A stretch of DNA of 63,787 nucleotides, filler included, from Perkinsus chesapeaki ATCC PRA-425 (taxonomy: Eukaryota; Protista; Perkinsozoa), in the NCBI GenBank assembly GCA_013115145.1. It is 9 parts of 9 records of this genome, joined end to end, with 100 filler letters (N's around TTAATTAATTAA, not from the genome) between each part and the next. Parts side by side here need not be neighbours in the genome. Positions count along the whole stretch, not along the records: positions 53,073 to 55,638 come from JAAPAO010001574.1; 8 more parts are not named here. One strand, 5' to 3'. How positions within the stretch are numbered: position 1 is the stretch's first letter; each line of letters starts with the position of its first letter. The notes under the pieces were generated by a model. It saw nothing but the letters and a program-made list of their open reading frames with translations. It did no database searches and had not been told where the DNA came from. This document shows, piece after piece, positions 1-63,787 of this stretch. A program made the translations under genes and the position numbers.

Positions 1-403
1 ATTTTCGTTTGAACCTATTCCACATACTGAGTTAAATTTTCGGGGCACTTTGAATTTTGGCCACACCGTGCGAGCGTCACAAAGTACAGGAACGGAGAAG
101 CGGTTGAGAGACGAGAAGATAATAGAAACTAAAAGAATATTACTGAAAGAAAGATATCTATAGTATCCCTATGTTAGTTAGTGCACGCTTTCGTGTCTCA
201 AAATCTTCGTGACCATTCCTACTAGAGTCTCTTCAATTAATCGTTGGGGACAGCGAATTTGAAGAATTGCTAATTGGAGAATTTTCAAAATCATGGGGAT
301 CCGTGTTTCCTTATGAGAATCTTTTCCGTCATTTTCTTTATCTCGACAAACCAAGAGGGGGAGATGTAGTCGGGAGGACCATCGGTGGGTTGAGAGTAAA
401 TGA

Positions 404-2534
404 ATGACATGCATTCATCGAGTAACACCGTCACTGTGGAGTAAAGTTATTATCAGGTACGTAGAGCCAGTTAAGCGGATAACAGGGCCGAAGGAGTTGG
501 CTGATTTTATAGAGAATTCTCCTGTAATAACGATACAGGAAGTTCTGCCACACCGTCGGCAGAACTGGATCACCATTGTGAAGTCTAACTTATCACTTGT
601 ATATTAATTGATGTTTTATATTCTTCATTTCAGGCCTATAAAGATATCGTCGCATTCCTCGAAAGGCTTTGTACAGCAGTACAAGGGAAGAAGAACTTGG
701 ACGTAATACAACTACAGTAGCTTATCATACCGTATTTTCCCCAGATAATCGATTACTCATCAGCAGCACCATCGTCAGTTGAGGGCATTATGAATCTGTT
801 GGATATCCTCGAGTCTTGGTTGGATGATTTACCGCCATCGGACCAACCCATGAGATTTGGAAATTTAGCATTCAGGTCATCATTTTCGGGCATAATATTG
901 ATTCATTTCTATCTTTCGTTCTCTCCACTCCTGAGAATTTGCTTCAAGATTGAATCCGGCTCGAAAAGTCATCGTGAATTCCAAGCATTTCTGGAACTTT
1001 CCGGGAAATATTTTTAAAAAATGATTTTTCCAACATTTCCAACATACGATCTCTCGTAGAGTTTTTGTATCAGGTCATGGCATGCCCGACTGGTTGAGCA
1101 ACTTCCCCAATTGCTGCAAAACTTACTGCGTCCGGAACTATATCCAGCAATAATAGAACTTACGCCGTACATGTGAGCAACAGGATGGCGGAGAAATTTC
1201 GGGAAATCTTTCCAGAAAAAGTGCAAAAAAATTCGCTCAGGTTGGTCGTCAAAATTTTACCTGTGAATTTACGGATCTTCGGAGAGCTTGAAGAATTTCA
1301 AGCCATTTTTGGAGTGAAATTGTGTAGCTTTTCGAGGGTATGTTTTCGATCAGTTTGGATTCCTTCGGCAATGCAACACGTATTGATTATGGGACTGGTC
1401 ACGAGACAGCTTTTATGGCATTCCTGATGGTAAAAATGTAAAACATTAATCGCTTCGCTTCGCTTCCCTTTCAGGTTCTGATTGCTGTGGGCCATTTCGA
1501 TGATTGTGCAGTTATCGAAGATGACGGGAATGTTGAGGAAGATATTCTTGGACAAGAAATCGGTCTTAGGATTTTCCCGAGGTGAGGGGAAATATATGGG
1601 GAAAACTCAGAAATTTTCTCGAGAATATTTTTTGAAACCTTTCTGAGCAAAAAAAGTTGCGTAACTCCGAGGCAACTGTACTCCCACGCACGCTAGTTTT
1701 GCCTCCATTTTTTGTGATATTTTTCTCAGAATTTTCCGAAATTTTTCGGGTAGATACATCGCATTGATGCGTCATATACAAAAACAGTACATGTTGGAGC
1801 CAGCAGGGTCACATGGCGTTTGGGGATTGGATGATTATCATCATATGTAAGAAGAAAGGAGTCTTTTCAATTCTTCACAGTGCGAAAGATACGCCTCTTT
1901 AGTCCCTTCCTTCTGGGGGCGTGTCAGTTGGTTGGATCGAATGAGACAGATTTTGAAGGAAAACCATTAACACCGGAGAGGGTTGTGCGAAACAGGTAAA
2001 GATACAAAATAGGTCACCTTGAGGTCCATTTGATCGATTTACATTTTCCTCGAAATTCCAGCGATTCAGTACACCAAAAAACAGTGGCAAATTGTTCCGT
2101 CCAAAAATCTAACGCTTCGATCAGGTCAGTCGCTGAGTCCATTCGTTCATGGTCGATGTTTGGCGAGGCTGTGTCTTTCGTATACGAAACAAAGGTAACA
2201 AAAATTTTGGGAAAGTTTCGGAAATTTCTGCTCTTTTTCAGACCGGCGCACCATTGGCAGAAACATCGCCGATGCTTTGGGAGATATCGAGAATTGATAG
2301 TTGGGAAAGGGTGAGTTGTTGCACGCATGCGCAAAGATATCTCTACGCACTGCGAAGAATTCTTATTCAATGTCAAGGTTGCGAAGGGATTACTGCGAAT
2401 GTACCATGGAGAAGTTTTGGGTAAAAAGCCCGTTATTCAGGTGGGAAAAAAACTAAAATTTTTCGGGAATTTTTTTTCAGCATTTCTATTTCGGCTCTGT
2501 TCTTAAGTTCGATAAGCCTGATTCCAACCTTTGA
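404..2534 (+). CDS. PTPA: Phosphotyrosyl phosphatase activator (PP2A activator), multi-exon; 5' end uncertain
   Basis: Spliced exons give [97 protein letters not shown] and [10 protein letters not shown]. Stop TGA at 2532-2534. These are hallmark PTPA/RRD motifs. Confidence 0.92.
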
Positions 2535-2638
2535 AGAGTCTTCCGGATGCGTAAGATACCATCTTTAATAACATTTCTTCTTTTTGATATTTACCTTGTG
2601 TTAATATTTCCGAAAATTTTCCCATTTTTCCGCAGTAA

Positions 2639-4486
2639 ATGTCCGGATCTGGTCCTCCGCCATTTAATGGAAATCTTAGCGGAGCGAAGCTCGACGGTTC
2701 CAGTCTGATTTCATCAGCATCATCAGCAACAACTCGACGAACGCTCGGCCAGCCTCACCCAGCAAAGAGGATGCGCCCAGGCAGTTCCTTCGGGAAAGCT
2801 ACTTCAACCAAAATCGATCGTCGGGGCGAGCGCGGTTGGTTTCGCATTGAAGCGAAATTAGCTAAATTGTGGTGGTTTCAGATTCATCGGTGGAATCTTG
2901 TGGTTGGCGAGAAGGTTCCCCTTTGGATTCTTCCATATCGACTTCACCATTGATTTCCTTTAACGTCGGCGGAAGAATCTTTCAAATTACCAAGAGCACG
3001 CTCGACAAGTATCCCTCCACTGTTCTGGCCGGTAATCGATCATTTGGGCGCGCGTTTTCACATGGCCGTTAGTTACTGTATCAGACAGATGGACTAATGG
3101 TGAGGTTTGTGGGCCGATCTTCCTTGATAGGAATCCAGATGCATTTGGGTTCATATTAGATTGGTAAGAAAAATAATTTTTTGGAAGTGTTTGCGGTATT
3201 CGGTTTAGTTCGACTCATGTTTGTGAACCCGTTTTATTTGCTTATTGAGGCATTAGTTTGATATTCATTTTTCCCTGAAATTTTGCGGATTTTTTCCCCA
3301 TTTAACCATTTGTATTATCAGATTTCGACTCGAATTTGACAAGTCTAAAATTTCCTGGATTTTTAAATGCTCCTGGAAATATTTTCTGTTTTTCCCTTCC
3401 CTCATTTTTACAGGTATAGAAATGGTCGTATAGTCCTCCCAAGACATTGCCCAGTTAGCAAAGCCGCTGTTGAGATGGAAATCGAGTAAATAAGAGAAAA
3501 CTGTATTCGTGAAACGCTTCGCTCCGCCAGATATTTCGGTTTGCCATCTGATACCGACGTTGAGCTTGAAAGGCTATCTTTTGCGGAGGTTACCCATGCA
3601 AGATACGATGTAGCTCGGGTGTTCCAAAAGATACGTCAGAGCTGCTCTAATGACGAAATGAGAGGACAACGGGCGAAGCTGCTGGCTCAAGTGATAATCT
3701 TGCTAATCTTGCCGAACCTTACATTTCCTCAATGCTTAGGGTATCTTCAGCGAAATGGCTCAGAACGCAGTAGAGATCATCAATGAAGATGATTCCTGGT
3801 TCACTCAGATCTATGTGGCCCTCGCTCGGGTGCTCGGTTTTCGAAATCGTTGAAAATTAGCTAAATTGTGGCGCAGGTTGCGGAGCATTGGGGACAGGAC
3901 CTTTATTCGGTTTTTCGCCGACTTTGTCGAGATGCTTTAGAAGTCCCAAACAGAACTATATCGGCTGCGCTGGAAGAGGTATCTTGAAAGATTCAAAATA
4001 GGTCAGCTTGAATGCCTCAGGTGACCTCCACGATCAAAGACACTCTCGATGAGCTCGTCAACGAGCACGATCTTCAGGTATCGAGTATCGAAGTTGAAGT
4101 AAGAAACGAAAAAGAAAAATCGCTTCGCTCCGTTAAAATATATTAAGATACTAAATGCTCCGAATGATGAGGACCAAAGTGAAGCTGAAGATTCCACAGG
4201 ACGTTCTCAGAATTTCGATCCAGCTGATCGAGGGAAATGTGTCGGTTGCGGCGAGACTGTAGGTTGTTATGAAATCGATCAACTGGGCGAGCGCTTTTTA
4301 TGTTGACAGAGCGTCCGCAATCGATCGGGGTTGTGTCGAATATGCAATATGGAATTGCATGTGTTGTTTACATTCTTACCAGAAGAAGAGGTGGATGAGG
4401 ACAGTGCCGGTAGCGTTGAGGAAATGCAAGATGGAGCAAGATTGCAAGATAGTGAATCTGATGAGGAGCATATGGAGGATTTATAA
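2639..4486 (+). CDS. BTB/POZ (T1/KCTD-type) domain protein with acidic C-terminus, multi-exon
   Basis: ISFNVGGRIFQITKSTLDKYPSTVLA, PIFLDRNPDAFGFILDW, YRNGRIVLP and YFGLP match the T1-type BTB pattern. Last exon reads LCRICNMELH...DEEHMEDL, stop TAA at 4484-4486. Confidence 0.8.
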
Positions 4487-4665
4487 TTACGCATGGTTGT
4501 CGATTCTTTGTAATTGGTTCGTATAATATGTGTTGTAAACTTTTCGGCGGAGTGAAGCACGATGTTGACCAATTCTGATTTTCGGAATCGGTTTAATATC
4601 ATTTACTGGTAATGGAGTCTCACATGGTAGATGATGTAGTGGAGTTTGAATGAGTTGTGGTAAGC

Positions 4666-4737
4666 GGCTGTGTGGTCTAGTGGTATGATTCTCGCTTTGG
4701 GTGCGAGAGGTCCCGAGTTCGATTCTCGGCTCAGCCC
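4666..4737 (+). tRNA. tRNA-Pro(UGG)
   Basis: 72-nt cloverleaf GGCTGTG...CTCAGCC. D-arm TGGTCTAGTGGTATGA, anticodon arm CTCGC-TTTGGGT-GCGAG, T-loop GTTCGATT. Confidence 0.96.
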
Positions 4738-5091
4738 TTTCAATGGGTATTTTTTCATGGAAATCTATGTAAAATTATTCCGGAATTGTAAGCCGATAAT
4801 TCAATAACTATCATTTCTTCCCAAAACAGCCTCACAGTTGCCCAAGTGATTGCCATCATTCATTGCCGATCATGCCTCATACCCGCTGGTCTGAGTTATA
4901 TAATTTACACCCACGGTAGGCCCTACCCTCTAGTTTGACAAGACCGATATACGCCGATGATTTCCTCGTAAAAATTGATTTGAAATTTATGCAACCAACT
5001 TTCACCATAAACTGACTGTGGCTGTTTGGAAACGTGAAAATGGTTATTCGGCAAAAGATTCTTCTAAGCTCGGGTTGGTGTTCTCCCAAAT

Positions 5092-11988
<6,897 letters not shown>

Positions 11989-12149
11989 GTTGACGTATCT
12001 TTCTCTTTATACCTTCAAATGTTGTTTTGGTTGTTAATGTAGTTTTCTCATCACAGTAGCATTTACACATACTTCAAAGCCAGAGCTGGTACACATACGT
12101 AAAATGAATGATATGATGCTTAATGTTCAAATAACTGGTAACATTAGGC

Positions 12150-14100
12150 AACACGGCCAAGGGTCTGCACTCAGAGCATTTAGCGGTTCAGTGAATACCG
12201 CAATAATGGCCTATCACACTTATCCAACAATAAGATCCTCTTTGAGGGACTAAGCTTCATCAGGAGGTCAATCTGCCATTACTTCCTTACCAAAAAGCAA
12301 TCACAGAAATGTCATTCATCATCCAACTCAATCTCCTCACAAATCGAAGGCTGAAAAACTCGTTTTAAGACTGATAATTGGTTCGTGAAGATTGTGACTG
12401 GGTCATGAAGAGAAAAAATGACCCAACGTGTTTGGACAACCAATTATTAGATTTCTCCTCTCAAGAACATCTGCATCACTTGCAGCATTCCTGTTGGTTG
12501 ATTTTGGACTAACATATGGCCTGCGTTGTTAACCTGTCAACAATACCTATTGAATCTATCACACCTCATCATACCTTAATATAGGTGAAAGTTGCCTTGT
12601 TTGGGAATTTGCCAGATTTCATCATTCCAAACACCTCACTCCCAACCTAATAATTCTCAATTGCCTATGATACCACCACACCTACCTTGATCGGTTCATC
12701 CTTGGCAGCAGCAAGGACAGCTCCATATTGAGCTGATCGACCACTCAGTCTCGTCATCCACCCTAAAGCTCCACCGGCATTGGTAGTGTAATCTTGGTCA
12801 CCGGCTATCACAAGAACCTAAATGCTTTGTGGTGTTATAAACTCTAAACTGGATTGTTACTTTTATTCCGTTGTCGAGGGCATTTGTCACACTAAAGGTT
12901 GTGTTATATGACGCATACTTCACAAGAGCTGCGAAGACCTGAAAATAAACACCAGTCAACATTCTGTATCCCCCTGACCTCTACCTACGTCTTGGTTCAG
13001 CTCAACCCACTTTTTCGAGACTCCAAGTTGTCTTTGAATATTGGGGAGGTTAAGGAAAGTCCCAGGCTACCGAAGAGGTTACAAAAACAGTTTGATGATG
13101 CGAGTCTCACATTTCCAGGACGTGTCTTAAAGTATTTGCTTTCCTCTCCTGGTTTCACTCTCAAGTCATATCTAATAAACTCATCTTCTATTTATCATAA
13201 CAGTTACCATACATGCTGTGCCCGGCATCTTCTACAAAAGGTACTGTGGCGGAGTTACAAACCTCGGTGGCCTTTTGGCAAGCATCTAAAAGGAATCAAT
13301 CTGCCGAGTTATCTGATATCTTTATGTACCCGGATTTGGCTCTCCTCCTGCGGTTGCTGGTTGGCAACTTTGAACTGCGGCCTTACACTTGGAAAATAAC
13401 TGCACCATTTTTTGCAACCTAATTTCCCACTTTTCCTCGGTATTGTGGATCATGCTTACGCTGCAGCCGATACAAGTCGTCTTTTGCCAGCCATTTCGAT
13501 CGACCCGCGGTATCTACCAAAAATAAAAGTAAATATCATTCTTCAGAGATGATTACATATTCAATGGCCCCATCATTCCTGACATAATGAGGATTCCTTT
13601 CACGTTAATCGCTGCTCTTGAATCAATTATTTGCATAAGCATGCTTACCGAAGAAGCTGATAGATAGTATGATTCGACGGTAACATAAGCCTACCATCAG
13701 CCGAAGCTCCCATAAGGTAGATTTCTGTGTTAAGACTTGGCCGTTCTTTTAGGATCTCAGTGAAAGCTAGAAACCTTGATGATGAATGCTTCCAACAACC
13801 GTTCTAATATCTTCTTACAAGTCATTCACCCAATTAGTCACAGTCGTCTCAGTTGGTCCTGCGCTAAAGCCAGTATTGCCAGGGGCATCAATCCATATCC
13901 CATTTGCAGTCCTAGTCCACGAGAATCTGAAAACATTCGAAGGTATCAAATTGCAAATGCTCATAGCGTACGGGTTGGCCTGCAATGTTTTCCCATCTGA
14001 TTTCAAAGTGCAAGGGCCGATGTCGGTTACTATAGTACCGATGCTACTCTGTCCAGGCCCACCAGGAAGGTACAGAAATGTCGGTGCTTTCTCGGGGCTC
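12150..14100 (-). mobile_element. Heavily decayed LTR-retrotransposon pol remnant (integrase and possible RNase H traces)
   Basis: Minus-strand frames with many stops show integrase-like fragments (SIWSCPCCCQ, GIVDRLT, FW*GSNGRL) and a possible decayed DAS motif (YLMGASADG). Boundaries approximate. Confidence 0.35.
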
Positions 14101-15391
14101 TGATCTGCTTCTATAGTAGCATAAAAATATCTGCCAGAATGCCTTGTGTTATAACAGTGAAGCTTATACCTACTTATTGGTTCCGGTCACCTGCTTATAA
14201 CCGAAGTATTGCTTTCCAACACTACTTGGACAGAACACCCCAGAACCATTCACGCTGGCATACAACAGGGCAAAACCGACGACAGCAGCAGCAGCAGTCT
14301 TGAAGAACATTTTTACTTCGGCTGACAGTATACCTATCAAACCGACATCTCACACATGCATTTAATGAATGCTTGTTTACGTGTTGCTTGCTCCAAAAGC
14401 AAGCAACTGGTGAACAGGAGGAACAATGCTCATCGTTTATAGGAACGAATACAACGCAAGAAGGAGATCAATAAAGGCTCCTTCGCGCACGAAAATTAAC
14501 TGTTCGCGAATGCACAATGGAGCGGGCGGCGGCGCACTATGATTAACATTATGACAAACACTTGGCGATGATCGGCGAAGAAGACAAGTGGAACTCCCTG
14601 CCAATTAGTGTAGTTACTACACTGTAGTAGTCCAGTGTTTGCGTCGACCGCCATAGGCTCTACAGTCAAGGAACTTGACGTCATTTTCTACCAGTCAATA
14701 CATCTTTCAGCTGAGCGCCATGTTCCGGATCCTGGATTCCACAATCAACCTCACAAGGTAAGGATGCCCCTCAGTTGGAATGACATGTCAATCTTTGATG
14801 AAATCATACTTATTGTTATTGTCAACTCTACATTGTTAGTGACATGATACATTCAGTGAATTATCTCCATGGGAAGCCACGTCCGATAGTTTGTACTCCT
14901 TGTGTGGATACATAATTTGTGTTGCTGAGTGACAGAAAGTAGCACGCATCGCTGTGCCGATGAAGCGACATAACGGTTGAGAGTGCTACTGTATAGCGGT
15001 ACGATATAGAGTGTGTCATGATGACACTGTCATCTTAGCCATCTTGCTCATTGATTCCCCTCTTTTTGGGGAAGTTAGAGGCTTCCTGTTGACCATCAAG
15101 TTCGGCGAGTGCGCGATGCTAAAATTGATGCCATGGCGCAGCTTCTTCTGTGTGGAGCCAATCGCACTAGCCGGAAATGGTTACCGTCTTTTTCGAATTA
15201 ACATGTTAATGAAGGTAAAATCGATCATTAGCGACGTTAAACTCCACCAAGTAGGGTCACAAAGTGGCCGTCTTCCTGAACTTTGCACTGGGCTCGCATG
15301 TGTCCCGTCTCCTGTGAGCGAGTCCTTAATCTTGTGTCCAAATCTTGTGTCGCGAGTCCTTAGCTAAAAAGTGCCTCAATGAGACTAGACT

Positions 15392-16986
15392 GTGGACCAC
15401 ACTATCATTGTTAGACGTAATGTTGTGGACCCTCTGATTGAAGGGGAAGTTATCGATGAGGGTATCAAGGAACCGTTGGTAGAAGTGGCAAAGCTACCTT
15501 CCAAGCTCAAGGAAATAATAAAGGCAAAGTCCAACACTCATTCAGCGCTAGAACTTTCAGCTTGTCTAGCGAGCTTGTATTAACGGGTATGAAGGACCAC
15601 TTTCACCCCAAACCTATTAACTCTCCTATCATTGTCCAATCAGACAACGATGGGGCAGTCAAGATCATCCGAAGGATGTTCAGCCGTCAACCTCCTTTAA
15701 GGTGGCTCTTGAGGCATGCAGCCCACTTTTTGCCACCACTAGCGCCATACTTATCGGTACACCACATAAGTTGGTCTGGAAATATCCTAGCTGACTGTCT
15801 CTCTAGAGGCCACGTTGATAAATTCACGAATGATTGGGCAGAGGCCCCCCCCCCCTTTTGAATGGTTAGGCCTCGCTTGATCTGCTGCAGTCAATTTAAT
15901 TCTAATACTTCTCTTCTTTTAGGTTTGTTGTGTGAGTCTCCTCGTAAGCGTAAAAGCGCTAAAGTATCACAACATGTGAAGCCGACGGGCAAGGCCTTCG
16001 CGGAATTTCTCGACCGGTCTCTTGCCGTCAGTACTCAGGCTAATTATTAGAGTATCACGTAGATCTACGAGAAGTTCGTCTCACCTGAACATGCATTTCC
16101 GCTCAAGATTGAGCATTTGCAGAAGTTTATCTGCACTATGACAGAAACAACTGAAGGAAAGCAGGATTATAAATACTCTTCAGTTAAGACCTACATCAAA
16201 GCTTTGAGGTCTCGTAATGCTTCCTCTGGCTTCTCCCTTGTCGGCTCTGCTGAACATGGGCTGAAAGCTGCTCTACATCCCGCAGAGCGAGCCCTTGGCC
16301 CCGAAGCCGAGGACAGAAAGATCCCAGAAAGTCTTCACGGAGTGAAAGGACTGAGCTCCTTAGGCATGGTTCCTGGCTTAAAGACAGATCTAAGATCTCT
16401 GCAAGTTGCTAGCTTGTGTGCCATTATCGGTTCATTCCGCACTCGTGAGACACTGAAACTACTCAGAGAAGATATTGATGTGAAACCCGGGTCATTATCA
16501 CTATCTGACAGTCGAAGAATGATCAAATGGCAGTGGGGCGCAGCATAAAAATATGCTGTGCGGGCTGTATCCCATCTTTGCCACCACTACCATATTGTGC
16601 ATTCCACCGCCTTGCTAATAATTAGCAGCTAATTGAATAGCCACTAGTCTATTTAATGATCAAGATCTACTATTCCCAAACCAAAGCGACTCTGGCTGGT
16701 TGGAAGGTTCAAGGATTGCTTTGCAATTCCTCAAAGGGTCTGCCAATCTTATCAGTGGGGTACGCATTCCCTCCGGACAACCGGAGCTTGCCTTCTATGG
16801 CGAGCAGGATATAACGACCTCTTCATTGAGCAATATGGTCGATGGACCTCCTACTATGAACGGTACTCGGACAATGCCACTGAGGAATACACCCATTTAT
16901 ACGCTGCCAGTATGGTCAGTGAAGAATCACCAAGGGCGATTAAAGGACCGCAATGGTGTTGGATCCCGTCTACCACTTCGATATAA
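15392..16986 (+). mobile_element. DIRS-type (tyrosine recombinase) retrotransposon remnant: RNase H plus YR, with in-frame stops; no RT seen
   Basis: RNase H motifs SALELSACLASL, VQSDNDGAVKII and HHISWSGNILADCLSR (15392-15861). YR motifs SFRTRETLKL, HSLRTTGACLLWRAG and YGRWTSYYERY follow. Stops at ~16048, ~16059 and 16546. Confidence 0.85.
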
Positions 16987-19034
16987 AAAATGCTAGGCGA
17001 AGCCCAGGTTTGTCTTAAGGAGTCGGGCCACGTTCCTTCACCGGAGTTGGAGTGTGCCCGAATTTCGAAACGGGCTCCGTCTCGGGCTCCCAAACGGCTA
17101 ACTTTACACTGTCGACCAGTCACCCTGGTTTAGTTCAGTGACTGTTTGCAGTTCTCAGCCATAGTCGCTTATCTGCCCTGTTTCGCTCTTGCTTGTGTGC
17201 AGTAGTGGGTTACTCCATATGACTCACACAGGCTTGGGCATCTCGGCACCGGTGTAACGTTCCCACACCACTCAGACGTAATACCTATATATACTTATCT
17301 AGTCTGGCGAAGCCGGTTTGTAGTCAATTAAAGTGGTCAAGAGTATAGTGAGGTTTTACCTATATTAGTTAACCGAACTGTCGGAACCCCGCATGTATCG
17401 GACAGTAGCTAGTCGCTGGCCACTGTGCCAAAGTGATTCATGCGTGAAGTGAGGATTTGTTATTCCTATGGTTCGTATTTAGTAGTATTATTGAGCCAGT
17501 TGAATGGAGCAGCTCAGCAGTCTCTGGGCTAACCTATTCCCGACTACTCAACAAGGAAATGATAAAACCAAGTCAGACTCGCCGGGAGTGATGACAACAG
17601 TTAAACGCGCATCTTCAAGATCGAGCACAGAGGGAATATTCAGGTGGCATCATACGCAAAAATGGCAGTTGACTGGGTTACTGGGGAAGATGTAGAAGAA
17701 AGCAGGAAAGCAGTGATGATAGCGTGATCGATGGTAGATAGCACGAGAGAAAAGAGAGAGAAAACAGAAGAGAGACGAAAGAAAACGAAAAGAAGAATCA
17801 CAGAAGGCAAAAAGGTTCGAGGTCAATTTCCTTTATTATGAAATTGAAGTCCTCAGAGCGTTGATAGAGGAAGAGGAAAAAATACAAAAAATGAAAAACG
17901 ATGCTCAAGCCAGGAGAGCGTTTGCGGCTCAGGTGGAAAACGAGCAAAAGATTGCTGTGAGCCAGCATTACACTGTAGTTGAATAAAAAGCGAGAGGAAA
18001 TAGAAGATGAGTTTTACTCGGGCATAAAGGGATTTTGGAGACGCAAAAGAGGGAAGGCAAGTTGGCTGTTGGATATGAAAGTTTGCCAAGTACGATCAGA
18101 AACCGCCTCAACTGAACGCCCTACCGACCATTGAACAATTAATGGAAAGAAGACGTGAGAAAATAGAAGCTGAGAGGAAGAAACAGAAACTCGCAAAAAA
18201 GAAGTCAATGCGAAGTCAGAACCTCGGTCAGCTCTGTGGTTTGAACATGTCCATTTCAGAGGGCAGAAGCAAAAGCGTTTTCCAAAATCTAACTACAAGT
18301 CTCGGCATATCATAATTGGCGACGTGTGTTGAGTTCATTAGTATTAGTATTCATTGGGGAGGAGCTCGAGAAGCGACTCCAAGTACTGTGTACATCAAAG
18401 AGTAATAGGATCCATCTTCGTGGGTTTGCCCCATGGTGCAACAGCCTATGGCCCGGATAACACACAAGGGGAGGACTACATCTCGGTGGCCGGCTACCAT
18501 TGGTGCACTGCTGCCTGGCCGACTTACTAGCCCATCCCTGGTACTAGTCAGTTGACCTGTCTACCTGTCCGACAATAAAAAAGGACAAACGGTCGGACTA
18601 CTGTGGGGACCATTCAATGACTACTTTCCATCCAACCATCTGTTAGTTGACGGATTGGCAGTTACGCGTCTTATACACCTTTCCAATACCAGCTAGTTTG
18701 ACCCAACTTATCATCATCTATCATAATCCTATCCGCATTGGTTGAGTTCACGCCTCGTTTATCACAAAACATATCAACGTAACCGCATGTATGTCACAAG
18801 GGGCTTCTTGCAGTTGCTTGGTATGGAAATATACGTTTCTTCTGGAGCTTTCTAGTCTTTAAATGGTGTAGAGCCTTCCACTTCGGGATTTCTAAAGCTG
18901 GCTGTATAACCATATAACCGTAGTTCGCGTTGTAATGTCTCACTGGTGTGAATATATGTCCTACGGTGTATTCACTCTTTTCAAACAAGATACAATTGTT
19001 AATGAATGCAAAGGAATTATGAAAAGAAATATCC

Positions 19035-21467
19035 TCATTTGGTCATCATCTCTCGAACCTCATGGAACGCTCCAACCAACGTGGCACCTTGAACCTCCTC
19101 ACTGCAGCCCGACGCCAATCTGTATCTATAATAATCAAGTCAACAAGCGAGTTGCTATGATGCCGTACTCTATTTCGGCCATATCTCTGAAAAGAAGATT
19201 CCGTGCTTTGCTGGGCATATCTGCTCGCACCATTCGTTCATGAACTTCACGAAGCAAATCAGCTGTCGAATAACCCTAAAAGTATCAATTTAAAAATCCT
19301 TTGTATAATTACTTACTTGCTTAACTCGAAGCTCTTCCATAACGGCCATACCATCCTTAACGCTCATCTGGCAAAGTGCCTGTGGAGGAGAAAAGATGAA
19401 TCGATCGCACACTACTAATTTATGCTTGAGAAGCAATAATGTCGGATGCTGAGAAATGAAGATATCTTACTGATTCTAGTCGATCAATACTGGCTGGTTG
19501 AGGTAGTCCAGCAACTTTATGTATTATAGTGGCATCCACAAGCTGAGCAGGGTAACTCAAACTGCAGCTTTGTAATGTATTGAGAATCTTTCTCATATCT
19601 CCATCGCCTGTTTTTAACAATGCTTTCATACCATCATCTGATATCCTCACATTTTCACACCTGAAAAAGTTGTGCAATGTGTATAAGTGTAGATAGGCAG
19701 TAGATAGATAATCTGGTACTTAATATTACCCAAATAATCGCTACCTACTGCGCCAGTAGTACTGCCAATTGCAACCGCCTATTTGAATAGGCGAGTGGAA
19801 TTGAAGATTATGACATTCTCGTGGATTCAATGGCTGAATTTGAATAACGTCTTCACAGGTCGAAACAGGCGTCAGTAGCTTTCACGATTTCGGTGAATTT
19901 CAGTTAATTGGCCTCCCTGCAACTTAAAGCCATGTAAGCCATGAAGCTCCTGCAGCCGAGCGAAGGTATCCAGTCGATTGCCGCAATCAGCACAGCTCGC
20001 CAACTTACTTAGCAACATATTCAACCCTCTTTTGTGCTTCATCATCTTTCAATGGCGGGAATCGAAACTTAGTACACCTCGATTGTAGGGCTGGTATGAT
20101 CTTCGAAGCATAGTTGCAAATAAGACAAAATCTCGCATTTGAAGAATACCTGCAAAACGCTAACTGGACTCAGCCGGCGACAATCCTTACTGTTCGATAA
20201 CCCTTCTCAATGCGAACTGTGAGACACTAGTCATATTATCTGCTTCATCTAATATAACCAACTTTGGCATTTTCGAACCTACTCTAACTCATGCAACATG
20301 CAGGTAGAGGATAGCAGATTACCTAATGCTCCTGAGAACATACTTCTGGAGCTGACAAATTGCTTAATACATTCACGAACCACATCAATACCACGAGCAT
20401 CAGATGCATTTAACTCGAGAACATATTGACGAAGTTGACCATTGGGATACCTAAATCATAGGCGAATCCGAAGATACTTTTAAATCATCATCCAACGGGT
20501 CCTTAGTAAAAGTGAAAAATTGACGAAATGTATGATTTTTGAGTATCATAAAATATACGATCACCTTCTAGTATTTCGAAAATATCTTCTTAAAGGACTA
20601 AAGATGCTCCTCATTCGGAGGAGATACAGTACAGAATCTATTTCGAGATGTGGTCATATACGATTACCTTACAATGATTTATATAGCTTTCCGAAAAGGT
20701 CTTACTCGAGTGCAGAAAATCCCTTTAATACGGATGAGGTGCTAAGATGGTGTTGTTAGCAAACCATGCTACTGTACAGATTCAGCTATGAAATGTGATC
20801 CTTGATCAAAAAATAAGGCCACACATTTCTGGTAGCGTTCCCCGCAAGCCTCCCAGATAATACTCGTCCAACATTATTACATTTGTTTCGCGCATGCTAA
20901 TATAGTAGAAGTTTTACCGGTACCGGGCGGGCCATGGAGAAGCAAATGTGGGAGAGCATTCTGAGGAAGATAGCAGCAGAATCAACCTTTTATATACTGT
21001 AGGAGGTGATGATACTGACGACACTCGACGTGAAATTAATGAGCGAGAATACGGCTCGTTGATTGTGTTAATAATGTATTATTGCTGAAATGACATCCAT
21101 TGGTTATTACCATATTAACAAAGCGTTTAATGGTAGAAATGATCTGCTGATGGGCCACCAAATCATCAAGATTCTTCGGACGATACCTGATGTACACCAA
21201 TAATAATATCGGGGACACCCTCGTTATAAAATGATCATTTCTGCTACAGTATACACTTCAATAATCAAGGGCACAACGCGATTCACATTTCTCGTAACGC
21301 GTTATCTACTTATACGAATGGAATTAAAAAACCTACAAGTCACTCCAGACACCATGGCACAGTATGCAGTACCCAGGGTAGTAGGCTTACTTTTCAACCC
21401 AGGGCAGCTCGTTAGTGGGAGGCAGGAGGACCGTGGCAGTAGCACCCTCTATATCATCCAAATCCAT
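19035..21467 (-). CDS. RFC5: Replication factor C small subunit (yeast Rfc3 / human RFC5 type), multi-exon
   Basis: MDLDD...LPWVEK|YRPKNLDDLVAHQQII, LPHLLLHGPPGTGKTST, VLELNASDARGIDVVR, KLVILDEADNMT, ALQSRCTKFRF, GDMRKILNTLQS. Ends YRLASGCSEEVQGATLVGAFHEVREMMTK*. Confidence 0.92.
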
Positions 21468-21553
21468 TGGCTGTTGGCTCATAATAGATATTTCAAACTC
21501 CCTTTGATTAACACTTTAAACATAATATAATTGAGAGGAAACAACAAAAACAA

Positions 21554-22144
21554 CTAAACAGCCGCTGAAGCACGACATCGTTTGAAAGCATCCAAATAGA
21601 ATCTGATAGAAATATAGGTAAAACTTCGAGTACGTTATTACTGGCATTGTTCCGCACTAGAAGATTCTTCAAGACATTTTTCCAAGTCATTTTTCTGCAA
21701 GATGCAGACTTGACTGGGAGCAACCTGCATCATATATTATGATAACTATTAACATTGTTAATCACCTTTTCATGTTTGTGGATGACCTCTGCTCTACGAG
21801 GGCCAATAATAGCCTCGACGATTCTATTGGCAAACGTAAAACCAACACCAGAAGCCATACCTAATCAATGGTCAGGTTTAACTGTATTTCACAGAAGCTT
21901 TATGCCGTCCGTCGGGAAGTACTTTAACCATAGACTAGAGGCACCAACTTACTAGAAGCCATGGTTCCAACTAGATCAGAGATAATACCACCACGAGGCC
22001 GCTGTTGGACTTGTTGGGCGGGACCGAGAACATTAGGTGAAGTACGAGGAACACCTAAAGATAAGTAGGAAATGATGTAATCGATACCCTACCTGCACTG
22101 CGTCTGGGTGCGCTAGTATTCCGGCTACTACTACGACGGGGCAT
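21554..22144 (-). CDS. CHCH-domain protein (CHCHD2/CHCHD10/Mix17-like), 5 exons; not in the ORF track
   Basis: Spliced product: MPRRSSSRNTSAPRRSA-GVPRTSP...GGIISDLVGTMAS-SMASGVGFTFANRIVEAIIGPRRAEVIHKHEK-VAPSQVCILQKNDLEKCLEESSSAEQCQ-FYLDAFKRCRASAAV*. Arg/Ser-rich presequence, hydrophobic GxGxxxA segment and twin Cx9C. Confidence 0.85.
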
Positions 22145-22318
22145 AAAAAGAGAGATGAATGATAATACTTAACATATTAAAGAGTAAAAGACCCCGGTTC
22201 GATTCCTGGTCTAAATAATTCTCATGAATTTTCTGAAGGAGTTGAGGGCAAAACTTAGGTTTCTTCGATATGTTTTGCGTTTAGTTAATGTCTATCATTG
22301 CTAGTTAGTGATGATAAA

Positions 22319-23671
22319 ATGTTAGTCACAGCAAAACGATGTCGATACATCGCGCGGAAAAAGAGATTATTCTGTTATCGTAGCGTGGCGAACTTCGCAT
22401 CAATTCATCATTTCAACCACGAGAAGAGCATCGTCCCTGGCTGCTTGACCTTGAGCGATTTTGACTTTGGTGCCGTTATTGGCGTTGGCAGCTTTTCAAT
22501 TGTTCGGGAAGCCAATATTAATGCAATAAAAGCTCAAGGTGGACTATTTGGCGAACGGAAAAGATGCGTTCTATTCAGAGCTCGGGTTACCTCGAAGATT
22601 TGCTGCAAAAACGGTTACGATAGAAACTACCGATGAGAATAGTAGCCGGCATAAACTGCAAAAAGTCATCATATTGCTAATATAAGATGATCGGTTATTT
22701 CAGGAAAAAACTCTTAAACGGACACTACAGCTGATTGCTATGGGAGAAAGGAGGTTGCCAAATCGAGAAGTGGTGGCTTACAAAACGATTCCCGCATCTG
22801 AGGCACTTGGAAAGGTGAATCGAGAATCGTATCCAGAGTACCGATAGTGTTAGGAAGCCGATATGCTTTTCTGTCTCGATCATCGTAATATAATAAAACC
22901 GTATCTCTTTTCAAGGGACGATAAAAACATATACCTAATAATGGAATATTGTGAAGGTGAGCTAAAAAATATCTTTCGAGGGATGTGATTATTCAGGTGG
23001 AAGTGTTGCTAATATATATGGAGGCTTTTCACAGTATCCACACCACAATACTGGACCAGACTTTAATACAGCAATATCATATATTAAACAGATACTCAGT
23101 GGGGTATCTTACTTGCATGATAGGAGAATTATTCACCGAGGTATAACGTGATGCATTTTCACTCTTTATCCTTGTCAGATCTCAAACTTGATAATTTCCT
23201 ACTCTTTCGAGAATATTCAATGCCATTTATGAGTGAAAGTCTATCATTGAAGATAGCTGATTTTGGTGTATCGACAATGTTGCCAAATGAAGTGGATGAA
23301 GTTACGTCAATTGCAGGTCGGAATATTATTGAGTATTTAATGCGTATGAAGTGCACAAGGTCCATCACCGTATACTAGTCCTGAATCCTTGACTTATGGA
23401 AGACAAAGTTTTAAAAGTGATATTTATGCTGTGGGTGCAGCTGCCAGTTGGTTACTTTTTGGGCGATATCCTCAAAGTGGTCTCCTGTCAACCCCTCAAT
23501 TAAATTGGCAGACAATTCCTAAAAGAAGGTGATCTGTAGTTTTTGAAAAGTTCTGCTATTGTTTTCAGATTGGCTGCTGCTTATAACTTCGTGGAAAGCC
23601 TGACAGCCGAAAGGCCTGAACAACGCCCATTTGCAGGAGATGCGCTAGAACACGAGTTGCTCCAAACCTGA
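22319..23671 (+). CDS. Ser/Thr protein kinase, multi-exon; start uncertain
   Basis: IGVGSFSIV (G-loop), RRFAAKT (VAIK), IYLIMEYCEG, YLHDRRIIHR|DLKLDN, KIADFGVS, PYTSPE, SDIYAVG, RPFAGDALEHELL*. Confidence 0.9.
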
Positions 23672-23952
23672 GTCAAAATTGTTACATTGTAACATATATA
23701 TAGTTCGGGCCTACAGTCCGAGTTCACTGCACATAGAATATACGATATTCTTGTATAGCACCGAAGTTTGTTATCTAGTGGCGCATGCTTGAGAGTATAA
23801 CTCTCCGTCGTGGAGTTAACACAGTACAATTGAGTGTACGAGGAAACGAATGCTGATAAAAATGCACAATGAGTCTGTATTGCGACAATTCCGAGACGGA
23901 AGGAACCGAAACAGTGTCTGACCCTCAAAAGCACGATTCTTCACACGTGCCC

Positions 23953-24238
23953 TCAAGGAGTGTGTGGGCATGCGCATGGTATGTCTGTACCCCAGCACAC
24001 ACTTGGATTCAACCAATACTTGCAATACGATCCTGGAACTTGAGAATCACAAAACTCATCGCAGGACTGCCAAGTGCTTCCTCCTGTTGTTGTCACAGGA
24101 CCACTAGTAGTAGTTGTACTGGTCACAGGACCACTAGTAGTAGTTGTACTGGTCACAGGACCACTAGTAGTAGTTGTACTGGTCACAGGACCACTAGTAG
24201 TAGTTGTACTGGTCACAGGACCACTAGTAGTAGTTGTA
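23953..24238 (-). CDS. 3' part of a mucin-like protein: Thr-rich repeats plus a C-terminal 6-Cys domain; 5' end lost in gap
   Basis: (VTSTTTTSGP)n followed by WQSCDEFCDSQVPGSYCKYWLNPSVCWGTDIPCACPHTP*. Confidence 0.75.
24091..24238. repeat. 30-bp coding tandem repeat, about 5 copies, running into the gap
   Basis: Unit GGTCACAGGACCACTAGTAGTAGTTGTACT repeated almost perfectly. Confidence 0.97.
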
Positions 24239-25012
24239 NNNNNNNNNNNNNNNNNNNNNNNNNNNNNNNNNNNNNNNNNNNNTTAATTAATTAANNNNNN
24301 NNNNNNNNNNNNNNNNNNNNNNNNNNNNNNNNNNNNNNCAAAGATACGTTACTCAAAATCGTCACAATAGTTGTCTACTCAATTCGGGCCAAAGGTTTTC
24401 TAGGCGCGTGAGGGAGTGTGGCGCGTGACGAACGAATTCATCCCACAACAGGCCACGGTTACAATATTGGGCGAGCGAGATCTAATAATTGTCCCAGGAA
24501 ACCAGTGCCGACGGTTGACACCATTTAGCATAATGTAAGCGACAGATATACGCCGACCAATCATGAGACTGGGAGTCTCATCATATGTACCGTCCAATGA
24601 TACGTCCAAGAAAGGCTATGAATACCGCTCTTGTTGAAGTCGGAATTCTGGGGCCGTCCGGCGGTCCCGACGTGGGCAGTTTCCGGGTCGAACGTAGACA
24701 AACCGCTAGGGGGATGAATATGAAGCTTGTACGCGGGCCTTCGGCCCGCTTTTTCCTCAGAAGTGATGCTATGGGTCTTTAAGGCATGGCCGTGGCTGGC
24801 CATGCTCTAACACAATCCCTAGTGGCATCATATGCCATTACTGCACTATAGCCCCTTCTGCGCGCGTGGTCACCGATTTTGTGCAAGTTGCATGAAGCTT
24901 TTCTTGAGGAAATGTAAGATTAGATAGAGCTCAAGATTGGACTAAACCGTTTCGGCGTTCGGCGGAGTGCCCTCTGACATCGAAAGGCCCTTGGTACTGA
25001 AGCTTTGTACAA

Positions 25013-27513
25013 GTGAGTCTAATATTGTCGATTCTCGATTACTTTTTCTTGTCAGTCTTTATGAAAAACCCGAATGTGGTGATTATCCGTGGTGATGCTC
25101 GAGGTGCGGGCCAGCCGCGCAGTTCGGGGTCTGACAGGCAACTCGAATGCAATCGCATAGAACTCGGGAACCTGAATAATAATGTGAGGGCTCTCAGTAG
25201 CCATATCGATAACCTACGAGGGGAGTTTCACCTTGCAAATCACTTTGCACGTGTCGGAGCTGGACTGGTTGGTTTCACTGATCCGATTTTATACTGCCTG
25301 CGACGTCCACACATCGCTCATCGGATCGAGGCTCTACCGTTTCATTCGCGGTTCCGATTCTACGAAGACCTTCACGTGCGCCTCAACTTGACAGATCCCG
25401 TCGACGAGTTACCTGAGGACGACATATACAATATTCTGGAACTTGTGAGAAGAGGTTCAACACAAAATTCCGGCAATTTAATCTCGCCCCCGCAGACTGG
25501 TCCTGCGAGTGAGAGCTCTGATATACCCAAAAACCAAGATTCGGTTGCTTCCCGAGTACCAGGCACTTCGCAGAACCTTGGTGCCTGTATTAACTCACCT
25601 GGCGAGTGTGCGGCAGGTTCAGTTGGCAGCAGCTTGGGCCCCTCCGACAGCAGTGGGGAAGAAACAATGTCTGAGGAGGATAACTCTGGCAACTTGTCTT
25701 CGGATATGGTTGATCTAAGCGGGCCTCCTGAGAGTGAAGATGGTGGTTCGGAACTTCTTGCAGCTCCTGAGGGAGGCAGCCGAAATGAGAGGTTCTCAGA
25801 TGAACCGTTCCTAGTAAGGCGTGGTCATTTGTATGACGTTGTTCAAGCCTACCTGGCTGAGCATGAGCACTATCGGCTGGTTGACCTTACTCTCGCGAAA
25901 CTCCGAGACAGCCGCCGTTCATGTGTTCTTGAGTGCCGTAGAGGTCCTTCTAAAAGGAAGAAGAAGCCAGTCAAATCTAGCAGACCTGACTGGCGACTCT
26001 GGCCAGAATTCACCTGCCCCTTAACACAATGCCTTGTTCGTATGGTGAGAGAAACATGCTACTTTTTCCCGCTGAAGGAGGCTACAGCTAGTGCGCAGCA
26101 ATGGCGAGCCCACTCGCACCCACACAAGTCATATGTATGTCACTCTGGTACTCTACCCCCCGACATCTGTGACCACTGGGCTGCGCTGGTCAATGAGGAT
26201 CCAAGCATCACACTAGATGACTTGATTGAGGCCAGTAACGAGTGGTATGCGAGCGCCAGGTATAGCCCGACCACGATAGCATTTATTCTCAATAAAGGCT
26301 TGAGAGTAGGTGCCATACGAATGAATATTCTCCTGTTTACTAATTTTATCTCATTTAGTTTGACTTCGTCTAATTTAGTTTAATTCAATTTAGTGTGATT
26401 CGCGTTAATTTCGTCTAATTTAGTTTAATTCAATTTAGTGTGATTCGCTTTAATTTCGTCTTATTTAGTCTAATTTAATTTGTCGAATTTAATTTCGTCT
26501 TATTTAGTCTAATTTAATTTGTCGAATTTAATTTCGTCTTATTTAGTCTAATTTAATGTCATTTCATTTAACTTCCTAATTTTGTAATTGAATTAGATCC
26601 ACAAAACGAGAGCCCTGGTATCCGAGACTTAATCGACAGCTTCAAGAATTACTTGAGTGATACGGAGTGGCGGTCTTACTGGGGATCCTACGTCATTGGT
26701 CCGCGGACTAACAACGGGGTGGAACGTTTCAACGGAGAGCTGAAAAAGGTCCTCCTAAAGAGCAGATACCGCCGTACCCTGGCTGAGCTGGGTGGTTTTT
26801 TCAAGTCACCTCGAAAGTGGGTGAGGTTATCGCAATACGGTGGTAAGCCTCTTGTTGATGAGGTAACTAAGCAGCAGAGGAAATTGGCCTCCAAACTATT
26901 TTATAGCGAGAAATACTGCTTAATTCCTACCTCATGGTATGCCGCTAACAGCTGGGCTGCAAATAAGGACCTTTGGCTTTACGTACACGACGAAGCTGGG
27001 GTCACATTGCGTGATGGCTTGCTCGCCGACAGTGTACATGGCGATGAAGACTTTGAGGCTAAAAAACTGGTAACCTTCAAATATGAGTCAATGGCCGAAG
27101 TGAGGAGACTACGTAAGACTTATTGCATAGTCTCCTACGAGAATACTGCTAACCTGCAAGCACCACCTCCAAGAGGTCCCATTTGCTCTTGCCTTCAATG
27201 GTGCAAGAAACACTTATGTCCCCATGTGATATCCACCGCGCACCTCATGAACGAAGAAAATTCTAGTGAATGGGTTTACCTGAGGACCTTTTTCTCATTG
27301 CCACGTCGTCGACGAGGGAAAAAAGGACGAATTACGGATCAAGCGTTACCCGGTGATATCCGCTACGGGATGGGAAACAGTGGTCCGAAGAGGCGAAGGC
27401 AGTCTAGAAGGAAAACCCAGCAGGCACCTGATACAGGTAAGGCACGGAGTTTCATATTGAGCGTGTTCCGTAAAAATATATTTTGTGATTGTAATTTGGT
27501 AACTTCGAATTAA
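25013..27513 (+). mobile_element. Mutator-like (MULE) transposase-derived sequence with SWIM finger; DDE core not seen
   Basis: ORF2 has PRTNNGVERFNGELKK (MULE post-catalytic motif) and CSCLQWCKKHLCPHV (SWIM CxC-xn-CxH). ORF1 has a Cys/His region (LECRRG...TCP..C...HSHPH) resembling a WRKY/GCM-like MULE DNA-binding domain. Confidence 0.7.
26362..26560. repeat. AT-rich minisatellite (45-bp x2, then 40-bp x3) with underlying 5-bp periodicity
   Basis: TTCGTCTAATTTAGTTTAATTCAATTTAGTGTGATTCGC(G/T)TTAAT twice, then TTCGTCTTATTTAGTCTAATTTAATTTGTCGAATTTAAT-type units. Confidence 0.9.
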
Positions 27514-28552
27514 GACTTTCACGTGCTTTAGCTTTCGTTGTGTATTAAAGTCGTCAGCATTCTAACCAAAAGTTAACCACCTCGCGGGCAATGCCCGCCG
27601 GGCATGAAGCATCAATTCTCCTTCGAATTTTCGGCTAAGTTCGACCTCTTCCATCGTAACAGTTTCTTGAGATTTAGAAATTCCTGTTTCCCACCAACCC
27701 CATCGAATATGATTGTGGGCCTTATTACATTAGAGTGACAATCTTGGAAGCTTTCGGAGGCCGCACGTGTCGCAGAAATATTCGCCATCCTGGAAAAGTT
27801 ATTCAAGAAAGCACATTTGAACTGTTCTACCCGGCAGGTACCACTGACCACCCAGTAGAAGCATCGCCTATTGCCGAAACCCGGACGAATCTCAGTCCTA
27901 ATCAAACCAACGTATGTTCGAGTGACACTGAACGGATTTTCTATTCACAACCTTCGATAAGCTTATTGAGGAAACTGAGCGGGGATTCCCGCTAGCAGTC
28001 TACTGAGCTTTGGTTAACTTTCCAATACTCAGTGATTTCTCATTTCCGCGGCGGCAGGCCTTGCTGCGCTTAGCGCCGTGCGCTATAGTTTACGAGGATT
28101 GTCCCCTGGAATTCTACTCAGGTCGGCCAGCTATCCTCACCGCCAAGTAGAATGCGAAAGCCAAAGCGCCGTCAACGGCTGGATTATAGAGCATTTGGTC
28201 GGGACGGCACGAAAGTATTTCTAGATACGGCTGAGGGAAACAAGAAGGCCAAGCGATCTTAGATTGAACTTGAGAGTGGGGTCCAACAAAAGTCTAGCGG
28301 CGGTCCCACTGACACATTTAGGTATCCGTCATGAAGGTGAAGTCCAATATTCTCCGAACCAACAGTATTCGTATGAACCGTTGTGTGATTTGCGGTCATT
28401 TTGGTGACCATAGCAGCTATCGGTTTCATGTGAGTTATAATGTTAATTAAGGTCAACTATCTTCCATTGCTGGGTACCCAGTACTGCAGGTCTCGCGTTA
28501 GTAAATTTGGTAAATCGAATCCCGATGCCGACAGCTATAAAGGGCACACCCT

Positions 28553-29100
28553 AGCCGATTTTCTCGGATCCATTTCATTCCATTTTACCTGGTTGGACTT
28601 CGTCTCAATCTAGAAGGGTAAACTGTAACGCATTCCTCCCGGGCGCGAATCCCGGGAATTGCATCGGATCCATTTCATTCCATTTTACCTGGTTGGACTT
28701 CGTCTGAATCTAGGAAGGTAAACTATAACGCATTTCTCCCGGGTCTGAACATCGGGGATTTTCTCGGATCCATTTCGTTCAATTTTACCTGGTTGGACTT
28801 CGTCTCAATCTAGAAGGGTAAACTGTAACGCATTCCTCCCGGGCGCGAATCCCGGGNNNNNNNNNNNNNNNNNNNNNNNNNNNNNNNNNNNNNNNNNNNN
28901 NNNNNNNNNNNNNNNNNNNNNNNNNNNNNNNNNNNNNNNNNNNNNNNNNNCCCGGGAATTGCGTCGGATCCATTTCTTTCCATTTTACCTAGTTTTGCTT
29001 CGTCTGAGTTCAGAAGGGTAAACCGTGACGTATTTCTCCCGGGCTGAATCTTGGGATTTCTTTGGATCCGTTTCACCCTTTTTTACCTGGTTTTGCTTCG
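28553..29100. repeat. 100-bp tandem satellite spanning an internal gap
   Basis: CGGATCCATTTC anchor at 28565, 28665, 28765 and 28965, with a decayed copy at ~29063. Confidence 0.95.
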
Positions 29101-30061
29101 TCCACCATTCTATTTGGTGTAAGTCGGATTCATTCTTTTACTTCTGATGATGCTGAGTCCTTTTGCTTCAGTTTGCCTTGAAAATCGCCAATCCGAGTTG
29201 TAGTGGGGAAGGTGTATGTCATCATACAACACGGTCTGTACAGATCTATGCTCCGTGCCGCTATATTACCGTATAATGATTACACGGCGTCGTCACTGGC
29301 TGCACAACCACATTTCACTCTATAGAGTCACCTCACTTAGCGGAATCCGTCCGACTACTGGCATTTCCACGTTGGGGCCTCGGGGATGGACATCCCGTCA
29401 CACAGCCATGTGTAGCGACCAGTCTAGCGGACCCCTCTGTGAGGGATTGTGAGAGAAAGCCACCGGGAACGGAACCGAATCCTCCCGACATGTGACAGAA
29501 GCCGCTAGCCAACTCGGCTAACCGCCTGGCAATGCTAGGCTAACAACAAGCTCACATGCTGGTAGTTGAGACCATTTGTGGCTTGTCGCCTCTACCAGGA
29601 TTTCTCGGCGTTATGGATCGTATCAGTTCATAAAGGTACTATGCGCGGTGATTTCGCTTGAATAAAATGGGATTTTCACGTGGTCGTGATTGTATCACGA
29701 TGATACCTTCGTTTTAATTTTCAGACTTCCAAGATTTTGCCTCGCCCTACATATATCATTTCACGCATTCCTATTACTGAACCTATTCTTGCCTCATGCA
29801 TGGTGGCATTCCGATGCGTTGGCGGATATGCAATAAACACGCATTTGAACATACTTCACGTACACAAGGTTTCATCGATAGTGACTTAATAGGCAACGTT
29901 ATTGGCTAGTCGACTCTGTATACTATACAATGTATTATACACTGTGTATAGGCTTTATATCNNNNNNNNNNNNNNNNNNNNNNNNNNNNNNNNNNNNNNN
30001 NNNNNTTAATTAATTAANNNNNNNNNNNNNNNNNNNNNNNNNNNNNNNNNNNNNNNNNNNN

Positions 30062-30134
30062 GAGATATAATATAAAATATGTTACTAGTGCGGAGTAGGA
30101 GTAGGAGGAGATATAATATAAAATATGTTACTAG
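30062..30134. repeat. 40-46 bp minisatellite, left copy at contig start
   Basis: GAGATATAATATAAAATATGTTACTAGTGCGGAGTAGGAGTAG(GAG) units next to the gap. Confidence 0.9.
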
Positions 30135-30497
30135 GGAAATAGAAGCTTTGAAAAGCGTTCCTCTCGAGTTCAACATTCGTTGTTTCTTTTGTCATTATTT
30201 GTTACTTTCAGTGTGAAGCTGCCAACTGCGAGAACTCGCGAAATAAAGTGTTGATTGAAATATCCCGAAAACAGACAGCGCAGAGAAATGGTCGAATTCA
30301 AGAGCTCAAGCGGGAGAATAGAAAGCGTGAGAATTAGCGTTGACGAAATACAAGATTTGGTAAGATTGGCAAGATTTTCAGAATTGCAATTGGTGAGGGA
30401 ATGTATTGAGAAGTTTGTGGGGGATTTGGCGGTTGGAGCGAGCGGGTGAGAGGAGTTGAGGAAATGCTAGTGGTGGCAAGATTGTAAGTTTTTCAGG

Positions 30498-31118
30498 ATG
30501 CCAGTTGTTGACAGACTACGACCATTGTGTGAAATTATCCCGGATTTAAATCGATCACTCGATCGATTTTGTCCGGAGACTCGTAAGACGTTTGATCGTT
30601 CGATTGAACATCATTTTGTTGGAACAGTTCCGATCTCGGACGTAATTTTGGAAGATATTTCCGAAGACGGTGAGTCTTCATTTATTCTTAGCGACTCGCC
30701 AATAGCTGATCGAGACGTTCGAAAAGTTGTCGGTGATGGGAGCACAAGTTGTGGCGGAGTTGAAATAGATGAGTTGGATGAGGGTTCGGATGGCATGCGG
30801 GAGGTATGCGGTTCGGTTCCTGGTGAGGATGTTTTTGTGTCGAATGAACTTTTGGTGTTCGAAGAGAATGATATAGAAAAGGAACGATACGGTGCTTCCG
30901 GTTGCGGTGATCTGGGCGCGAGTTCGAATCCTAGAGGAGGCATTCTCAAAACCAAGCGAGGCGTAGATAGAAATATCAAAAAGGCCGTAAAGAAAGTGGT
31001 AAAGGAAATCAAAGATGAGTGGCGAAGAGAGTTTATTGGCACGTTTGTGGAGGGAGAGGTCCCGGGGTCGATTCTCGGTGATGGTATTTCCGACATCGAA
31101 GTTGATTCGCTGAGATGA
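30498..31118 (+). CDS. Hypothetical acidic protein, probably the last exon of a spliced gene
   Basis: 206-codon ORF, D/E-rich, preceded by TTTTCAG. No family recognised. Confidence 0.4.
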   Translation: MPVVDRLRPLCEIIPDLNRSLDRFCPETRKTFDRSIEHHFVGTVPISDVILEDISEDGESSFILSDSPIADRDVRKVVGDGSTSCGGVEIDELDEGSDGMREVCGSVPGEDVFVSNELLVFEENDIEKERYGASGCGDLGASSNPRGGILKTKRGVDRNIKKAVKKVVKEIKDEWRREFIGTFVEGEVPGSILGDGISDIEVDSLR

Positions 31119-31699
31119 ATCACCAGCTGCTGGGCTTTAGGGGCATTTCGGGACGGTACAAGTTATGGAGCTGCCGTGAGCGTTATTATAATGTACGCAT
31201 GATCACGAGAGTGTCGTTGTGATGGTTGTTGTGTTTAGTGTTTAACCATCTATTGGAGGGTTATGACAGTTTTGGTATAACCGATAGTCCTCTGAGATGT
31301 TGAAGTCGACCACATTGCTTCATTGTGCAATACACATCTCTGCTCCCCGTGAGCAGGGTACGGAAAGAGCGGGTCTTTTCGATATTTCCTTGAAGTCCTC
31401 AAATATTTAATGTGCTCGAGGATGCTCCCAATCCTGATAATGTTTTCGACCCCAGCTATCGCTGCTCATTATAGCAGAGAGTGATTTCAACTTTGTTTAG
31501 TTGAAATTGTCATAAAATGCTATCGCCAAGGCCGATAAATGATGAAGATGAGACTCTTCGAATAAAGGAAGGAGCAGACACATCTGCTATGGTAGGACAA
31601 TATCGGCACACTTTCTCGTTGGTCGTTTTATATTATTTTCTCTAAAACTTACCAAAAATCCAAAACTGATTGCGACGTTGTCTTCCGTGTTGTCTTTCG

Positions 31700-32449
31700 C
31701 TCTTAATGATGACGGCGAATCGAGATCTGCCCGAGAGCCCCGCTCACCCCGGGTGGCTTGAAACTTTTTACTTTTTTGAAACCCCAGACCTGCCCCTGTT
31801 GGAGCGTGATACGCTCAGCGTACTCGCGTCCATTTGAGATTATCAAATTTGTAAGTCTCATCAGATTCCTCGCCGGCATTTTCTAATCATATAACGGAAC
31901 CCGCTTAACGCAGGATTCTCATTTTGCATTCCTTTTTCAGATAAATCTCCAGACTTCAAAGTCACCAGTCCGAGAGCCTCCGCTGCTCAATCGCAATATT
32001 TCCGTAGAGTCCAGGGAGCTTTCGGAAAGGATCTCCCGTGCCGAGAGAAATGCCGAGAAAAACGAGGCGCTTTTTCGGACTGAAAATGAGCGTGTGGATG
32101 TTCGACGTTTTGATGAGGATGACTCTCGTGACATCCGAGAAAGGAAAATCAATTTCGGGAATGAGGTAGGACTTGATCTCGAATTCATTGATTATTATTT
32201 TTTCGGGTAAACGTGCGTTTCTTTAACCGAAGTGGATCGAGTATGTCTCTGCGTGGTCGGTCACGAAGCGACAACAGAAATGTTGCGGATTTGTCAAGTT
32301 CGGTGAAAGAATTTGACGGACGAAGCAACAATAAATCGTGTTTGGGCAAGACTACGAGTTACGAGAATCTCGGTGATTTGGAGAGTATAGCGGAGGAGAT
32401 GGGGAAGCCTAGGGAGGTTATGATTGGAAGAAGACCGCGGTCGAGGTAA
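31700..32449 (+). CDS. Hypothetical charged low-complexity protein, multi-exon, boundaries uncertain
   Basis: Exon ~31940-32165 (INLQTSKSP...RKINFGNE) is bounded by TTTTCAG and GTAG. ORF 32213-32449 follows. Confidence 0.35.
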
Positions 32450-34393
32450 GCACAGGAAGATTAGCCGAACGGTAGAGCGCTCGACTCGTTACCTTTCATA
32501 GGTGGTACGATTCTAGGCAGCTTGTATTATATTTTCAGGTCCTATATCGACCTTGAAGTGAACTATTAGATTCGAAGAGGTTCATTTATCAGTAAGATTC
32601 CATTGACTTGTATTTCCTGTAGAATACACCATAATACTTCTTTGGATTCATTCATAGCAATAATTACAACATTTGTCGTTCCTTCTATTGTCAAACTGTC
32701 AAAACGCTTATCAAGCGCTAAATCAACTACTAGGGGGTCTGCCGCGAGGCTTCAGGTTCAGTTCGCGCTGAAGTCATTTCTTTGACATTTGTTGAGCTGA
32801 TTGTGAACTAACCTATTGTCAATTTTGTGGCGCAGTGACGCTGGTCATTGTACATCGGTTATGCTCTCCATAGCCACTGGAGTTGTTAACGCAACTTACC
32901 GGCAGCTTGAAGTATTCCTTCTTGTTGAGAACTGGAGAGGATCTTGCGTTCGGTTAATTAGTTATACAAGTCCATCAGCCCACTTCACGCCCCGGATACA
33001 AGATTGCCCACCGTGCTGAAGGTGTTAATGAAACAATCTGTACGCTGGCTGGGCTACAGCTCGCCAAATCAGAATTCTCGGTCGTGTGGACACACTCGTG
33101 ATCCAAACTCTTCAGGGATAGGTTTTCATGCTGCTGATTCTTGAACTCGGCTTCTTGTTTACGACAACGATGAAAGGTTCTGTGTCTTATCTCATATTCC
33201 CACCAACAATTGTTAATCCATGACTTGACGGGCCGTCTGTCATCACCGGTGAGCAAGACGTCAGCCTCGCGCCCATCGTATTCAACAGCAGGCCAGCAAG
33301 CAGCTGAGAAGCTATAAAAACATACCTCATAAAAATGCTTGCTTGGCGATCTCATCTCAGACGCTCAATATCAACTGTTATTCTTAATAACCATTTCGCA
33401 AACAAATGCTTTCGTACCCCATCAGCGAAGTTTGGATCCATTAAGTTTTGGTATGATGATAGTTTCTTAGCTGAGCTTTCGGTAAATGCTGCAACTGTAA
33501 CGATATTTTATGTCAAGTGCACGATATAAAAACTTGGAGGCATCCGGGACATGTATGTTCTGGTCACCGACCATCTCCCGGTAGTTTTGGTATACCCTCA
33601 TCTCGATTATCAGACTCATTTATGATCCGATGGCAGGCGCTTGTTCATGTCAGGACCTGAAGATCCAAATGACGCTATGATGATGATGGTGAATTGTGAG
33701 GAATATTTTAATGCTTGTTTGATTACCCAGTACACCAGCGCTATTTTCTTATTTTGGTCTTCGAAACCCAGCATGTCCGAATCGTGAAGGCAAATGTCTG
33801 CAAATTGGAGGCTCCAATTCGCTAATCTCGTATGGGTTCTGTAAAAGCCTGCTCCCACCCATCTCCGTGGCGATATACCATTTTTTCAACTTCTTTTTCT
33901 CGATTCCCTCGTACCAGTGATTAGCGCTGGCAGCGACAGTCTGGCACATTCTGTGCGCGTCAACCGTTTACGTTGCGTTTGTTAATACAGTTGTGCTCCT
34001 ATCGAGTGGCAAACAAAAAATTGAACACATGAGAGAATTGTCTATTGCTAGTTATACAATCGGCTGGACGAATTCAGGTCTTGAAGAGCCCCGCCTAATA
34101 CTCGATCTCTAATGCACTTAGTTCGGTGCTCGGATCACTGTGATCCACAAGCAAGCCATCTGACGCCCTCAAGCGACCTATTAGAGCTCAACTGTTGAGG
34201 GGAAGCGACTGTGGGCACTGCCCAGAAATGTACCGACTATGGAGCACGATCTTGTTGCACAGAATCTAGTCACTGCGGGGAAAACGTCAAGAGGGCGTGT
34301 CATGACTGTGATCAGTTTATCGAGATGTCTACTAAAAACTCAACTATGTCTTAATTACAGCAACAGCAATATGTTAATAAATCACACTCCACA

Positions 34394-35266
34394 TTACTTA
34401 TCATGTGTTCCCATAATCTTTCTTCTGATTTCTGTTAGACTACGGGGCTTGTAGTTCTTGCGTTTTTTGACACCCACAGGTTTAGCCTTTCTTATTAGCT
34501 CCTGTTCTTCGATATACTGCTTACCTCTGTCCATCTCAGGTGTCCTCTTCTCGAGAGGCTTTATAGAGTCGTACGTGTCCAGTTTCCTTTTCTTAGAAGG
34601 CCTGGCAGCATCTTCCACGTTGGGTTTGTTTTTCTCGATCTTCTTCTCGTCATCAGCCATATCTACATCTCCTTCTCTATCCTCGATAATAACATCTTTC
34701 TTTTGCTCAGTAGGATTCCTTAGGGTAAGCCTCGCCAAGTCGCGGTAACCACCTTCTCTATAGCGAGATTTTTTCACTTGGAATACTATAGAGTCATCAG
34801 ACAGCACCTTTATCTGCGATGTCGTGTGCCCCAACTTCTCCAGATCCCAAGGGAACATGCTTCTTGCTTTGGCGAAGCCTGCCTTAAGATTCTCACGAGG
34901 TTTTCTCGCGTCATGCAAATAATAAACGTCTTCCTCCGCTCGGTGATCATTGTGATACGTTCTCAAAGGTACATCAGAAATATCATATTTCTTCCCATTT
35001 GTGTGAATGAATGTTAACTTCGCCGTCTGCTTGTTTGGTACTCCCTTGGACACATCAATTTTCATACCCTTAAGATCTTTACCATCCTCTATATTATCAC
35101 AAGTGTACTCGCCAGGCGTGATCTTCGTGTGTTTTTTCCTTCCTCTCTTCATCGGAGTTTTCAACTCCTCCTTGGCATCATCAAGCTTCACGAAAGACTC
35201 GTCGACATTCACCATGGATGCCCCGCAAGTAGTAACCACAAAGATAATGTTCAGAAATATTCTCAT
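34394..35266 (-). CDS. Hypothetical secreted Lys/Glu/Asp-rich protein, apparently intronless
   Basis: ATG at 35266 starts MRIFLNIIFVVTTCGAS (signal-peptide-like). About 290 highly charged codons follow. No family recognised. Confidence 0.7.
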   Translation of the reverse strand: MRIFLNIIFVVTTCGASMVNVDESFVKLDDAKEELKTPMKRGRKKHTKITPGEYTCDNIEDGKDLKGMKIDVSKGVPNKQTAKLTFIHTNGKKYDISDVPLRTYHNDHRAEEDVYYLHDARKPRENLKAGFAKARSMFPWDLEKLGHTTSQIKVLSDDSIVFQVKKSRYREGGYRDLARLTLRNPTEQKKDVIIEDREGDVDMADDEKKIEKNKPNVEDAARPSKKRKLDTYDSIKPLEKRTPEMDRGKQYIEEQELIRKAKPVGVKKRKNYKPRSLTEIRRKIMGTHDK

Positions 35267-37196
35267 ATAAGCAAGAATCAAAACTCCTAATATAACCGAG
35301 AGACAGGGGGGAACCATCCAAATCTGAGCTGTCTCGTCTCTGAAAATAATCGATGGCGAAAGCGAGAACGCCTTCAGGACAGTGACGCGTCACAAAATAA
35401 GACCCTCAAAATTGACCTGCTCGCGCGAGGTAACAAATGACGCAGGACTTGGAGGTCCCATGAGTGGAATTAAACTGTCATTGTGAGTTTCCACGGTGTT
35501 TGGGCTACTTTAATTGAACTGTGTGCGAGAACTGGTTGTATTCCTGCCACCTTAGGATTGTATTTGGTGTTCATGTTGTTACTCGTTCGCAATTAAAAGC
35601 TACGTGGGACGGGCATCCATTGAGTTAGTAACCTGTATATAGAGTGGCGCATCTATCGCATGTGTCCCGTAAGGATAGAACAAAGCTGATAAGACTTAGT
35701 TTATCCCAGTTTGATCATTCCTGCAAATGGCTATACCGCCCAAAGTCTCTGATGGTTATGAACTCGATCACATATTTTCAGCCTATACGTTACACGCTCT
35801 AAGGTACATTCCTTCCTCCCAAGCTGGCATACAAGGCACTGCGGCAACTCGGATGCTCAGTCATCAGCAGAGACTCACACAATAGCACTTGTTTACAAGT
35901 CCGACCAATGGGGTGCCTCTGATACGCTTAACGATTAAAAATACGACTCATTTAAACAGCACTCGTTGATGACACCACGTGAACAATGAAGAACGCATGG
36001 ACATGTCGACTTTGTGGAATCTTTCGATCATGATTGGAACTCGCTTGAATAGTTCAAGCGTACCAGTCCAAGGTTAAGGGTGAGGAATTCAAGTTGTACT
36101 TCTCACCCTGCACCCCCTTCCCACCGACTGAGTTGGGAAAACACAACGCATGGGCACACTTGCCTGCCGATTCAAATCGGTTCAACTGACTCAAACTCCG
36201 CGATAGGGCGGTCAAGAAAATACCAATTTTCTTAGCGCTCCGTTTTCCAGTGAGACTTAAACGAGTCCCGCTGGAATTTTCCACTCGGTTTCATGTAAGA
36301 TGGTATTAATTCGCGCTTTATCTGGAGGATCTGGCTTTATCTTATCAAGTTTCCTTTGGAGGAATTGTGAAGCGTAACCTTGACATTTTATCATCAGATC
36401 GACGCCGAGTCGACACCAACACTTTTCAACACCCTGCGAATGTTCGGATACGATTCACAAAGAACTGATGACGGCACTGAGGTGGGTGAATGGAAAGCGT
36501 TATAAAATATATAATGATCATAATGAGTTATAATGATGAACTCCATTTATAGCTCAAAAGAGTTTCTCGGAGATTAGTGAGTTAAAATCGCCAAACACTC
36601 AAAAGAAGAGGGAATTATGCCTTTATGATCGTTGCACAGTCCGCGCTTGAAGGACACCCCATTGACTTGACCAAGCTCAGTGGGCGTTCGTAGATACTCT
36701 TCATAGAACAATATCCTATGAACACAGTACAGTGCACCGAACAGGCAAGTCTTCCTCGTAGGGGAGAGCGTGCAGTGAGATAATATCAGACGGTCGGTGA
36801 GAAATGGATTGACTCGGATGGCGGAGGACTCGCTTTCAGTGGAGCAAGGGGAAATGGAAACAGTGAGTTCGTCTGCTTCGCTTGCACTTGAAATCTATGG
36901 TATGTTCTCGAAAATCCAGCTCACAGGTTCTATTATAATACTACACAGTAAAAATACAAACTGATGTACATCGGACGAATCAGCCATGAGGTTACCCTGC
37001 CATTTTCCGACTCGAGAACGTGATTTAGATTACACACTTCTTAACCAGCTTGGTACGGGGTTTGAAACCGCCTCTTTCTCAGGTTCGCTTAAATTTCTAA
37101 GTAATTCTGATGAGAAAAGTTGCCGAGCGTTAAAGTATGGGATATCTGATAGAGAAGTTAATGATCATTCACACAATGGGGACATTTAGTTGTTAT

Positions 37197-37300
37197 GTCA
37201 GTTAATACCACCTAATGTGGCAAAAGACGTTCTGGATGCGGAGGAGCGTAACGTTATCTTTAAGCGACTATGTGCGCCACGAGTCGATTACTCCAACAGG
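37197..37300 (+). pseudogene. Possible fragment resembling an ArfGAP (Glo3-type) N-terminus
   Basis: DVLDAEERNVIFKRLCAPRVDYSNR followed by a GTGAG donor. The expected CxxC zinc motif was not found downstream. Confidence 0.25.
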
Positions 37301-39832
37301 TGAGGGTTCCTCATTGCGAGCCTCGAGATCCACTCCCGAATAATTAGAGAGCTCTCATACTTGAGGAGACGCTCACTGCACAAAAAATACTGTATCGATG
37401 ATGTTCGATTATATGCTCGAGCATTCGAGAGCATACAATATCAATATTATATTTTCGAGATAGAGACCATGATCAATATCTCATTGAGAATGCTCCGTCG
37501 TGTTTCAATTTTTTTGGTGAATCCGCCTGTTTAGACATCAGAACGCGGCACAAGTACGGCAGCGCAAACTGAGCGTTGAGGAAGTGGCTGAAGTACTTCG
37601 ACGATTGCAGCCGCGCGGGAAACCACCGATTTCATTTGAGGTGCGCGCCTCATTTTGTTATCGGCAACGACTTTACACGTTGAATCAGGAAGCCCCAACA
37701 GAGAGCGTTAAAGTGAAAGTGCCTCTGAGGAGCAGAATCGAACAGGAAAAAATATGTGAAAAATTAGCCCGGCCAAGAGAGGCACCTGACGAGGAGGGAA
37801 GTGATCGTCAATTCGATCCCATAATCATAAAAAATCCAGAATATCGGCATGTTAAAGCGAGGTTCGAAAAAGTATATATAATATGAGTGTGAATTGACTC
37901 CATAGATATCTCAACTTAAGCGCTGCTCCGACAGTTAATCTGGGTAACGACCACACCGCAGAGAACCGATCAGAGAGCCCTGTCAGTAGGAACGCGAATA
38001 CAGTGAAAATTGATATAAAATTTTCATAAAGGAAAAACGCATACCTTTGTCAATAACGACACCTTGTCCATACGGAAGCGTCTTCTGAGAGAAACTGGGC
38101 TTCGGTCGTATAAAGTGGACCTCTTGACTGGCAAGGAAGTCGCCGTTGGAGAGCCAATGAGAACGAGACAAGATCAAAACAGGACTGTCGAACGGCTCTG
38201 TAAGAACACGTTTGGTAAAGTGACGATTGGATTTCAGCGAAGACGACTGAAGAGATTTCAGAGGAGCGGGAAATGATCAGAGGAGTACGCAGACAGCTTG
38301 GTTTGCCGACGGACATGTGTTAGGCAATCGTTGATGAGATATTATGGATTTACGTTGCCGTTTGTCGAGACTTGCCAAAGATGACTGGACAGCTGCGTAT
38401 GTGGTTTGGAGAGCAAGTTGATGAACTTCATAAAGGTGAGCAAATAGATGGACATGAAGATTCAAACGATCCCGAAAGAGAGCATTCCTAGTGAAAATTA
38501 GAACAAGGGATGTGCTCGGAACGCAGTGTTTCTGGTGAAAAAATGAGCACAAATGTCTCATAGGGTGGCATATTTTGGTGTTCTTCTCAAACCTCATTAT
38601 ATATAAAACTCTTAGTCCTCAAAGTTGCATCACCGACAATAGTAATCGCGCTTAACACGGTTACGTAGTTATGCAGCTTCTGGACACTGCTTCACATTTC
38701 AGCTTTCAGGTCACATGGAGCCTCCAGTCAAGATCAAAGCTCGCCTGTTGAGGGAGCTACCACAGAACAGTGACAAGCTTTGGCAGAGGACTATCAGAAT
38801 CCTTACGTGGGCACCAGAAGACCCTGGTTCGAATCCCATGGCTGGTATATCAGAACAGCCAGCAAGGCCTTCCTTCTGGGGTTGAGAGGACGCCTTTTGC
38901 GAAGGATCTTAACCCTCCGAGACGAAGCTCTCTCACAAAAGGAGACAACGAGGCCTTCTCCGATCAAATCGCCAGTCCAGTATGAAAGTAATGCTCGCAA
39001 GTCACTGTAAAGCCAGTTTGCTCTCAGGCAAGGCGCAACGGGAAGAGCGCCGGGGAAGCAATCTTTCTTTTCTGACTCAGTTGGGCATGTAAATCATCAT
39101 GATAATCAGATTCGTTACGTAAAGCCATTGTTTGGTTCAAGTCGCTTTCGGAGTATTCATTGCCCAAGTAACTGCGAGGCATCTAGCTATCCGTGTGGTC
39201 AGGCTTAGCGGTATTTTTATGATCGCTCCGAGTTTAGCGGAAATGGACTAGTGCTTTTCTCAGCACTGAATCACTGTAGCGATGTGTCGTTCGGAGTTGA
39301 GTTCCAAAATGTTCATCAACTTGTTCAAGGCTGATAGTACATCGTAGAGTGTGGCGTCCATCCGGTCAACGAAAAAGTGTAAACATTGAAGCCCCTTTAA
39401 TCTCTCCGAAGTTAAGCACCACTCAAAGTTGGTCTAGAATGGTACTCAAGGAGTGTCATAAAAAGGGTATTGAAGTATCGCAAGATGTGCGCATTGAATC
39501 ATCAACCCCTAGCGCGGCTGTTTGCACAGTGAAGTAACATGATTGATAATTACGCTTTACGGCTTGAGCTATCGTATGTACATTATCAAGCAAATGGCTC
39601 CTTCCAGACTGCCAAACTCGACAACATCCAATACAAAGCAAATGAACACATCAGAGTTATGCAACTTTTCTAGGACTTCTCGGTTCGGCCTGAAACGTGA
39701 AAAATAGACCGTCATGACGACCTTTCTCCTACAATTGAGAGCGAACCAACTTCCCTTCCCCTCAATGCTGACGAGCTGGCTGAGACACTCATACCGTCTT
39801 CATGGGAGCTTTTACCCCGCGCTGACAGAGGC

Positions 39833-42045
39833 CTACTGCGAGGGCTCCTGTACACCCGTTTGGGAGAGGTCACCTGAAAGCAATGACAAACGAACATCGG
39901 AAGTGGAACATGCTACCGGGCTGGAGTTTGCCCCACGAGTGCTGCTTAGATGACCGTCTAGCAATTCATCTAGCCTTGAAGACGAGGAATGAAAACTCTG
40001 AAAGACTCGACCAATTAGGGATACAAAACATGAATTACTCACTGTAAATCCAGCGAGATAAGCTTCACTGAGACATCGCTTCATTTCTGACACCACTAGC
40101 TGCAAATCTTGAGAACGACAGTCAAACTGCAGACGGAGTTGCTGAAGTCGACATTTCTATTCTACCATACCTCTTTCCTAAGATCCTCATTAGCTTTCGT
40201 AAGGTTGATTACCTGCAATACCGCGAATGGCCGAGGATTTTTTAGTCGCATCAAAACATACTCGCGAATTCAAAGCACTGTTGAGGCTTTTTAGCCGCTG
40301 GAGTTCTCCATCATCATACTCCTCAATGGTGGTGAATTCTGAACGGAATTAATGGCGCAATCAAGAAACTTGTCAACTTCATATATCAGAGCCTTCTTAG
40401 CTTAGTTGGTAGAGCACCCGCTTAGTAAGCGGGAGGTCGTCGGTTCGACTCCGGCAGAAGGCTTTATTTCTACAGCCGGAGTGGAGCTTACCTTTCAATC
40501 TCTCATTCCCCTCTGATGCAGTTGATGCCCCACTTTCCGTTTCCAGCGTTAATCTGATGGAACCCACCCAATGTAAATGAAATGCAAAACTTTGCGTGTT
40601 ACAATTCTGCAACTTTTCTCGCTTTAAACTTCACAATGGCCTCATGAAGCTCCGAGGCGGCCTTCTTCACTGCCGTACTCTGCTTCACGTCAACATCATC
40701 AGAAAATGTCTTGCTGGTAGTTGAACGGAGTTGTCCTCTCATCACAACTGAACCGCTGATGGCTCGAATGGTGCTGGCTCGACTGTTACCTTCACCCGTT
40801 AGCGGGGCCTCGAAGACTTTCTTGCCGCGTTGTTTCAACTGGAGCCGGCGGCGTTCCTGGTCGACTCGAAAGTCCTTCAAAAGCATTCCGAGTCGAGCGT
40901 TTTCCACTTCTAGTTGCCGAATGTACTCGTGGAACTAACAAACATGCTATAGAAAACCGTATAACATCGACAGTTTGGCCGAGTGGTCTAAGGCGCTGGC
41001 TTAAGGCGCCAGTCCGAAAGGGCGTGGGTTCGAACCCCACAGCTGTCATTTGCCACCATTTGCCACACTTCTGTTCCGCAAAACGACGTCGATTCAACGA
41101 CTAATCGCACTAGCAGGATGAAGAACTAATCTTCACCAAGACATTCTGCCCGCGGAACAGGAATTTCACCACTCAGCTTCGGCACGTCCTTCAAGGACGG
41201 TCCTTGCCACATACCCTAGTACTAGCTACAGGGACAGACTAAAACCAGTGACCAATGGGCAATGATAGAATAGGTATGAATACGTACAGTAGTGATAACT
41301 ATACAGTATCAATTCATTAGACTTCCCATATGCTCATCATCATCCTCCTTTTGTTACTTCTCCAAATTCTCCACCAATTCTCAACTTGTTTTTAACGTGT
41401 CCTCCTGTAGACTCTTTTATTCCACTATTTATCCTATAATTCACCAACTGTCCCTTCAACACTGCTATCTCTTGGTGCAGCTCAGACACTTCTTGATCCG
41501 CCGCGCTCAGTCTGATAAAAATTACTCCACCGGCAAGATGACAACTGTTTGCATTCTATCGTAAAGTTGCAACACGTTTCCGTTTTTCCTTATTATGAAT
41601 TGTTCCTTCGGCTGCCTACGTCGTGCAGGTTCGCCCGTCACACTCAGTGCCCCCGAGTTTCATGCCTCAAAACCGGCCTACACTTTGAGACGAGTTTCCA
41701 GCTCGCGATTTTTTCCTCGTAATTTATCGATCTCCCTTTGCCCCCAATCCGTATTGGACGTGTTGAATCTGCTCGAAGTCGGCATGGTACCAACTGAAAC
41801 CCGGTCGGAAATTGACAAACAAAACTCATCTGCGGAGTGGACATTACTTTTAATTTTACATGCATTATTATTATCAAATTAATCTTCACCTTGGGCAGCT
41901 TCGACGTCGGAAAGATCGCTGCCGAACTCGGAATCGGTTGATGCTAGTGACGGCGGTTTCACTTCGAGTGTTGTAAGGGAACCTGTTGGGTTTACTGGGA
42001 CGCCTACTAGATTCACTTACTCCCACGCCGATGAGCTGCTGACCA
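39833..42045 (-). CDS. Hypothetical coiled-coil protein, multi-exon; hosts tRNA genes on the opposite strand; 5' end uncertain
   Basis: Phase-consistent exons FHEYIRQLEVENARLGMLL...KVAEL|LTLETESG...ERLK|EFTTIEEYDDGELQRLKSLNSALNSR|VINLTKANEDLRKE. Upstream coiled-coil pieces REIDKLRGKNRELETRLK and DQEVSELHQEIAVLKGQL. Confidence 0.6.
40391..40463 (+). tRNA. tRNA-Thr(AGU)
   Basis: Acceptor GCCTTCT...AGAAGGC, anticodon arm CCCGC-TTAGTAA-GCGGG, T-loop GTTCGACT. 73 nt. Confidence 0.96.
40969..41048 (+). tRNA. tRNA-Leu(AAG)
   Basis: Acceptor GACAGTT...AGCTGTC, anticodon arm CTGGC-TTAAGGC-GCCAG, long variable arm, T-loop GTTCGAAC. Confidence 0.95.
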
Positions 42046-42090
42046 TCTACCGATACCAGGGTAACTGAATGGTAATATCGAGGCGAAAGG

Positions 42091-42223
42091 TGTTGCTAGT
42101 GCGGAGTAGGAGTAGGAGATATAATATAAAATGTGTTACTAGTGCGGAGGAGGAGTAGGAGATATAATATAAAATATGTTACTAGTGCGGAGTAGGAGGA
42201 GATATAATATAAAATATGTTACT
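42091..42223. repeat. 40-46 bp minisatellite, right copy at contig end; same family and orientation as 30062-30134
   Basis: About three units of GAGATATAATATAAAATATGTTACTAGTGCGGAG(TAG/GAG)n running into the gap. Confidence 0.9.
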
Positions 42224-45200
42224 NNNNNNNNNNNNNNNNNNNNNNNNNNNNNNNNNNNNNNNNNNNNTTAATTAATTAANNNNNNNNNNNNNNNNNNNNN
42301 NNNNNNNNNNNNNNNNNNNNNNNTTTCAGTTGTACGCATGCGTTGATCTTCCCTCCGCGCGCGCCATTTGACAGGGTCCAATAGATTGAACTGTTAAGTA
42401 ATTACTGCGTGATGATTTAAGAAATAATTATACCCCTGGCCAACCGAGGTATCTTCATGATTTTCCAACGAGCTTGCCGCGAGCCAACTAGATATCTAAT
42501 GTAATTATTCACCGTGATCACAGTTGCGTGCATATACAGCTATGAACTAGCCGGTAGGCCGCCTGAATCATGCACCCAGTTGAACGTTCGAAAGCAAACT
42601 CACTCGTGGAATGTTGGGGAGACTGCTGCAACTGATCCGGTCATTGTTACTCTTACCAGAACCTTCACGTGTCTATTAAACTGGTCACCCGTGTCCTTTT
42701 TTGTCGTGTCGTTATTTGCTTACTGTCTGACAGCAGTGCTGACAGTCCGCCTCCAGACGGGCCGGGCCGTCTGCACGTCTGTGCAAAGCTAGAGCTCCGA
42801 GTCGGGTCGTTTCTGGTAAGGAAAAAAGAGAGCCACATTAACTCTGGAGCAGTCAAATTGACTGAGTCAACCGAGTTAACTATTGACTGGAACTGTTGAC
42901 TGTAACGAGTATGATAGTTAAATTATTCTCGAAGGGGTCCTACAATGGAGTTCCCTGTTGAGCCACGGTTGAACTGATGAAGATCATAGGGCTTGTAAGT
43001 CGATGCTTCTTAAGGGAACTCTTCAGAAGTTTCGAGCATGGGGACTTTCCAGTGATCAACTGTTGACCGTCAACATAGGTTAGGTTCTCGCTGATCATAT
43101 CAGATTTTTCTTCTGGTGGACTTTCCCTAAAATGGCAATCTACAAAGCAATCTCTGTGGTCACTGCTCTGCTCGTCATCCAAACCTCGACACTTCACGAT
43201 TCGAATTGGTATGCAGCTCGCGGGAATTATGTCCAGCGCCAGCTTGGTAAGGATGTCAAGACCACACCGGAGCCTCTGTGCTCTCATTGCGCTACATGTC
43301 CTTATCAGCTTGCCCCTTCTTATTGTGATCAATTCAGTCGACCATGTGGTGGATGGACATGCCCGTGTTGTGGACGCTAACTTCGTCCCATCGGGCTTCG
43401 ACACTATTTAGTATAGTTCTCGTCAGCGGGGCAATCAATAGCTCCGTCATTTGTGTTGACGTACCTCATAGTCTACTCTCGGAATGAGCAGGTGGTGATT
43501 TACAAGAGTAGTGCTTCGGGCGTCAACACCCATCAGACTCATCTACTATATCATTTTAGTTGTGTTTAGTAGTGTAACAACCTAATGGCATTTAGTCAGC
43601 TGATGGAAGTTATAACGCAAACGCTGGGGAGTATGCTGTTTGCACTGCGAATCACTACCCGCAAGCTATTTTTGGGAAAACAACACGAGTTTCGTCCCAT
43701 TTACAGAAATGGAATTACATGACTAAATAGCGGAGCCGCGTGATGAGCTCAGAGCCTTTGAGTCAGAGGTGACAAGTGGTGTTCTGTACAAGTTGTGGGT
43801 CACTATAACCTGTGGAGAACACAGGGTTCTTTGTCTTGAGCCTAACTTCACCGTGAACGTGGTAATGTCATTACCGTTGAGTGTGCAGGGAGCCACAGGG
43901 GGATGCACTATATAACTCACACAATTCCTGTCTATCGTGCAATTATTGTTCCATCGTATTACTAACTTTCTTCGCTTGTGATATTCTACCCATTGCTCAC
44001 TCTCTTCACTGCCCTATCTCGTTAACTATGAGCCCAATCTATACTTGTTGTGCTACGACTACGCTTCCCTTAAGTTAGGGGCCCTGACGAGATAGTACAG
44101 CCTGCACTGTGCAGGTGAGTTGAACACATGCCCTTAGTAGCGTAAGCGGATTCTGTTCGGACGAGTATAATCTCTTGACGCTACATCTTTCCAACGCCTA
44201 TTTTGAGAATAGTACCTTCAATTCGGACGGTCGAATCGAATTCAAGTTGAGATTCTCGTTTAGGAACTTCAATTCGGTCGCATACTTCCCGACTCAACAA
44301 GACAGACTCGTGAGCAAAAGAACATACCCGAGACGTGGTTAGCGTTGAAGCAAACGAAGCCGACTTTGGTAGTTTAACCGTAGGATGCGATAGGGGGGAC
44401 ACTTGTTGAGCTCCCTCGAACTCGCTCTCACGAGAGCACACACAATCACTCCACGTGAAGCTAACTTCCCGCAATAACCTCATGTCAACGTATTCAGTAA
44501 TCCTCAGATACGGCTATGCAAATAGCGGTATTGTGGATTCTCTGCAACTGTTGTAACACATCACTTGAGTATTTTAGAAGCAGGTACACCCTGCTTACAG
44601 TTAGGAGTCCTAACTTGGGACCCCTAGCTTAGAAGCGAATTCAGCTTGCTTTATGACATTATCTTGAAGATAACGCTATGATCGCAGTAGGATTGCTGTT
44701 ATTAGAGCACACTCTTATGAATTCCGGCGACTCCACGGCGCGCCGGAAAGGACTGCTCAATTCGCAGGAGACTTACTTCCGACTCTCAAGGTAAGGGCGT
44801 CAATTTGACGCCGTCAAGTCAACTACAACGCCGCTGGTTGACGAATCAAGGATCGTAGATATGCATCTGGCTGTTAGTACTGCTTTCGTTGTTGTCCAGT
44901 TTGAAATCTGACGCCAGGTTGGCTTAGTCAGACTGTAGTCCACCCAAGTTCAACACATGGCCTATGTGACATGGGGTTCCACTTGATTAGTTCAGAGCCG
45001 GTCTGAAGCTTGATTGGTCCCTTAAGACATACCAGAATAAGTGAGTTTAACCGTTTCAACAACTTGGAGTACAAACCCACAATAGCAGCTACATTGCGCC
45101 AACCGGGTCGAGCCCGTATGTTTTATCAGTATTCGTTGGGATGCTGTTGACTTACCAATGCAATTCGCATAATGCTAAATCTCCCAAAAGGCATTCTTCG

Positions 45201-45495
45201 AGATGATGTTTTAATAACTGCCACAACGACCACTGGTCTTAGAGGTTAAGATAAACAATTCATCATGGACTGATCACTTCAAGTGATTAACTTGGGGACA
45301 AGTTTTCTTGTTGAATAAAGGGTGTTAAGATTTACAACGAAAGTAGACAAGTATACGAGGGTAAAAAACTAAGATGATGAGAAGGAAGGAACCNNNNNNN
45401 NNNNNNNNNNNNNNNNNNNNNNNNNNNNNNNNNNNNNTTAATTAATTAANNNNNNNNNNNNNNNNNNNNNNNNNNNNNNNNNNNNNNNNNNNNAC

Positions 45496-45870
45496 TCAAC
45501 CCCTGTTTTCTATGGCATCAACTGTAGAGTTACCGGCACAGATAGAGAACAGAACCGGCCAAGACACTGTATGTTCAGTAGGCTTGCAAGGCTGAGGACA
45601 CTCGTAACATTTGAAGAACAGCTTCTCACAAGAACCCTTGCCGATCTTTGACTCATAGAAGGACTTTAATATCAATAAGAAATAAGGTGCGCCTGTATCA
45701 ACAAATAAGTTCTGTTCTTGCTCATCCATGGCCACTGCTGTATAAAGCGCGAAGCCTGGTGGTTCTAGGCTCTCCAAGAAGCTTCGCTCGATTTCTTGCC
45801 TCAGAATACCACCTGCATTGGCCTTCTTAAGAACGGCGGCAAGGATAGATAAAGCACTGAAGAGGTGCAT
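45496..45870 (-). pseudogene. Truncated paralogue of the aspartyl protease at 48286-49395
   Basis: First ~100 aa are closely similar (MHLFSALSILAAVLK..., FVDTGAPY, CYECPQPC). The sequence then diverges and shortens in the flap region and stops early beside a gap. Confidence 0.8.
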
Positions 45871-46153
45871 GGGAGTAGAATCACACGCAACAACAAACTG
45901 ACTAGGATCATGCTAGTGAACAGTACTCTCACTCTAGCTGAGTCAATACACACAGTCTGTGTGACGTAGAGCAGTGAACACATCCGGTTACAGTATCACA
46001 ATGGCAGCGGCGCTGCCGCAGCGCCTTCATTATGGTACTTACTCAGAGTAAGTTACCCTTCGACCTTGTGACTCACAAGTTGTGAGTAGTGTGTGCGGCC
46101 AGTGGAGCCTCAGTGTGACCCCAGTCTGTAGAATTGTACACGCCTCGTTTTTA

Positions 46154-46391
46154 TGTCACAGCGAACTAAAGCGGAAGCCGTGGAATACTAGGTTCAATGA
46201 TTGAACTTCTATCTAGAGCCGTTTTGTTGGGAGATTGTTGTAGTTAGCGACGTAGTCGAGGAACACTACGATTACGCAGCCTCTGGTTTATGAGAGGTCG
46301 CAACACGAAAGGAGCCAATGAGCTCTCTCCTCCTGTAGCTATGCGCAAACGTAGATAAATCGCACAACAAATGCAGGAACCGCGTTTAACA
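46154..46391 (+). repeat. ~240-bp dispersed repeat with TG...CA ends; candidate solo LTR
   Basis: Starts TGTCACAGCGAACT and ends ...TTTAACA. An inverted homologue lies at 49702-49942. Confidence 0.55.
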
Positions 46392-48285
46392 TACCCGATC
46401 CATCAAAGGAGTCTGACGTCTGAGCTTCCGCTGCTTCTGATTCAGGTGATCATCACTGTAATCGTTGTCTACAGGTTCACGTCTTGTTGATCACCGGTAC
46501 AAGTGTAGGTTTTACGTCTCATTTCATTCGTCGGTAGGTGTGCGCTCTTGTGGTTGCACGCATATGCATAGCTGCTGCTATCATGAGATGGCTCCCTTGT
46601 GAGTCAAGCTCTGCTCTCATTCACCTTCAACTTGAGTTGCACCAGTCTAGTGCCACCAGTAAAGGCCCCCGAGGAGCCGCTCCTCTTCACCTCGGACTAC
46701 TCGTCCCTTAAGTTGAGGGCCTCAACCGCAAACCAAACCGACAAGACTTGACTTGAACTGATATCATCAGACTCTGCTGACGAATCCTCTTCACGTGGTG
46801 GCACGAGCAGTATTTGTAACATTAAGAATCGCTGAGTTTGATACTGCTTGGCCACCTCGCCGTAGTCTCGATGCATGGGTTATCCATGATGGGTAAATAT
46901 AGACACAATTATATACTTCCACGGTTAACCGTGGACCACTTTTGATGGCGCTTGGAGCGCCGCAACGGCAACACCGTTACGGCGCGGCACCGCCGCGCTT
47001 CTAAAGCTGTTAGCTGCTCTCGTTCTATATCATTCATAAATCTTTCCCGCGCTCAAGGCCACCAATTTTAGGAATGAGGAAATTACTTTCGCAAATAGGG
47101 AAATCAATTCCGCGGGCAAGGACATCAAATTTTGGGTTGTACTTTCAACTACACAAAAATAGTGCCATCTTCGTAGTTCTGAAATTGTTAGATATCTCGA
47201 GATAGTAAATCACTATCAGAGTCTAATAGATTCTAATACTAAGCACGGTGGGCAGCAGGACGACGTATTCAGTGACTGAATTCGAGTCACTTAATTTGAG
47301 TGAAGACTCTTCACTGAAGAGTCAGCGTGACGGGTGTATCGTGACATGGTAATCATGTCTCATACACCGAAAGCTCGTACACTTCACTTTTGCTCACGAC
47401 TCGTACACCGGATACCCGTACACCCTTTACATCCGTACATGATGTACGGTAAGATTGATTGCTCCTCGGAAGCGAGTAATGTTGGCCGGGATAACGACGA
47501 TAAGTTCTCCGGCAACTTTTCAGCCCTAGCGGCTGTAGTTGCGCCACGCTATTTCAGTTACGAGCATGAGCGATTCCGGCTTAAGTTTCCAGTCTTCGGA
47601 GAATCTGTCCGAAGTTAGTAGCAGTGAAAGTAGCGATTCCGCGGACGAGTACTTCTCTAACGCTGGGATGAGTTTGAGCGAGTGTAGCAATGAAATGAGC
47701 TCTGCTCTGAGGAGGCAAATATGCATGGTCCGAAGCCTAGGAAGATTCAACTCAAGGGGTTGAAGGTGAAAAATAGTGGTAAGAGGGGGAGCAAGGTGTT
47801 GGTATTATAGTTCCGGGAGTTGACGAATACTTTACTGCAGACTTTAGTTGCTGAATAATCATCATGTAGTATAAAGAACCAAGATTCATGATTGTTCCTA
47901 GCATAATATTCAAGTGCATTGCGTTACGAACAAGGAGCAACTCTCTACACATTCTACATGTCATGGCGTACGTAGATTGGCGTCGACTCAGAGGACACGT
48001 GTGAAACTTTAAAGTTATCTCAATGGTTAAATGCACCTATCTGGACGTACTACAACTCAAGAACAAGAAAGATATAGTAATGACGGAGACAAGCGGTAGA
48101 TCCAGCCTTTAAACACCATAATTTAATAATCAATAAACGCTCTTGGGTTTAATACCATAATTATTGTTATTATTCACACTCTACAACCCAGACTTGACAA
48201 TACAGTGACTGATGTGGTGACTGTAGTTTACAGTTGAAAAGATGCTGTATTCAATAACTTCTAGGCTTCAATAGTCTTAAGGCTA

Positions 48286-49395
48286 TCACTTGAGCTTGGC
48301 AATCCCAACTCTCTTCTGATTGAATTGAAATTCTAGATAATTTCCAATGAGCATGAGCTCTGGTAACTGCCAGGTATCTAGTGGATTGATGGTTACCAGC
48401 AAGTAGCAATAGCCATGTGTTTCCGGAACATAGGTTTCATGAGAGATGCTGAGTGGGACGTTACCACCCAAACCAGACAACATAAAGTGGAGGTTGGGCA
48501 TAAAAGAGCGATACTCGCAGGCAACTGTCCATACACCGGTATCCTTGTCATACTGTATTTCCACTTCTTTTCCAGCTCCCGTACTAGCGGCCTGTGCAAT
48601 ACTGGCAATCAGCTGACCAAACACAGCTTGCGGGGTGAATATGCTATTGCAACCAGTATCAAGGAGAACGCTATCATCAACGGCAACTTTAGGGCCCTTC
48701 TCAGGCTGAATAGCATTCAACTTGACCGTCCAGGAATCCTCCTTTATCGCCGGCACGAAGAGTAGCGGCTTTTGGTAGAGAGAATCATCACCACCACCGA
48801 GGATCAGTTCACCCTCAGAAGTATCAGAAGAAACCGGCTTCAGATAAAGAGCGAAAGTATTCTCCTTGATTGGCTTGGAGGGATGAGCAAGGAGCTGCTT
48901 CATAAGCGAAGGATATCTTTGGTCAACATCAGGGCCCAAACCAAGTAACTGGACAGGGCTTACCGCAGGCGGTGGAGGATCGGAGCCGAAAATCAAACCG
49001 AAAGAGATACCATCAACGGTTGCAGTGCCAATTGTAATCGAGCCTTCATGTTTGAATATTTCAAACATATAACCCCCTCCAAACTTGATGTATGTAGGCT
49101 CAGTAGGCTCGCAAGGCTGAGGACACTCGTAACATTTAAAGAATAGCTCCTCACACGAGCCCTTACCGACCATAGACTCATAGTAAGACTTCAATATCAA
49201 GGAGAAATAAGAACTGCCTGTATCAACAAATACGTTCTCTTCTTGCTTGTCCACGGCCACTGCTGTATAAAGCGCGAAGCCTGGGGGTTCTTTGCTCTTC
49301 AAAAGGCTGCGCTCGATTTCTTGTCTAAGAATACCACCTGCATTGGCCTCCTTGAGAACCGCGGCAAGGATAGATAAAGCACTGAAGAGGTGCAT
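48286..49395 (-). CDS. Secreted pepsin-family (A1) aspartyl protease, intronless
   Basis: 369-aa ORF with a signal peptide. Catalytic motifs VFVDTGSS and VLLDTGCN, plus LLGLGP, FALYL and GELILGG. Confidence 0.93.
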   Translation of the reverse strand: MHLFSALSILAAVLKEANAGGILRQEIERSLLKSKEPPGFALYTAVAVDKQEENVFVDTGSSYFSLILKSYYESMVGKGSCEELFFKCYECPQPCEPTEPTYIKFGGGYMFEIFKHEGSITIGTATVDGISFGLIFGSDPPPPAVSPVQLLGLGPDVDQRYPSLMKQLLAHPSKPIKENTFALYLKPVSSDTSEGELILGGGDDSLYQKPLLFVPAIKEDSWTVKLNAIQPEKGPKVAVDDSVLLDTGCNSIFTPQAVFGQLIASIAQAASTGAGKEVEIQYDKDTGVWTVACEYRSFMPNLHFMLSGLGGNVPLSISHETYVPETHGYCYLLVTINPLDTWQLPELMLIGNYLEFQFNQKRVGIAKLK

Positions 49396-49701
49396 GGGAG
49401 TATAATCACACGCAACAACAAACTGACTAGGATCATGCTAGTGAACAGTACTCTGGAAAGCAGTTATGTGCTAATTATTAGCACATATTATAACGTTATT
49501 ATAACGGCATCGGTGTGATTCTTGTGCCGCACATTCCATTTCTGTGAAAGAATTTCTGTCTACCGTCAGTCATAGTTCGTAATACTTAGTAAGCACTGCA
49601 AGTATTGAGTGATCACCTTTGAGTACTTGGAAAAGAACAGGTAGGCGGCTTACCGTCTTTGCCTAGCAAGGAGCATACAGAAATGTAGTCTACGCAAACT
49701 A

Positions 49702-49942
49702 TGTCATCACGCTGTTCCTGCATTTGTTATCCGCTTTAGCTACGTTTGCGCATAGCTATTGGAGGGCCTCTCTAGAGCTGCTCTAGAGAGCTCTTCTGCT
49801 CTAGTAGAGCTCATTGGCTCCTTCCATATTGCGACCCCTCGTAATTTTGATTGTCCTAGTGAACTACGACGCTGACTACAATTTCCTAATGAGACGGCTA
49901 TAGATTGAACATAGAATTCCGAGGCTTCAGTTCGCTGTGACA
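49702..49942 (-). repeat. Second, inverted copy of the ~240-bp TG...CA repeat; candidate solo LTR
   Basis: Reverse complement reads TGTCACAGCGAACTGAAGC...GGAGCCAATGAGCTCT...TAGCTATGCGCAAACGTAG...ATGCAGGAAC...GATGACA. Confidence 0.55.
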
Positions 49943-51031
49943 TTTATGTTACCGACAATAAACAAGAATGACCATGGAGCCATATCCCTTAATATTGCTC
50001 TCATAATAGGTTTTGGGCCAGAACATTCGGCGGATAAGATAATCTCATTGAGCTATCCTTTTTGCTCAGAGCTTCGTCGTTTGCTTTAGGCTCGTGACTG
50101 GGCCTTGAGGGTGGCCATCGACTGCGAGGAAGTACTGCTCTCGGCAATGAAATTGTCACGGTGACATAGTATGTCAACCCGATTCATCGAAGGCGTCTGA
50201 CGACTGCGTTTCCGCTGCTTCTGGTTCAAGCAATCATTGATTACCGTATTCGCTGTCCACAGGTTCATGCATTCTTTGCTCACTGACCCAGGTGTAATTT
50301 TTGCGTCTCATTTCATTTGTCGGTATGTTTGTGCGCCCTTGTGGTTGCACGCACATGCATACCTACCGCTGTCATGGAATGGCTCTCGTGTGAGCCTCTG
50401 GGAAGTACTCTGGGAAGCAGTTATGTGCTGATAACGGCATCGGTGTAATTCTTGTGCCGCACACCCCATCTCTGTGGAATAGTTTTTGTCTACCGTCAGT
50501 CATAGTACGTAATACTTAGTAAGCACTGCAAGCATTGAGTGATCACTATCGTGGATATTAGATAGATATCAACCAAACTCAGAGATAAAGAGGAATCTAA
50601 TATTATAAATATGAATATAAATGAACAACTAGCCTAGCTTGTGCGGAATCTAAGGAAGATACGCACAAAGGGACAGATCACACAATTAAATCACCACACC
50701 TCCCCCAGTTGATATAAATATTATCAACTATTCAGGGGAATTAGGAGAGACCATATTGCGTACATGCTCTCTAACAATAGGCCCTATTGTCGAATTTTGG
50801 GATAGAACACCAGACTCTGGCGCGCGGACTGAAAATGATTCATTCACGATAATAATAGTTTATTACACTCATATACTGATATAATTATGAATCAGTCATT
50901 CAATAATAATTCATCATATCATGTTTTATTATGATAATTATTATACGGGATGCCGACGCTGTACTGAGCCACTCGGCGTACTTATTATTCTGCAGCAGAA
51001 TTTCTGCTGTTGTGGTCATCCAATGGCCGTG

Positions 51032-52849
51032 CTACGGTTTCCAGAGGGCTTTTCTCTTTAGCCGTTCGATCTTCAGTTCTGCACCAACCGTATATGTCGC
51101 ATGAAGCATAACCGGGCTCCGATTCTGATAACCACTCCAGTCAAATTGGCAGGTAAATTTCTTCTTCTTAGAGACTATGTCCAAGCAGAAAGCGCGCCAG
51201 CCATTGACGTAAGCCGCGCAATCGAGAGTGTGGACCACCAGACCGGCATGTCGACGGTTCTCCGAGATTGCAACATTGTAAGCCGGTTGATTTTTGCCGT
51301 CAGCCTGAAGGGAGCCTCGGAGATGGTGATGATGATGCTGTGTTCGAATTTACCATTTTCATAATGTGACTTAGCCAGTCGTCCAGTAATTTCTCAATTT
51401 TAATGTTGTTCTGCAAATGCATGAGACCCCCACAGAAACTGCCATATTGGGGGCATTCCCTTGGGTTATCCTCGAAAACGCGACCATCGACCGAAGCAAT
51501 GAGATCGAATCTGATGACTTTCTTAGTCCTCTGCAAAACACACAGTGTGTTACACACTAGCTCAGAGCTAGTGGCTCTCACTTGTCTGGATTGGCGGGAA
51601 ATGCCGAGTACGGATGTTCAATCCAAACTATGTCGGTGTCGCTGTAAAGTATCGGACCACGTATTTTCTCAAATAGAAGCCACTTGATGAACCGAGGCAC
51701 CGACTGCATCAACTTAGTCCATCCTTCACTCCGATACTTGTAGTGCTCGCCTTTGTTGTTCTCGAGTTCGCTATGAATAGACGTTGGCAATCGATACACT
51801 TTGTGAGTGTCCTGTGGGCCAACTCTGCGCTGGAGCTCCTCGAGGGTACGATCATCGGTTGCAAACATATACCATTTTGCCATTCGAACTCTCCGCAAAG
51901 ACTTTATCCAGTTCATAGCGAAATCGATATTTCCGTAGTTTGTCATGGCTACGATCGGCCCGAGTCGCTCGTAATCTAATACGGTGCTTCGATTCTCATG
52001 CTCTGCGGTAACTGATTCAAACCGGCGGCCCGTGCATCTCTAGTTGAGTAATGTTTGAGTTCGACATATTTTCCAAGCCACCGACAACTCGAGATGAAGT
52101 TCGTAGTTTCATACTACTATGGGAGCATCGTCCAGATTTCTGTATGATTCAACTTTATTGAGGTTGGCGGAATTCTTTTAGTTCCATTATGAAGTGCGCT
52201 CGTTTTCATTGGGGAATTCGCTTAAAATGGGAAATTTCACATTAAAATAACAGAAATAAGCTCAGGCGTCAAGACATCCAACAGAGGGAACGATCGGTAT
52301 AAGAACGCGCAACCTAGAGTGCGTGTAATCTCTAGATTGCACCTACTGGAACTCCTATGAAATCCTATGCAGGGCAGCAGACAAAAAATAGCCTCATTTT
52401 TTATAGGGTTATTAATCTTAGTAACCTTATATCATCTCCAATAAACCCCCGCTTTTCGCGGTTTTGGATGCATATGCCGTAAAGTCCAACACTGTCGGAT
52501 AATTCGAAAGTTTGTTTAAAGAGGCGTCCTTAAAGGACGCTCTCTGAGGAAAGGAAGTGTTTGATACACTCTTAACAATATAGCCATAAGTGACCACAGA
52601 GGCGATTTGATCAACAAATAACCCCGTCTGGGAGCCACCTACTAGTAGGATCCCTCTTGTGGATGATATACGACGCGTAATAGAGTGGAATCTGAATCAG
52701 CGTCCGTCGAATCTTTTTCAACAACAACTCGATCTGATACAAACCTTAGGAGCTCCAAGCAACAGCAAGAGGGTGATAACTATAACAGCCAGTAACCATA
52801 CCGTCTTCCTCGTTACGAAATGCAAGCGTTGATGATTGTGAGACATCAT
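51032..52849 (-). CDS. Type II membrane nucleotide-diphospho-sugar transferase (GT77/Nucleotid_trans-like), multi-exon
   Basis: First exon has a TM anchor (VWLLAVIVITLLLLLGA). Core: MTNYGNIDFAMNWIKSL, MFATD, ILYSDTDIVW (DxD), FCGGLMHL, NQPAYN, MLHATYTVGAELKIERLKRKALW. GT-AG introns join the frames at ~51300 and ~51560. Confidence 0.82.
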
Positions 52850-53085
52850 GATGACGCAAACTTGAATCTCGGGCACTACACATACTCTACTATTACGATT
52901 CAATAGCCGTTCCGTTGATTCTCGAAACCTTATGAATCACTATCGAATCAGTCGGTTGGGTGTAGGGGTGAGNNNNNNNNNNNNNNNNNNNNNNNNNNNN
53001 NNNNNNNNNNNNNNNNTTAATTAATTAANNNNNNNNNNNNNNNNNNNNNNNNNNNNNNNNNNNNNNNNNNNNGCTTCTGTCCCTC

Positions 53086-53982
53086 TTATCTTGTGCAACG
53101 GGGCGTCCCGGCCGAGTAAACCAGCCCAACGAGTTGACCACACTTAACGTTTTTGTGTTGTCCGGCTAGGGCAAGCAACTGACGTTCGGTTCGTATTCTC
53201 TTGCTTACGATCCAAGAAGAGATGTCGCTCAGACGTCTTATGCGGGCACGATCGCCTACTGAGTGGTCGGCATCAGCGGCCTTGCTATCAGTCTGGGTAG
53301 GGTGCGAAGGAATCGCTGGGTGACGCGAGCTGAGGAAGGGATTGGCGTCCGTCTTGCAGGTATAGGTGTAACATCCTAGGTAGCTTGTGAATGAGCGAAA
53401 GTTGACGTTGAAGCCACGATCACGTAGTAAATTTGCGAGCCGCGGCCAACGATGGCGTCTACTAGAGCAGGTAGACACATGAAAGTGTACCCCACGGTCT
53501 TCATCGTGTTCTTCGGAGCACACACAGTAAAACTCTAATGGGACGCCCGCGTGCGAGAAGACCTGCTCGATATGCTCGCCGAAGTCTGCCTTGGTAACAT
53601 TAAGACCAGGGATCCTTGCAGTGTGACTGGACACGCGTGGGTTTGCCCAGGTGATCAAATAGTACCGACTATAATCTGGGGAACGTCGAGGAGGTGCTGC
53701 TGGAGCTGCACAGGGGGAATGACTCTGATCAGGCGGGACCTAAAATTCAAATTACTATGGGAAAAAATACGCTCGAATGAGGCGGAACGCGAAGTTCATG
53801 AGAGATCTCACCTTTTCCTCGGCTTCCGGGAGGCTGACTGCCGAATATATGGTAGGGATGCAGTCATCACTCACGATGAAGTCAGAAAGCGTGTTTGAAC
53901 CAGCTTGCGAATCAATGTTTACCTCTATGCGCACCGGAGAATCCAGTTGAGAATAGAAGGGCTCGATATCCAGGAATTCCAT
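53086..53982 (-). CDS. HUH-superfamily rolling-circle Rep endonuclease (CRESS/Replitron-like), 2 exons (53812-53982 and 53086-53739)
   Basis: Motif I YYLITWANP, motif II EEHDEDRGVHFHV, motif III YTYTCK. A 72-nt GTGAG...TTTTAG intron (53740-53811) joins a 57-codon ATG exon in frame. No helicase motifs before the stop. Confidence 0.85.
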
Positions 53983-53995
53983 GTGAAAACGGTGA

Positions 53996-54088
53996 GCTGA
54001 TCAACTGATCAACTGATCAAGCAAAAATAAATAAATATATTATATATATTCTTTAGATATCGATTGATCAGCTGATCAGTTGATCAGC
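53996..54088. other. Stem-loop with 25-bp arms (1 mismatch) of iterated CTGATCA(A/G) 8-mers and a 43-nt AT-rich loop
   Basis: Left arm GCTGATCAACTGATCAACTGATCAA (53996-54020). Right arm TTGATCAGCTGATCAGTTGATCAGC (54064-54088). Confidence 0.95.
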
Positions 54089-54394
54089 ATCGAAAAAGAT
54101 CCAGCAAGACAGCAAGAAACCGTTTCTTCACCAGAAGTCGCACAAGAGCAAGATTTTCGCTTTGATAGGCAGAGACAGAATTATTTTATATGTGGTTTTT
54201 CATCGTTTAACTACCCTCTTTGACTTGTCACGCCTCGAAGAAGACCACAAGAGCAAGCAATCATGAATCCCATCAACACCATCTCATTGAAGAACTCAAT
54301 GCGGTCGCAGGGCTACGCAGTGTTGGAATGTAATGCGCCTACTATCTCCTCTCAACTGAGTGCTTGAAGAGCTACAGCCGGCAAGTTGAGCCAC

Positions 54395-55537
54395 TTAGTG
54401 CTTGATGAGAGCCCCTCGGTTCGTAAGAACTGCTCTTACTCGCTTAACCATACTGTTAATTAAAGTGTTAGCATCAATAGTGGTGTATACTGCCTGTATT
54501 CGCTTCACAAAGTCTTCTTCTGTCTCGCACGCGCCTTCTGAGGACGCCATTGATCGGAGGCGTGTCTTGAGTATGGCAAAAGAGTTCTCTATACAAGCCA
54601 AATCTGGCGAACGGGGAGGAAAGTCCATGAACTTAATGCCTTCCGCTGTGAGAAGTCGTGTAAACGATAAAGCCCTTGGTGCTATATAGTTATCCCCCAT
54701 TATTGTTTTGCGATTGGCATGATTTCGTCTATATCGTTTTTTCAACAGGGGCACAGCTGTGCTCCGATAAAACGACTTATAAGAGTCTGCTGAGTTATCT
54801 GGTATAGCAGTAATAACGGGCGCTTCTCCCCAGGCTAGTACTCCCACCAGCTTCACCTTCTTACTCAGTCGAAACGCAGATCTCGAGTTTCGGGTGCGAT
54901 CTTCATGCCCCCAGGCACGGTCTCTCACTGCTGCACGACTGCCACTTTTGTCAAACCCTATAGTGACGCCGTCCATGTACAAACCAACTTTATGACGAAA
55001 GAACGCCGCTAGGCGTCTATCATCGTCTCCGCAAATTTTTTTGATGCGGGACGCCCACAGGAATCTCTTGCGCCTGTCACCTCTACGCTGTAGTATTCGC
55101 GCTGGTACCCGACGACACTTCCACCCTCCTTCACGGATGATCCGTAGCAGCGTGTCGTACGAAAATGGTATCCGTCTTGACGTATAGAAAGATTTGACTG
55201 TTAGAAAAGGGTGTTTCGCTCTGGCGGCTGAGAACTCTCTCAGGATAATGCGACGGCTGCGGCTATCAGCTACGTGAGGGCGGCCGACCTTAACAGCAGT
55301 AGCATGAGGGGACTTGCTAGTGTTCTTATCATTCGCATGCCGCTTGAGTGTCCTCACCACAGTAGACTGGGAGCAACCAACCGCGGCAGCAATCTGGCGT
55401 GTCGAGGATCCGTCTTTCCATCTTTTGCATATGTCTTCTTTGCTAGTTGCTGTTATATAATACGCCGAGTGGCCCTTTGAGCATCCCCGACCTGAGACAG
55501 GAACTTCGGATTGAGCGAGTTTTTCCGAGCAAGTCTC
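54395..55537 (-). mobile_element. Tc1/IS630-family transposase, DD34E; start codon and TIRs not identified
   Basis: The frame stays open upstream of the tracked ORF and includes an HTH (GSSTRQIAAAVGCSQSTVVRTL). Triad: LYMDG, MGDNY and FPPRSPDLACIEN, with 34 residues between the second D and E. Confidence 0.88.
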
Positions 55538-55808
55538 CTACTGCAGTCAATCGCAAAATTATGAATCAGCAACGCGCGTCCCCCACACCCCTCTCCAATG
55601 TTGTATACTAACACGTTCTACCTTCATGCAGTATACCGNNNNNNNNNNNNNNNNNNNNNNNNNNNNNNNNNNNNNNNNNNNNTTAATTAATTAANNNNNN
55701 NNNNNNNNNNNNNNNNNNNNNNNNNNNNNNNNNNNNNNAACAAACCATTGTCCTTTCCGAAGGGGTATAAAACAACTTCAGGCGCTCGCGGGCTGTTAGG
55801 CGAACGCC

Positions 55809-56993
55809 CTAACAGTTTCCCGAGCTACCATCTGTCTTAGGGGCTATCGATTTCACCAATGCTGGGAGCTGAGGACAGTCACGTACAATGTGGTCAACAG
55901 AGGAACAAACAAAGCAACCGCTGTCATACTTCTTATAAGGGCATGTACTGACCGAGTGATTACCCGAACAGATAATACACTTAGGTGGACTCCAATCACA
56001 ACTACCATTCTGGGCCGAAGAAAAATCGCGTCCAGAACCACCAAGCTTCCTCAGATTATCATACACAGCCATCATAGCATTCTGAGAAGCCAGCAAAGTA
56101 TTGATAGCTTGTAGTAGTTGGTCGTTCGAAGAGGAGCTCGTTACACTAGCATAGTCAGTAGTCATACCAGCAGCCGCTTGAAGCTTGTCCACGGAAGTTA
56201 CCGAGGGCCTTTCCTTGTAGTCATCAAAGATCTGACAGGTCTCCTTAACCGTAGTAGGGCGCCTCCTCCTAAGCACAGACTTCACCGCATTAGGAGCATT
56301 GGCTATCAAACGATCCATGACCATCTTATTCATAACATTCTCAGACAACTTCTCATCCTCAGACAGGGTCTCATTATATGCCTTAATGTAGCGACGCAGA
56401 GAGGTTACAAAGGCTACAACCTTAGTAGTTCGATCCCAAGTCAGCGAGTTGAACCGGGCCAAAACCTCGTCAGGCTGGGTCAGGGCGAACATACCAATAA
56501 GCTCATCACGATCCTTGATGAAGTCCGTTTTGGTACAATTCTGATGCCAAACATCAAAATAAACACCACGTAGATGATTGCCCAAACGTTCAGCCATTTG
56601 TAACTCAGTCCAACCAGCGCCTCTAGCGTCAGCTTCATAGCGACGAAACCAGTCCTCGATGTCAGATATACCATCATAACGTTCAGGGACCGGGGATTGC
56701 ATAACTTGTACAACAATATTAGAGTCATTAGGGGCCATAGAAGATGGAGAGGAAGCACTTTTCCCAGAACCATTAGCCTTTAGAGCCTGTACGAGCTTGT
56801 TATGAGCAGCAGCACTCTCACGGGCCGCAGAGCTAGCCTTCTCCGCGATCTCATCTGAGGCATCCAACTGCTTGTACTCGTCGTAGGCAACACGTCCAGC
56901 CTCTTCCACATCCTTCTCGACCATAATAAAGTCACCAATCATAGTAAATAGAACCGTACAGCAACGAGTAAACCAACAAGGAGCTGCTACCAA
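55809..56993 (-). mobile_element. LTR retrotransposon gag (Ty3/gypsy-like) with two zinc knuckles
   Basis: PERYDGISDIEDWFRRYE capsid-like motif, CIICSGNHSVSTC and CFVCSSVDHIVRDC. The true start is probably one of the first internal ATGs. Confidence 0.85.
56983..56992 (-). promoter_or_regulatory. Candidate primer-binding site (initiator tRNA-Met type)
   Basis: TGGTAGCAGC on the minus strand, 6 nt after a possible LTR end (...CCCTAACA at 56999) and just upstream of gag. Confidence 0.6.
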
Positions 56994-57172
56994 TTAGGTG
57001 TTAGGGTTAATGACGACAATACCAGTTACTGTCCAAGTTCTATAAGATAACGCAAGCCAATAACCTTAANNNNNNNNNNNNNNNNNNNNNNNNNNNNNNN
57101 NNNNNNNNNNNNNTTAATTAATTAANNNNNNNNNNNNNNNNNNNNNNNNNNNNNNNNNNNNNNNNNNNNGAC

Positions 57173-59425
57173 ATGTCTCCAGCCCTAGCTGCCATCACCA
57201 CTGCGGCAGTGAACGGCCCTAGTCGTCACAAGAACCAGGCGAGTAAGTCCGCCAAGGACCCAGATGTCGTAGCCATCTGCCTCTCAGCTGCCACTGATTT
57301 AGGCCTGAGCAAAGACGCCTGCCTCAGATGCGGTGCATCAGGTCACGTCGCGGCTAGCTGCCAAGCACCCTATGACTCTATTGTACGCCGCAGCGAGCGT
57401 TGCCGCAGATGCGGCTGCCTGAAAAGGCAAGACCATCGATGTAAATCGAAGAGGTTTAGCTGCGCGCGCTGTGGCCGGAGTAACCACCTAGCCGGCATAT
57501 GCTTCAAAAGCAACCCACTGCCGAGCTCATCCTCACCAGCCGCCCCTCCCACTGAGAACCTCACCGTTGTCAAGACAGCAGCTGTCCATGTTCGAGCTCT
57601 ACAAGTCGACTGTTCAAGTACTGTGGCATCTCTTCTAGAAGGCGTTCCCGACGACCCCACCACTAAGTTGCGGTTCGGTGTGGACCCTACCATCGAGTAC
57701 TGTGAGGTCGCTGGCCTTCTTGACAGTGGCGCCAACCTCTCCCTCATGGATCGACGTGTGTTCGAGTTCCTCAACGAACACAATCTGATCTCTATCGGAG
57801 GACTGCAGCAGCTATCCAGCCCTGCTCATGTTACCTTCGGCAATCACTCTACTGTTGACGTCGCCCATGTGCTCACCACCAAGTGTTGCATTGCTTGCGA
57901 CGATTCTCCTACGGTCAACCTAACGTTCCTCTTGGTACCGCAGTGTAACCCGTCGCTTATCATTGGGCGCAATATGTTCTCTCGCCTTGGTGTGCAGCTC
58001 CGCTCGAGCAAGCTCTCTATCGGCAACGCTCTCAGCCAGCACGCAGTCTCGACTCACACCTCAGCTGCGGCCAATCCTCTTATCACTGAGTATGGCAATG
58101 CGACATGTTCGAGAGCGCTGACTAGTGCAACAACACCCTTCATCGAGCGGATCACTGAAGATGGTCAATCACGTCTACTTGCACACCTACCAGCAGTTGA
58201 GAACGCTAGTGTATATCCTTACAGAGCCGCTAAAAGACGCCGACCCCCTACTGATGACGCCATCATTCACAGCAAGCTTCTGGAGATGTCAACTCTAGGC
58301 AAGGTTGCGAAGGCTCAAGATAAGGAGGTCACTGTTGTCTGCCAACCGGTTCTCATCGACAAGTGGGACAAGGCCGATGGTACGTCTACTGCGCGCGTCT
58401 TTCCAATTCCTAAGGCTGAGCTCAAGCGTTACCGCCTAACTGTTGATTGCCGCCCACTGAACAACCTCAAGCTTTTGGTGGACGCTGACGGCAAGTTTCT
58501 TTTCATGCCCATCAATGCCACTGGTCAGGATCACACCTGTAAGGGTAATGAGGAGCATGTCTACAAGCAGTATCAGCGAGGAGCCACAGTCTTGCTCCGT
58601 GACATTCCTGGCGCACACCTAGGATGCTGGAGCAAAATTGATTTGGAGGACGCCTACGGTACACTTAGAGTGCCTAGCGCTCTCTCCCGCCTGTTTGGTA
58701 CTGTTAGTACTGGTCCCAATGGACAGCAATATGTCTGGACCCTAAAGACCCTCGCTCAAGGCTGGCGATGGGCACCATTATTATTTCAGCTGGCCATGAC
58801 CACTATCATCGACGAGGACGTCAACCCGGCACTGGCTAAAGCTGGCCTTAAGGCCTCGGTTATACATGTGCAGGACGACGTACTGATTTCAAGCTCCGAC
58901 GTCGACACCGGTATCAAGGCCTTTCTGATCGTTATCAACATTCTGGAGCAACGAGGTGGCTTTACTGTAAATCGGGAGAAATCCCAACGGCCCGCTGAGA
59001 CCACTAGCTTCTGCGGTTTACAACTCTGCCGTAATACGTACAGGCCGACCCCAAGCAGAAGGGAGTTCACTGACGCCACCTACACCTGGGCTCTCCAGGA
59101 CTTCATTAACTGCAATCCTGTTAAGAGCAAACGGGGAAAGAAGAAGTCGCCAACGACCGGTGACTTGGTTCGAGATCGTCGGCTTCAGTGGCTTAGAAGC
59201 TGGTGCGGTGTATTCAACTATCTCAATGGTCACCTTTCCCCAGAAGCACAACAATCTCTCAATGAGTTATATGCAGTTAGTAAGGTCTACCAAGACAGCA
59301 ACTCGACTGCCGAAAACCTCGACAACACAGTCAAGGCCGTTTCATCCGCATTCCGGGTTCTCTCCGACTTCTACCTTAGTGGTGTAATACCCTGTGCAAT
59401 CGGGAACGATGGCATAGCTACACTC
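57173..59425 (+). mobile_element. LTR retrotransposon gag-pol fragment (zinc knuckles, protease, RT, start of RNase H), bounded by gaps
   Basis: Uninterrupted ORF of ~750 codons with knuckles, LLDSGAN, SKIDLEDAYGTL, LAQGWRWAPLLFQ, HVQDDVLI, SFCGLQL and LRSWCGVFNYL. Confidence 0.9.
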
Positions 59426-59525
59426 NNNNNNNNNNNNNNNNNNNNNNNNNNNNNNNNNNNNNNNNNNNNTTAATTAATTAANNNNNNNNNNNNNNNNNNN
59501 NNNNNNNNNNNNNNNNNNNNNNNNN

Positions 59526-62500
59526 TGATGAGATTGTAGTCGTTGGACATTTACCAAACTGTCTGAGCAGATAACGATAAGAGGTAAGTTACCGGTGTTC
59601 TTGAAGATGTTCACGAACTGGTCGATATAGGGGATAGCAAGAATAATTGCTTGTAGTTCGAGTCGTACTACGGTCCATAAGGCCTTCGAATTGGGAACTA
59701 GTAGGCTGTGGGCAACCACACGATCCGTACCGCGGGCGGTAATGGTCAGAGCAATTGCTTGAGAAGATGCATCCACACAAGCAAAGTAAATGGGGTGACC
59801 AGTAGGATCCACTAGGGGGCTCACGAACCTTGCTTGAGGCTTCATATTACATAGTTGTCGTCGGCATTGTCGTAGTTGAGTAGCTAGTTCTTGTGGCATA
59901 ATGTCGTTGTTGTTGAGACCGGAAGTCAGAGCCTGGCGTAGAAGTAGACGTTGTCTTGTTGTGGTTTCTGCTGCAAGGCCTAGGGGGTCATAACAGGCAC
60001 ATACGTAAGAGAAGGCTTGCTGGACTCGTAGGGTAGTAGTGTTGTCGTTGATGTCATCGGTGTTATCGAAGAGGGGAGGTATCTTGTTCAGTAAGGGGTC
60101 GTACACTTCTGAGTCGTAATTACCGAGAGGTGGTATAGAGTAAAGCATGAGGTCACCGTTGTCGTCAATCCATAATCCTAGGGCTCGTTGTTGGGTAGAT
60201 TCATCAGTGATTCGCTTGGCCGCATTGATGTGAAAGTGGTGGTTGGCGAAATGCTTGATGTTGAGGTTGTGGACTTCTTCTCGTTCCTTCATCGATGTAA
60301 ACACCTGGGTGATATCATCGACGTGGGTGATGGTAGGGACGGGCCGGGGGTAATGAAGTGATTGCAGCTCTTTGAGAATGGTGTCAATGCTTGCCGCGAG
60401 GAAACCGGTAGATGGGGCAATGCCCATAGGGCATTTTGCAAAGCAGAACCATTGCTGTTGGTGCCAGAAACATAGCCATAACTCGTCGCTGTCGTAGACG
60501 TACATAGAGTAGAAGGCCTTCGCCAGGTCTTCGATGTGGAAGATGCGGTGGGTTCGTAGTAGTAGGAGAGGGTTTACAACGTTGATGGCGACATTGGAGC
60601 TGACCTTGTTGAGGTGAGGGGTTAGACCAGTACCGGTGAAGACTGGCCGTAAGGGGGTTGTCGACTGAGCGTGTCCCTTGACGCCAAAGTGACACATAGC
60701 CCAGAGTGGGACCTCATCTTCCTTTAATGGTCGGATGACGCCTCTGTGAAGTAGATCTTGGATACAGTCGTTGTAGTGCTGAAAGTCGTCTGTAGAAAGT
60801 CGGCGTAGTTGTGCTTCAGTTCGGGCTTGTATGCCGCGGAGGTTGGCATGTGGGCGGGCTTCTGAACGCCAGGGGAGTTTGTGGAAGTGCATGAAGGTAC
60901 CATCCGGTTGGGGAACTACCGTTAGGGTGTCGACTTTGTTGTTGTTGATGTGAGAGCAAGGGTCAAATTCGGCAATGTGGTTGTACTTGTGCTCATCGAT
61001 GACGGTTGTATGGGCGACGATCGAGGTAAAGTAGTTGCTGATGTAGTCGTCGAAGTCGTAGGTAGGCTGGTACTGCGGTTGGGCTTGTGTTGAAATGGCC
61101 TCGTTGTTGTTGAAGTCGTCCTCATCCGTAGGGCTTATGGTGAATGTACACGGTGATGTGGTTATATTGACGGTTTGGCACGAGGTGTGCTTGAGGTTAG
61201 CCAAGTGAGAAAGCTCCGGGAGTTCACCGTCATTGGCCTTGCCCGGAATGATGTCGTTTGCGGTTGTAGTTGTAGGTGAGGCTTTGTTGTCGATTAGCTT
61301 TACGATTGAGTCTCGTAGTGGGCCGACTTGTGTCCGTAAAAGTGGTTGTGTCTTCGTCATTAATATCATCATGTCCAAGTTGAGGAGGTTGTCGACTCCA
61401 ATAAGAAGAGCGCTATACAGCTGGTTAGCGCAGTGTACCCAAATCATAATGTGACCTTGGCGTGTGTTGAGCTTGAGTTGTGCTTGTAGACAGCTGGTGA
61501 AGGTCGCGCCATTTGCGGTAACCACAGTAAGAGTGGTGGTTTGTCGATAAGAACACACAAGTTGTAGTTGTAGAGCTTGTTGTAGAGTCTTGGAATTAAT
61601 GTAGGAGCGACTGGAGCCGGTGTCGATCATGGCTCTCATTTTATGTGATGAGGAGTCGGCGCCAATGAAGGTGAGGTCGGTATAAAGGGCTCCAGGTTCT
61701 TCGTCGGGTGACATCATTTGTTTTGGCGCTTCAGGGATGGTGGATTTGGTGAGGAGGTTCTCGCAAGATGGTTGCTCGTAGTTTGTCGGTTGGAGAGTGG
61801 TGCTGTTGACAGTGGTGATGGTAGTTGGACATGTGGTTGTGGCAGTTTGTTGTAGTGATAGAGCAACCAGACATTGTGCGAAGCATTGCTGGTTTACATT
61901 AGAGGCAGTGCTGGCTTGTTCAGAAGGTAGTGGGGGTGAAGTTTCGCCGGTTGTTGTTGTCGCCGAAGTAGAAGTAGTTGTAGGAGGCGGTTGTTGAGGT
62001 GGATTCGATGACGATGTCGTCGTTGTTTGTTGCTGCTGCTGTTGATGAGCCATGGGGTTGTAGTTCTGTTGCATGCAGATGCTGGCTAGATGGCCAATTC
62101 GGTTGCACCTAGCACACCTAATGGTGTCGGGCTTCCTACATTGTGGAAAGGAATGTCGGGTGTGCCCACACCTTTTGCAGCGTTGGTTGTGGTTCAAGGG
62201 CAGGGGTAGGGGACACTGTTGGGCTTGATGCCCGGCAGCACCGCAGCGGAAACAGGCAAGGTTTGTGGTGGTATTGGAATTGGGCCTTGGAGGTGATGTA
62301 GTTGTAGGTTGTTGTTGTTGTTGTTGTGAAGAGCTGTGATGCTGTGTGAAGTTAGTCTGTGCCTGAGTTGTAGTTGTTGATGCTGTAGAGGGTGGAGTCG
62401 ACGAAACCAATGTAGCCGGAAATGTGAAGCCTGATGTTACCGAAGAGGTGGAAGTCGTTGCCAGATGATAGGAACCGTTCTGACAGTGGTGGCGAAGACG

Positions 62501-63745
62501 ACTGATGTAGTACTGGAGATTACACTCGGAGAGATCTTGACAGGCTGGAGGAGGCAAGTAGTCGCCTGCCCATTGGCGGAGTGAAGGGGGTAGACAGCCC
62601 CATAAACGACCGAGAGCTTCAGCAGGGTCTATCACACGTCCACGAAGAGCGCCGACCTCAGTGCGGAGCTTTTGGAAGTCGTTGATGAAGTCGGGGAAGC
62701 TGGGATGGCCTTGTAGTTGAAGTGATTCCCAAGAGAGTCGTGCGTCCATGTGTGCAGTGCTTGTAGTGTAAGCCTCACGTAAAACTTCCATCAACCGTGG
62801 TAGAAAGACTGAGGCATCAATGCTAGTTGACGAGTTGATGGTACCGTACTTGGCAGTGTAGAGAGATGTTACGTGGGCTACGGCGCTCTGGGACATGGCC
62901 GTCATTATTAAAGCCACCTTCATGTTGTCGTTGGCCAAGATGTAGCGGAAGTCAGAGGTGATCTCGTGGATGAAGGCTTCGACCGTCTTCTTATCAGATG
63001 TACCGGTAAACAGTTCAGATTCTGGGGTAGGTTTTAGACGATTTGCGGTGATCAAAGCCTTGGTGAGGGCGTCCATGTGCGGGTCGACGTCGTTGTTGTC
63101 AGCATAACTGGCAGTTGCGGAGGGGGTAAACTTGATTGGTTGTTGTTGATCGACTGTAACTTGCCTTGTAGGGAATGTGGTCCGAGGCTCGGAGTTGACG
63201 TTCGTGTGTAGAGTGTGTTGATGGGATTCTAGTCGTACAAGGCGCGAGGCTACGTCGGTGAGAGCGTTTGTGACCTCTCTAAGAGCCGCTGTTATCAGTT
63301 TGTTGTGGTGGAAGGTTGACGATGAGTTGTTGCTGAGGTTACCAGATGTGGCATTGTTGGCGGTCAGGTCGTGAGTGGTCCTACCAGTACTGTTGGCCGG
63401 ATTCCGAGGCGTATTATCACCGTTGGTGTTGTTGTCGATGGCCGGCACTTGAGCAGTGTTGTCGGTGTTGTTGTTGATGGGCGGGTGTAGATCGGTGTTG
63501 TCGGTAATGACGTTGTCGTTGATGATCGGGTCATGAGGAGGGTATCCATGGTTGGAATACTCGTCGTCGGAGTTCTCAGGGTGGTCGTTGTTGTTAGCGT
63601 TATTGACGTTATCGGTATTTTGGAGTTGATTGTCGGGGTCATCGGTAGGTATGAGCCCCAACAGACGATTGCTTCGACGAAGTGCGTCTTCGGCAGAACC
63701 AGAGTTCTCGGATGATCGTGGCGGTCTAGTGGTTGAACTCGACAT
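59526..63745 (-). mobile_element. BEL/Pao-like LTR retrotransposon gag-pol polyprotein, 3' end (integrase) lost in gap
   Basis: Open ORF of ~1400 codons with three knuckles, MIDTGSSRSY, EDLAKAFYSM, CPMGIAPS and THVDD. Pao-type YDPLGL...ACVDASSQA...VVRLELQA...CSDSLVNVQRL follow. Confidence 0.85.
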
Positions 63746-63787
63746 GGAAATGGGATGGGATCAAAAAGTTTCTTATATCTTATTGCA

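What the first reader, a model, noticed from the sequence alone, without database searches (positions are those of the whole stretch)
53086..53982. Intron-containing HUH Rep endonuclease with no visible helicase: candidate Replitron-like or CRESS-derived mobile system
Seen: all three rolling-circle initiation motifs in order (YLITW, EEHxxxRGVHFH, YTCK). A canonical 72-nt intron splices an upstream ATG exon exactly in frame: 53812-53982 is 57 codons and 53739 is in phase with the tracked ORF. Known: HUH Reps occur in CRESS ssDNA viruses (usually fused to an SF3 helicase), Helitrons (PIF1 helicase) and Replitrons (helicase-free, described mainly from green algae and plants). Inference: an intact spliceosomal intron suggests a host-expressed element rather than fresh viral DNA. 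It may be an undescribed alveolate HUH transposon or a domesticated Rep.
Basis: partly seen in the sequence, partly recalled or inferred. Interest (0 to 1): 0.9.

Follow-up and report, generated by a model that had tools for sequence, protein, structure and literature searches.

The report
Transposase-linked Rep gene in Perkinsus
The piece is a fragment of a repeated mobile element of the shellfish parasite Perkinsus that carries a virus-type DNA-replication initiator (Rep) next to a Tc1-like transposase; the "missing" helicase is simply cut off by the end of the contig.

Summary
On the minus strand there is an ATG exon (53812-53982), a 72-nt GT-AG intron (53740-53811) and an exon (53086-53739) with all three HUH motifs. 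The exon folds as a CRESS-virus-type Rep endonuclease. The piece is a whole 2,566-bp Perkinsus chesapeaki contig that ends 13 nt after the Rep stop. All longer relatives carry a fused SF3 helicase, so this is not helicase-free or Replitron-like. No capsid gene is present in complete relatives.

Rep is never alone. In the window and in six loci from P. olseni and one sequencing run, the order is the same: long palindrome, Tc1/IS630-like DD34E transposase, a second palindrome of TGATCA 8-mers, then Rep. This holds across four lineages only 42-52% identical in both proteins. In P. olseni the 3.5-3.8-kb unit forms head-to-tail arrays. One array starts and another ends exactly at an edge of the long palindrome. 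Both genes show dN/dS of 0.06-0.43 among young copies.

The best reading is a composite, capsid-less mobile element needing both enzymes. The nearest precedent is the Rep-plus-transposase "geminivirus-like transposon" of truffle. Mobility and mechanism are inferred, not shown.

The parts
55544..55638 (-). Transposase-side arm (55544-55606) and part of the centre of the long 'terminal' palindrome. The contig edge cuts it, so the other arm is not on the piece.
   Evidence: Alignment A4 aligns this arm with both arms of the 186-200-bp palindromes of L004, L001 and L003. The invariant blocks are CAACATTG, a G-run and the terminal CTG at 55544-55546. The L004 palindrome folds with z = -7.1.
54395..55537 (-). 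Tc1/IS630-like DDE transposase, open for 380 codons plus stop. It has an HTH region and a catalytic D..D..34..E. No start codon was identified in the open frame.
   Evidence: NCBIfam IS630 family transposase, E 4.3e-17, covering 39-351 of the protein and 7-295/299 of the profile. Pfam DDE_3, E 2.7e-5. Its second D and the E align with Sleeping Beauty SB100X. Translation. No stops or frame changes against the intact P. olseni copy over reference residues 9-375.
53996..54088 (.). Palindrome just upstream of Rep. Two perfect 25-bp arms (53996-54020 and 54064-54088), each made of three TGATCA-containing 8-mers, flank a 43-nt AT-rich spacer. It lies 13 nt from the Rep ATG and is a candidate Rep-binding or origin-like site, or a promoter element.
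   Evidence: DNA fold of -26.8 kcal/mol, z = -9.1, with 0 of 200 shuffles as good. Repeats listed. The arms are conserved at the same place in L001, L003 and L004, while the spacer is not. Also present in L119 and L118.
53812..53982 (-). Rep exon 1: 57 codons from the ATG, acidic, predicted disordered in the relative.
   Evidence: M, DIE and FI..D are conserved in three lineages. Residues 1-73 of P0152 have pLDDT about 33.
53740..53811 (-). Spliceosomal-type intron, 72 nt, GT..AG, with an in-frame stop inside.
   Evidence: NCBI model P0001 uses it. Relatives have an intron at the equivalent place.
53086..53739 (-). Rep exon 2: HUH endonuclease domain and the helical linker/oligomerisation region, ending in a stop at 53086-53088. 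Motif I is at 53647-53661, motif II at 53479-53487 and motif III at 53353-53364. The last ~19 codons no longer align with relatives. The SF3 helicase expected downstream lies beyond the contig edge at 53073.

Best explanation
The piece is an incomplete copy of a roughly 3.5-3.8-kb capsid-less composite mobile element of Perkinsus nuclear genomes.

A complete unit reads, in one orientation:
- a 186-200-bp palindrome whose outer ends are 5'-CAG...CTG-3';
- a Tc1/IS630-like DD34E transposase;
- a second palindrome built of TGATCA 8-mers around an AT-rich spacer;
- a one-intron gene for a Rep protein (disordered acidic N-terminus, CRESS-type HUH endonuclease, helical oligomerisation region, SF3 helicase).

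Shown here: the gene content, the constant order in four deeply diverged lineages, the retained catalytic residues, purifying selection on both genes, the head-to-tail arrays, and one array start and one array end that coincide with the palindrome edges.

Inferred:
- The transposase cuts and joins at the palindrome ends.
- Rep binds the TGATCA repeats beside its own gene, nicks nearby, and with its helicase drives replication of a copy. This could be rolling-circle replication, or rolling-hairpin replication if the long palindromes act as hairpins.
- The multimers produced are what become inserted as head-to-tail arrays.

The window copy lacks its helicase part and one palindrome arm only because the contig ends.
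For: Rep identity:
- Family of 173 representatives, with conserved HUH and Tyr motifs.
- Model pLDDT 82.9.
- Top PDB matches are the Rep endonuclease domains of Vientovirus FB, wheat dwarf virus, TYLCV and circoviruses, E 3.6e-5 to 1e-3, probability 1.0.
- 462 BFVD matches at E<=1e-3; all named entries among the 50 listed are Cressdnaviricota-type Reps.

Helicase in relatives:
- Walker A visible in P0002, P0003, P0011 and P0012.
- The family profile matches AAV Rep40/68 at E 9e-7.
- The full-length P0152 model matches Rep68 over 508 columns at E 9e-12, and papillomavirus E1 helicase with TM-score (normalised to the target) 0.68-0.72.

Transposase.

Constant synteny: window, L001, L003 (two Rep copies), L004 (three units), L118 and L119. 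Both palindromes are conserved.

Equal divergence of the two genes between lineages: transposase 42-52% and Rep 39-52% amino-acid identity.

Arrays:
- L004 has period 3481 bp, 2.3 units at 97-98% identity, and starts at the CAG edge of the palindrome.
- L003 has period 3821 bp at 99% identity and ends at the CTG edge.

Purifying selection among 97-99% identical copies: Rep dN/dS 0.11-0.22, transposase 0.06-0.43.

The family has both intact and decayed copies. There is no third ORF of 150 aa or more in a unit.

Precedent: a Rep-like ORF plus transposase ORFs inside TIRs in Tuber melanosporum (PMC3198968).
Against: - Only one left and one right array boundary could be seen, each at a contig that lacks the other flank. 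No target-site duplication or empty site was found, and neither boundary shows a TA dinucleotide.
- The palindrome arms face inward, like a miniature element. A simple TIR transposon would not look like this, so which ends are used is unknown.
- There is no evidence of transcription, splicing, excision, circles or replication.
- The spacer of the TGATCA palindrome has no block conserved in all four lineages, so a nick site cannot be named.
- Tandem arrays could also arise by unequal crossing-over.
- dN/dS below 1 would also fit host-retained genes.
- In the window the transposase frame has no identified start, and the Rep tail departs from relatives just before the contig edge.
Confidence: 0.7

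Rival explanations
1. An ordinary endogenous viral element: a CRESS-like virus integrated into the Perkinsus genome and happens to lie beside an unrelated Tc1-like transposon. Rep is a decaying fossil.
For: The Rep fold and family are those of CRESS viruses. Distant relatives sit on 1.7-5.5-kb metagenomic contigs, the size of small Rep replicons. Some copies are degraded.
Against: The neighbourhood is identical in four lineages that are only 42-52% identical in both proteins. There is no capsid gene in complete units. dN/dS is 0.11-0.22 for Rep. A conserved intron is present. No close relative was found among viral contigs.
Confidence: 0.08
2. One reading: a helicase-free HUH transposon of the Replitron kind, moved by Rep alone.
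For: The piece shows a Rep endonuclease ending in a stop with no helicase. Replitrons occur in the TSAR supergroup, which includes alveolates (PMC10288648).
Against: The stop lies 13 nt from the contig edge. All longer relatives have an SF3 helicase. The ends are palindromes, not the short direct terminal repeats described for Replitrons. A DDE transposase is always linked.
Confidence: 0.03
3. A hairpin-ended, parvovirus-like integrated replicon. The 186-200-bp palindromes would be replicative terminal hairpins resolved by Rep, arrays would be integrated concatemers, and the transposase would be an added integration module. This is a variant of the best explanation with another replication mode.
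For: The relatives' helicase is closest in sequence and overall architecture to AAV Rep40/68 and B19V NS1. A palindrome stands at both ends of arrays and once between units. The palindrome folds well.
Against: The endonuclease domain matches geminivirus, circovirus and redondovirus Reps far better than parvoviral ones; Rep68 first appears at rank 34. There is no capsid gene. The palindrome ends are CAG...CTG beside a Tc1-like transposase, which fits transposase ends at least as well.
Confidence: 0.1
4. Host-retained (domesticated) genes. Rep and/or the transposase now serve Perkinsus, and the arrays are ordinary tandem gene duplications.
For: A conserved intron, dN/dS below 1, and presence in two Perkinsus species and several P. 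olseni isolates.
Against: Several deeply diverged paralogous lineages occur within one species. Degraded copies are frequent. The contigs are collapsed and short, as is typical of repeats. Conserved non-coding palindromes bound the unit. One array interrupts a tRNA-Ser gene.
Confidence: 0.07

Closest known systems
'Geminivirus-like transposon' of Tuber melanosporum (Liu et al. 2011, PMC3198968)
   Same: A repeated element that carries a CRESS/geminivirus-type Rep-like ORF together with transposase ORFs between inverted terminal repeats, with no obvious target-site duplication and no capsid gene.
   Different: The truffle element was described from a reconstructed copy with interrupted ORFs. 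Here intact copies exist and both genes are under purifying selection. The ends are 186-200-bp palindromes. A second, TGATCA-repeat palindrome precedes Rep. Units form head-to-tail arrays. The host is an alveolate. Sequence homology between the two elements was not tested because no sequence was at hand.
Rep proteins of CRESS-DNA viruses and related plasmids (Cressdnaviricota; Pfam Gemini_AL1, REP_ORF2-G2P)
   Same: HUH motifs I-III with one catalytic Tyr, the endonuclease fold, a following helical region, and in relatives a fused SF3 helicase.
   Different: The window protein alone reaches no Pfam or PDB sequence threshold. It is chromosomal, intron-bearing, capsid-less and transposase-linked. 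The relatives' helicase part is closer to parvoviral Rep/NS1 and papillomavirus E1 than to solved CRESS Rep helicases.
Tc1/mariner/IS630 (ITm) DNA transposons
   Same: A DDE transposase with an N-terminal HTH and 34 residues between the second D and the E. It makes a full-length match to the IS630 profile.
   Different: It carries a second, equally conserved enzyme gene. The ends are whole palindromes. No TA duplication was seen at the two visible boundaries. Units abut head-to-tail.
Replitrons (Craig 2023, PMC10288648) and Helitrons
   Same: Eukaryotic mobile elements that encode a Rep-class HUH endonuclease.
   Different: Replitrons lack a helicase and have short direct terminal repeats. Helitrons fuse Rep to a Pif1-type SF1B helicase. 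Here the helicase is SF3 and a DDE transposase is present.
Teratorn (piggyBac transposon fused with a herpesvirus; PMC10175614, seen)
   Same: A DDE transposon coupled to a viral replication system as one mobile unit.
   Different: Teratorn is 180 kb, with a dsDNA virus partner and a piggyBac transposase. The element here is 3.5-3.8 kb with a single Rep gene. Only the title and abstract of that paper were seen.

Membership tests
CRESS-type Rep (HUH endonuclease + SF3 helicase) | Motifs I, II (HUH) and III (Tyr..Lys) in order | tested here: met
   Present at 53647-53661, 53479-53487 and 53353-53364. Conserved across 78 and 41 relatives.
CRESS-type Rep (HUH endonuclease + SF3 helicase) | Endonuclease fold | tested here: met
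   Model pLDDT 82.9. PDB Rep domains match at E 3.6e-5 to 1e-3 with TM-score (normalised to the target) 0.62-0.70. 462 BFVD matches.
CRESS-type Rep (HUH endonuclease + SF3 helicase) | Fused SF3 helicase | not testable with these tools
   The window contig ends 13 nt after the stop. The feature is met in relatives P0002, P0003, P0152, P0011 and P0012.
CRESS-DNA virus (as a virus) | Capsid gene on a small circular genome | tested here: not met
   Complete 3.5-kb units hold only the transposase and Rep as ORFs of 150 aa or more. All copies seen are chromosomal.
CRESS-DNA virus (as a virus) | Origin stem-loop with a conserved loop motif beside rep | tested here: inconclusive
   A strong stem-loop lies 13 nt upstream of the ATG. 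Its loop has no block conserved in all four lineages. It was not compared with the canonical motif, which I would have had to type from memory.
Replitron | Rep without helicase | tested here: not met
   Relatives carry an SF3 helicase. The window itself is truncated.
Replitron | Short direct terminal repeats (PMC10288648) | tested here: not met
   The unit boundaries are palindromes with CAG...CTG ends.
Helitron | Rep fused to a Pif1-like SF1B helicase | tested here: not met
   The helicase of relatives matches SF3 enzymes: AAV Rep40/68, NS1, E1 and large T antigen.
Tc1/mariner/IS630 transposon | DDE transposase of the superfamily | tested here: met
   IS630 profile E 4.3e-17, DDE_3, SB100X alignment, D-34-E spacing.
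Tc1/mariner/IS630 transposon | Terminal inverted repeats at the two ends | tested here: inconclusive
   Each end of an array is a whole palindrome, so the outermost arms are inverted copies of each other. Only one left and one right boundary were seen.
Tc1/mariner/IS630 transposon | TA target-site duplication | tested here: inconclusive
   There is no TA at the L004 left boundary or the L003 right boundary. No copy was available with both flanks.
Parvovirus-like element | Parvoviral-type endonuclease and capsid (VP) gene | tested here: not met
   The endonuclease is closest to CRESS Reps and there is no further large ORF. Only the helicase and the overall Rep68-like architecture resemble parvoviral proteins.

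The most novel reading that the evidence does not exclude
A self-replicating transposon. This would be a class of eukaryotic mobile element that obligatorily couples a DDE transposase (integration and excision at palindromic ends) with an HUH/SF3 Rep that replicates the element from its own origin-like palindrome. The head-to-tail arrays would then be inserted replication multimers. It would be a living intermediate between DNA transposons and small Rep-encoding viruses or plasmids.
Probability: 0.3. Interest if true: 0.85.

Novelty: new variant of a known kind. Interest (0 to 1): 0.68.

Why it matters
Rep-encoding viruses, plasmids and transposons are thought to exchange modules, but few elements have been caught holding a viral-type replication initiator and a cut-and-paste transposase together. 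Here the pair has stayed linked, in the same order and with the same non-coding palindromes, through divergence to under 50% protein identity. Both genes are under purifying selection, which argues that the combination itself is the functional unit. That bears on how ssDNA replicons gain integration modules and how transposons might gain replication. It also explains a set of 'hypothetical proteins' and collapsed short contigs in Perkinsus assemblies. For the scan, it shows that a 'helicase-free Rep' call at a contig edge must be checked against relatives.

Tried and rejected
- Pfam, NCBIfam and PDB sequence searches with the window's Rep exon alone gave nothing. Only the exhaustive representative search, family profiles and the fold search identified it.
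- The word-index search found only 2 Rep relatives and 1 transposase relative.
- Close-relative scans of viral contigs and metagenome contigs with P0152 found none.
- A scan of metagenome contigs for the 22-nt TGATCA-repeat arm returned 113 loci. None encodes a Rep or transposase relative, so the motif is too simple to be specific.
- Rfam gave no match on the piece.
- Literature searches for Perkinsus plus Rep/ssDNA, for Tc1 plus CRESS, and for the Perkinsus genome papers found no description of this element. One search failed on a term format.
- Dada transposons, which target tRNA genes in Perkinsus (PMC3706591), were considered because one array abuts a tRNA-Ser gene. They were rejected because the transposase here is IS630/Tc1-like.
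- An ORF in L004 that runs from upstream through the long palindrome into the transposase was considered as the true start. It is not open in the window, so this was left undecided.
- The L001 exon 1 could not be used in the exon alignment because it contains stops.

Full report
**What the piece is.** Positions 53073-55638 are one whole 2,566-bp contig of Perkinsus chesapeaki. The word-index search returned a 100%-identical NCBI protein, 'hypothetical protein FOL47_002175, partial', whose longest contig is 2,566 bp. Everything of interest is on the minus strand.

**Checking the observation.**
- Exon 1 runs 53982-53812, 57 codons from the ATG.
- The next 72 nt (53811-53740) begin GT, end AG and contain an in-frame stop.
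- The frame reopens at 53739 and runs to a stop at 53088-53086.
- YLITW, EEH...HFH and YTCK are at 53647-53661, 53479-53487 (HFH) and 53353-53364.
- NCBI's model P0001 joins the exons at exactly this intron.

I searched the gene exon by exon, by reference. The only joined form used was the database record P0001, as a returned hit and as a row of alignment A1.

**Is it a Rep?**
- The exon alone hits nothing in Pfam, NCBIfam or PDB sequences.
- The exhaustive phmmer search found 173 cluster representatives at E<=1e-3.
- Of 38 longer relatives scanned, 19 touch Pfam REP_ORF2-G2P, 5 touch Gemini_AL1, and 7 each touch Parvo_NS1 and PPV_E1_C.
- In alignments of 78 and 41 sequences the residues of motifs II and III are invariant or >=90% conserved: E76, H78, H85, H87, Y120, Y126 and K129 of exon 2.
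- The AlphaFold model of exon 2 (pLDDT 82.9) has the beta-alpha-beta-beta-alpha-beta core followed by four helices.
- Its best PDB matches are the Rep endonuclease domains of Vientovirus FB, wheat dwarf virus, TYLCV and circoviruses, at E 3.6e-5 to 1e-3, probability 1.0 and TM-score (normalised to the target) 0.62-0.70.
- BFVD gives 462 matches at E<=1e-3. All named entries among the 50 listed are Cressdnaviricota-type Reps.

**The helicase.**
- The ORF stops 13 nt from the contig edge.
- Its alignment to the intact P. olseni relative P0152 (498 aa) ends about 19 codons before that stop. It covers residues 16-196 of the relative's 442-residue second exon.
- Relatives P0002, P0003, P0011 and P0012 continue into a Walker A loop and beyond.
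- The family profile matches the SF3 helicases of AAV Rep40/68 (E 9e-7) and parvoviral NS1.
- The P0152 model (pLDDT 81.3; residues 1-73 disordered) aligns over its full length with AAV Rep68 (E 9e-12). Its C-terminal half aligns with papillomavirus E1 helicase at TM-score (normalised to the target) 0.68-0.72.

'No visible helicase' is therefore an edge effect. Whether the divergent last codons reflect one frame change, an unrecognised intron or contig-end error cannot be told from 70 nt.

1. *The short palindrome.* At 53996-54088, 13 nt from the ATG, is a perfect 25-bp-stem palindrome. Each arm is three TGATCA-containing 8-mers, and the spacer is 43 nt and AT-rich (z = -9.1).
2. *The transposase.* At 54395-55537 is a 380-codon open frame. 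It matches the IS630 transposase profile end to end (E 4.3e-17) and Pfam DDE_3. It aligns with Sleeping Beauty around the second D and the E, with 34 residues between them.
3. *The long palindrome.* At 55544-55638, cut by the contig edge, is one arm and part of the centre of a longer palindrome.

**Related loci.**
- Seven loci were examined: L001 and L118 (one Logan run) and L002, L003, L004 and L119 (P. olseni assemblies, named), plus the window.
- Wherever the DNA reaches, the order is the same: long palindrome, transposase, TGATCA palindrome, Rep, all in one orientation.
- Four lineages are present: the window; L001; L003; and L004 with L002 and L119.
- Between lineages the transposase is 42-52% identical and Rep 39-52% identical, so the two genes have diverged together.
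- The TGATCA arms are conserved while the spacer is not.
- The arms of the long palindrome share invariant blocks and a terminal CTG.
- All lineages have an intron after exon 1. It is 72 nt here, 55 nt in L004 and 75 nt in L003. The degraded L001 has a 69-nt GT..AG interval there.

**Arrays and ends.**
- In L004 a 3,481-bp unit is repeated head to tail 2.3 times at 97-98% identity, up to the contig end. The array begins exactly at the CAG edge of the long palindrome.
- In L003 a 3,821-bp unit is repeated at 99% identity. The array ends exactly at the CTG edge of the palindrome, where an array of 150-bp tRNA-Ser units begins.
- So arrays appear to start and end with a whole palindrome, and neighbouring units share one.
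- These are single observations of each boundary. No copy with both flanks was available, and no target duplication could be defined.

**Are the genes alive?**
- Among 97-99% identical copies of the L004 lineage, Rep differs by 11-17 synonymous against 4-10 non-synonymous changes per comparison (dN/dS 0.11-0.22). The transposase gives dN/dS 0.06-0.43.
- Break counts, counts only:
  - Window: none in what is present of either gene.
  - L004 units 1 and 2: both genes intact.
  - L004 unit 3 (partial): one frame change in the transposase.
  - L001: transposase two stops; Rep one frame change and one stop.
  - L003: the first Rep copy has one frame change. The full unit has three frame changes in the transposase, plus one frame change and four stops in Rep.
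  - L118: a 5'-truncated transposase with two stops.
- A complete unit has no third ORF of 150 aa or more and no capsid candidate.

**Interpretation.**
- The best-supported reading is a composite, capsid-less mobile element that needs both enzymes.
- What each enzyme does is inferred from its family. The transposase would act on the palindrome ends. Rep would act at or near the TGATCA palindrome beside its gene. Replication products would be inserted as multimers.
- The inward-facing arms of the long palindrome and the parvovirus-like helicase leave open a hairpin-type replication mode.
- Rivals are listed with their weights: a chance neighbour of an endogenous virus, a Replitron, and domesticated genes.
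- The closest described thing is the Rep-plus-transposase 'geminivirus-like transposon' of Tuber melanosporum (PMC3198968).
- Replitrons differ by lacking a helicase and by having short direct terminal repeats (PMC10288648).
- I found no paper describing this Perkinsus element.

- Distant Rep relatives sit on unnamed 1.7-5.5-kb metagenomic contigs. Their hosts are unknown and could include animals or crops, so I did not look up or fetch those contigs. I also did not run alignment-based (distant) scans of the viral collection.
- The close-relative scans returned nothing.
- The pattern scan fetched 113 metagenomic stretches. These were screened only for Rep or transposase relatives and not used further.

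- Early scripts printed alignment bounds by frame for relatives. For degraded copies this in effect shows where frames change, and in reasoning I also looked at such places. From then on, scripts printed counts and outer bounds only. This report and the notes give counts only.

Noticed in passing
L003:6394-11452: A roughly 5-kb tandem array of 150-bp units, each holding a tRNA-Ser gene with varying anticodons (tga, aga, cga). The element array ends inside the first unit, where the element's last bases take the place of the first six bases of the tRNA.
   Followed up: partly
L004:8205-9632: In the intact P. olseni unit one ORF of 475 codons starts upstream of the long palindrome, reads through it and continues into the transposase. 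The same frame through the G-rich arm is also open in L003. Whether the palindrome is partly coding is unknown.
   Followed up: partly
window 54141-54152 and 54246-54257: An exact 12-nt direct repeat, 105 nt apart, in the 306-nt spacer between the transposase stop and the TGATCA palindrome. It may be chance.
   Followed up: no
L003:4468-5834 (NCBI model P0004): The deposited gene model skips the HUH motif region and other stretches. It apparently bridges breaks of a degraded copy with predicted introns, so public 'proteins' of this family are partly artefacts of gene calling.
   Followed up: partly
window 53086-53200 (NCBI model P0001): The deposited model of the window's gene stops earlier than the ORF, at a predicted splice donor, and is flagged partial. 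The annotators' predictor also expected more coding sequence beyond the contig.
   Followed up: no
proteins P0005-P0151: The wider Rep family is almost wholly unnamed and sits on small metagenomic contigs of 1.7-5.5 kb. One is labelled as part of a Poribacteria MAG. The helicase half of the family resembles parvoviral and papillomaviral SF3 helicases more than solved CRESS ones, which hints at a chimeric Rep lineage.
   Followed up: partly
L118:1-1298: A second contig from the same sequencing run as L001 holds a 5'-truncated transposase preceded by about 1.3 kb of unrelated sequence. This may be a truncated or interrupted copy.
   Followed up: no

Follow-up and report, generated by a model that had tools for sequence, protein, structure and literature searches.

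In geminivirus-type origins, Rep-binding repeats as a rule lie beside or within the stem and overlap the rep promoter, and in parvovirus terminal repeats tandem Rep-binding repeats as a rule lie inside the hairpin stem. Terminal or subterminal inverted repeats are found in both HUH and DDE transposons; to our knowledge, neither Replitrons nor Helitrons carry a DDE transposase. Rep genes of ssDNA viruses are common in eukaryotic genomes, and the usual interpretation is that of dead fossils lacking their cis elements. In Tuber melanosporum, a geminivirus-like transposon with inverted repeats of 37 bp contains Rep-like as well as transposase ORFs; the ORFs are interrupted and obvious target-site duplications are absent (Liu et al., 2011, PMC3198968). 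Here, we describe a Rep gene, a palindrome and a transposase gene that lie side by side in Perkinsus chesapeaki and P. olseni, and we compare this locus with the systems above. Perkinsus is an alveolate parasitic on bivalves such as oysters and clams and is of economic importance.

Results

A palindrome of tandem 8-mers lies directly upstream of a Rep gene

The window, by which we mean the whole stretch of P. chesapeaki DNA that was analyzed (63,787 nt, filler included), contains contig JAAPAO010001574.1 (2566 bp, assembly GCA_013115145.1) in complete form as the piece 53073-55638. The initial annotation of this piece described a hairpin whose inverted arms match at 24 of 25 positions, each arm holding three 8-mers of the CTGATCA(A/G) type, around an AT-rich loop of 43 nt. 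Our sequence analysis confirms this build: the 93-nt inverted repeat at 53996-54088 has arms of 25 and 25 nt, with 24/25 positions complementary. Its parts are as follows.

53996..54020, no strand assigned: Rep-proximal arm, three tandem 8-mers with a TGATCA core
54021..54063, no strand assigned: AT-rich spacer or loop of 43 nt, with an AGA(A/G)TA...AATAT block in common with P. olseni in the same orientation
54064..54088, no strand assigned: Rep-distal arm, three tandem 8-mers with a TGATCA core

The GC minimum of the whole piece (0.30) is located at the spacer of the palindrome. When the inverted repeat is called on all 93 nt, the alternative is a pair of 45-nt arms with 80% complementarity and a 3-nt gap. 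Folded as ssDNA, the palindrome reaches -27.1 kcal/mol (z = -8.2, equaled by 0/200 shuffles), and the Rep-sense strand folds to -26.8 kcal/mol (z = -8.7). The spacer was also considered as a structured extension of the stem and rejected, its fold alone giving z = -0.3 against shuffled sequence. The hexamer TGATCA occurs eight times in the piece against 0.88 expected (0/100 shuffles), six times in the palindrome and twice within the Rep-like gene. These two in-gene hexamers (53652-53657 and 53726-53731, one of them within a full CTGATCAG 8-mer) are not conserved in P. olseni, and they are therefore probably due to chance.

The stem ends just upstream of the Rep ATG at 53982, as annotated initially, with a gap of 13 bases (53983-53995). 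The loop had also been said to contain no canonical nonamer, and the search bears this out more strictly: the hairpin in the window has no match to NANTATTAC even when one mismatch is allowed. No match to the 24-nt iteron array was found in IMG/VR. An Rfam search over 53985-54100 returned miRNA-precursor models only, all of them far below their gathering thresholds; such matches reflect a generic hairpin shape only and are no evidence for an RNA gene.

The neighboring gene encodes a genuine HUH Rep

The gene that begins next to the palindrome is cut off by the contig edge.

53073..53982, minus strand: Rep-like gene, truncated by the contig edge, with exon 1, a GT-AG intron and exon 2 containing the HUH nuclease domain

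P0001, the NCBI partial model of this gene (minus strand, 53982 to 53209), encodes 234 aa and is interrupted by a single GT-AG intron, and the P. olseni Rep models have an intron at the same point (498 aa from a gene span of 1552 nt). The exons of the window were searched one by one; for spliced proteins, the publicly available models P0001 and P0129 were taken as they are. Sequence searches of Pfam, PHROGs and PDB with the Rep ORFs of the window returned only PF23343 (E = 0.23), and word-indexed protein searches gave self or near-self matches only; an exhaustive HMMER search found 128 relatives. In an alignment of 89 of these relatives, Tyr177 is invariant, and at least 90% of the 89 aligned Reps keep H142 and H144 of the HUH motif, an upstream Glu/His pair and Y183-x-x-K186 (P0001 numbering). 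The AlphaFold (AF2) model of the Rep built on this alignment shows pLDDT >90 across most of residues 81-200. The best PDB folds for the nuclease model are the Reps of geminiviruses, a vientovirus, circoviruses and a nanovirus together with pMV158 RepB, with E from 1.5e-5 and TM of 0.64-0.67 for the nuclease domain. The assignment of the neighbor as a Rep in the initial annotation thus holds, both in the kept HUH and Tyr residues and in the fold of the nuclease.

The nearest relatives of the Rep are P. olseni proteins that are 44% and ~40% identical to it. P0129 (L002 10001-11552) is a full-length P. olseni Rep of 498 aa with Walker A and Walker B motifs. Its predicted structure contains two confidently predicted domains, preceded by ~70 residues that are predicted to be disordered. 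The best fold match of full-length P0129 is AAV2 Rep68, while its helicase matches papillomavirus E1 (TM 0.67-0.72), SV40 large-T and B19 NS1, and profile searches agree. By predicted fold, P0129 appears to be a mosaic, in which the nuclease is nearest to geminivirus-type Reps, and the helical oligomerization region and the helicase to AAV Rep68, papillomavirus E1, SV40 large T and B19 NS1. The SF3 helicase is seen in the P. olseni relatives, and the gene in the window ends at the contig edge before its helicase half. Based on the kept catalytic residues, the nuclease fold, and the Walker motifs and helicase fold in P. olseni, the neighboring gene is a genuine HUH Rep, whose full-length P. olseni relatives are of the HUH-plus-SF3 initiator class. 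The Rep frame in the window closes once before the contig edge, owing to a single break or, as implied by the NCBI model, to a second intron.

The palindrome is conserved across Perkinsus lineages

The P. olseni loci compared were L002 (a 36-kb contig), L003 (a 45-kb contig), L005 and L006, and L004, a Logan contig (SRR12548988) from a sample without identification, was picked up via its transposase. The comparison is a small one of four lineages and seven palindrome copies (the window, L002 twice, L006, L003 twice and L004), and ~120 metagenomic Rep relatives on contigs of 1-5 kb were left out of the comparison of upstream regions. In L002 (both copies), L006 and L003 (both copies), a TGATCA palindrome precedes the Rep ATG directly, with a gap of 22-23 nt. 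The palindromes of these three P. olseni loci are composed of 2+2 8-mers with the TGATCA core on the two sides of an AT-rich spacer (43 nt in L002), and the outer pair of 8-mers that makes up the 3+3 build is specific to P. chesapeaki. The copy in L004 (2300-2400) is eroded: one TGATCA arm is kept, and a remnant of Rep exon 1 comes after the loop. Only in the loop of this eroded copy is the nonamer pattern matched exactly.

When the window is compared with either P. olseni lineage by blastn, the palindrome is the sole shared DNA. The three-way alignment of the intergenic region between transposase and Rep shows identities of 10-14/20 only within the palindrome and of 0-7/20 elsewhere. The TGATCA cores are invariant across lineages, while the bases between the cores vary. 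Pairing between the arms is kept better than in slid or shuffled controls: 69% of the cells are paired, compared to 19-42% when the partners are slid, and 10 pairs are changed on both sides, compared to 2-4 in the controls, both counted over five distinct rows. The palindromes of L002 and L006 fold with z = -6.0 and z = -4.8, respectively, and the fold of the L003 palindrome is weak (z = -0.8) in a lineage whose genes are decayed. An inversion of the loop between lineages (flip/flop) was considered and dropped, as the loops align in one orientation and their AT-richness makes alternatives unreliable.

A Rep start accompanies each of the seven palindrome copies, and ~14 kb of host sequence on the flanks contains no TGATCA cluster. 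The co-occurrence of hairpin and Rep, which the initial annotation had put forward as a check, is therefore found for every copy seen in the four lineages. Judged by sequence comparison, the palindrome is the best-conserved non-coding DNA of the Rep-transposase unit.

A transposase gene completes a two-gene unit that forms tandem arrays

On the other side of the palindrome, the contig contains a transposase frame.

54089..54394, no strand assigned: spacer that separates the palindrome from the transposase stop and does not align with P. olseni
54395..55537, minus strand: IS630/Tc1-mariner-type transposase frame (HTH and DDE_3), open throughout, upstream of Rep on the same strand

The spacer contains a tandem 8-mer (two copies) at 54102-54117 and an exact 12-mer at 54141-54152 and again at 54246-54257, 105 nt apart; neither is kept in P. 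olseni. The transposase matches profile NF033545 with E = 1.5e-16 in L002 and E = 3.3e-9 in the window, both below the NCBI cut-off, and it also matches DDE_3 (E ~3e-5) and HTH_38 (above its cut-off). The frame in the window is open for 380 codons from just after a second palindrome and has no ATG near its 5' end, and its HTH-coding part lies upstream of the first start codon called in the frame. The start of this transposase may lie in another exon or at a non-ATG codon.

The gene order of transposase, palindrome and Rep is identical in all lineages. The transposases are 47%, 45% and 47% identical between lineages and the Reps 44%, ~40% and 42%, and these comparable values across three lineages indicate that Rep and transposase have diverged together. 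Rep, palindrome and transposase make up a unit of ~3.5 kb with two genes and no capsid gene. The units are repeated head to tail in P. olseni, as tandem arrays within chromosomal contigs, with one TGATCA palindrome per unit. The L002 array (4815-12827, to the contig end) has a period of 3481 bp and 98% identity, and the L003 array (1-6393, from the contig end) has a period of ~3821 bp and 99% identity.

The state of the genes differs among the loci. Rep and transposase are intact in the complete unit of L002, and the transposase closes early once in the last, partial unit. In L003, each gene is broken at least twice per unit, and in L004, both Rep and transposase are fragmentary. The transposase frame of the window has no internal stop. 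Genes for tRNA-Ser of several anticodons, in a 150-bp tandem array (6394-11452), adjoin the L003 array, and the edge of the element apparently lies a few bases inside a tRNA-Ser unit.

A second palindrome coincides with the array edges

Between the Rep 3' end and the transposase there is a second palindrome of ~190 bp, composed of arms A and B, a spacer, and arms B' and A'. The window contains part of it, and complete copies are present in P. olseni.

55544..55603, minus strand: right half (B', A') of the second palindrome, homologous to L002 11905-11963 and L003 2509-2565
55604..55638, no strand assigned: spacer at the center of the second palindrome, as far as the end of the contig
L002 11774-11967 and 8289-8488, L003 2381-2570 and 6204-6393: copies of the second palindrome in P. 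olseni

The end of the contig in the window is probably an assembly break at the center of this palindrome. The start of the L002 array falls exactly on the CAGT of arm A, and the ...CTG of arm A' is exactly where the L003 array stops. Because the array edges coincide exactly with it, the second palindrome, with its Tc1-like CAGT termini, marks the ends of the element, and the TGATCA hairpin does not. The outer end (...CTG) of 55544-55603 in the window is accordingly a candidate element terminus. TGATCA is absent from the second palindrome, and no TA target-site duplication is found at the two available edges (one edge per array on a contig). The TGATCA hairpin was also considered as the inverted repeat of the transposase and rejected, since the CAGT-ended palindrome holds the array edges. 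The initial annotation had offered an element terminus or subterminal hairpin as one identity of the TGATCA hairpin; this is not supported, as the hairpin is located between two genes and the edges of the arrays fall on the ~190-bp palindrome.

Discussion

We favor, on balance, the reading that the 93-nt palindrome is a conserved cis site of Rep, resembling an origin in being a site of assembly and overlapping the Rep promoter. This reading is supported by the place of the palindrome, which is the same upstream of the Rep ATG while the remaining intergenic sequence can no longer be aligned. The sequence comparison supports a cis-acting role as a replication origin, an operator, or both. The view of the hairpin as the cis-acting partner of Rep, proposed initially alongside the element terminus, is thereby the part that survives at the sequence level, with the place kept in three lineages and all copies linked to Rep.

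In the mechanism that we propose, the HUH origin-binding domain of Rep would bind the repeated 8-mers and assemble on both arms. The AT-rich spacer would then melt, or the palindrome would extrude as a hairpin, and the HUH/Tyr center would nick in or beside the spacer, leading to rolling-circle-type copying of the unit. Rep bound at the palindrome may also throttle Rep transcription; autoregulation is proposed because the palindrome overlaps the necessary location of the Rep promoter. Integration into the chromosome would be handled by the transposase and the second palindrome and not by the TGATCA hairpin. We infer binding, melting, nicking and autoregulation by analogy with geminivirus-type origins, parvovirus terminal repeats and E1/large-T origins. 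Units with one palindrome each in head-to-tail arrays are compatible with rolling-circle products.

Several observations count against this reading. The nonamer is missing from the loop in the window, and the candidate nick site would be non-canonical, which speaks against an origin. TGATCA is dyad-symmetric and would also suit a dimeric host transcription factor, which speaks against a Rep site. In addition, CRESS iterons usually change along with their Rep, and since the Reps here are only 40-45% identical, the invariant core counts against Rep iterons. The lack of structure in the spacer alone, the weak fold of the L003 palindrome, the absence of the iteron array from IMG/VR and the small sample of four lineages and seven copies weigh in the same direction.

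These same properties, a dyad-symmetric core that is invariant despite diverged Reps and a loop without a canonical nick motif, would be accounted for if the palindrome were a promoter or operator only, on which a dimeric host factor or Rep as a repressor recognizes TGATCA and the spacer serves as a TATA-like core promoter, with no origin involved. In all lineages the ATG follows the palindrome at a distance of 13-23 nt, which also fits such a function. We nevertheless consider it rather unlikely, because inverted clusters of sites on either side of an AT-rich spacer whose length is conserved (43 nt in the window as in L002) are an origin-like layout, and because the complementarity of the arms is kept beyond the TGATCA cores. 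Moreover, HUH and Tyr, the catalytic residues, are retained in the Rep and require a target in DNA, and none was found elsewhere in the unit.

Whether the copies are still active bears on a further explanation, namely that the palindrome is the fossil origin of an ancestral replicon whose integrated copies are inert or domesticated, its conservation being due to recent descent or to promoter use. Both genes are broken in the L003 lineage and in L004, the Rep frame of the window closes once before the contig edge, and a capsid gene is missing, all of which would be expected of a fossil. However, the long open frames of both genes in the window and L002 persist at 44-47% protein identity, which indicates long purifying selection, and the 98-99% identity of array copies indicates recent amplification. 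We therefore regard a fossil origin as improbable.

It is very improbable that the palindrome belongs to the transposase system, either as an internal transposase-binding site or as a transposon end. The transposase gene is only 307 nt from the palindrome, and inverted repeats at or near the ends are established for both HUH and DDE transposons, but the array edges lie exactly at the CAGT/CTG of the other palindrome, which lacks TGATCA, and the TGATCA hairpin is internal and present once per unit. A hairpin that acts at the RNA level, whether in the Rep 5' leader, in the transposase 3' UTR or as a precursor of small RNAs, is equally hard to credit, and so is a MITE or microsatellite palindrome with no relation to Rep. 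The sub-threshold miRNA-precursor matches could be cited in favor, but these score far under the Rfam gathering thresholds on hairpin shape only, the 7/7 linkage to Rep starts and the ~14 kb of flanks without copies argue against both, and what is conserved is the TGATCA cores and not pairing alone.

The unit as a whole may be an autonomous hybrid mobile element, in which a capsid-less virus-type replicon, made up of a Rep with HUH and SF3 domains and a palindromic iteron origin, has long traveled with an IS630/Tc1-mariner transposase and its CAGT-ended palindrome. We put this forward tentatively, as a possible but still doubtful view of the unit. The Rep module would copy the unit by rolling circle and thereby generate the arrays, and the transposase module would insert and excise it. 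Such a partnership fits the equal divergence of Rep and transposase in the three lineages.

Set against the usual picture of endogenous Rep genes, the Perkinsus case is one in which a cis element survives beside the Rep, and its build is unusual, with iterons as the stem and no nonamer. In addition, the palindrome is packaged with a cut-and-paste transposase that has diverged in step with Rep. The locus offers a case, defined by its sequence, in which to ask how replication modules of virus type combine with DDE transposons, and it bears on the relations among geminivirus-, parvovirus- and papillomavirus-type origins. The mobile DNA of Perkinsus is largely undescribed in the literature searched, in which no description of this Rep-transposase element was found.

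Comparison with known systems

The unit shares with IS630/Tc1-mariner elements an HTH plus DDE_3/IS630 transposase and inverted arms that end in CAGT at the array edges. It differs from them in that these arms are ~150 nt apart and form one palindrome beside the gene instead of flanking it, that it carries as cargo a Rep gene and that gene's own palindrome, and that no TA duplication is seen at the two available edges. Like Replitrons and Helitrons, it is a chromosomal element with an HUH Rep, and hairpins are implicated in recognition in those elements; the Replitron protein, however, is without a helicase, and the hairpins of both kinds of element are terminal or subterminal (PMC10288648). 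In Helitrons, an SF1 helicase is fused to a two-tyrosine Rep, in contrast to the SF3 helicase of the Perkinsus relatives. The unit therefore does not match the HUH transposons (IS200/IS605, Helitron, Replitron), as the hairpin lies away from the element end and the relatives have the SF3 architecture in place of a one-tyrosine Rep without helicase or a two-tyrosine Rep with SF1.

The nearest precedent for the Perkinsus unit is the geminivirus-like transposon of Tuber melanosporum, in which a Rep-like gene and transposase ORFs are likewise bounded by inverted repeats (PMC3198968). The host and the Rep lineage differ, and the accessible part of that report mentions no Rep-linked iteron palindrome, tandem arrays or co-divergence of the two genes (PMC3198968).

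With the origins of papillomavirus E1 and polyomavirus large-T, the palindrome has in common the inverted clusters of sites about an AT-rich stretch, and the Rep an E1-like helicase fold. The nuclease activity has been lost in those initiators, whereas the Perkinsus Rep keeps both HUH and Tyr.

The resemblance to CRESS-DNA virus origins includes a geminivirus-like HUH Rep fold, a stem-loop at the rep 5' end, short repeats and an overlap with the promoter region. The differences are that the Perkinsus repeats form the stem itself and do not lie beside it, and that the 43-nt loop has no nonamer. The Perkinsus unit is also chromosomal, arrayed and accompanied by a transposase, with neither a capsid gene nor a free circle, and its Rep is ~500 aa long with a parvovirus/papillomavirus-like helicase half. 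The palindrome is thus not a canonical CRESS origin, as the nonamer, the capsid gene and the free circle are all absent.

Parvoviruses, as exemplified by the AAV ITR and Rep68, likewise have tandem short repeats in the stem, and the full-length fold of the P. olseni Rep is nearest to AAV2 Rep68. In contrast to theirs, the Perkinsus palindrome is internal, the nuclease is nearer to the geminivirus type and there are no structural genes. The hairpin is not a parvovirus telomere, as it lies between two genes and not at a genome end. By analogy with these two systems, the Perkinsus palindrome would work most like a blend of a CRESS origin and a parvovirus telomere.
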